A stretch of 64,000 bases of DNA from Adineta vaga (GCA_021613535.1 CP075494.1:12152001-12216000); one strand, 5' to 3'; shown: positions 1 to 64,000, counted from the stretch's first letter. Notes: generated by a model from the sequence alone, not told the origin. Made by a program: numbers and translations.

Positions 1-375
1 GATGTAAACTATTGTTAGTTAAACTTACGTTATCCATATTGGGAAAAGAACTCAAAAAAAACAATAGAACAAATAATATCGAGAAATATTTCAAAATACA
101 ACTTTTCAGACAGATGATGTTGAAGGTTGTCTTCATTATACTACTCTAATGTTATCTATTTTTTCTTTTTGCAGACATTTCAACTTGAAAATATTGAATT
201 ACACCCATACAGCTGAGTTCTTCTGTCCTTCATAATCATCACTATTCTTCTTCTTCTTCTTCTTTTCGAATAAATATCTTGTAAATGGAAGTTTTTATTG
301 AAGAAATGAATTGATATACAAGAAGAAAAAAAACATTCGAATTATATTCTAATCTTAAAGATTGCGATTATCTTA

Positions 376-2874
376 TTAACCATATAGATGTCCGATGAAC
401 AATAATAATATTAAATAAATATTATTATTCATTAGTTTCATTGAAGATGATGATAAACTTGCTAAAATTTTTCCTGATGACGGTGATGGTGATATTGTTG
501 TTGAAATCCATGCTGGATTTTCATAATTAAATGCTGGATGATTAATCATCGATTTTGACATACCTGATTCATAATTACCACAATGACCATTTAAGATCGG
601 TTGAGCAGGTATTCCTCGTCTAAACAAATAGAAATTATATCAACTGATCAACTCGAATACAAACCGTAATAAACGACATCGATGAACATCCTGTGTAGAA
701 AAAAGATTCAATGAGAAATGAAGATATGAATTTATTTAAAAGTTTTACCAATCGAAACTGAGCATCTTCTGAATTATTGACACTTGCTGAACTCCATAAT
801 CGTTCAGCGACTGCAGATGCTTTTGGCCAAAATCGTGATAATAAATTTGTTCCATCAACAAATTCACCCCAAAGACAAGCTTCTCCGCCAAGAATACGTT
901 CTTTTGCTTCTTTTGATCCTACAAAAGATTCCTTATCATACTAATTCTCCTTTCAAATCTCCTACCTGAAAATTGTCGCAATGGTTCTACTTCATAATAT
1001 TTAAAAAATTCCAAATTCATCACTGATGCATCTGTATTATATTTTCCATAATTGATATAATTCAAATACCAAGGACTAGATAATATAACATTATAACCTT
1101 CATTGGCTGCTCTATTTAAATATGATGCCCATGAATCAAATTCAATATTATCACTTGAATCTTTCCAAACTTGAATAATTGTATCTGGTGGTAACTGAAT
1201 GAATCATCAATAAGAATTTACAAGAAAAATAAAATGAATGTTATACTTCAACTTTTTCATCCCAAACATCTTGCCAAACAATAGGTTTTACACTAATATT
1301 TCTTGTAATATCAAGAATACGATCAGCATAATATTTATGAAGACTTTTGGTACTTAAAATATTATTATCAACCATCCATTGACGAATATTTGGATTGGAA
1401 AGCCTTGAGAAGAAGATGTTTAAACAATCTTTGAAAAGAAAATAACTTAACTTACCAACACTTATCGTAAACTTCATCCATACCTTATGAAAGTAAAAAC
1501 AAACATTCTTTTCTTATTTATTGAACACGAAATTTCTTTCTTTTTCTTTCTTTTTTGTTTGACATACCAAGATGAATGTAATTCGAAGGAAATCGTTCTT
1601 TGACTTCTCGAAGAAGAGCATCCATTGTTGAATAAACTCGTGGCTCACTTGGATTGAAGATTTCCATTTGACCTTGAATTGAATATATTGCTTGATATGG
1701 TTTACCATGTGTCCAACAGACAGTAATCAATTCAGGCATTGATTTACTCCATGAGAATGTATGACCAGGTGTATCAATCTAATGTATCGAAGAGAAAATA
1801 TTCAAAAGAAAAGTTCACTTATGATTTTACTTCAGGAATGACACGAATACCACGTAATCGAGCATGTTCAATAACGTCAGCAACATCCGCTGGAGTATAG
1901 ACATGATCAGGAGAAAAGGCACCCTAAAATAATGAAAATATTTGAAGAAAGAAGAATAGTCTTACTCTTACCACTCGTGAAAGATTTGGAAATGTTTTAC
2001 TTTCAAATGAAAATGATTGATCATCAACCAAATGCCAATGAAAGACATTGAGTTTATTATATGACATTGTATCCTAATCAAATCTTGCGTAAATTAATGA
2101 TACAAAATAAAACAGAAAAATTACCAAATTCTTTTTAATAATCGAAACTGGTATGAAATGTCGTGCTGAATCAAGCATTACACCACGATGACGAAATCGA
2201 GGACTATCCGTAATATTGACAGAACTATTTATCACTACCTGAATAGATCAAAGATAGAGTCGAATCGTTAAGATGATAAAACTAAACATACATAGTTTTG
2301 TTCGTTAATATAGATTAATTGTGAGAATGTTTCTAAACCATGTAATAAACCCCAAACTGATTCCGCTTCGACTAGTGCAGTCTGTTGTTGAATTGTCAAA
2401 TTATCTATTGAAATGTATATAAGAATTTTATTGAAAGACATTTAAACAACTTACAAGCTTCATTTGAAGTAAGTTCAATATATTTCTCACATTGACTATT
2501 ATTTTTAACATTTAATGTTAAACTTTGCAAAATATTCTTAGTATCTGATGGTGGTTGATGCATATCAAGTGCTGGTGGAAAGAATAATGGCTTATATCGT
2601 TCAATTGCTTTAGAAATAATATCACAAGTATCAAGATTTGAATTGATTTGAAGATTATTCGGACGAATGTACAATAAATCATCGGTAACTTCAATCTTTT
2701 GTGGATGTGGCCATATGGCATTTGGTGATGATGGTTTTCCCTTGAAATTCATTTTCATGCATTTTATTCATTTGAATCAATGGATCAACTTACTCTTAAT
2801 GGATATTTGACTTCAATATAAGTAATTTCACAATGAACATGAAGAAAACATATGATGAAAAGAAGATACTTCAT
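376..2874 (-). CDS. Beta-hexosaminidase (GH20, HexA/B-like), multi-exon, with signal peptide and hydrophobic C-terminal extension
   Basis: Spliced translation starts [15 protein letters not shown] (ATG 2874). It contains [47 protein letters not shown], catalytic HLGMDEV, PIVWQDV, SSPWYLN and [11 protein letters not shown]. Stop at 376-378. Confidence 0.95.
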
Positions 2875-3496
2875 CCTGTTAAATGTATAGAGAAGAAAAG
2901 ACGAAACAATTGTTCGAACTGATCAAATCACTAGGCTTATTGTCCGTTGTTTCGTTTTCTATTTAAACAAGTTCGTTCGATGATCGTTGAATAAATATGA
3001 TCAAGTTTACATCATCATTATCAATAGAAGAAGAAATTTATAGATGAAGAAAGGGTTTTCCGGTTTATTTTGTCTCTTCAAACACAGACACACACACACG
3101 TACACATACATACATACATATATATGTTTGATCTACCTTACTGAATAGTTGATGATGATAATAATACGCATATACTAGCATAGGACACAACAACAAATAA
3201 AAAAAAGACATTTTTCTTTTCGTCTAAGTTTCTTTATCTCTGAACTGAAGATGAATCCTTGATTTTGCCTTTATAAATCAGAACACGCTATGTTTTTTCG
3301 CGTCTTAATAACAACAACAGTAATAATAATAACCAACGAAACAGAAGAAAAAGAAAAAACCGAGAGTTAACAAAATGAGTTGAGATAATCGAACTGCGCA
3401 TGACAGGAGAAAAAAAACGAAATGAGAGAACATAAAAAGACGATCTATGTGTGTGTATATATGTCAATGTGTTTGCTTGTTTATTTTATTTTTTTT

Positions 3497-5876
<2,380 letters not shown>

Positions 5877-6075
5877 AGTTTTTGTTATTTAGCGCTGTTG
5901 TTGGGTTTTTCAACGTTTTTTTTTTAAATATATATGTTTTTTAAAGGGTTTAAAGAGTAGATAGGGTAGTTAACGTATTTTCTGCTTTTGAAAGAGATTT
6001 TACGTTTTTTTTGGCTCACACAAAGGTGAAATTTCAGAAAAGTTTTATCGATTTTTTTGTGCTTTTTTTTGTACC
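5877..6075 (-). promoter_or_regulatory. A-rich 5' leader of PABP, candidate autoregulatory element
   Basis: Several oligo(T) runs on + (oligo(A) in the mRNA sense) directly upstream of the PABP ATG, e.g. 5916-5925, 6005-6012, 6052-6058 and 6063-6070. Confidence 0.55.
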
Positions 6076-8085
6076 AACAAGAGACTGCGCACGCGCACAC
6101 ACACGACTACACACACACTAGTAAAGTGACGAAAGAGAAAATCTGATTAACGTGGGTGGATAGGGTAGTGACGATGTGCGATGTAGGAAGGTTGATAAGA
6201 CAGATTTTTCTGAAGGTTATTTTTGAATAGCTTCAAATTTGGTCTATATATGGAAATTATAATTAAATTTATTAAGAATAATTTTTTGAGTACGAAAGAA
6301 AAAGAATGTTTGTACTTTTTTTGAACATTTTATTTTATTTCGATTGGTTTTCGTTTATTAACCAATGAGAAAACGACATAGTGATTCATTCCTTTCACAA
6401 TACTTATACTTACATTACTTTATTCATTCTATTTCAACAAACTAGGATAGGATAGGATATGAAGATGATGATGAAATGAGAGAAAATTTTCTTTGTATTT
6501 GTACTTAAAAGATGGAAATAATAAATATTTAATTATTTTTGAAATGACGTCATCGAAAGGACTTCCCTCCAATAAAAGTAAATCAGTTGTCTTGATCACT
6601 CTCTTGAACAAAAATGGTTTTACTAATACATTCGTTTTGTTTCTAAAGAATTGGATTGAATATAGAAATATTCATATGATTCATCATTGAACGTATTTCT
6701 TTTTGTATTCGCAGCAAAAGTTAATTCTTTCGAGTTGAAAATAAAAAGAACATCCCATTCTGAACTAAAGTTCAATTGTACTCATTATTGTAATTTCTTC
6801 AGTATGTTCTATCTCTCGAACATTTTGATAAGCTTGAGTTATAATTAATAAATCATTTAATAGAAAATACATCGAATGGAACTGCGACATTTTGAATGTT
6901 TCTGTTAGACTAATCTACTCTGTCAATCAGTCATTACCGAAAAGTCCATAATAGATGCGTACAGTCTATTGCTATTGAGAACATCAGATTTCATTACCGT
7001 CATTTGTTATGCAGTGATTGACACGAAACGTTGTCTTATATTTCGAGTCTGATATTCTCAACAATCGATACGATTTCAAAGGACATCTATCGGAAGATCT
7101 TCTATGTTACAAACTAACGTCGGTGAAGCATGGACTGTGGATTCAATGTTTAAATCACACATATGACAACAACAAGAATTTGCAATCCAATCTTTGTTTC
7201 ATGAAATCTAAATATCGTTCGTTGTTGATACAATTAGAATGGTAACGTGACTATTAGTGTGTACTCGAACGAAGGTTATTATCTGAAATTTGATTTTCCA
7301 TTATTTTACCTTGATAAATCGTTGATATCAAGGACAGCAATGCAACAAAACAGAATTATTTTTACTGATCTGTAAACTTGCGATGAATATAATTATTCCA
7401 ATTCACAAACTATTCAAATGAAGACCCAACGATGCCATTTGAAACCGATCTCAAAATTGAAACCTTTCAAACGATTACCAGCCGGTTTTTTTATTTTCTA
7501 GAAAATGCAGACAGTACAATTGAGTTTTTTAGAATTACGCTTGTTGAATGCAAGACATATCATTTATTAAACTTTCTTTGCAGTTGAAAAAAACTCGATA
7601 GTGAAGAAAGAAAAATAAAGATTTCATGGTCTCATTTCAGATTTGACAATAAACGAAAAGAAAAACACGAACTCTATGGGAGAACAGGTAGGAAGAAACG
7701 AAAAATAACATCACTGCTGAGTGTTCTTCTGTTGCTATTAACAAATATTTTATTGGTCTTTATTTTCTTATCAAACAAATTCAATTTCATCGCTATTAAA
7801 CTTGCATTATCTAAGCATGGATGAATATGTTTTTTAACAAGATGTTGACGGCACTACTATAGATCATTACTTGCTTAATACTCCGCTCTAGATACACAAT
7901 TATACTATCAACACTTCTCACATTAATCACCAAACACACTCAATAAAAACACTTTCTCTTATTCTTTAAACAATGCGACGTGTAAGTATTGAGAATAATA
8001 AACTTTCTCGACTAACAAATTCAATTAATTCTGACGTAAAGATACTTGTTACTGGATATATATAATCATTGTATTATATTTAAAG

Positions 8086-9369
8086 ATGTCAAGAAAAGAT
8101 CCACGTGTATGGATAAGCTTAATTGCACTTGTTCTACAAAATACAAGCCTCGTTCTTGTTTTACGTTATTCACGAACTGTTAAAACAGAAAAATACCTAT
8201 CATCAACAGCTATTGTTACTGCAGAAGCTATCAAAGGACTCCTGTCGGTCTTACTTGTTTGGTGGGAAAATGGTATTTGACACTTGAAATTTCTTTGAAA
8301 GTGATATCAATCATGATTTATTTACATAGGTTGTTCAATCAATCGTTTTTTTCGTGTAGTACATGACGAAATATATTCTAAACCTTATGAAACATCGAAA
8401 TTAGCTATACCAAGTGGAATCTATGCTGTTCAAAATAATCTTTTATTTATTGCATTATCTTATCTCAATGCAGCAACATATCAAGTAACTTATCAATTAA
8501 AAATTCTTACAACTGCTATATTCTCAGTGTATATGGTTGGAAAAAAATTAGAACAACATCAATGGTTTTCGTTAGTAATGCTTGCTATTGGTGTTGCACT
8601 TGTTACAGTAAGATAAGTTGTGAAAATAAAACATTGTGAGAAAACCAACTTCGTTTGTCACTTTCTAGTGGCCAACATCCGATGAAACGACAAAACGTTC
8701 AATAAATCAAAATCAAGTTACTTGGTTTCAACAATCAATGGGTTTCAGTGCAGTATTATTATCCGCAGTTACATCCGGTTTCAGTGGAGTTTATTTCGAA
8801 AAACTTCTTAAAACGAGTTCATCATCAGTATGGGTGAAAAACATTCAATTAGGTTAACAACACATGAAAATCATATTCTCTGTTGTATAATAAACATTCC
8901 TTTCATTTTATAGCTATTTTTGGTGTCACTTTTGGATTAATCATTGTCTTTTGTATGGATGGCAGAGCCGTAATCGATAAAGGATTTTTTCAAGGATACT
9001 CGAACGTTGTTTGGGTAGTGATTTTTCTTCAAGTATGTCAAATAGATGAATATTTAATTATGATGAATTGTGATATGTTTATCTAGGCATTTGGTGGACT
9101 AATCATCGCAAATGTTATTAAATACGCCGATAATATTATCAAAGGTTTTGCTACCTCGTTATCGATTGTTTTTTCCTGCATAATTTCTTATTTCTTCCTA
9201 CACGATTTCACGCCAACATCGTAAGTTTTGGCATAATTGAAACTTAGTTCAATCATTTTAATCTAGATTTTTCTACATGGGAACAATGTGTGTATTGACA
9301 GCAACATTTCTCTATGGATGGGAAAAGTCAAAACCAACACTAGCAATTCCCGACCAAGCACATATCTAA
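8086..9369 (+). CDS. SLC35A-family nucleotide-sugar transporter (UDP-galactose/UDP-GlcNAc type), 6 exons
   Basis: [96 protein letters not shown]. Stop TAA 9367-9369. Confidence 0.95.
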
Positions 9370-10411
9370 ATTTTCGTGTGATACAAATCAAGAATCATTA
9401 GTGATATCCCCAATTTTAACCATCCTTTTTGCTTCAATCGATGACGCATATCTGGGACTTGCTTTTCTATTAGCAAAAGTTGAAATCTATTTATTCCTAG
9501 TCGATGTTTTTTTTCTCGTTTTCTTCATTGAAAAAAAAGGACGTTTATTTATTCTATGTATTCATGCCGAACTAATTTTTTCTCTTTTATTTTCATACAC
9601 ACAATATATACAATCTTGTATAAACTTTTTTGTTCCATGTTTGATCAATTTATGAAACAAAACGCTATCGATCTTTTCTTGTCATAATATAAGCATGAAG
9701 ATTAATGTAATAGATCAGTTTCTTCATATCGATTCGTATAAATCAAACGATTTCGTGCGTGACCAAATGCGCAATGCACGTTTAGGATGTTTTAGTGCGA
9801 ATCCAGAGGGTGTCGACAAATTTAACTTTACCTGTGTATCCTTTTCTCTGGTGCGGCATAAGTAGTAACTTTCAAGATTATTCGCTTGAGTCGTTATGAA
9901 GCAGTTTCTACATAAATGTTCTGTGTATATATTGAAAAGAATATTCGTTTCGATGGTCAACGATAAGTATCAACACTACAATTCTGTCTGATATCACGAT
10001 TACTATGAATTTATATAAACAAATCAATGAAGAAAATAAACTACAGTAGAGAATAATATATGATTATAAATATACACCAACAACCTTCTCATCATTATCA
10101 TCTTGTCAAAAGACGAAGAAAAATACGAAATAATCACATGCGTATGAATCGCTGACGTACATAGGCATATGAAATATGATTTGTGATTGATTACCTATAT
10201 TGTTCGGTAAAATTTTATAATTATTATCAGTAGTTTTTATTGAGTATAGGTATTTGTTTCGTTTCTTTACATTGCATTTTATACAACGAAAGTAGAAATA
10301 CCAATATGAAAAGATGGCGTTTTAGTTGGAGAAAGAATCTTGTCAAAAGCACTACGCGCTACGATACGCTGTACATCCTGTTGGTATTAAAAACGAGATT
10401 TGCTTTTCTGA

Positions 10412-10492
10412 CCAATGAAATTTTTCTTGTTTGACTCAGCAAATAAATACAACTGAGTCAACGAAAACTGTGAGTCATCAATATATATATAT
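10412..10492 (+). promoter_or_regulatory. jun promoter: CCAAT box, three AP-1 (TRE) sites and TATA-like tract
   Basis: CCAAT 10412-10416; TGACTCA 10432-10438; TGAGTCA 10454-10460 and 10471-10477; (AT)n 10481-10492. Confidence 0.8.
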
Positions 10493-10702
10493 GCGTTTAC
10501 ACCGAGCACCTACTCATTTTATTCACCTACGCTTTCTCTTTTTTCTTCCTTTATTAATATAATCAGTCGATCAAAACGACTACTTGTACATTTACCTACC
10601 TACAGATATAAAAACACACGTTTTTTCATATTTGAAGTGAAATCAAAATATAGTATTTTATCTTTGATTTCTTTTATTTGATCGAAGATTTTCTATTTCC
10701 CA

Positions 10703-11607
10703 ATGACTGACAATAGTACCAAATATGAAAATGACTCAAATTTAACATATCAAAGATATCCAGGAACAATGCATCCAATGATGACAAACATGTCCGTTGT
10801 TCCTCAAATATCAACACGACCTACAAGTTTAACGATCAATAATCAACACTTAAATAATACAATGTTATTTACTCCAAATCAACAGGATAAATTCTCTCTA
10901 TCAACACCGGAGTTAATCAATGCTTTAGCGACACCATCGTTCAATAATGGACAACCTTCGCCAGGTTTGTATTTTTTCAAATTAACTGCTAAATGATAAG
11001 AATCTTCTATTATTTATTTTTAGGCACGAAAGTATTTGATGAAATGTTTAATATGCCTATGAATAATATCAATCAACAATATTCTTCTGTTCAACCATCG
11101 ATGCATCCTGTTCATCCTAATATGCATCCATTTGTATCTAATGCTGTTCATCAAAAACCAGAATCTATTCCAACACATCGTATGAATCGAACGAATTCTC
11201 AAATATCATCATCACGTCATCGTTCAATTTCATCATCAATGAATGAAAATGATTCATCGAATTCAACAGCTCCATCGAGTCCAACAGGATCATATACATA
11301 TAGTAATCATATTAAAGATGAATTACAACATGTTCCATCAATGAAAACGGGTCATTCAGGCGAACCAAATGACGCAGTAAAAAAAGAGCGTAAACGTGAA
11401 CGAAATCGCCAAGCTGCACAAAAATGTCGTACAAGAAAACTTACGCGTATTGCTGAATTACAAAAACGTGTAAATGATCTACAAGGCAAAAATAAAGATC
11501 TAACAGGTATTGCTGAAAGTCTCAAAACTGATATAAATAAATTAGAAAAACAATTACAAGATCATCATACACAAGGATGTACGTTAATAAATGGTGCATT
11601 ACTATAA
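10703..11607 (+). CDS. jun: AP-1 transcription factor, Jun-type bZIP (~281 aa; intron 10965-11023)
   Basis: Basic-zipper KKERKRERNRQAAQKCRTRKLTRIAELQKRV...LQDHHTQGC matches the Jun pattern ending H..GC. N-terminal RPTSLTI and LSTPELINAL resemble the Jun docking and phosphoacceptor region. Confidence 0.9.
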
Positions 11608-14555
11608 TTAACAAAAAACAAACAATGTATTACTTTTGCTGTTACCTTATTTTCTAGATACGTAGGAAGTGCTTTTTTTTCCTCTTTTTTTCTTGTTTCG
11701 TAATTCGACATTTTAATAAAACATTAATTTGAACAATTGTATCGAAATATTTATTTTTTTATATCATTGTAAAAATATACGTGACGTTATAATATTAATT
11801 ATCTTTCTTTAAACACATACCGAATCTTATGAAATTTATTGTGAAAGAGATTACAGTAACGATAAGACAGTATGTACTGAATAAAAGGCGAAGATACGAT
11901 AGAAGAACAATAGAAAAATTTGCTTTCGATACTATGCGTTTTGCGCACACTTTTTCGCTAAATCAACACGACATTATCATAATCGTACGGATTTAAGAAC
12001 ACTTATTACAGTCACACATGTTATCATGTCTGAAATAGTTCACAAATGATTAGCAAAATAGATTGAAAATAAGAAGCGAAAGATAAATTCGCACATTTGT
12101 GACAGAATTCCTTTTCTTCCGATATAAAAATTGGCCGAACGAGAGAAAAAAAAGTAAAAACAGTCTATATTTGTACTCGACTCCTCAAAACAAAAACCGT
12201 GATATTTGTACTTAACAATCATTTCGAAAAATTTATTCACTACGATGAATCGTTTCTTGACAAATCCTTCAAGTCCGCATGAACACAATATTTAACCAAG
12301 AAATTATGGAGAGTATAAAATTGTATTTCGCACTTTGCTCTGACATACTAAAAACTTAATCAGGATCATTGTTAATAGATTTCTGTCTCAATCGTTCAAA
12401 CTCTTTCTACGTATTCAATCAAAATAATACTCACGTGACTTGATACTAAAAATAAAACTTGTCCATAACAGTTTCATCAAACGTATTTATATGAATATAG
12501 TTAGATACAGATATCTTCCTTTCTTTGTTACCATAGATTTCTACAGTTTCATAAGCGATAAATAAATTCAAAGATTCAGATTGATTTGATTGCAGACGAT
12601 ATTCATCGTCACACATTTTTCTCAGTTGTCATATAAATGTTTTGAATCAATCAAAAAAGATCATCACACATGATTTCTTTTTCATAGTTCAACTTTATCT
12701 TTCAATCAACTAGGTTATATATATATATATAATCTGTTCGTTTATCTATTCAAATGAACATTTTCTTTAACTCATATCTTGAAACAATTGCTCGAGCAGA
12801 AAATGAATCGCATATGTCTCATTAACCATTCTATCATACAAATCAAAAATTCTTCATTCATACATATGAATGTATAATGAAATAAAATATGGGAAGTGTG
12901 ATCACAAATAAATCATTGAATTATTAATGTAATTCTATACCATTTTTTCCCTACAAGTGATCATATGTATAGACTATTCTCATTTGATTATCAGACTATA
13001 GACGAGAAAAATGCATATTATTCATCTGACGCCTAGATATATGACTTGAAAAAAAAAAACTAACAACCTTGTACTAATAAAACATCAATACCAGTTGTGT
13101 ATTTCTATTATCGACAAGTAAAAAAAAAAGTTTCTTTCTTTTTCCTTCGTTGTTATTATTATTCATATTTGTGAAGACTTGTGTCTTCGATTTCTATATA
13201 TATATATATATATCGTCGAGGAAAACACTTCCAATGTTTTCCTCATTGATTCGTCGGAAAATGAAATATTTTCCATCCTTTCGATTACGTTCACTTGGTT
13301 TAGGTTTTTGTAAGTATTATTCAATTGTTTTTATAAACTTAATAGAGCATAGAAGAAAAGGTTCGATTACTTAAAAAGACGCCACTTGAACTGATTCTTC
13401 TTTTCACCAACCTACACCTTTTATTTACATACAAGATTAAATTAATTAGACTAGTAGTGTTGGTCAATAGATTGGTACTTGTTATTCCTAATGCTATGAT
13501 CGAGTATCTAAAGTATGTTATTTGTATGTATATGAATTTAATGAACTAAATTGTACGATCGTCTTTCTTACAATTGAGCAAGCCTGTTTTTAACCCATTT
13601 GAACAATAGATGAAGAAGGGATGGTGGTGGTGGTTAAAAATAACATACTCTTTCTTTTCGTTCTCATTGTCGTATTTCTTTTTTTCAAGAGAGAACAATA
13701 GATCAATAGACGGCACGACAATAGCGTCAGACATTGCCGTCGTCATCTCAGTGATATGTATGTGTCTTTCGTCATCATCTGATTTTATAAGGAATCTAAA
13801 TCGTTGATATTCATTTTGAACATTTTTTTTTCTTCTCCTGATATTAGAGGATCAATAAAACATGAAAAGAATCCGAATGAGCCTTTCTTTCGTAGCTCAA
13901 CACGTTCTATGTATGTGTTTAATCTTTTGTTGATAAACAGATCAATCAATGAAAGGACATCCGTTCAGATTTCTTTCCTATATCGTTTTTGATTGTCTTC
14001 TTCTAATCGAAATTTAGTCATCTAAAGAGAGAAAGAGAGAGAGTATCAGGTAAAAAATCATTGTTTAAGCTACTATAAGATAATGTCTTGACGTTATTCA
14101 TATGTTCAGTGATGCAAAAAAGAACATAAGTTTACTTGTGATTTATCTTCATGTAATATGTTCGACTGCCTTTTTGAAAGAAATCATACAGAGATCAGTC
14201 AGTCGCTTCATTACACATTGACATATATATATGCATATGTCTTGTCTTATTTAAAACGGACGAAAAATTATGATAATCAAACGTTTCTTTTTTGTTAGTT
14301 CTTTCTTTTCTTTTTTTTATCATGACGAGACAGATGCATATAAACGTCATAAAGGAAATTGAACATCTTTCTTTATTTTAATGTACGTCAAAGAGAACGA
14401 AAAGAGACAGTAGTAGGGGTATATTTATATATCTATATTAGTAACTTCTTTTCTTATTGATATTCTTTATCTTCTCCAGATATCGTTTCTTTTTCGTTTT
14501 TTCGTATTTGGATCTTTGTTTATACAAGAAAGAAATCCTATCTACGAAGACATCC

Positions 14556-17500
14556 ATGGTTGATTGTCTTTCATGGCATAGTTTTTATGGAAGTTTACGT
14601 TCATCAAAATCCTATGTAAAAGGAAATCGAATTTTATCAAAACCTACCATCGGTAAAAGTAAGTTATATATGTGAATATTGAATTTCTTTCGTTCACTTT
14701 CAATATTAACCGGAAGTATTGTTACGATCGTTATCGATCTCAAAAACAACAACAACAATAACACTAGCCTTCGTTTACAGACGAACGAAAGAAAGAGTTG
14801 ATCCGATTTAATCAATTCAGTTGATCATCTTCGTTTCGTTCGCCTTGCCCGCCCGATCGTCGTAATTATTTTTCTTTTCTTATATTCGTAAAGATTAATA
14901 CTGTACATAAAGAAATGAGAAGCTTAGCATCATGTCATTGTTATAAACTTTAACTTGTCTTTGAACAGAAATAAGAACTATTCAATAGTCTAGTTGTTCA
15001 GATGTCAATGGAAAGCATTGAACATAGTTCGTATAGTTACTATGATTTACATGAGAAGATTGCACTTGTTTCATTATTAAAAAGTGAAATGAGAAAACAT
15101 ACGTCCTCGAATTATTTATCTGGTAGTTTTGAAATTTGAATTCATTTGTTTATTTTTTTTTCATTTTATCTCTTGTCTTTAGGTAATCTCAGTTTTACAA
15201 ATCATGATACACAATTAGACAAGAAACAATGTAATAGCAATAATAACAATAATAATGGAACACTACAATCAGCTGATGAATCGAATGTTTTCCTTGAATT
15301 TTTTATATTCAATATCAGTCGTGAACGAAGTATTCATTTGTGTAAAAATACAAATGATAAACGATTATTGAGTTTTTATAATATTTCCAATGGATTATAT
15401 AAGAATGGTGTTCGAAATGGTAAGTAATCTATATATTCGATTATCTTCTTGCGTATTTGGCGACATGAATTTGTCATTGAAGTCAATATCATAATGTGAT
15501 TTAGCCCTAGAATATCGTTAAAATACTATGTTAAGGATGAATGATTTTTATTCCTTTTTTTTTTCGTATTCTTACATACGGTTCGCGAGAGAAGAACGCT
15601 TTTTTTTTCGTCGCGACTTTGTCAGAGAATACAGTTGATACGTGTGTGTGTGTATGCATCTTCATCGAACCGTGGAAAAATAACCGTATATACATTAGAA
15701 TACTCTGCAATATACATTTGTTCGTTGTAAGATAAAAATGATTCGATTAAATATCATGCATTTTACAAGAAGATTACGAGCAACACCAATTGGACGACAA
15801 GTTTTTTCACGACTAGCCAATCCAAGATATCGATTATTACTTCTGATAGTACTCGTAGCTTTTATTTCTCGCTCACATTTTCGTACATCGGATTTGGGAC
15901 CACAAACATTAGTTCTTGGAGAAGAACGACGTTTATCAATACGTTTATTCAAAGAAGATGATGCAGAACGAACAACATTACGTCCATTTCGTATTTTAAG
16001 TGGATCTTTACATTATTTTCGTGTGGTACCACAATCATGGGAAGATCGAATTGTTTTAATGAAAGAAGCTGGTTTAAATACAGTCGAAACATTTGTTCCA
16101 TGGAATGTTCATGAACGTGACGTAGGAAAATTTCAATTTGATAATTTAATTAAATTCTTAGAATTAATTCATCAAAAAGAAATGTTTACAATTATTCGTC
16201 CTTCACGTAAGTTCAATTGAATTTTTTTGTTGATTTTTATATGAGTTTGAAATGATGAAGGACATATGATAGGTATATGTACATGATTCATCAATGAAAG
16301 ACAAAGATATCAGAACATGATTTTGTAAAAATTAACGCTTTGATGTACCGTGTCACGAAGAGCAAAAGAAAAATTTTCCATATTTTTCTTACCTTGTCGA
16401 AGTTAATGAATTTTTTTTTGTTTGTTTTTAGCTTATATTGGAGCTGAATGGGATTTTGGTGGTTTACCTAGTTGGTTATTACATGATAATGAAATGATTG
16501 TTCGTAGTACTTATCCTGCTTTTATAGAAGCTGTAGAAAGGTACTATGATGCTTTACTACCTATTTTAGCCAAATATCAATATAATCGTCGTAATGGTGG
16601 TTCAATTATTGCCTTTCAAATTGAGCATGAATATGGAAGCTATGGTCAAGATAAAAGTTATTTAGAAAGACTTCGTTCAATGTATACAAAACATGGTTTA
16701 GATGAAATCTTTTTTACATCAGATGCACCACGAGTTCTTCAACATGGAACATTAGATAATGTATGGGCGACAGTAAATTTTCAACGAGAAATTACGACAC
16801 GTGTAGATAAATTAGTCGAATTTCGTTCTGAAGCACATGTTATGATTGCAGAATATTGGACGGGATGGTTCGATCAATGGGGTAAACCACATCGTACTGG
16901 AGATCAAACATCTTACGATGCCGATGAATTAGAATTAGATGTAGAAGAAATTCTTTTGACAGCACAATATGAAATCTCTGTGAATTTCTACATGTTTTGT
17001 GGTGGTACAAATTTCGGTTTTACAGCTGGAGCAAATCATTTTCAATTGAAACATTTCGTTTCATCAACAACATCATTTGATTATGATGCACCGGTCAGTG
17101 AATCAGGAGATGTGACAAGAAAATATCATGCAATACGTAATGTTATCAAGAAATTCTATGAACAAAATCCGACACTAATTATTTTCAATAATGAACGTGC
17201 AGCTGCTGATACATTCGATCCAAAAGATATAACTGATCCAAAAAAGATTGCATATGGAAAAGTAAAAATAACAGATTATAAATCTTTTGAACAACTTCTC
17301 GAGGATCCATCCATAGGACATAAGTATGAATCTGACGCAGGACCATTAGGAATGGAAGATTTGAAAAAGAATGCTACATCAGAAGGATTTATTGTTTATA
17401 CAAATGATGAAATTCCTGCACTTATTCAAGCAGCTGATAAACATACGATATCGATACCTGAAGTTGCTGATAGTGTAACAATTTTAGTCGATGGTGAAAA

Positions 17501-20500
17501 TGTTTTCTATGCTAATCAAACTTCATACGCTGTTGAAAGTGAGATTCCAGCAGAAACAAAAAAAGTAACGGTTTTCGTGGAAAATCTTGGACGAATCAGT
17601 TATGGACCTGGATTGGATTATAGTCGAAAAGGAATACTGAATAATGTTTTGTTGGATGCGAAAATTGAATTGAAAAAATGGACTATGGTTTTATTAGAAT
17701 TTAATCGTGGTTTAGCGAGTGTAACCGATTGGAAACCATTCGTTCGAAGTGAAGATAGTACTACAAGTCATCTTGCTCGTGGCCCAAAATTATTTCGTGG
17801 ATCATTTACAATAGAAGAAGCACAGGAGATTGAAGACACATTTCTTTACATGGGTACACGTTGGGGTAAAGGCATAGCTTTTATCAATGGTCATAATTTA
17901 GGAAGATATTGGAAAATTGGTCCACAAAAAACATTATACATTCCCAAACATTTCCTTATTAAAGGAATAAATTATCTTTATTTATTTGAAACACATCATT
18001 ATGGGCAAGAAGTTAAACTTGTTGATAAACCAGTTGTTGCAACATAATATGGCGATTTCTCTGGAACATATTTTGCGCTTCTATCTATGTGTTTTTGCTT
18101 GATTTTTGTTAGAATTTTTTTTTGCGATCTTTTTAAGAATAAGTATATTACTCTATATCGTTCTTTATACGCTTTTCAATTGAAGTTTAACTTATTGAGA
18201 CTTTCGTAGACTATGACAAATCGATAGGAATCTATAGAATAAAAATATATTTTTTTGTTTTTCAGGTGATATTTTAATATTTCTCAATGGCACGAATATA
18301 ATCAAACCACCAATTGCATTAACGATTGATCGTGTTAAATCGGAATTTACGGCTTTACGACGACAAAATAAACCAATTCAAATTGGCATATGTCGTTGTG
18401 TTGATCGTTCAATTTTTAATAATGCAACTGTTCAACATTTAGGTTCATTAACAATACATGAATTTGAAAATTTATCTCGTCATGAAGAATCCAATGAAAT
18501 ACATAAATCAACAACAATTGTACATAGTGAATCAAAGAAACTATTAAGTTTATTTTCAAATAAAAAGAAATTAATTTCAAATGGAAAACGAAAATCTATT
18601 TTAGATAAAACTAATGAAATTGATCGTAAGTATAGTTTAAATTTAAATGAATAATTTTAAATAACATTGTTTGATGTTCATAGAACGAAATCTCTCTTCA
18701 AATTCTATGAAACATGAAAATGAAATTTTAACAGTGAAAACAAATGAAGATAAGAATTCATTCATTACACAACAATCAACGAAAAAAACAATAGAACATG
18801 TTGATACTCATACTGACAAGGAATCAAAAGAAAGGTTAGTAAATGAATTTACGGATATTTTATTTCATAGTTTTTATTTCAGCACTTCAAATCGAAATTT
18901 ATCAACACAGATTTTTACTGATGCATGTTTTATCTATCGTCGTCAAGTTATCAAACATCCTCAAGATACCAATGCAATGATTCTTCGTGGTCGCGAAATA
19001 GCTCATGAAGCTGCTAATTCACCAACTATTCCATCTTCTATGCCAAATTATAGTCACGATCAAATTCGTGAACTTTACGGTGAAATCGATAAGAAAACAC
19101 GTCGTTTAAAAGAAAATCAATATATTTTTCATACACCAATGATTGATGCTTGGAACGAAACACCACCTTGGAGTGTATCATCAACATCATCATTGATTCC
19201 AAATCAATGTCCTTTACCAAAATTTCGTTTAGATAAGAATGATGAAACAATATTTATGGCAACATATTTTTCCACAGGTTTAAGTAATCGACGAACTCTT
19301 TCGACTACCGATGATAAAGATATCATTCGTGGAAGTTTTCGTACATCCGTTGGAGAACGTACAAGTGTTAGTCCATCACCTTTGTTACTTAATGTTCGTT
19401 TTGATTATAAGAAATTGAATTCACCAGAAATGATTGCGAAAGATGAATCAAATGTTATTCCAGATTATATTCAATCATATTCTACCGAACAATCCACGGA
19501 ACCATTGAATCATGTAAGTCGATCGATTCATTCAACAAAATACAAAAAGTTTGTTTTCTTTTTAGATCAATTCATCATCATCATCAAAACTTGATCCATT
19601 AGCAACAAAAAATGTCGAGACGATGGATATTGATAGTTTAATTGATCTTGATGATCAAACAGCTATATCTTATCATACAGATAAAGAATCTCAAATGGAT
19701 CTCGAACTTGATTCGTTATTTTCTCGAAAAAATCAACCGACAACTTGTGTTCATTCACAATCAATCGATGTTACTCCACGAATGAAACCGAATGATCTAT
19801 TTAAGACCATCACATCACCAGATGATAGTTGTTATTATGATGCATTAACATCTTCGATTCAATCAAGTATATTTTCAGATAATTTTTTTGAACAAGTTGA
19901 AACACTCAATCATATCAATAAAATTGAAAAACTATCATCAAAACAAATCGACGGAGATGTATCAATTGATAATCTTAGTGAAATTATTCGAGAAATAAAT
20001 CAAACTCCATCATGTATCAATCATCTTGTTTTTGCTTATGATCATCAATCGATTCAACCGCAAGGAGCTGATGCTGTATCAAATGATCAAATGGAAATAA
20101 CAAATACTAAGACTTTATCTCAACAATCTTCTATAGAACCTGAAATCCCTTCAACAAATACTAATATCTATCAAGAATCATTATCATCAGATGATGAGAA
20201 TAATTATCGTCAAATTACAAGTGATATTGATGAAGATTTTGAAGAATTATATCAACGATATTTAACTAATCTTAATCAATATCAAAAAATCTTAGAACAA
20301 ATTGATCAAGTGGAACAAAAATTATCACCAATTGATGAAGAGATCAATTCAATGAATGAACATGTTTCCAAGAATCAAACACAACTCAATTCATCGAATG
20401 TAATATTATCTGTTAAACGACAAAGCAATCATATTGGTCATTATGGATTTGAATTAGAACAAACATTCGAAGGAAAAATCAAGATTTCTTCGATAATTGA

Positions 20501-20858
20501 TTCAACCTATTGTCCAAATTTAAATGTAGGCGATGAAATACTTGGTATTAATAATATTGCTACATTAACAATACTTGAACAATATTATTTATTATTCAAT
20601 ACATTATGGCATAATCAATATGAATACATCGATTTAACTATTAAGAAAACAGGTAGATGATTAAAAACTGAATCTAATCAAGATGCATAGTTTATTCTGA
20701 TGATATTGATATTTGAATCTTTATTTTCAGTCTCTTCATCGACTCTACCACATTCCAATATTCTTTCATGGTCAATACCAAAAGTCGAATCAGGTAAAAA
20801 TCACTGCGGTTTTTGTTTCTTTCATGATGGAGATTCTATTGACTACCGACAACCTTGA
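14556..20858 (+). CDS. Uncharacterised two-PDZ-domain protein (~912 aa); exons 14556-14652, 15183-15419, 18266-18625, 18684-19513, 19566-20652, 20731-20858
   Basis: All junctions are GT-AG and phase-compatible with no stops. The exon 2/3 junction rebuilds the PDZ signature GVRNG|DILIFLNG. A second PDZ near the C-terminus reads GHYGFEL..IKISSI..LNVGDEILGINN. Confidence 0.75.
15738..18047 (+). CDS. GH35 beta-galactosidase (GLB1-like) with N-terminal signal anchor, ~694 aa, single intron 16207-16431; nested in an intron of the PDZ gene
   Basis: SGSLHYFR, GLNTVETFVPWNVHE, RPSPYIGAEWDFGGLPSWL, QIEHEYG (acid/base), AEYWTGWFDQWG (nucleophile), YMFCGGTNFG, FDYDAP, WGKG.AFINGHNLGRYWKIGPQKTLYIP. Confidence 0.95.
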
Positions 20859-21031
20859 CTATATCGTATTGTTTCTCATAAAAACTACAAAATAATTTGT
20901 AATAATATGTCGATTTACAAATTTTTGATGAAAGATTAAATGAATACTTTCGCATATACTTAGTGTCCTTTCTCTTTCCATTTGCTTGTCTATATATATG
21001 CAAGATCTTTTTCACATTCGAATCATACAAA

Positions 21032-22546
21032 ATGCCAACCATCTACGATATTCAACGCGAAGAAACTTATACAGGAGAACCACGCACAGTTTCGAACTAT
21101 GATACATATAGTTCAGGAGATACAGCTGTTGGCTATATGTCAGCAATAACACCACGTCAGATTATTGTAACTCGGCCAGTAAAAAATTTAGGTGGGGGAA
21201 ATCGTAGTGTAACATCGAAAATGACTGTTTCACAATCGATGTCGAGTAATGCAATGCCATTACGAAGTGCAAGTGTTGGACATTTAGCTTTGGTTCCATT
21301 TAATAGTCAACGTACGGAAGAAAAACGACAATTGGCAGAATTAAATGATCGATTTGCAGAATATATCGGCAAAATTCGATATTTAGAAGCTGTCAATCGT
21401 AAACTTAGTCGTGATTTGGATAATATTCGAAATAAAAAGGGTATCGGTTTACAACGTATACAAGAAATCATTGCACGAGAAAAACGAGAAGCCGAAGATA
21501 CATTAAAACGTATGGATGATGATATACGTTCTGGACAAAGTAAACGACAAGAAGCTGAAACACGTTTAAAACAAGCTGAACAACGTTTAACCAATGCACA
21601 ACGACCTGATCAAATAAATAGTGCGAAAGATCAATTACGGCAATTACGAGAAAAAATTCTTGATCTTGAAAAAAAAATTGAATTAATTCGAAAAATAATT
21701 GCTGATAATGATGAAGAAATAGCACTCTACAATGCTGAATTACAAAGAATTCGATCGGATATTGCTAATCTTATAACTGAAATAGCAAACGAAGCAACAC
21801 AAAAACAATTACTTATGGCAGAAAAAAGTGTTCTTGAACAAGAATTAAAAGCGATTGATACGGCACATAAATTTGATGTTGAACAACTTCGTTCAAAAGT
21901 TGCCATTGCTAATGTTGATCCTGCACCATTCTTTGAAAGTGAATTAACTTCAGCTATACGTGATATACGTAAACAATTTGAAAATATTACTGATCAACAA
22001 CAACAACAATTACAAAATTATTATCAAGCAAAAGTAAGTGCACTGATTGAATATCATCAACCGAAGCAACCCGTCGAATCTCAATGGCAAACTGAAAAAA
22101 TTCGTGAAATAACTCGTAGTATGACTGATATACGTGGACGAGTGAATAATTTACAAATGGAAAATCAAGATCTCGATCGACAAATAGCTGATATACGGCA
22201 ACAAATTCAATCATCAACATATCATGATGATCAACATTTACTTAGTGAACAAAAACGTTATCGAGAAGAGATCGATCGTTTGAAAGGTTATATTAATGAT
22301 TTAGAAAAATATCGTACAACATTAGAAGAAGAAATACGACGATATCGATTGTTATTAGAAGGTGGTACGAATCAAGTTGGTCTACGACATTTTGCTGAAG
22401 AAGCAGAAAAAATTATGAATCGAGGAAGATCATTATTAGATTCAATGAATTTACGTTTAGTGAAAAATTCATCTTTACCAAGTAGTTCACATAATGTTCG
22501 TGAAGTCACCTACTCAAAAACGTATTCATCTGCTGGAGGTGGCTAA
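21032..22546 (+). CDS. Intermediate filament protein 1 (intronless CDS, ~504 aa, no lamin-tail domain)
   Basis: Coil 1A EKRQLAELNDRFAEYIGKIRYLEAVNRKL; rod end LEEEIRRYRLLLEG; TATA-like tract near 20991; ATG at 21032. Confidence 0.92.
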   Translation: MPTIYDIQREETYTGEPRTVSNYDTYSSGDTAVGYMSAITPRQIIVTRPVKNLGGGNRSVTSKMTVSQSMSSNAMPLRSASVGHLALVPFNSQRTEEKRQLAELNDRFAEYIGKIRYLEAVNRKLSRDLDNIRNKKGIGLQRIQEIIAREKREAEDTLKRMDDDIRSGQSKRQEAETRLKQAEQRLTNAQRPDQINSAKDQLRQLREKILDLEKKIELIRKIIADNDEEIALYNAELQRIRSDIANLITEIANEATQKQLLMAEKSVLEQELKAIDTAHKFDVEQLRSKVAIANVDPAPFFESELTSAIRDIRKQFENITDQQQQQLQNYYQAKVSALIEYHQPKQPVESQWQTEKIREITRSMTDIRGRVNNLQMENQDLDRQIADIRQQIQSSTYHDDQHLLSEQKRYREEIDRLKGYINDLEKYRTTLEEEIRRYRLLLEGGTNQVGLRHFAEEAEKIMNRGRSLLDSMNLRLVKNSSLPSSSHNVREVTYSKTYSSAGGG

Positions 22547-23332
22547 TCATATGCCAAAATTCATATTCGCAAAATAAAAAGAACAAAATAATATTTTCTA
22601 GTTTGAATAATAATTTTCCCTTCACCTTCCCTATATAATCTTAACATCAATAAATACATATATATATATATAAATATATATCTGCATATTTAATTCTTTA
22701 GTAAATATAAATTCAGGTGCGCATTTATAGTGAGTGACATATTTATTTATCGTGAGTGTGTCCTTTGTCTTGTTTTTATTATTTGCATGCATATCGAAAG
22801 CTCTCTACTTCAAACTAGACACACTATTTACTTTAAAACGGTCAAATATACATAGAACGAATAGTATTCAATTTCTTCGCTTTTACTTGATCGCTGTCGG
22901 TGTCTTTAGTATGAATTATATTGTTTGTCTCGTATGTATGCGGTCGGTTACTAACCATACAGAGAGTAAGGAGAAGAAGAAGAAGAAAAAAAAGAACAAG
23001 TAAAGATTTGTTCTTTTCATGCAAAAAGAAAAAAATAATTAAATGCGTATGCAAGACAACGGGCACGACCGATCGAAAGAAAGGGTAAAGACGAACATGT
23101 AAAGATTTCTTCGTTTTGTTCTTTCTCACCGAATCATAAATATACAGAGAACGAAAAGAAATTGATCAATAAAAGGAACATGTCTATTCATACAAAACTC
23201 ATTTCTTCTCTTTTTTCACTCTCCATATAGTCTACCTGTGTGCGTGTGTATATTCGCTTATTTTACTGATTGAATATTTTCATTTTGTTTTCAGATCTTC
23301 TCATCGACACAAATAATATTACAAACAACAAA

Positions 23333-25064
23333 ATGCAAGATTTCGATAATGACTTTACCAAGAGTAGTACCTCATCATACAGTTCATATAAATCTCAGAT
23401 TGGACCACGAACAACCAATGTTCAACGTCGTGCAGGTGGTCCACCAGGTATCATGACACGCATGTATCAATCTTATTCAACAAGTGGTGGTAGTGGTGGT
23501 TTCAGTGCTGGAGGTATGGGCGGTGGAATATCAAATTTAGCATCAATTGCAGGTCTTGGCAATTTTGCTGGTATTCCATTACGACCAAATCGTGGTTCAT
23601 CAGCATTAGTTGCTGTAAATGAAACACGTGAAAAAGAAAAACGTGAATTATGTCAATTGAACGATAAATTTGCTCAATATGTTGAAAAAGTTCGTTTTCT
23701 TGAAGCACAAAATCGTAAATTACAATTAGAATTAGAAGCTTTACAAAACAAAGCTGGACAAGGTTCATCGAAAATTAAGGAAATGTATGAAGTTGAAATG
23801 AGCGAAGCCAAAAAACTCATCGATGATACAACACGTGATCGAGCAGCAGCTGAAGTTAAAGCTCGTGATGCTGAAAAAGAAGCTGGCCGTTATCGTAAAC
23901 GTTATGAAGAAATTTTAAATAGTCGAGAAACTGATCGTTCAGCTATTGATCGTCTTCAACAACAAATTGCTGAAAATGAAGCACAAATTAATCTATTTCG
24001 TCGTCGTTTAGCTGATCTTGAAGATGAAGCACGACGTTATAAAGCTGAAACACAACGTTTAGCATCGGAAATTGCTCGTTTACAAAATGAAATTCAAAAT
24101 GAAACATTTGTTAAAAGTTCACTTGATACAGAAAAAATGGCATTAGAAGATGAATTAGCTATGTTAAAACAAATGCATGAAGCCGATCTTAATGAATTAC
24201 GTTCGAAAACAGTTGTCGATGTTAATTTAGATCCATCACATTTCTTCCGTAATGAATTAGCACAAGCTATTCGAGATATTCGTAATGAATTTGAAGCTTT
24301 AAATGATCAACAACGTGCAGATTTACACAATCGATATATGATGTCATACAATGAATTAATTCTTCGTCATCAAAAACCTGATCTTGATCCAATTCAAAGT
24401 GAACAACAACGAATTCAAGAAGAAAAATTACGTACAACTCTCTTAACGACACGTAATGAAGTTGCACATATGAAAGCACGAAATGAAGAATTAAATAATC
24501 GTATTCGAGAACTTCAACTACATATTGATCAAGAACGTGATGACGGTATGAATTGAACTTTAACGAGAGAAAAAAAACAGATTTGATTTTCTTTTCTTTG
24601 TGATATTTTTAGGTAGTCGATTAATACAAAAACGTGCATCTGAAATCGATGAATTACGTCGTAAATTAGAACAATTGAAGAAAGAATATGAAGAAGTAAC
24701 AAATATGAAGACATCATTAGAAAAAGAAATCAATACATATAGAGAATTATTAGAAGGAACAAATAATCGTGATGGTCTTAAACAAATTGTTGATCATGTC
24801 GTTGAAGAAGCTCGACGAATGGAAGCTGAACGAGCAACAGGTGGAGGTATTGCTGGTTCAATCGCATATTCAGGTGGTGGTCGTCAAACAACAATTTCAC
24901 GTACATTTATTGCAAGTAGTGGATCAAGTGCAACCAATGCAGGCATTAGCGGTATAGTTGGTAGTCCTGGTCGATCTACCGCCAGTTATAGTGGTGGACA
25001 AGGAAATGTTAGTGGATCATTTTCACAAACATCCAGCCGTCGAGAATATACAGGACCAAGTTAG
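23333..25064 (+). CDS. Intermediate filament protein 2 (~554 aa; intron 24546-24612; Gly/Ser-rich head and tail, no lamin-tail domain)
   Basis: EKRELCQLNDKFAQYVEKVRFLEAQNRKL; rod end LEKEINTYRELLEG; lamin-length coil 1B (172 residues from the LND asparagine to the MHE histidine). Confidence 0.95.
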
Positions 25065-27032
25065 AATAGAAATCCAACATTACAGTGTACGTGACTTTTT
25101 TTAGACGATTATTTAAGAATGGTTATGTTTATGTTGATTGTTTTTAGTAAGAAATGTATATGTTAGATTTTATCTGTAATCAAAGAAAAAAAGAAATAAA
25201 TATAAACATTTACACGTACTATAAAAGCATTCGATAGAATTTAATTACCTCTTCTATATTTCAACCATATATTCAAAGAAAAAAAAATATCCATCAAAGT
25301 TTAGCAGTGATCTATATATTCGAATTGTAATAACTCTTTCTATGGATCAAAAGAAAATCACTTGATGATTATGAATAGATGACAGTTTTATATGTCAATC
25401 GTTTCCTCGAAAATATCAACATGTTTGTTTTTGTGAATTTTCTTATGATAAGATTTGTTTTCTCTTCGATTTCGATTTCCAGAACGTAAATCTATAAATA
25501 CTCTTACTGATTGACAAATTGAAACAAAGAAAATATTTGTCATTCTAATAATGATATATAAATAAAAGAGAAAGGAATTGTGTTTTCCATGTATCCTGTT
25601 TGTTTCCATTCCAATGAATCGACAATATCTTCTGAATTGAAGACATACAATTATGTTGATCTTGCCTTCATCTAGAGAACAAACAGTGGAAGAAGGACAG
25701 TTGCAGGCGTGAAAGATGATAGTAGAATATGGGATGGAGACGACGTTTTTCTTCGATAAAAAGGCGACAAGACACAACTTCTTTCCTCGTTTTGTTATAT
25801 CTTGATAACGTCGTATATATGCCTACGACTATCATCATTAGTATATTGAAAAAAAAAAGAAGAGTGTTGTCCTAAAAGCACTAAACAAGTAAATACAACA
25901 AGAATTTACTGTTGTTGGCAATAATCAATAAATGAATGTGTACGCTGATTAACCACAGATATCGTAACGGTATGTTATTCGAACTAGAACTAATGAGTTA
26001 GTTATAGGGCAATATATTTGTATATTTATGAAAGAAACATTCGTACATACACTCGAGAGTATTGAATTTTCAAGCGCTGTGTAAGAACTTGTCTGTAGCG
26101 AAATAATATCAGATAAAATATCGGCATTTTTTTTCTCTAAATACTTCCGTCTGGAAAATTCTTTTCAAGATTAGCCTGATGTATAAAGATTAAGAAATTG
26201 TCTTTTATAATCATATATTGATATGTAAAATATGTTGTCAAGATCATTTCTTTGAAGACATTCTCTTAGTTGTAAGAGACGATCAAGAGAGAGAAACGAA
26301 TCTTTCCTTTTCATGTAGACAAGTAACTCATCTATCATTATCATCATCTCTCATCAAATAAAGTTCTTATATAGTAGAAAGAATATCTTGATATGTCAGC
26401 TTGTTGTTTTCTCTGTTAAGTGAAGAAAAGTTTACAATCAACTATTGGAATATAAAGACATAAATCATTGAATAGATTTGTGCTAATGAACTGCATTCTA
26501 TTATCATTTCGGCATGTCAATATCAATGTCTAAATGTTACAAAACATCTTTTGCTTTTTTTTCTTCTTCTTCTCTTCTCTTCTCTGATTGTGTATATCTC
26601 GAAGGATATAGAGAAAAATCAAATACTTGCTTTGCCAATATGAAACTAAATCATATGAATAGAAGTACTGTGTGGATAAAGAAGAAAGTAGACAATGTAT
26701 TATTTTTCTTAACGAAATTTGAACTAACTTTGTTTGCTTCGATAACATGGATATGTCACTTGTAATATAAATAAGCCATTTATAGGCTTGATGAGAAGAA
26801 AGAGAAAGAAGGATGGTATCTATTTTTCTCGATTTTCTTGGCGAGTTTCTTTTTTCCAAAGAAACTACATTCGTTATATAGATGATTTTTTACAAAGATC
26901 GGAGCATCGAGACTTTTCCAACAGAATTGAATTGAATTGAAACTATTTATATCAACAAGGCGAGTAGAAATGATTTTATTTTGAATTAATTTTCATTTCT
27001 TTTAGTTTAAGTACTTGTTAGTTGTTTAATTA

Positions 27033-30000
27033 ATGAACATTCATCGATCTTCTTCATTAGTATCTCAACAAGCATTTGAAAACGAAGAAGATTCCTTAAC
27101 GTTCAAACAATCACAAATTATTCTACGAATAATGTCATCAAAACATACGATGTTAGCAAAAACGTTTAATTCATTCGGTATCCCACTGAAATCAAATGGT
27201 AGCAAAGCAACGACTGTTATTGCAATTCAGTAAGATTCACATGATATTCTCTGATCAAAATAATCTTACGTAACTCATTCAATTAATTATCTGTTTACTT
27301 ATTGATTATCGAGTAATAGTCGTATTATTTCGTCAGAAAGATGTAATTCAATAGGGAATAAGATGAGAAGAAAGAGTCAATTGTCAATAACAGCATGTGT
27401 TACGATGTTTTAGACAATGTGTCTGTCTTCAATGATGTTAATTGTTAATAAGAATCAACAAATCTTTGATAATCAAAAAAGAAAGAATATCGGATGCAAT
27501 CACTCGCACAGAGGAATATCGAACGATTGAGAAACCTTTAGATGATAATAGACAGATCTGTCTGTTGTTATTCATCGTGTACAGATACTTCTGTCTAATA
27601 TCATTTACGATAGAAATAATAATCGTTTATTTTTATTGTTCAAATGATTAGAATTGACTTTTTAACGAAGAATTCATTTTGAAAATGATATTTTATTTTA
27701 GAGAAACTCGTAAACATGAACAATATGATATGAATTATTTGAACAATCGTTTTGCTTCATATGTTGAACGAGTACGATTTTTAGAAGGTCAAAATCGGAA
27801 ACTTCAACTTGAAATTGAGCAACTACGGTAGAATGTCTTTTTCTTGTCAAATTCTTTTCTTATTGAAAATCATCTTTGTTTAGTTCACAATGGACGTCAC
27901 AAAAGAACAGAATGAAAGACATGTTTGAAGTTGAAATACATGAAGCTCATCATATTATTGATGAAACAGAAAAAGATCGTATTCAAGCTGACCTTCGGGC
28001 AAGACATGCAGAAGAAGAAGTATTACGATTAAAAGACACGTATATACAAAGAACTTAATGATATTATCCTTATCGAAATCTTTGCCGTTATGTTTTAGAT
28101 ATACATCATTAGTTGGAAAAGGCTCCGATCGACGAAAAATCGATCAATTACAAAAACAAATATCCGACAACGAAGCAGATATTAATCTATTTCATCGTCG
28201 TCTACGTAAGATTTTCTTGTCTTTATTCTTAAAATACGATTTTGTTTTTTGTTCTCTTGTCCAGATGATTTAGAAGAAGAACAAAATCGTTATCGAATCA
28301 CTTCTCATAATCTTATTTCGGATATTCAACAAATAACTAAAGAATTAGATAATGAAATAATCACACGAATACAATTAGAAAATCAAAAAGAAAAACTTGA
28401 AGAAGAAATCGAACTTTTAAAACGTCTTCATGCACAAAAAATTGAACAAATTAAACAGATGAGTTTGAGAAATGTATCGATTGATCCAACGAATTTATTT
28501 GAATATCAATTATCCAATGCAATTAAAAGTATTAGAACAGAATATGATCATCGAAATTATCAATTAAGAGACGAATTAGAATCATGGTATCAATGGAAAG
28601 TTTCACAAGCAGTATGAAGAATATCATTTGCATTTTCTTAGTTCATTTTATTCTTCTAGATTCAAGATTTACAATCTTATCAAACGATTGAATATTCAGA
28701 AAATCTTCGTAATCAAGATGAATATCAGAAATTACAATACTTAATAGCAGAATCTCGACAAGATATGGTGACGATGCGTCAAAGAGTAAGTCGAACGGTT
28801 TTCGATGAGGAAAATGTCAAAGAATTGAAATTGATTTTTCTTTTTTAAGAATGGAAATATCGAAAATCGTATTCAAGAATTAGAGAGATTGATTCATGTT
28901 GAACGAGATGGTCAAACTCGAGCTACGGATGAACATCAACGTCAAATAAGAGATTTACGCGCACGTCTCAACGAACTAGATCAAGATTATAATGAATTAA
29001 TTACAACAAAATCATCTCTTCATTCAGAAATTGATGGTTATCAAAAATTACTCGATCGAGGAGATCTAAGGTACGATGCACATGTTCTCGTTTTTCGTAT
29101 TCGAAAGTTTCTCTCATCTTTCGCTAGTAATATAGATTAACGAAAAATTTCTTTTCTTACAACTCATTTTTTAGCAAAAGTCTTTCAAAAATATCAACAA
29201 AAGTTCAAGAACAAGCATCTACTAATTTGTACAGTGATAGATCAAATACTAAGTTGTATCCGCAATACTATCAGAAAGCAAGCAGTGAGCATGGTAAAAC
29301 TTGAGTGATGCATGTGTGCCATTGCACGTGTTTTTTATCGTATCCATTGAATTGCTCTATGAATGTTCGAGATTATACTTTGAATATTTAATTTATATTT
29401 TTAGTTTTAGGAAAGAACTATAGAATCTTAACACCTTATGTACCATTTAAATCAGTAGCATCTACTCAAACAGAATCAACCATATTCGATCAAGTCTATG
29501 GTAATTATCGACGTCCTGTAACAATTAGTTTTCATCTTCCCGCGATGTCTATTGTTGAACAATCATGGTCACAACAATGGAATGGAAATGATATTAATAC
29601 TCGACATTTAAAGACAAGGCCGCGTTTCGAGATGAACAGAGGACGAGGATATCGACAACGTAAATCGATTACACCACCGAGTTCAGACTATACAGATGCA
29701 TATCTATCTGTATTTGCTCCCAAACAAATTCCTCGAAGATCTGCATATCGATTAACGACTCCAATTTTCACAAATGTTGCACCACTTCCATTCGTATCAA
29801 AACGAACAGATTTTTCTAAAGACAATGAATTTCAAACGAGCCAAACTCGTTTTAATCCTATAAGCAATAGTTTATCATGGAATTCATTTGATAAGATTAA
29901 ATCTGATCCTGTTCATTCAACTTCTGCTCCTTCATCAAACTTTTTATCGAATATATCTACACACTATCAATCCGTTTCATCACAATACTCGCCTTCAATT

Positions 30001-33000
30001 GAAAATCAACTATCCAATGCGAATGATTCGCCATCGAAAGAAACAACTTATGTTCAGTCTCAATTATCTCCATCTGTATATCCAATTACGGATCGTTCTT
30101 CATCCCCTTATGAAAATATTGATCAATCGAGACTACCTGCTGATATTATCTCTTCAATACCATCGCAGCAGTCTATGCCATTATCATCAATCCATGATGT
30201 CAATCAAGATGATGCAAGTATAGAAAAATTTGAAAAATCAGAAATACTTTTATTACAACCTGAAGAGAATATTGATTCATCTGACATCGAACAGCCATCA
30301 TCGATTATTATGCCACCAGATGAATCTTTGATAACTCCTATAGACACAAAAACTGAATTAGAACGTTCTTCATCTGTAGAAAATCTGTCAATTGCTGCAG
30401 TTAAACCAATTGAAATTCTTGAAAATACTATTACTAAATATGATACATTAATTAATCAAATCTCAGACATTCTTGCCAGTGTAACACCAATAACTTCAAA
30501 ATTAAGTAATATGAATCCAAACAAGAGTACACTCGATAATGAACTTTCATCAGATAGTTCACTTACTCATCAACGTGAACATACTAAAGCACACAAATTA
30601 CCAGAACCGATTAAAAAACCATGTATACAACGAGCGAACCGAAAAGATATGATTCGTGGTGATTCTTATAGTAAACTTTTTACAGCTATTACAGATCTTG
30701 ATAAGGAAATGACTCCCCCAATGGATGTTTCAAAAGCGTCATCCATTGAACAGATAAAAGAAGAAACTGAACGTGAACTTTTCGATGAAGATCCAACATT
30801 GACGACGTTATTAAACAATAATAAGCAAGCAACAAAGATTGAATTGGTAGGCGAACAACAATTCTCTACAACAGACGAACCCACAAACATTGACAATGAA
30901 ATTTCCGGAAACGAAAATAATGTTATAGAATCTGAAACAAAATTAATCATCGATGTATCAAATAATGACATCATTACGCAGGAAACTGATTCTTTTTATG
31001 ATGACAACAATGTAGGACAGCATGAAACAGTGGCAAATAATGACGATAACGAATGCTTATCCTATCAAAGTCTTAAAGAAGAAGAAGAAGAATACTCAAC
31101 ATTAGAACTAGCAGCACATGTCATCGAAACATCTGTTGCTCACGATCAACAAGTTATCCCAGATCAATCAATAACTGCAGAAATAATTCCTAACGAACCA
31201 CAGACTTTGTTATCGAGTACAGCTGATGTTCAATTTCTTCAGCCGAAAACACAAGCGAAATTTCTTGCGCGACAACTCAAATCTATTAGTTCACTTGAAG
31301 TATCATCAAGTTCATCGGAATATGCTGATCGAAGAACAACTTCTCTGGATTCCAATGACTTTCAAGTTAGTCAAGAAGAACCACTTAATGATACTAAAAA
31401 TTCTTCAAATCTTCAATTTTTATCTCCGACTGATTCCTTTGAAAAAGATACTCTACCTGTTGAAGAACATGTGAATACAACTTCCACTGTTGTTAACGAA
31501 GAAAACAGTATTCAATCTAGTGCGGAGACAGAATTAAATAAAAGTGATATTACCAAACAACTTGTTGACAATATTGGAAATGAAACGATCGTAGCGTCAC
31601 CAGCATTAGTTAAAGTTGTCAGTCCAATTGATAGATTGTCAGATTTAATTAGCAATCGCTATACAAGCAGTGATGTTTACCATGGTTATCTAGGTGAATA
31701 TATTCAATTTAAAGAAGTAAGTAACTATCTCTACGTTTCTAATACACACACAAACACATACATGTATGATATGATTTTTATTAGAATTTACGAGAAATGA
31801 GTCCTGATCATGTTCAACAAACTGTTTTGCTTTCTCTTCGTCAAACTATCTCGACACCTATAATGCCACATCTTGAAACAGTTTCAAGTAATGTAACAAA
31901 TATGCAAATAATGACTCCAATGGAATCAATAACAATTGAAAGTAAAGAAAAAGACGATCATCAAACTCAAACTGGATTGAAAACAATATCAATGACAGAT
32001 TCAACAGAAGAATTGGAGAAGTTTTCGATTCAGCCGAATCGTATGTTAAAAGATAATATTGTTGAGACACAAGAAATCATTCAAAATCCTGTAAAATTCG
32101 AACCAATATTAGAAAATTTGTCTGCAGATAAACAGGAAATTCTAGTGACGCTCACTGCTGAAAAACCGATGTCAATCGAAGATCTGAAGGTAGTTTGTAC
32201 TAACAATCACTAGTAACTTTATGTCTATATTAATTTTTCTAGAAACCACCTACTCCACCCGTCAATAAAATCGAGCCAATACAATTGTTTTCGTTCGAAT
32301 CGATGCAAGATGTTGACAGCATTGAAACTCCATCATCCACAGTGCCGGTAACAGTACGCTGAGAGAATATTCTTTTTACTAAGTCTAAACTTTTAGATTC
32401 TTCTACCTGTCGACAAATTGTCAACAGCTAGTGTTATTCCATCAACGCATACAGATTCTATTAATACATTGGAAACCACCAATATGGATTCTGTATCATC
32501 GAAAGTAATTGAGGACGATATGCATACATCTGTCGATACCTCATCGACTTCGACTAGTCCGGTTATTCAAACTGTTACACAAATATTTGAAACAAGTATT
32601 GTTTCTAATGAGGAAATATCAGAAATTCAATCTTCATTAAATGAAATGATGGTATGTTATGGTCATTGAGTAGACGTTTTTCAATTGTTCAATTTAGGAT
32701 GTCTCTATTGCTGATGAGAAAATGGACGAAATTAAATCATTCGTTGACGATACGACATCTTCCTTCGTTACTGTTGATGAGACTATTAGCAGTGCAGCTA
32801 CTTCTTCTCCTTGTTCTAGTATTATAGAGGATCAACCAGCAATTAAACAAGTAATCTTATTGAAACAGTCTTTGAGCTTAACAACTCTGTTTTACTTAGG
32901 ATTCGGAACCTATCAATAATCAAACTAACATTGGACAAACCACATCAGCCGAATTTATCCAGAATCAATCTTCTCCATCGAACGAAAACCATCAAGTTAT

Positions 33001-35796
33001 AATTTCTGACAAATTGGAATCTTTTACTATGGAAGAACGAATGAGTTCGATAACAACATCTTCTAAAGTATGTATTATTTATTCATTTTATATTGTTTTT
33101 AATCGATTAAATATAGGATTTGTCGGAGAAAAATACCATGCAAATACCTTCATCTGTCATCGATACAGTTATTTTCGAAAAGATCGATGTATTACCAACA
33201 CCAAAAACGGTAAATTAATATTTCTCTCTTCCACCTATATCGTATCTATCTTTTAGAATGCATTAACACTTGCTCTTGAACATCAGCAAGAAAGTTCTGA
33301 AAATGTTGTTCATGTATTAATGGATAATATCGCTCAAATAGTTTCATCACAATTAGAATCAAGTACCGCAACGACTCCAGATCATGCTCTTGCAGAATCT
33401 CTACCATTAGAAGTAATGAATTTCATTTTAATAAATCTAAGTGAATTATCCTTTTCTATTTAGACCAATGATGATGTACTACAATTAGTAAGTTTACTCA
33501 AAACTAATCTCATAGGGGGGAAAAAACTCTTTAATCTTTTCTTTGTAGGTATCAACGGCAAATAAAGATGGAACTATTCTGCCTAAATTAACGGCTGATC
33601 TTCGTGCAATATCTCCAGAAAATACAGAACCTAATTCTTTTGAATTAATTCATGCTTTACGTGGTCATAGTATTGCTTCACCTATTTCACTTGATCAACA
33701 CTTCCTACCACCAGAAAAATCATCAAGTTCAACAACATCATCTCCAATAACCAGTTCAGATCGTTATGTTTCTTATGCAATACATCAAATGAATGACTCA
33801 TCACAAGATCGTTTACCAATTATACCAATAGCAGAAGATATGCCTGACTACGCGAATCGTGAAGAAAAAGTTCTTTTAGAACCATTGCTTGTTGTTCATC
33901 GATCAGCACTAAAAGAAGATGATTTAACTGAATTTGATGCAACAGATAATTTAACTTCATATTCCGATGATATACTGTATCGTCGACTCTATCGTTCATC
34001 TCCAGATCGACGAAATCATTTAGATACAAGTAGTACTGATGATGATGTCGACGAAGAATTCGAAGAACATGATTTAACAAATATTCATCGTATTAGTGAT
34101 AAAGCAACAGACACAAGTAGTAGTATCAGTACAAATGAAGGACGTTATCATCGTTATGATCGAGTCACAACACCCTCAACTCATGAAAGTTCATTATCAC
34201 CTGCAAAACAACAACCTGATGATATTTATCTTATACCAGGATATCCTGGCCTATGGCGAACAACAACAACAACAGGAGCAGCAGATAATGGCGATGAAAA
34301 TTCACCAATCGATTATGATGCAGATGATGAAACAAAAGCAATTATAAAAACTAGGGTGAGTGACAGAACTTCTATTATTAGAACGTAGTATGAACAATCA
34401 TACATGATTAGTATATAATCGAAATGAACCATTCAATTTGAATTAAAATATATACATATGTGTCTCGTCATATGGGGAGGTCCAGACATATTTTGATCAT
34501 TCTTTTCAACCAAGATATTATCTTTTCTAAGTAAACACGTACGCACCATAGACAAAAATAACAATTCAAAGATAAAACCACATGTGTATCGTTCTCCTAT
34601 CTTTCTAGATTGTTTTGCTAAATATAAACTGATCATTCCCATCACATACGTGTCATCTGTCTATCTTGTATATTTAGATTGCAGCGCCCGTCTCTGATTC
34701 TCTACGACGTCCATTATCATTCCAAGCTCATCGCGATCAAACTACAAGTCATCTTCCAACTGAAATATTAACCACTGGTATACCTTTACGATCAGAAATA
34801 CTCGACGTATTTAATCAACCTGTAAATGATTTGACATTTGATATTTCCGAAGCGGATAGTTATCAAACATGTCCATCATCCATAGCTAGACCACCGAAAC
34901 CAATTGAATTGAATGAAAATAAAAAACCTCTAGAAAAAATTCATTCAAGTCCTGAAGAAAGTATTTTTCTAATTTGTGAACGTGAACGTGGAGTATCTTT
35001 ACCTATTACAATGAATATTGATTATGATGATATTGCATTTCGTTTATCAACATCAACACCAAATGATGCACAATTATGTTCGTCCATAGCAACTGATTTT
35101 TCATCAGCATTACCTTCCAAATCAACTCCACCTATTCAAGCAAGTACACCTTCATTAAATAATCCACAAAAATCAACAACTTGGCTAAATAATGTAAATA
35201 CAGTTACAACAACAACCGAAGGATCAGATGGACGTATGTAATTTTTAAACTGTTCCTTTTCGAATGATCAGTATGTTTTGTTTTACTTTCTTAGCACTTC
35301 AATCTCGTGTAACATTTCAAAAGTCTGCCAAAGGTCCCATTAGTATCTCTGAATGTCATTCACAAGGACATTACATCATTGTCGATAATACCAGTCAGTC
35401 AAAAAATATTGATCTTACTAATTGGATAATATGTCAAGAAAACAATACGGGAGAGAAAATACTCTTCACATTTCCTGAATATTGTCTTTTAAAACCAAAT
35501 CATTCAATTAAAGTAAATAATCGGATCTTTTTCAACGATACTTCAATCAATCAATCTATCTCATTTAGATCTTTTCAAAAACATATAAATCTGAACAAAG
35601 AAATGATGATGATCTCATTGCTACGTCTGTGTCAACATGGCATACAGGTTCGCAAATTGTCACAACATTAATCAACCCTGATGGCAAGGTGATTATTAGA
35701 ATTCTTCTATATATACAATAATCTTACTCTTCTTCTTCTTTTTTTTCTTAATTTTAGGAGCGTGCTACATTAACAAAAAAAACAATCTCCCCTTGA
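27033..35796 (+). CDS. Giant intermediate filament protein 3 (~2,270 aa, 22 coding exons): rod + ~1,700-aa S/T/E/D/P-rich region + lamin-tail domain
   Basis: Exons 27033-27229, 27702-27827, 27884-28039, 28099-28205, 28265-28611, 28660-28785, 28850-29070, 29175-29293, 29405-31716, 31785-32189, 32243-32347, 32397-32651, 32698-32850, 32900-33067, 33117-33209, 33257-33412, 33464-33487, 33549-34355, 34678-35233, 35295-35512, 35569-35688 and 35758-35796 join in frame (6810 nt). Motifs: LNNRFASYVERVRFLEGQNRKL, EIDGYQKLLD, and LTD TFQKSAKGPISISEC..GHYIIVDNTS..IDLTNW..FTFP..STWHTG..TTLINPDGKERAT. Confidence 0.85.
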
Positions 35797-36708
35797 GATA
35801 CATTTTCTATTTTTCTTGTTTAGTTACTATGATTTCTTTTTCTTTTTTAAATATACGAACAAAAACTAATGATCTCATTTTGTCTTTCTTATTGTCCTTG
35901 ATCAATATCATCTAAACAACATGTCAATCGAATACATTGATCTCATATTTATAGTAATAGATGATGGAATTTATATCGTAAGATTTAGTTAGATAACAGC
36001 TGCTAAGCAATAAAAAGCGAGAATCTTCCATCGAACAAATATGGACCTAAAGAATTCTTTCTTCGCTCGTGTTTTTTTATTCTTTTCTTAATAATGATTA
36101 TAATCAAACCAATAATTCCGTTTATTTGTGTCTACATTTATAATCAGGATGTAGTAAATACGAAGAATTTGTAAGTGTAAACGAACATTTTTGTTTTACT
36201 TGAAGTTATTAGGACCAAAAAAAACTGAGGTATTGTGAGGTTAATTAAGAATTAAACAAATGATGTCTGTCTTTTCTTGATGACATCCCGTGAAAAACAT
36301 AGTTAATGACCTTAGACTTTCCTATTAAGGATTAAAATAGATTTTGACGTGCTTATATCTGGAAAAAAAGATGGCCTAGATGAATCAATTCTTTCAATCA
36401 ATTCAATGATTATTATAGACGAAGAGAAGAAAAAACCGAATGTCCTTGGATAACAAAATCCTTAAGAAAGACGTTAATCTTATCTTTTGATTAGTTCACT
36501 AAAAAATCAATTGAAATATAAATGTCATCTTTTATTTTTCGATTTAGTTGAATAAAGTAGAATATGTATTATGACATGTACAGGAAAATCAAATCAATCA
36601 ACGACACAACCGGTTCAAAGAGCATGATGAAGGACATCAGATTGTCTGAATAGCACATAATTAATCGTATATTTCATAAACGATTTTTCTCTCTTTCTTT
36701 CTTGCTAA

Positions 36709-37979
36709 TTAAACATGACGTTTTTTATTTATTCCATTGCTTGTTGAAGAATCGAGAGATGTTCGACATCGTAAAAGTTGAACAGTTGTGGTTGATATTC
36801 GTCGTTGACTGGTAGTAATATCACTCATAATTCGTTGTTTTGTTCTTCCAAGATAACGTCGATTGATAGGCAGTTCAACAGTTTCTTTCGTTAAATGCAT
36901 TTTAATTGCTATACTATGAAATAATCGTTTTAATTCATGCCGAAATGCTTTACCCGTAATAGCATAGAGGAAAAAATTTATCTGAAATCGATTAAGTGAT
37001 TTTACTTTTCTTTTTTTTGTTTCGAAGAAAAATAAACTTAACTTACACAGTGGTTTGAATATTGTAAAGTTTCACATAATGGTTTGAGATAAGCTTGTGC
37101 AAATTGACTATTATGTTGTTTATGTATATTCGTATAAAGTTGTAAACAAACCATCGGAAATGAAGTTAATAGAAAGAAAACAGTTACAGCAAGAAGCATT
37201 GTTGTCAATTTTCTTGACATTGAAGTTGACAATTTATTTTTATTTCGATGTCGTTGAGATTGATAAATTTGTAATTTCGATGTTGAGCGACGTGCTTGAA
37301 ATAAACCATGAACTATAATTAGATTAATTGTTAATAAAAATATAAATGGTACCGCTGAATAAACAGCAGCATCAATCCATGGCCAAATACGATGAATAAA
37401 AAATTCATAATGTTCATGAGTTGTACATTCATTTTCTAATGATAAATAATGCGTAAATACGAAATGAATATTGATCATTAAAATGCATACGACAAGTATA
37501 CAAACAGATATTCGAGCACGTTGTACAGTACAAATTGAACTTGCATGTAACGGACGTATGACAGCTATACAACGATCTGCTGACATCATACAAACAATCC
37601 AAACGCTCGTATCCGAAACAGTATAGAATATAAGAGAAAGAAATTTACAAGCATATGTCGATTGTAATAATAATGACCATTTTCGATTAACAAAATAAAT
37701 CCACATAACTGATAGACCAAGAAGTAATACACTTGTATCAGCGATAGCTAATATACCCATATAATAACATGTTGAAAGATGAGACATACGTCGACGTCGC
37801 ATGATAACGAAAATCAAGGTATTACAAATGACACCGGTCAAGACCATACAAGGAAATAGTACAAATGCAATTTGACTAGGAAGGGTTGATGATAATACTG
37901 CTGTTGAGATGGTCGTATCATTGGATTGAATGGTTAAATTAGTATTTGTTAATAAAGAATCTTCCTGATGACTGATCAT
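36709..37979 (-). CDS. Rhodopsin-class orphan peptide-type GPCR (FMRFamide-receptor-like group); intron 36982-37046
   Basis: Seven hydrophobic segments; GVICN (TM1), LAIAD (TM2), MSADRC.AV, YSAVPF, TSFP, YSNHC|INFFLY. Confidence 0.9.
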
Positions 37980-40603
37980 CGAACATAATCTAATAGTTGA
38001 ATTCAAAATTGAAAAGAGAAAATTTCTTTACGAAATTGAATACGTCGTCGATAACAACACCTGGAATAAATCGTACAATTGAAAGATGAATATATCTATC
38101 TCTCAACGAACAAAGACTGAAATGATTATATAAATAAATAAATCGTTGAGAAGAATTCTGCTTTTAAAAACCTAGAAGAGAAGAGAGACAACGAAGGAGC
38201 AATAATACTTCGTCTTAACTTGAGTCATTTGTATCGACAATGTTTGTCTCTTCTTTTTCTTTTTGATTATTCTTATTTTCCTATCTCGGATCAAAAAAAA
38301 CCGAGAAAAGAAGAAACAGAAGAAGAAGAATGTCTCTGTCCGAGACAAATCAAAACAAGGACACATTCTAATCAACGACATGGAATATTCTTATTGTTAT
38401 TCATCGAACCACCTACGAGGTTTATGATATGAAAAAAAAACGAGGAAAAAAGTTCTTAATACACCTAATAATTTCATTTTTCTAAGGTGCATATTAATAT
38501 GTCTCTTTTTCATTAAAACATGAACCATATAAGCAGAAAAGAGAATCATTTCTTTCTCTTTTACTAAAAGAATGTTAATCAAGATCAGCTTCATTTACTC
38601 TTGTTTTCTTCTTCACTTATTTTTGTTTGTTAAGTCGAAGTCTTTTTTTTCATTTGATTCCATATCTGTGCAGATTTCTTTCTCTTACATAGTCAATACT
38701 TATTACCAATATTTTCTTGTCTTCGCGAAAGTTGATCTTTTCTATTCTATGACCTATGATGATCTCTCTCGAGGTATTTTCCTTCTGGGAGATTGTTATT
38801 GGTTGTCAACATATATTTATTTATACATTGATATTCTCAATTATGATGCTGATTTCAAAGATCAGAAAATGATAGGAACAACTGAGTTCTAATAATATCT
38901 CGCTAAGTGAAAAAAAAACGAGAGCATAAACTGTAATTGATCCGAATCAATGTTACTGTTTCATCAACGAAGAAAACTTATGGATCCAATTCATTGAATG
39001 CCTGATGATAGAGAAATTTGTTGGGCTAAGGAAGAAAACATATACACACAATTAAGATGTCTGAGTGGAAGAATCAAACTATTGAACATAATACGACAGA
39101 GACGACAATATTAATTATGAATAAGATGAAAAGAAAGATTGGAATTGTCTTGTCCTATGATGCGTATAAGACGAGACGAAGGACAATGATTCTAACCTCC
39201 ACTATCCCTCCCATTCTTATTACAAATCTTAACAGACTCCTCTGTCTGTCACAGTATGTAGGACGAAGACAAGGTCTCACTTTCTCATCCGAAAATTTGA
39301 CAGTCCTTAATTATCGAATTATGACAATAATATTGATAATTATTCAAGATGACAACGTCTTTTACTGTTGACTCTAGTTGAAACGATGAATGTTCATGTT
39401 CAATTGGTTCATTTCATTGTCTGTGATTTCAGACATTCTTTTCCGTATTAGAAAGAACAAAAAAGTGTATCATATCATGTTGATTTAGAAGTTCTTTGAA
39501 TACTTCTCATAACTTGTTTAATAGCAGAAAGAATCAAACATTCTTTGTTTTCTAAAACGAAACAATTTCGAATATTCTCTACTTTATACATCTATGTGCT
39601 TCGATTCTAGTCAAGATATATAATTCAATCAATGATAAATCATCGGCACTATATCTGATGAAAAGAATCGAGACATTAGACTAGACTAATCAGGATTTTT
39701 ATCTTTCGGAATATCAATTGACGCATACAGAAGAAAAAGTGCTAAGACGAAGATCGATTCTTTTATTATTCGAAAAAAAAGAAGAAGAAGAAGAAGAAGA
39801 ACAAGAGAATATTTCTATCTATACAATAATATCGTTAAGTGATATAACTTCTAATTGATTGTCTCGATGTCAGTGATGATATGTGAAGGTAAATATCCAT
39901 ATACTTAACTAGATTGTTGTTAAGAATGATATGCTTATTCAAACATAAACTAATAAAATCATTCTAAATGAATAAATACCAATTGAATTTTTTAATAGTT
40001 TGATTTTCTTGATAATTCCGTGGATTGCCAAGAGAAAAAAAAACGGAATGTTGGGTACTTCCTTTACTCAATATAAACAACATATATTCGGAAATGAACT
40101 TGAAATATAATTACGATTCATGGAAAATATTCAGTAAGAACTATGATCAAATAAAAGAAATCTAACAAAAATAGGAAAATAAAAAAAAGAGATGTTACTC
40201 AGTAATCTAACTAATCATATAATTACGAATATAGCTTGGTTTAAGTGATCGAATGAGAAATAATATATTTAAAAGCTAATATAATTACTATGTTTTTTTT
40301 CTCTCGATTTTCAGACACATCAGTACTTATTCGTTGGTATGTTTTAGAAGAAAGTTAAATTGAAAATCTTTTTCAAAAACAAAACATTGTTTGGATATTA
40401 CTTTCTTTTGTTATTTTATCTCTCTTCATCAACGTAGTTTATCTATCGTTACATAGCTAACCTTTGAAAGATATTTCTTCTACAATAATGTATTATTTAT
40501 TCTGTTGAAAAATGCCAAGATACGAAATACACGAAAAAAAGTTTTTATGTAAAACAAAGAAAAAAAACGAAGTTCGATTAATTAATCTTTCAAAATAACT
40601 TCT

Positions 40604-41561
40604 TTAAGCATTTGGTGCAAGAAGACGACGAACAACTGGATCATTTTTACATCTAATTAGAAAGAAAAAGCATTGAAAAACAAATTTTCTCTTTTCTTTT
40701 ACCCAGCAATGAATTCTTGTTTGTTTAATTTCTTATCACCACCAACATCAAGTTTAGCAATAATTTCAGCAGCACGTTTCTTTGGTTCATTATCGCCTTT
40801 ACGATTTGTTTCACCAACAAGATCATACTAAAAACGAATAACAATGTTCAAGATTCACATGATAAAAATGAATCATTTACCATAGCTGAAATCAATGCAG
40901 TTAATTCCTTTTGATCAATTTGTCCATCGCCAGAAATATCATACCTATTCGAAAATCAAATCAATATATATCAATGAAAATCTTTTCTAGATTTACATAT
41001 CAAAAGCGAGTTCAAGTCGATCATTTAAATCTCCTTGACTTGTAGCTGCAATAGCTAAAAGAAATTCATCAAAATCAATTGTACCATCATTATTCGCATC
41101 GAATGTAGCAAATGCATATCTAAAATTTGTCGAAAAATAAATAAATGAACAATAATAAACAAAGAAAAATAATCATTTACTTGCAAAATGAATCAGCTTT
41201 GCCATTGGGATAAAATTGTTTATAAACTTCAACGAATTTCTTCTTATCTAATTTACCAGTAGGACAATCACGAAGAAAACCCTAAGAAAACGAAAATTTG
41301 TGAACTGATCAATCATCTATTGTAAAAACACATACAGCATGCCATTCACAAATTTCTACAAGATAGAATAGATAAGAAAGATGATTTCAAAAGAAATATG
41401 CTACCTTTTTCAGAATATTTTGTATTTGCTTTGAGCATAGCAATTTCTATAGATAAGAAAAAGTAGTCCCTTGAGACGATGTATAAAATTCAAATTTTAT
41501 AGAAACCTCTTGCTGTAAGTTCCGTTGAAACTTTGCCTTTTTTACCAGCTTTGTTACCCAT
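40604..41561 (-). CDS. Neuronal calcium sensor family EF-hand protein (NCS-1/neurocalcin-like), 8 small exons, missed by the ORF track
   Basis: MGNKAGKK (myristoylation Gly2), GFLRDCPTGKL, YKQFYPNG, EF loops DANNDGTIDFDE, DISGDGQIDQKE and DVGGDKKLNKQE; ends CKNDPVVRRLLAPNA*. Confidence 0.93.
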
Positions 41562-42561
41562 TGTAAATAAATTTGAAAATTTACGAGAAGACAAAAACGA
41601 TTTAAAGTATCGAATAGTACGAAACTCGCTGTTGAAGTTACGAATATTTATACCTAGACGAAAAACAAAATGAGAGAGTAAATAAGAGAAAACCGAAAAA
41701 AAAAGAAGAAAGAAAGTAATGAAAACATTTGTTACGTGTCACTATGCGATGACAAAAAGAAAAAGAAACTTGAAGAATTTAAACAAATATGTGTCCAAAA
41801 ATATTTCAAGATAGGAATTCAGTTGAAACAGTTATTTTCTTTTAAACCAGCAAAAAAGTATCGAATATACGAATTCATCTTACTACAAATTTTCCTTTTA
41901 GAAATGAAAACACTTCGAATACCAATCATTTTGACTCATGATAATGATTGTTTCACTGTTCTTGTAGTTCTTTATCAATGGTGGAATATATGTGCTCTGA
42001 TTGTCTTATTATTGAATGAAACGTACATTTGAGAAGGAAAAAAAAACACCCATCTATAAAAAGAATTTCGTTTTTATTCATGATGGCTAATAAACACGAA
42101 CAAACATCAAGTATGTTTATTTAAACTGTCAAGAGAAAAACAACGATTATTCATATGAAATCATTCACGTATGGGAAACTTTTCTCTTTTGATACCAAGG
42201 TTTATTTTGATGAAATCCTGATAAGGCGAGATTTACTTTCTCTCGTGTGGAGAGAAAAAGGTTGATAAAAGTAAGTATCAACAAGAAAAATATAATATAT
42301 ATCCACAATCGAGAATTAATTTATGAAACAAATCAACCATTTTACATTAAGTTGATAAAAGCACTAATTAACTAATAGAACCATAAGCCATACAAATTTC
42401 TATGAAAAATTCGAATTTAATATGAATTCATAGGATACAATATCGATTTGATTACTCTTCTATAGAATTTATTATTATTATTATTATACATAGAAAGAAA
42501 AAGTTCCAATGCAGATTTGTATTCTTACTGAAATGACAATATAGGAAAACTTATCATCAAT

Positions 42562-47462
<4,901 letters not shown>

Positions 47463-47730
47463 CGACAATTCCAGACACGCGTACACATATATATAGACGC
47501 ATACGCTTGTTACGTGTTTCTTCCAACAACTTTGCCACTAATTCTAATTAGTTTCTATTAAACATGTGAAGGAATAGACTTATTTAAAAATGTTTATGAT
47601 AACACGTATATTAACTGTTAGAAAAAAAAAGAAAGAATTGAGTAAACTTGTCGACACAAGACAAGCAAATGAGCGACAATGATGATAACGAGAGAAGGCG
47701 ATCGACTTTCTCGTCTCCCTTCTTCCCTCC

Positions 47731-47787
47731 TTCTCTCTCTCTCTCTCTCTCTCTCTCTTCTTTCTTCTTTTATTCCCTCTCTCTCTC
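47731..47787. repeat. (CT)n/polypyrimidine microsatellite upstream of the mGluR-like gene
   Basis: Long TC dinucleotide runs visible directly. Confidence 0.85.
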
Positions 47788-50239
47788 TTTCATCTTCTTT
47801 TCGTCGCCCGTCATTGACAAGTTTTAACAATAATCACGCTCGCTTGGTCGCTCACGTATGCTTATAAAGAGAAAGGGAAATAACAGAAGAAGTAAGCAGT
47901 AACATATAAAAAAAAGAAAGAAAGGAAAGTGAAAAAAATCCGAAAGACTAACAAGAGCTTTTCTATTTCTAAATATATATATCTTCGTATCTCTCTACGA
48001 GCTGTTCCTGATAAGATATTCATCAGTGCAAGTAACTCACCCCTACTAATCATGCTCATTTTATCATCAGAGTTAATCCCCGACTTTTCTGTCATTATTT
48101 AGTTTAATGATCACATTGTCAAAGACAGATGCAATCTAACATCAAATTTGTTCTGTTTATTAATTATAAGACTTATGCTAATCAATTTCACGAATCTTCT
48201 TCTTTTTTTTCTACTTTAAGAAGAGTCGACTGAGAAGGAACAACTTCTTAATTTGACAAAAAAAAAGAAAAGAAGTCGAGTCTCCTTTGTTTAAAACTGA
48301 GGCATGTTATTTACTTTTTAAGATTACATTTATTATGAAAATGGAATATTAAATGCAAAGAACTGCACAAGAAGAGAGAACTCATCGTTTTTCTTATCGT
48401 ATGATACATCAAACAATATGTTCATATTAGTTTTGTTTGGAAAAATCTCTCTTCCTAAAGTAGAACTATTCAATGAACGGTAAAAGAAAATAGAATAATA
48501 TAATTAGATTGTTTTAGAAGAGCTCTTTTCCTTCTGGAGTATTACTCCAGATTATTGATTAAAATTTGTAATGTGGAAAAGAAAGAAAAGTCGAAGAAAT
48601 AGGTTTGCTATTATTTATTAGAAAATATACTATTCCGAAAGAATAAAACAAAAAAAAAAAGAAGAAAATTACGTTTTGTTTTCAGACTGTTCCTTTTCTC
48701 AAAAGGAAGTGTTTGCGTGCTCGTACACAATTCTTGTTTGATTAATAATAGAAGACAAAGACTTAACTTGTCTCAAAGATCTTTTTGATTACATTTATTT
48801 CAAGACGATTATTTTCCATATCAATTCAACATATTAATTAAATTTTCTCTATTACTATCAATAATAAAGAAAATTCGATTATGACAATCACTGGATCAAC
48901 TCATTTTTCATAGGTAAAAGTGACATATTCAATGAAATAACTCCAATGACAAATTCTTCTTTATCAGGCATAGAATTTCATTAAGAAAAGCAGAGAAAAT
49001 GAAGATCATCTTTGCAAAGTAAAAATCATACTTATTTATTTTGAAATGTTTTTTTTTATTCTCCTATAAGAGTGTGAATCATTATTTATTAATTTTGTTA
49101 AAGTATTTCCGAAAATGTCGATCAGTTTTTTTTATTCTAATAATTTTAGTTAAAAGCCCTTTAGGCTCTATAATAGTGAGACATTGATTACCGTTTAATA
49201 GAATCGCGAGAGATTTTTGCTGAACAATACATAAAATAGCTATCGATATTTCCGAACTTGTCAAAAACATCGAGAAAATAACTCGGAATTGCTATTGAAA
49301 GTCAAAATGAAATAAAGACAATAATATATAAACAAATAAATAAAGGCTAATTCAATATTCGCAAAAATTATTCTAATATGTACGAAACTACGTAAATCAA
49401 ATAGAATTTTAAAATTATGATTGAAATAAATAAAATTAATAATTCAAAACCTTCGTCACAATGTGTGTCTTGTAGCAATTAGAAAGAAAGAAAAAAACTT
49501 TCGTTGCGAGCAGGACGATCTTACCGAAATCAATAGGAGAGAAATGGTGTGCACTTTCGGATATTATCTGTGACAGAAAGACAACCATCCTTTCAGATCA
49601 ATAGAGCACATTCATCGATCAGAAGAATTATCCACTTGAATAAACATGATTTTCTTCTTTTTTTTTGTTTGTTAGGTCCTTCTCAATATCTGAGAATCTA
49701 TACGCTAATTATTACCTAGAAAATCTCTCGATTGTTACTGATTTGAATGAAACGTATGAGATATAGTCGATCGTTGTTGTTTAAAACTTATTTATGATAT
49801 GAATGAAAAATATAGTAATTCATATAGTTTTCGAGAATTATCATAAATTCTTTCTAGAATGAATCGCATTTAAGAACAAATTATTGTTGTTATCAAAACT
49901 AAATATCTTAACTAGTTGATTACCAGCAATGATGATTATAATCTCGGCAGAGACATTTTCTTTTGATACTATTAATAGTATATAACAACTCAGTTTTTTT
50001 TAGCAGTTTGAATATTTACGATCGAATGCATTAATACAAATACAAATAACAAAATTTTCAACAATTGAAGCGCCTATTGTAGTTAAGGACGCCAATATAC
50101 AAAGACATTCTCTTACCGAATGAATAGAATATTTGCACGTTGTAAAGAACAACTAATCGAAAATCAACGATAATAAATAATTGAAAAACGTTCGACGGAA
50201 ATAACCTACATTTTATACGACGATTCTTACGGTTGATAA

Positions 50240-50264
50240 TATATATATATATATATATATATAT
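50240..50264. repeat. (TA)n microsatellite
   Basis: About 12 TA units. Confidence 0.9.
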
Positions 50265-50486
50265 CGAAGTTTTAGATAAATTATTTCAGTAGAGATTTTA
50301 TATATCGATGCAGTGTTCGATACTTAACGAATAGCTGATAAGCAGAGTCAATACAGACATGTAATATCTACGTTCCTCTCTAATTATAAGAATAAGAAAT
50401 TACATATGAAAGTGAAATATCTGATGTCTTTAATACTTAATATACAAAATTCTAGTTAATTAACAATGTACAAAGAAAAGAGTATT

Positions 50487-50795
50487 TTATCGACGTTGAA
50501 CTGGATATGATGGTGGACTTCGACTTCGATCCCGACGATAACGATTATCATGAGAATAGTTGTTATATTGTCGTTGTTGATGATGATATCGATTGTGATT
50601 GTTCTGACGATATCGTTGATTTCGATAATTATTTCTATCATCATCCCAATCATCAAGTATAGGAGGTGTTTTTGAATGTGATTCAGCCATTTGAATATAT
50701 TCTTTATCTTCATCAGTATAACGTTTTGTAAATAGTTTATTCAACATAACCAATTCTTCAATTGTAGAAACTTTGTTACATTTATTTTCTTCCAT
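50487..50795 (-). CDS. RAMAC: RNMT-activating mini-protein (RAM/FAM103A1) homologue, 102 aa
   Basis: LFTKRYTDEDKEY...PPILDDW matches the RAM activation domain pattern (F..RFT..DKEY...PPIVEEW), followed by an N/R/Q/Y-rich tail. Confidence 0.85.
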   Translation of the reverse strand: MEENKCNKVSTIEELVMLNKLFTKRYTDEDKEYIQMAESHSKTPPILDDWDDDRNNYRNQRYRQNNHNRYHHQQRQYNNYSHDNRYRRDRSRSPPSYPVQRR

Positions 50796-50941
50796 AATTA
50801 TTATTATTATCTGAAAGATATGGATGGTAAGAAATGGCTATTTAACTCTTAAAATTTCAAAATATACGATCTTGACAGTATACATGACAACGATATCTTT
50901 CGTCAACAATACAACCTACCTTTTTCGTTTTTTCTTTTGCA

Positions 50942-51592
50942 ATGAAAAAATTTCAAACATCATTTGATAAAACAAAACGCGAGATGAATCGTAAAACTCA
51001 GTTAACATTAGGTCGTCATGAGGATCAAACATTTATTCCTTCCACTATACCAAGTACAAATGAAGATGTTCGACAATTAGAAGAAGAATTTCATAAAGTA
51101 TTATACAAGGATTATGCCTTAGAAACTGGTCTTTGTCCAAAACGTCGTCGTATCTATGATGATCTATTTAATGAATTAATTCGAATTACCAAAGTTCAAT
51201 GTATGGAACGTGGTCTTCTTCTCGAACGAGTTAAAAATGAATATACGCAATGGATGAACACGTATGAAGAATTATATCCAAGTAGTATTGCTTATGGTAT
51301 AAGACAATATCTATATCGAATGGAAGAAAAGAAGAAATTAGAAGCTGAAATCAATAATTTAGAAAGTCAATGTCAACAATTACGTGATGAACTTGAAAAA
51401 GAATCTGTCAAATTTCAAGAATTAAGTGAACAAGTCAATCATCCGAATAGAAATGAAAGTAATGAACAACGTGTTCTAAAGAGTAATGTTCGAACTTTAC
51501 AAACAACGAAGAAGAGAATTCGACAGAATTTGGAAAATACACTAAATCAATTATTAGCATCGCCTATTTTTCTTGGAGAATCGGATATTTAA
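50942..51592 (+). CDS. DNALI1: Axonemal dynein light intermediate chain (p28/DNALI1)-like, intronless and divergent
   Basis: ALETGLCPKRRRIYDDLFNELIR...CMERGLLLERVKNE...YEELYPSSIAYGIR matches the p28 core, followed by a coiled coil. Confidence 0.85.
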   Translation: MKKFQTSFDKTKREMNRKTQLTLGRHEDQTFIPSTIPSTNEDVRQLEEEFHKVLYKDYALETGLCPKRRRIYDDLFNELIRITKVQCMERGLLLERVKNEYTQWMNTYEELYPSSIAYGIRQYLYRMEEKKKLEAEINNLESQCQQLRDELEKESVKFQELSEQVNHPNRNESNEQRVLKSNVRTLQTTKKRIRQNLENTLNQLLASPIFLGESDI

Positions 51593-51698
51593 TAGAAAGA
51601 AAACAATATACGATACAAAAACAATGTTTGTTTTACTTTTATTTTTTAGTGGAACATAAACAAACAGATAAATGAATAGCATGAAAATCGAATGTTTT

Positions 51699-52238
51699 CT
51701 ATTGCATAAAGGGTATTGTCATTGGTGCTGGATTTTGCATGTAAGTAACGACAACTGCGGAGATTGAAAGCCTAAAGAAAGATTTCGATTAGCAATAGAT
51801 ATTAGAATCTCTACAACACAATAAACAAAGATTTGTTGATACATACATAAAACTACTAAGAACTTGTTTAGCATCATCAGTCGTTCGAGAATTGGCAAAA
51901 CCAACTAATGCTAAGAAAGAAACAAATAATTGATAATAGATAAATACTTTTGATTGAATAGTTTTACCAGCAAATATTGCTACCCATGCACACCATTTTA
52001 TCTAGAATTTATTCATAAAAACTTTCTTATTATCATATCAAATAACTTACTTTAAGCATTAATGAACACATAGAAAAGATCATACCCATTAAATTCATAT
52101 AATCAGGCAATGCATCATCTATTTGGGTAATTAATGCGGGTCGAAATCTTGCAAAACAAAAGTTTAAATGAAATTTCCGTAACTATCCAATGAAAAATAG
52201 TCCTACCTATGAACACGAGCTGGTCGACGATTATCCAT
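51699..52238 (-). CDS. WDR83OS: PAT complex subunit Asterix, 5 exons, missed by the ORF track
   Basis: [84 protein letters not shown]. Confidence 0.95.
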
Positions 52239-53351
52239 TGTTATAATAATAGAATCACAAAAAAGTTCAACGAAACGAAACGAACCGAACCGTACACGAA
52301 CATTGTTTACTTTTTTATTGGTGTATGACAATAAACTATCTCCTAATCATATCGATAGATGGTGCTTGATTATAGAACATCAAATAGATAATCCTTCATT
52401 CGGAAGCGATAGTGTAGTAGCGGATGAATGAGATTTGCAGAAGAAAAACTTCGTTTTGAATAGGATGATTGAGTTTTTGTAGTCTTTCTTTTCAATGCTG
52501 TTTTTTTGCACACAATGATACAATATTTTGATAAGATCTCGACAATTGAACATTTGTTTTGTTGATTATAATTTTCATGTGAAAAACAACTACTCTATCT
52601 ACTAAACGAATCCATCAGATGAACTTTGAAGAATTAAACGAGATACTATGTTCGCGTAGTACGTAGATAACATATCTCATCTGTGCTCAGTTTAATTAAA
52701 GAAATATGATTAATTAGTTTCTATAACCTTGAAAAGATAAAGAACCTGTTATTATTCGAAGAGAAAAGAGAAAGTCTCTACGACCTTAGTGTATGATTTT
52801 ACAGTTTTCCTTGTGGTAAAATCTTTTACGAGTAATTTATAAACCTTATCGAACGATAATTTCTAAAAATTTACCAAAAAATACAAATTTTCTATGTATA
52901 TTTCAAAGGTGACTTAATTATTAATCATATATTACACGATAGACATATTCTTCCAATCAAGGTTATCATTGCTTATCGAATAGAATAATGTGACTGGCGA
53001 AGGTTGTTTTTCCTCCGCTATGCGATAATAGCTCAAAATATTATTTTTTTTCACCTATCTAATACTTATCATAACACGTAGAAAAACAATTCTGAGTCTT
53101 TTTTTTCTCATTTAAGTATTGTCACTTCATACATTATATTTTGTTTTTGTTGATACACTACTCGGCATGCATGAATAATTACCCATATAGAAGCTGTCTG
53201 TGGTTTCTCCTTGGCCATTATTTTAGCATACTATTACATTGATTTTCATATTATTCTCTCGTTTTTTTTTCATCAATAAAACTGACAAGGCGTATACATA
53301 GTTACAATCGGACAGTGTATGAAATAAAGCTCTATTCTATTCGAATATCAT

Positions 53352-54343
53352 ATGGATTCTTCTAGTAGATGGAAAATTTTACTCATTGCTGGAATTGTTC
53401 TTTCATTAGTTGCTTTCATCCTCGGTAAGAATTTGAAAACAAATATTATTCAAAGTAATTCCTATGAATTGATTATATCTGATTAGGTTGGATCGGTTTT
53501 AGTGTACCTGATTGGCATACATTTAAACGTTTCAGTGGATCTATTACGGAATATTATGGTCTATGGGCATACTGTCAAGAACAAACACCTCTATATGATA
53601 CAGTTTGTCAACGATGGTCAACAGCTGAAAGTCAAGTATTCAATGGAACACGTCCGAATTTTATTAGTACTTCGCAAGGTCTAATAACGACAGGAATGAT
53701 CTTACTTTCATTAGGTCTTCTTGCAGCAATAGCTGCTGCATTGTTGCCTCTCTTGGCATTCTTAGCTGCCGTTCTAGCTTTAATGGCATTTATATTTCTT
53801 GTTATTGGTCTACCAATATTTGGACGACAATCGAATGACTATTCTAATGTACGAGGTGATTATTACTATAATAAACGTTATGGATTTTGGCTTATGGTAC
53901 CCACAATTGTTTTGGAATTTCTTGCAGCACTCCTATTTTTAGCTGCTGCTTTGTTATATAAAAAATCCGGTTACGGTAATTTAGGAAGTGGTGTTAGTAG
54001 CAAAGCCATAAATATGCGAAATCCAATAATGGGTGGTCAACAAATGCTTGGACCAGCGTACGGATTTAGACCACCTGTACCATTCGTTCCTCGAACAGAA
54101 CCAAGTTTACTTTCACAATATCTTACTCAACGTGTTACACAACCGTATGATCAACCTCCAGCTCTACTTCGAATTGCAAGTAGTTTACCGCAACCATCTA
54201 TTGTTCGTGCGACAGGTGTACCTATCGCACATAATCCAGCGCCTGCTTATTATCGAATTGGAGAACCTGTTGGACCGCCATTTAAACCAATTATAAATCT
54301 AACTGGAGAAACCATCGTTGGTCCTCTTTTACGTACTGCTTAA
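53352..54343 (+). CDS. Claudin/PMP22/EMP-superfamily tetraspan protein with long Pro-rich C-tail; intron 53425-53486
   Basis: TM1 ILLIAGIVLSLVAFIL, then the W-GLW-C-C signature (PDW...YYGLWAYC...TVC), three more TM segments and YGFWL before TM4. Confidence 0.85.
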
Positions 54344-56216
54344 GCTACTTTGTTTCTCATTTTCTTCTTTTTTTTTCTTCTCATAGAACTATATTAACTC
54401 AGGGATAGAGTAATGTTTACTATTCCACAAAATAAATTATCTATTTTGCTGTTTTGTATATATAAAACAATCAGAACATACTCATCAAATTCACTAACAT
54501 AAAAATGTTCAAATCCATTATTATTGAAAAATTCTTGTCGGAACATATAATTTTGTTCTATCTTAATAGATATTTATAGAAAGAAATCATATTAGTAATT
54601 ATTATGCATGTAATGTATCATCGACATTTGTCGTTTTTTTCTCAGTTTCCAAAAGAAAAAAAAACGGAGAGATCAAACAAAAATAAAATGAGCGTGTTAC
54701 TATAATTTAGTATTGTATTTACGTGTAGATATGCCTATCATCAAACAAAGGAAATAGATAGATGACACGAAGGCAGGTCTTTTCCTTGCGTGTATACATA
54801 AAATTTAAAGGTCATCACTCGTAAAATAGAAAGACAGAGAGAGAGAGAGAGAAAAGAAAGCAATGAGCAAAACTATGATTCCCTTTCTGATATCGTTGTA
54901 AATTTTTCTACCATCTTCTCAAATCCATGAGTAAAACTTTAATTGTACAATAAAGAAACATGTATTATCAATTCGGTTAAAACCTTGACTAGTAATAAAG
55001 AGTGAGTATTTTTCTTTTGATTATTGTCAATGTCATTTCTAATGTTCTTTTTCTTTCATCAAATACAATATCTAATTCAGATGGGTTTCAAGAGTCGATC
55101 GTTTTTCTTTTTATCACGTCTGGGAACTGTCATTGAACAAGACAAGTATATTGTTCGACTGAAAAAAATGTATTCTGATTAAACATTGTCTGTATTCATT
55201 ATCTATCACGAAAATTATCATGACTTTTTTTTTAAATTTAATTTACTTCATGTTCATCAAATTCTAGTCAGGTTCTTAGTTTTCTTACTAAATTTATTGT
55301 CTCTTCAAATACTCGAGTTAATTTATGACATTCACGCTCGGAATAGTTTCATTTATATCGATATGTGTGTATAAGAATTATACACTTGACACGTATCATT
55401 ATCGAGAAAGAAATCCGTATGTTAATCTTCAACTGTAAATATATATAATTAAGATATGGCAAGAATATTCATCATTTGTCATATTTTTTTTCTGTCTGTA
55501 AGCAGCATGAAATATATAATAATAAACAAACGTGATGGGCACTAATGGAGTATCTGAATATATATCTATCTCTCAATCCGTTTGTTCGACGAAATATGTT
55601 TAGTGATCAGTAAACTTTTCGTCTCAGTTACATGAAGTGTAATTTCATTTTTACATACACTATTTTTATTTTTGTTGATAGTACTAGAAAATTAGATTAC
55701 CGTCGAAATATCTATCTTCACACGCGCATATTCTTTCTTTTCATTCCATTCGTTTGTATTATTCATAGAAGTTCTTTTTTCTTATGAGGAGAATTGATCA
55801 TCCGACTGCTCCTTTCTTCTCTCTTTCTTTTTCCCTCTCTCTCTTCTCCTTCTCGCTCTTTCTTAATCTTGCGTTGTATCTATTAGAATAATGAAAGAGA
55901 GAAGAAAATAGAAGATAATTTGCCGATGTTTCAATACATGCCATCAGTAAATATTCTTGACACAAACGACACATCATCAAGAATTGACTAGATTGAACAA
56001 CAGCACGTTATCACGTTTTTTTTCGTCTTTATATTCCACCTTTCTTGTCCTATAAATAAAATAATTTCAAAGAAACAATTAGAAAATTCTTCGTACACAT
56101 GCAACAGTTAATAATCGTAAATAATGATATATTAATAGTATTAAAATGAGTTTCGTTGAATACTTGAACATATAGATTTGGATAGGATAGTTTACTTTGT
56201 ATTTTATACTTCTAGA

Positions 56217-58792
56217 ATGTTAATGACAACTGATCATTCAATTTCATCTGATCTTGACAATAAAACAAGAAATTTAGTACAATTAAATCATATAAATGTC
56301 AATTCGTCAGATTTATCACAAGAATTCGAACCGATATGGATAAGTTTATCATTAATTAGCAGTAAGTATAATGAATGATTTGATGTTTACATAACTATTA
56401 TTATAGTCAAAGAATATTTCAAGTTCATCAATGAAAGCATTTAAAATCAGAGGACAATTTTCGATAAAAATAGTAAATGTCTTTATAATAATAAGAATGT
56501 AAAAGGATTAGAAATGTCATACGTAAAGATCTTCAGAACCTAAAGGGCATGTCTACTTTTTGAAATAATCATAGTAATTGAGCAAAAGAAGAAGAAAGAT
56601 CGATGAGAACATAAATCTGGTCAATGAACTAATTATTTCATGTAGATAAATTCTAAATATAACTCATCAAAGATAACACTTAAAAAGTTGCGAACATTGC
56701 CGATGTTCTCTTTCATCGATACAATAGAATATGATTTGTTGTTTTCGTCATTTAAGAATTCCGATAATCTGTCGAGATTTAATCGAATCAAATAAATATG
56801 AGAAAACAAACTTCTTTTGTATATATATAGATATATTTCTTTTAGTTATCATATTCACTGTTGGTGGTAATAGTCTTGTTTGCATCGCTGTCATACGTGA
56901 AAAGCATTTACAAAATACAACTAATTATTTTTTAACGTCACTTGCAATAACAGATTGTCTTGTTGCATGTCTTGTTATGCCACTAGCTGTTGCTGTAGAA
57001 TTCATCGGCTATTTTCCATTCGATTCTTTTACATGTAATATTTGGTTGACGTTTGATGTTTGCTGTAGTACATCATCAATATGGCATATGAGGTAACATT
57101 CAAGGTTGATGTCTAAGTCATTTGTTATTGATATATTTATGTTTTACTTAGTGTTATGTCATTAAATCGTTATCAAACATTGAGATATCCATTAAAATAT
57201 GGACGAAATAAACGACGAAGTTTAGTTACCTATAAAATTATTATAATTTGGTTAATATCATTTGCAATATGTTTACCATTATTTATTCTTGGTTTAATTG
57301 ATACATCGAATGTCTATGATGAAAAATCACGTGCATGTTTTGCTGCTCATCGAACATTTAAAATCTATGGTTCAATTGTTGCTTTTTTCATTCCATTAAT
57401 TATTATGATGGTAACATATGCATTGACAATGACAGCTTTACAACAAGCTCATACAACAAAAAGAAAACGTACAAAACGACGAGAAAAGATTCGTGCTGTT
57501 GTTAATCTGGCTGCTATGGCTGTTAAATGGAAACGAGCTGTAAATACAGTTGAAATACCGGATGAAAAAGCATCATCAACAAAACCCGAACAGGAATCTT
57601 TAGCCGTAGAAAAAAAAACAACACCGACAAATCATCAACGGCAACGTTCATCATCATTACTAATGGCAACACAACCAACAAAATCGATTTTCATTTCAAA
57701 TCAACGTTTAAATGAATACCCACAACGAGCTCCATCTCTACGTTGTCATACACATAGAGAAAATCGTTTAGAATCATCTCAAGAAAAATCTCGTAAGACA
57801 AAAAAAAACATCGGAAATCTTTTAGCGCAATCACTCGAGTCTGCAGTTATTATTTTCATTTAGATATAAATAGATTCGATACGCATTAATCTATAAGATA
57901 AATGAAGTTTTTTCCTTCTCTATTATAGCTGACAAAACATCGAATCAACATTTATATTTAAGTACACCAAATAATTTTCAAGCACCAACAAGACGTTCAA
58001 ATTCATGTACACCATTGTTAGATGTTAAAAATGCTCGCAAAAATCGACGACGTAGTTCATCTGTACACACACTTCTACAAATTCGTCGTAATTCAGCAAA
58101 AATAAGTGAAGAATTAGCTAATTTATCTGCTCAATTATCTGCATCTGCATCTAATACTGGTCCCATGAGTAAACGAGCATCACTTTCCGTTCCTACGTCT
58201 TATGAACCAACTGAAAAAGACACACCGACAATAGCTCAATTACTTGCTGAAGTGAGTGTTAATCAACCGATTGTTATTCCAACATCTTTTTTGAGTGTTA
58301 ATCCTAAACGACGTAGACGATCGTAAGTAATAATCATTTTGCATTACTAACATTAACCAATATGATGTTTTTCTTCTAGAAATAGTGCTGATATTCGATT
58401 ACCAATGTTTGAATCTAGTGGTGAGAAAACATCTGCATCAAATTTACCTATTCCAAATCTTCTTATTACACATGAAAGTCCACAAAATAATCCATCAGAT
58501 GATAATCCTGAACATCGTTCAACTGTTGACATAACATGTCAACGTATTAAAGATTGGATAATAACAACAGCATCGTCAACTAATTTAAATCATATTGATC
58601 ATTCACATGTTCCATTACGTTGTGCATCCGCAGTGAATATAACTGAAAATACTCCAATATTAATTGGAAATAAACAATATTTTCCACCATTAACTCGTCT
58701 TAAAAGACACTTTCCTCGTATTGAACAGTTGTACGGACAAACATCAGCACCAAATACTACATTCCATCTACATCAACAGCAGCAGCAACAGC

Positions 58793-58823
<31 letters not shown>

Positions 58824-59550
58824 GCATTTACTTGTTGATGATCATGTTGCTTCTGTTCAAAATTTTGCTGTTGGTAAACGAGCAAGTGTCTATTCATTGA
58901 CATCATCTTTATTAACTTCTCGATTTTCCCGACATAATCGACCAAGTACATCATCTTCCATCGGTTCCGCATCACTTCAAGGAACTATACGTCGATTTCC
59001 ACCACGTTTAAAAGATATTATATCACAAGTTAGTTTTCAAATGGTTTCATTAGATACCGATGACACATCATCATGTACATCAAGTCTTACTTACCATTCA
59101 GCTCAAATTCAATCTGCTATTGCAGGTACTTCAAATTCTCTAACAAAGTTTCAACGTAAAAAACGACAACGATTTAAAAGTTCGGTGAAAAAATCTGCAA
59201 CGAATGAACGTAAAGCAATGCGTGTATTACTTATTATTTTTTCTATTTTTGTTATTTTATGGACACCATTTTTTGTTATTAATCTGATTTCTTGTTTTGT
59301 TACGAATATTCATCCAATTCTAATTTCAATTGCAACATGGCTTGGATATTGTTCTTCCTGTGCCAATCCAATTATTTATACGATATTTAGTCGAACTTTT
59401 CGTCAAACATTTCTCAATATATTAACATGTCGAAAAACTGTTCATCCACGTCCATCATCACAAATGTTCAGTCCATCTGGTCATTCCATGACAATGACAG
59501 TTGGACGAAAATTTTCAACGACTAGTAAAGGACATGGCAATGTACGTTAA
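56217..59550 (+). CDS. Biogenic-amine GPCR, serotonin 5-HT2-like, with very long third intracellular loop; 5 coding exons
   Basis: GGNSLVCIAV.REKHLQNTTNYFLTSLAITDCLVACLVMP, DVCCSTSSIWH (D3.32), GSIVAFFIPL, NERKAMRVL, WTPFF, WLGYCSSCANPIIY. Confidence 0.9.
58774..58824 (+). repeat. Coding CAA/CAG repeat (Gln17) in ICL3 of the 5-HT2-like receptor
   Basis: 17 consecutive CAA/CAG codons. Confidence 0.95.
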
Positions 59551-60150
59551 TTCTCGTTCGAAAACCTTATTTTTCTATGTCAGATGTATATGTTTGTCTT
59601 TTTCTTATATAATTTTAGCTTCCTTGTACCGGTTCGGTGTGTTTTTTCTTTCTCTCTCTCTCTCTCTAGTTTATTTACGGAAGAGAAATATCAATTATCA
59701 ACTAGCACTTAAAAAGAAACAAAAAAAATCCTCAGCTGATGTTGATTAAAGAAGACATCTTAATGGATATAGTTTTAACAGTTATAAATAAACATTGAAG
59801 AATAATTTTTCAAATATAATTATTGAATTTTATGCGACAATCGACGCCCTCTACTGTTTCTGGCCGTTTCTTCCTTTTTCCTTTTTTTTCTTTGAGAAAA
59901 GCGCAAGGTTCACTGATTACATTTCTATTAGTAACCACTTGAACGTCTTTTTTCTTTTTTTTTTGAAGAAAAAGAAAACTTCGATTCATTTACTATATTT
60001 ATTTCTTCAAAAACGTTTTCCTTGAATGCATCATCGATCGTGTGTGAGAAGAAGAATTTGACGAGTTTTATAACTGATGAAAACCATCTGTTACGAGCGC
60101 ATATCATTTGAGATTCTTTTTTTCCCATTAGTTTTAATGTTTTGTCAAAA

Positions 60151-63100
60151 ATGAGTGTCAACAAAAATCGTTCAGGTGTGATTAATTTAAATCAATTAGT
60201 ATTAAATATTCCCATACGAAGAAAGTTAACTGATCAAGATGATCGAGATAAATTTGAATGGAATCAAGTATGTTCAAAGATTTGGCTTTTTCCCCCCTAT
60301 CTGCAACGATCATAATCTTCTTTTAGTGGCAAAGTGCAACAAAATCTATGAATAACGACGAAGTACCAGCCAAAGAAAAACATATTCGAAGTAAGAAATT
60401 AAAACGAGAGATACGATGAAGCTGATTCATTTAGATCTTATTATTGGAACATTTCGACTCAATGGTTCACGATTATTTTGGTCAATGGTAATTCGGATTC
60501 AAATTGATTCACATCCAATTGTTTGTTGGAAGTTTTGTTATGTTATTCATCGTCTATTAAGAGATGGACATAGACATGTAAGTTATGAATGTTGATTTTC
60601 ACGAGAGTAAAATAACAATCATTTAGGTTATTCACGATTGTATTATATTATCATCTTATTTCGATCAATTATGCAAATATTGGGTAAGTTCAAATGGATA
60701 ATGATTTTGATACGTAATTCTACTTCTTAAGAGTGGTGTTCAACAAGGTTATGGTTTATTATCGTATCGTTATTGTCATTTATTAGTATCGAAATTAAAA
60801 TTTCATGTACAAAATCCGACATTTACAGGAAATCTCACTATCGATGAGCATAATGATATTCGACGTTTATTCACTGATAATTCGAATTCATATTTTCAAT
60901 TATGTACAGAATTATTTGAATATATGGAAGAATTATTAAATCTTGTACAAGCTATATTTACATCCCTTGATCAATCACGTACAAATTCAATGACAGCAAC
61001 GGGACAATGTCGTTTAAATCCATTAATTGCTTGTATACACGATTCAAGTCTTCTCTATGATTACAGTGTGAAAGTTCTATTTAAACTTCATGAAAGTAAT
61101 GAAAATTGATTTCATCAATAATTGATTTGAAAATCAACGACTATGTAGGTTTGTCGAGTGATGCATTACAAGGTCATAGATTGAAACTATCAGATCAATT
61201 TCGAAGATTAAAACGTTTCTATAGTCAAGCATCTACTTTACAATATTTTAGAAATCTTATTAAAGTTCCGATTTTACCTGAAGTATAACGATTCTTCTTT
61301 CTTCATATTTTTATTTCTATTACTTCTCCCATTGATAGAATCCACCGAATTTCAATGTAAAAGATGCAATGAAAACTTATCAAAGTCCTGTACTAATTGT
61401 AAATACACCAGCAGCTGATTTATCACAAGGAATGGACGATCTTTTAATCAATACATCCGATGATGTAATTTGTTTCTTGTAAAACTCATTTACACTATAT
61501 TTCTTCTCTAGACTAAAACTGCCTTGAAATCTACGGTTAGTGATGATTTATCAGCGAATGGAGCCATGTTCAATCGGTTCGTAGGTTTTTCAGATTTTCG
61601 TCAATATGATATCATTCGTTGTTCTTTTTAGTTCAAAGGAAATATCTGATCTCGAACAAAGAATCATGCAGGTACAAACAATAAGATGTTCGAAATGAAA
61701 TATCTCGTATGTATTTTAGTACGATGCAATGTTAAAACAAAATCGTTCGGAAACTGATGATTTACATCGAACTATTGCAATTAAAGATGCAGAATTACTT
61801 GTTGAGAAAAATGTATGTTATTCAAATTGTCATTGAAACTTTTGAATTTGTAATTTGAAATCAATTTAGAATCGTTTACAAATTGAAGAACAACTTCGTC
61901 AACAGTTGGATAGTCGGCAACGTATTGATGAAATGCAAGCGATGGATAGTATGTTATCTTTTGTTCTCTATGAATTGAATAAGTTTAGGTGTTTTTGTTT
62001 TTGAAGAAAATTCCAATGAAAAATTCAATAAACTACTTGAAACTTATAATAAATTACGTGAAGAACATGTTGTTGTATTACGTCGAGTATGATCTGATTG
62101 TTGTTATTCAGAATCATTTATTTCGATTTAGGAAGGAGAAAATAAAAAACAATTAACAGATTTAAATCAACAACATACACAATTGAAAGACGAATATAAA
62201 GTAGAATTAGTTCTTTAATGATAATTTACTTATTTAGTTTCTAGAAAAAAGAAGAAGAATTTCATCAAAATTATGATAAACTTAATAATGAAATTATTCA
62301 ATTACGTCAAACAAATGATGTAAGTAAATTTACTCTAAAGATTCATGTATAAATGACATCTTCGTTCTTCAAGGAATTGCAAGATCGAATTCAAATACTT
62401 ACAGCTGAACGTAATGATTATCAATCGATGACAATAACGACAAAAGAACGTATAAAAGAAATTGAAAATGCAAAACAAGTATAAATTATATTGAAATTTG
62501 AATCGAATAGGATATCTTAATATACATTTAGAATGTCGAGCAAGATAAATCTACATTTGAACAAAAATTACAACAAACCGAAGGAGCACGCCGTAATTTA
62601 CACGATAAAAATCGAGTAAATCTTTGTCGATCTTTCTCTCATGAACAAAAAATAGTTATTAAAAACTTTGATTTTAGGAACATGAAGAAAATCTAATTGA
62701 TTTAATTCATGATAAAGAAATGCTTGAGTTGAAAATCATCGATTTAGAAGAAACAACACGTGAATGGATGCAGAAATATTTAGATACAACTGATAAACAA
62801 AAATTAATACAAGTTAATCATGAAAAATTGATCAATAATCTCAAACGACAATATAAATGTAAATGAAATGAAATGAAAGTCAATTTATAGTTCCTTTTTT
62901 TCTTAATCTAGATTCGATATTAACCTTTTGTATCAATCAAATGCATGATGGAATCGAACGAACAAAAGATACAGAATTATTCCATGGAAAGAATACTTTC
63001 GAAAATCTTCCATCCAAACTACAAATGGCTGTGACAGCTGCAAAGAAAATCGTTGATCTTTCGAAAAAACAAAATGAATCGGATGAAAGTTCGTACACAT

Positions 63101-63541
63101 ATTTCACTGTTAATAAATTCATCACGTAAACTGAATATTTCACAATGACTAAATCTCTATTTTAGCTACTACTTTATCATTCTTAAATGAATGTATGATC
63201 TTATCGAATTATATGGTTGATATTGTTATACATGGCAAAGCAGCGTCGAACGCCGTTTCAGATGTTAATCTCAGCAATAATTGTCGAGATGTTACTTTGC
63301 ATTGTATTGACCTTTATAATAATTATCAAACATGTTCGTATTGGAAACGTTTTTATTTCTCTTCTAAGAAATTTTTTGATTTCAGCATCAGCAACAAATG
63401 ATATTGATAAACAAATGGATGAGTTAATACAACGTTTAAATTCATTAATTGAAAAGGTTAAAACGTCCTCGAAAAAGGTAGTCTTTTATTCAAATAAACT
63501 TTATTTTTCATTCATTCTATTTCTAGAATACATCCAAATAA
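60151..63541 (+). CDS. HIP1: Huntingtin-interacting protein 1/Sla2-like (ANTH + coiled coil), about 21 small exons; model ends before any I/LWEQ domain
   Basis: EVPAKEKHIR..LIIGT, HPIVCWKFCYVIHRLLRDGH, SMTATGQCRLNPLIACI.DSS.LYDYSVKVLFKLH, LQGHR..QFRRLKRFY..ASTLQYFRNLIKVP.LPENPPNF. The last modelled exon (63527-63541) encodes NTSK*. Confidence 0.88.
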
Positions 63542-63712
63542 ATCCAAAAAAAATTACATTATAAACTAGAAGGTTTTCTTTTTATTATTTCGATATGGGT
63601 CAGTCTAGGGTATCTTGTTATTGTTATTGTTTTGAAGTATTGTTCGGTGAAATGAAAAATAAAATCATTCTAATCTGTAGACTATTGTTCAGCTGTTGAT
63701 ATCTTATTTCAT

Positions 63713-63733
63713 AGAGAGAGAGAGAGAGAGAGA
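63713..63733. repeat. (GA)n microsatellite
   Basis: About 10 GA units. Confidence 0.9.
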
Positions 63734-64000
63734 TGAAAAGAGATATATCTATATCTGTCGATAGGAATGTAATTAGAACTGTTCATTCGAGTTCAATTTC
63801 GTTTTTATGAAATCATTTCAAGTAAATTTTACAGGTACATTGTGCTTATTTTAACCTTGAAAAACTAAGTGAAGAAAGATGTAAAGTTTTGGTATGTGAC
63901 CTTGAAAGAATGTACTATTTTTATTACGAGCATTCAAGGTTTTTTCGCTCATTTATATGATTGAAGTCATTTTATTCAACGTACATATAAATACAGCACA

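Follow-up and report, generated by a model that had tools for sequence, protein, structure and literature searches.

In intermediate filament (IF) proteins, the lamin-tail domain (LTD) normally follows directly after the rod, and to our knowledge none of the known giant IF tails, such as those of nestin, synemin and neurofilament-H, carries an LTD. A locus of the bdelloid rotifer Adineta vaga raises the question of whether a giant tail and an LTD can be united in a single protein. Within the 64,000-nucleotide stretch of the A. vaga genome that was analyzed (CP075494.1:12152001-12216000; hereafter the window, from whose first letter positions are counted), a preliminary description had joined an IF rod, a very long insert and an LTD into one reading frame. 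Here, we assess whether this frame belongs to one gene, what its product may look like, and how it relates to other bdelloid and non-bdelloid IF proteins.

Gene structure and continuity of the reading frame

A protein search with the single big insert exon as query retrieved UJR22812.1 as a homologue, a GenBank entry for an A. vaga "hypothetical protein" of 2,269 aa. This protein maps exactly onto positions 27033-35793 of the plus strand in 22 exons, all 21 introns are of the GT-AG type, and a TGA stop closes the frame (Table 1). The stop-free frame of 22 GT-AG exons proposed beforehand is thus identical to the public model, and the junctions 29070/29175, 29293/29405 and 35233/35295 were all recovered by the mapping. 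The architecture is therefore already present in GenBank as an automatic model, yet it is unstudied: a search of the literature on rotifer and Adineta IFs and on giant IFs with an LTD returned no description of UJR22812.1.

Table 1. Features of the UJR22812.1 gene (window positions) and its ohnologous locus.
Feature	Position	Strand	Basis or remark
Exon 1, start codon and head (aa 1-66)	27033..27229	+	exact mapping; followed by a 472-nt intron
Six rod exons (aa 67-424)	27702-27827, 27884-28039, 28099-28205, 28265-28611, 28660-28785, 28850-29070	+	Pfam Filament, exact mapping
Short tail exon (aa 425-466)	29175..29293	+	phase-1 donor 29293/29294
Big insert exon (2,312 nt, aa 467-1237)	29405..31716	+	phase-1 acceptor, without conserved start codon
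Eight small insert exons, first four	31785-32189, 32243-32347, 32397-32651, 32698-32850	+	exact mapping
Eight small insert exons, last four	32900-33067, 33117-33209, 33257-33412, 33464-33487	+	exact mapping
807-nt insert exon	33549..34355	+	strongly conserved motifs (alignments)
Last insert exon, 556 nt, phase-1 donor	34678..35233	+	322-nt intron upstream
Three LTD exons and TGA stop	35295-35512, 35569-35688, 35758-35793; stop 35794-35796	+	Pfam LTD
AATAAA, candidate polyadenylation signal	36009..36014	+	pattern scan; ~213 nt past the stop codon
Ohnologous A. vaga locus, another chromosome	contig C2, ~5.497-5.511 Mb	minus	sequence comparison

Judged from its gene structure, the region 27033-35796 (+) is very likely one protein-coding gene. 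Tail exon and big exon join with matching phases (phase-1 donor, phase-1 acceptor), the same phase pair recurs in the ohnologous locus, and in ortholog alignments the amino-acid conservation of the big exon starts right at the acceptor. An open frame of 802 codons would occur by chance with a probability of ~1e-27 at the local base composition. Introns among the eight small insert exons measure 46-53 nt; the intron that separates this group from the big exon has 68 nt, and the one ahead of the exon at 33549 has 61 nt. In A. steineri, every intron between rod and LTD is ≤118 nt long, and the 322-nt intron upstream of the last insert exon has an equivalent of only 54 nt. Exon lengths are kept as well: length differences among three species are confined to multiples of 3 nt in each of the 13 insert exons, the LTD exons (218, 120 and 36 nt) are invariant, and the rod exons are the same in A. 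ricciae and A. steineri except for exon 4 (110 nt in A. steineri vs 107). A separate gene beginning at the ATG at 29545, the only early Met of the big exon, was considered and rejected, as the orthologues carry Thr or Ile at this position and the conserved sequence reaches back beyond it as far as the acceptor.

Alternatively, gene predictors may have falsely fused two or three adjacent genes on the same strand, i.e. a short-tail IF, a disordered protein and an LTD protein. The corresponding layout of the sister locus is in fact divided among two or three public models, and a conserved 'MATSS...' ORF ahead of the LTD exon in the sister lineage could provide a separate start there. Moreover, spliced-leader trans-splicing has been reported for bdelloids, which would in principle permit a downstream gene to start at an acceptor. 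Against such a fusion, however, stand the gaps of just 111 nt and 61 nt in the UJR22812.1 gene, the uniformly short introns of A. steineri, and the fact that the big exon, the 34678-35233 exon and the LTD exon are each conserved from their acceptor without a conserved in-frame 5' Met. Joined models also exist in six species, although these public models are automatic predictions. Overall, a false fusion is quite improbable. A query spanning the rod/tail/big-exon junctions (aa 385-560) matched no transcript-derived fragments across them; this search covers proteins of 0.55-1.75 times the query length and thus says little.

A different objection concerns the product rather than the gene. By intron retention or an early 3' end, the locus could mainly make a short, ordinary IF of ~470 aa with the giant form as a minor isoform. 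When the tail-exon donor is read through unspliced, a TGA at 29302-29304 follows after three codons, which would allow a short isoform to dominate. The tail exon is also homologous to the terminal 'GLKQIV.HVEEQAR' tail of neighbouring IF paralogs, including one without an LTD. Yet any intron soon meets a stop, which renders the stop alone uninformative, and a pattern scan of the 111-nt intron after the tail exon (29294-29404) found neither AATAAA nor ATTAAA. Nowhere in the gene, furthermore, is constraint lower than in the tail exon (dN/dS 0.65-1.6), which is easier to reconcile with a linker than with a functional C-terminus, and the length of this exon, 119, 107 and 83 nt in three species, is always 2 mod 3, so that the downstream frame is preserved. 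We consider predominance of the short form unlikely, albeit less so than a false fusion; it is compatible with a single giant gene and concerns only which product dominates.

Predicted domain layout: rod, arm and lamin-tail domain

As read from the sequence, the single-gene product starts with a short head and a complete lamin-like rod; what is left of the usual short IF tail (42 aa), an arm of ~1,680 residues and a terminal LTD follow. The head ends with '...ATTVIAIQ', which is kept in the orthologs and the ohnolog. The Pfam Filament profile (PF00038) matches aa 72-423 of UJR22812.1 with 138.1 bits (cut-off 40; profile positions 2-309 of 313), in agreement with the head and rod previously placed at aa ~1-425. 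Scanned exon by exon, the match falls on 27703-27825, 27885-28037, 28267-28611 and 28850-29071 (profile positions 2-311 of 313). Upon alignment to vimentin and lamin A, the helix-initiation motif of coil 1A is present as LNNRFASYVERVRFLEGQN (consensus LNDRFASYIxKVRFLExxN). The helix-termination motif at the end of coil 2 is recognisable yet degenerate, reading EIDGYQKLLDRGD in A. vaga vs the consensus EIATYRKLLEGEE, with EIAGYRKLLDGRE and EIADYRKLLEGED in orthologues. Coil 1B is of the lamin type, which is defined by ~42 additional residues relative to vertebrate cytoplasmic IFs: the query is continuous with lamin A residues 29-283, and the relevant stretch counts 54 residues vs 13 in vimentin (~41 fewer).

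At the other end of the protein, the Pfam LTD profile (PF00932) matches aa 2154-2264 with 45.4 bits (cut-off 34.3; profile positions 2-107 of 109), and the exon scan locates the domain at 35297-35512. Pfam scans of the whole long proteins miss this domain, which is recovered when the C-terminal 170-250 residues are scanned alone. An AlphaFold2 model of the LTD (pLDDT 70-86) matches the Ig-like domain of human lamin B1 (7dtg_A) with a Z score of 14.3 and an rmsd of 2.5 Å over 116 of 118 residues, the next match having a Z score of 7.8. The protein ends with ...ATLTKKTISP and lacks a CaaX box. Hence, both profile searches suggested beforehand exceed their cut-offs, and the expectation of a complete LTD ending in TISP without CaaX proved correct.

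Despite its lamin-like features, UJR22812.1 was rejected as a nuclear lamin. Bdelloid nuclear lamins terminate with VVAEKIVT[LV]K and show the normal short spacing between rod and LTD (PMC10125929). They share rod, LTD and the lack of a CaaX box with UJR22812.1, which differs by its ...ATLTKKTISP end, neither CaaX nor the bdelloid lamin terminus, and by the giant insert. Inspection of the tail exon (SKSLSKISTKVQEQAS...) by eye revealed no obvious basic NLS-like cluster.

The insert proper (aa 467-2145) consists to 46% of Ser, Thr, Glu, Asp and Pro and bears a net charge of -130, as anticipated for a Ser/Thr/Glu/Asp/Pro-rich region of ~1,700 aa. Its earlier characterization as low-complexity does not strictly hold: with 3.98 bits, the amino-acid entropy is ordinary. 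Likewise, the arm is predicted to be mostly disordered, but it is not featureless, as it contains a few short, conserved predicted helices, invariant motifs and a constrained end. Apart from short helices, AlphaFold2 assigns a pLDDT of ~30 to aa 425-1300 and 1700-2157, a call made from alignments that were shallow (11 and 19 sequences); FoldIndex, a crude measure, is negative in 56% of windows and thus ambiguous for disorder. The big exon, for which 38 homologues were found among 1.84 billion representative proteins, is mostly modelled at pLDDT ~30 with confident helices at aa 791-825 and 885-902. The 33549-34355 exon is modelled at pLDDT ~30-40 and keeps the motifs TSSDRYVSYAIH, TEFDATxNLT, SSTDDDVDEEF, IPGYPGLWR and DADDE, while the last insert exon harbors the invariant motif ERERGVSLPxTMxIDxDDxAxRLSTSTP.

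Conservation and the sister lineage

The same architecture was found in related genomes: an N-terminal Filament domain and a C-terminal LTD also occur in independent public models of A. ricciae, A. steineri and three Rotaria species (2,169-2,321 aa), i.e. in six bdelloid species of Adineta and Rotaria in total. UJR22812.1 and its Adineta and Rotaria orthologues form one clade (support 99/99). Between A. vaga and A. ricciae, dN/dS amounts to 0.20 for the rod, 0.39 for the insert and 0.22 for the LTD, with dS values (NG86) that are rough in this AT-rich genome. Constraint is unevenly distributed along the insert. The last 445 residues (aa 1701-2145) are as constrained as the rod (dN/dS 0.19), and the eight small exons are the least conserved part (0.63 for aa 1238-1700; 0.63-0.86 across the mid-insert).

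These values bear on a further alternative, according to which the locus is a duplicate in decay, its constraint relaxed and its long open frame surviving without serving a function. Identity of the rod between A. vaga and A. ricciae is 76%, while the rod of the ohnolog, in those exons compared by eye, appears far better conserved between these species; the degenerate rod-end motif and the elevated mid-insert dN/dS point in the same direction. Nevertheless, a CDS of 6.8 kb with 21 conserved introns is intact in three Adineta species, orthologues are present in Rotaria, every indel is in frame, and dN/dS is ~0.2 in the rod and the LTD as well as in the final 445 residues of the insert. Decay is thus the least credible of the alternatives and can be given very little weight. 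The degenerate rod-end motif, together with the apparently faster evolution of the rod relative to that of the ohnolog, nonetheless renders the ability of the A. vaga rod to assemble uncertain.

Two paralogous lineages, both older than the split of Adineta and Rotaria, can be distinguished, and the UJR22812.1 gene falls into one of them. The other lineage is represented by the ohnologous locus, with orthologues in A. ricciae, Rotaria sordida and Didymodactylos carnosus. Both share the order of head, rod, tail exon (phase-1 donor), big exon (phase-1 acceptor), conserved C-terminal motifs and LTD. The ohnolog differs by a C2-domain exon between tail exon and big exon, which is kept in the sister lineage, by 3-4 'ITHPIATITEKIQSV' repeats and by a gap of 1.4-1.6 kb before the LTD with a possible separate start. 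Public models of the sister locus are split, with 796 aa, 1,979 aa and 177 aa in A. ricciae and 851 aa in A. vaga (UJR26172.1); these bdelloid annotations are probably divided wrongly.

Possible function and relation to known filament systems

Given this layout, a side-arm or scaffold mechanism is conceivable by analogy with other long IF tails, although we propose it only tentatively. The rod, perhaps together with the LTD-less paralogs next to it, would co-assemble into 10-nm filaments of the cytoplasm, and the long acidic arm could project off the filament wall as the tails of neurofilament-M/H, nestin and synemin do. Docking sites may then be provided by the conserved helices and motifs of the arm as well as by the LTD that caps it, which would make the protein a filament-anchored spacer or cytolinker. 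As a whole, the explanation of the locus as one gene with this domain layout, complemented by the tentative mechanism, is the best available and probably correct.

The side-arm concept of long IF tails has been reviewed (PMC11151108). In nestin, synemin and neurofilament-M/H, the rod is continued on its C-terminal side by a very long, charged and largely disordered stretch that juts out from the filament. These vertebrate tails end without an LTD and often consist of simple repeats such as KSP, whereas the arm of UJR22812.1 has normal entropy, is acidic, contains unique motifs and terminates in an Ig domain. No sequence similarity of the insert to the nestin, synemin and NF-M/H tails was found, and the likeness is one of functional analogy only. 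In squid, a single neurofilament gene gives rise to NF60, NF70 and NF220 by alternative tail splicing, one of the tails being giant, but in NF220 the long tail stands in place of the LTD instead of ahead of it. The sister locus, which includes a C2-domain exon, is reminiscent of this scheme of one rod with alternative tails, while the UJR22812.1 gene retains no alternative tail exon.

More speculatively, and with even less confidence than for the side-arm mechanism, the two lineages might constitute an ancient bdelloid IF family in which a rod is followed by an acidic, disordered and motif-studded arm of >1,600 residues and an LTD, the sister rod being joinable instead to a membrane-binding C2 domain. 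Such proteins could act as filament-anchored cytolinkers that tie the dense filament layer of the syncytial integument to membranes and to other partners. After genome duplication, the copies would have split the alternative tails between them, with the UJR22812.1 gene committed to the giant form.

A conserved LTD on a disordered arm of ~1,700 residues offers a natural test of the role of this domain in cytoplasmic filaments and of how long side-arms organise filament networks. For the filament layer of the rotifer integument, which is little understood, UJR22812.1 also provides a concrete molecular candidate, and, together with its C2-bearing sister, the gene presents a clean case of tail-module evolution following whole-genome duplication.

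The protein shares a short head, a long coil 1B, a tail LTD and the lack of a CaaX box with the protostome cytoplasmic IFs, a group described in general terms elsewhere (PMC10125929) that includes nematode IFA/IFB and non-neuronal molluscan and annelid proteins. In those, the LTD lies close after the rod; in UJR22812.1, ~1,720 residues intervene. The suspicion that this architecture is unusual stands up within the A. vaga genome, where the distance from the rod end to the LTD is 0.2-1.5 kb at about nine other IF loci vs 6.2 kb in the UJR22812.1 gene. The gene stands third in a tandem cluster of cytoplasmic-type IF genes.

Gene model and domains of the giant protein

The window (contig C5, 12152001-12216000, of a six-contig, 100.8 Mb genome assembly) holds a gene for a giant intermediate filament (IF) protein, which the preliminary description had pieced together by joining 22 GT-AG exons into one frame. 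The underlying scattered ORF pieces at 27033-35796 are indeed visible in ORF lists and three-frame translations. When the single 770-aa exon 29407-31716 was used as query against 1.84 billion representative proteins, a 2,269-aa protein (P0001) was matched at 100% identity. It is listed in GenBank as UJR22812.1, "hypothetical protein I4U23_025842 [Adineta vaga]", which identifies the source of the window as a bdelloid rotifer, A. vaga. The joined model is already public, as an automatic annotation without a name. Exact mapping of P0001 on the window reproduced the single frame and recovered the junctions 29070/29175, 29293/29405 and 35233/35295. All 21 introns are of the GT-AG type, most of them 46-69 nt long, with longer ones of 472, 104, 111 and 322 nt, and the chance of an 802-codon open frame at the local base composition is ~1e-27. 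A 7TM receptor-like ORF just 3' of the gene marks its limit on that side.

Pfam profiles were run one exon at a time as well as on the stored P0001, since the lamin-tail domain (LTD) escapes a scan of the whole long protein. Four rod exons match positions 2-36, 42-88, 103-200 and 242-311 of the 313 in the Filament profile, and exon 35297-35512 matches the LTD profile. On P0001, the IF rod (PF00038, 138 bits) and a complete LTD (PF00932, 45.4 bits vs. a cut-off of 34.3 bits) were found as proposed, and the gene model and its domains are confirmed at the level of sequence. The rod aligns with lamin A without gaps, while comparison with vimentin yields ~41 extra residues in coil 1B; the predicted rod is of the lamin-like type that is typical of protostome cytoplasmic IFs. 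Because the rod-end motif is degenerate in A. vaga (EIDGYQKLLDRGD) and the rod is faster-evolving, caution is warranted regarding its self-assembly. In AlphaFold2 predictions from family alignments, the LTD is modelled at pLDDT 70-86 and superposes on the Ig-like domain of human lamin B1 (7dtg_A; Z 14.3, rmsd 2.5 Å, 116/118 residues aligned), with the second-best structural match at Z 7.8. The reported lack of a CaaX box also holds: P0001 terminates in ...KKTISP, which differs from the VVAEKIVT[LV]K terminus of bdelloid lamins (PMC10125929).

Coordinates of features of the giant IF gene, its product P0001 and related loci
Feature	Location	Description
Upstream IF paralog 1	window ~21.0-22.5 kb (+)	intronless, ~505 aa, short Gly/Ser-rich tail, no LTD
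Upstream IF paralog 2	window ~23.3-25.1 kb (+)	one intron, short Gly/Ser-rich tail, no LTD
Giant IF gene	window 27033-35793 (+)	22 exons
TGA stop of giant IF gene	window 35794-35796	
Sole long intron within insert	window 34356-34677	322 nt (317 nt in A. ricciae, 54 nt in A. steineri); ATTAAA at 34442
7TM receptor-like ORF	window 37038-38006 (-)	322 aa
IF rod	P0001 aa 72-423	Filament, PF00038
LTD	P0001 aa 2154-2264	PF00932
Predicted helix	P0001 aa 561-570	AlphaFold2
Predicted helix	P0001 aa 791-825	AlphaFold2, pLDDT ~88; KPIEILENTITKYDTLINQISDILASV
Predicted helix	P0001 aa 885-902	AlphaFold2
Predicted helix	P0001 aa 1207-1218	AlphaFold2
Predicted helix	P0001 aa 1244-1259	AlphaFold2
Ohnolog (sister locus)	contig C2 ~5.497-5.511 Mb (5497000-5511500), minus strand	
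Tandem repeats, C2-type paralog P0039	aa 1190-1330	three
Tandem repeats, C2-type paralog P0011	aa 1725-2000	four
Tandem repeats, C2-type paralog P0046	aa 1735-1850	two seen
MAT(S/T)S ORF, A. ricciae sister locus (L006)	18078-18305	
MAT(S/T)S ORF, A. vaga sister locus (L004)	~3550-3720 (-)	

One gene or several

The distance between rod and LTD in the giant gene is unusual for this genome. At the roughly nine other IF loci of the A. vaga genome, the LTD lies 0.2-1.5 kb 3' of the rod end, whereas this distance amounts to 6.2 kb in the giant gene and to 11.4 kb in its ohnolog. Two IF paralogs stand in tandem upstream in the window (together 20963-25064, +). In the rod, they share 27% and 39% identity with the giant gene, compared with 40-60% for the rod exons of the ohnolog, and the three-gene IF cluster is retained both in A. 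steineri and on the ohnologous chromosome.

The exon that follows the rod (tail exon, 29175-29293) has its homologue in the usual short tail of the adjacent paralogs, and a stop lies three codons past its donor if the frame is read through. The rod might thus be imagined to end in a short protein of its own, with insert and LTD encoded separately. Four lines of sequence evidence nevertheless favour a single gene. The phase-1 donor of the tail exon fits the phase-1 acceptor of the big exon (29405-31716), while splicing the rod straight to the big exon would lead out of frame. In the orthologue alignment, conservation of the big exon begins at the acceptor itself (..NY.ILTP....TIFDQVYG.YRRP), and its sole early Met, at 29545, is replaced by Thr or Ile in the orthologues; for these two reasons, the big exon cannot begin a protein. 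The same applies to exon 34678-35233 and to the first LTD exon. The introns at the two joints measure merely 111 nt (tail exon/big exon) and 61 nt (insert/LTD), and neither AATAAA nor ATTAAA occurs in the 111-nt intron. The fourth line is the exon structure shared with the orthologues, described in the next section. A database search limited to proteins near the query's length returned no protein fragments that span the rod/insert junction.

Conservation and nature of the insert

A Filament domain with a terminal LTD is also present in the models of A. ricciae, A. steineri and three Rotaria species. The orthologues of A. ricciae (P0040, 2,173 aa) and A. steineri (P0041, 2,169 aa) share the 22-exon structure. 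Across the three Adineta species, the three LTD exons are invariant in length, as are the six rod exons with one exception, the fourth exon, which has 110 nt in A. steineri vs. 107; length differences in each of the 13 insert exons are always multiples of three. In A. steineri, no intron from rod through LTD exceeds 118 nt, and the local gene order is kept, with two shorter Filament genes upstream and, at the matching position downstream on the opposite strand, a 7TM receptor of the Srw/rhodopsin type. The public Rotaria models comprise 2,194-2,321 aa; their Filament match spans aa 67-423, and an LTD forms the C-terminus. In a tree built on the C-terminal 570 residues, the three Rotaria and three Adineta proteins form one group (support 99/99), and a second lineage branches apart from it (92/90). 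The dN/dS values for the pair A. vaga/A. ricciae, which are rough because dS is nearly saturated in this AT-rich genome, are 0.20 for the rod, 0.65 for the tail exon, 0.38 for the big exon, 0.63 for the mid-insert (aa 1238-1700), 0.19 for the final 445 insert residues and 0.22 for the LTD. This pattern recurs in the remaining species pairs.

The composition of the insert (aa 467-2145) agrees with the Ser/Thr/Glu/Asp/Pro-rich character ascribed to it (Ser 13.9%, Thr 9.6%, Glu 8.0%, Asp 7.6%, Pro 6.6%; net charge -130). Its sequence entropy of 3.98 bits is ordinary, and it is therefore not of the simple-repeat low-complexity type. The postulated disorder was borne out in part: AlphaFold2 gives pLDDT ~30 without secondary structure for aa 1700-2157 and, save for isolated helices, also for aa 425-1300. 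These short helices fall on blocks that are invariant or nearly invariant in 11-19 homologues, and the same is true of motifs such as TSSDRYVSYAIH, TEFDATxNLT, SSTDDDVDEEF, IPGYPGLWR and ERERGVSLPxTMxIDxDDxAxRLSTSTP. The description that fits the insert best is that of an extended disordered arm with conserved recognition elements, a prediction that draws on shallow alignments.

Conceivably, the rod enters cytoplasmic filaments, from which the acidic arm would project by analogy with neurofilament, nestin or synemin tails, while conserved helices, motifs and the terminal LTD may bind partners. The protein could thereby act as a spacer or cytolinker. The arm might be phosphorylated, and the protein might serve in the filament layer of the integument or in desiccation tolerance, as the preliminary description proposed. 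Literature searches found no papers describing a rod-insert-LTD architecture. Five further bdelloid species have comparable models, likewise from automatic annotation. The giant protein belongs to the IF family, but these searches found no description of its tail layout for that family; the sequence itself is already public as a hypothetical protein.

The sister locus and its C2 exon

The ohnolog has its parts arranged as in the giant gene, with an identical phase-1 donor/acceptor pair; the checks at this locus covered the phases, the C2 domain and the synteny. Between its tail exon and big exon, it carries an exon encoding a C2 domain (Pfam C2, 79.8 bits). This exon has a phase-1 acceptor and a TGA stop of its own, and no Met precedes the domain. 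A. ricciae and two environmental bdelloid-like contigs likewise show the order Filament, C2, big exon. Public models divide these loci in various ways. The A. ricciae sister locus is annotated as three proteins, one with Filament+C2 (796 aa), one with only the insert (1,979 aa) and one with only the LTD (177 aa), whereas the models combine C2+insert in Didymodactylos carnosus and insert+LTD in Rotaria sordida. As only the big exon is annotated in A. vaga (UJR26172.1, 851 aa), its sister locus is probably under-annotated. The lineage of the giant gene has lost the C2 exon, along with any start exon for a separate LTD product, and appears committed to the giant form.

Tail exon and C2 exon are separated by ~1.1 kb of apparently non-coding DNA (~3510-4615 (-) in L005 of A. 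vaga vs. 7735-8865 in L006 of A. ricciae), in which up to 57-58 of 60 bases are identical between the two species, matching the conservation of coding exons. This stretch may serve as an internal promoter or in the control of splicing, or it may belong to a UTR. C2-type paralogs further contain two to four tandem repeats of ~55-80 aa, whose motif TKTT[LF]E.[IL]RD.ITHPIATITEKIQSV hardly varies and is common to Adineta and Rotaria; the giant protein has one degenerate copy at aa ~1250-1270 (...LRQTISTPIMPHLETV...). The C2-type lineage also has a conserved ORF that begins MAT(S/T)S...FMFH.RP.VFEHPITYNLPS and is followed by a short intron and the LTD exons, and the A. ricciae annotation uses it as the start of the 177-aa LTD-only protein. 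With only 61 nt of intron before its LTD, the giant gene is without such an ORF. A 7TM gene of the Srw/rhodopsin type is found at the A. ricciae sister locus as well, a few kb farther downstream.
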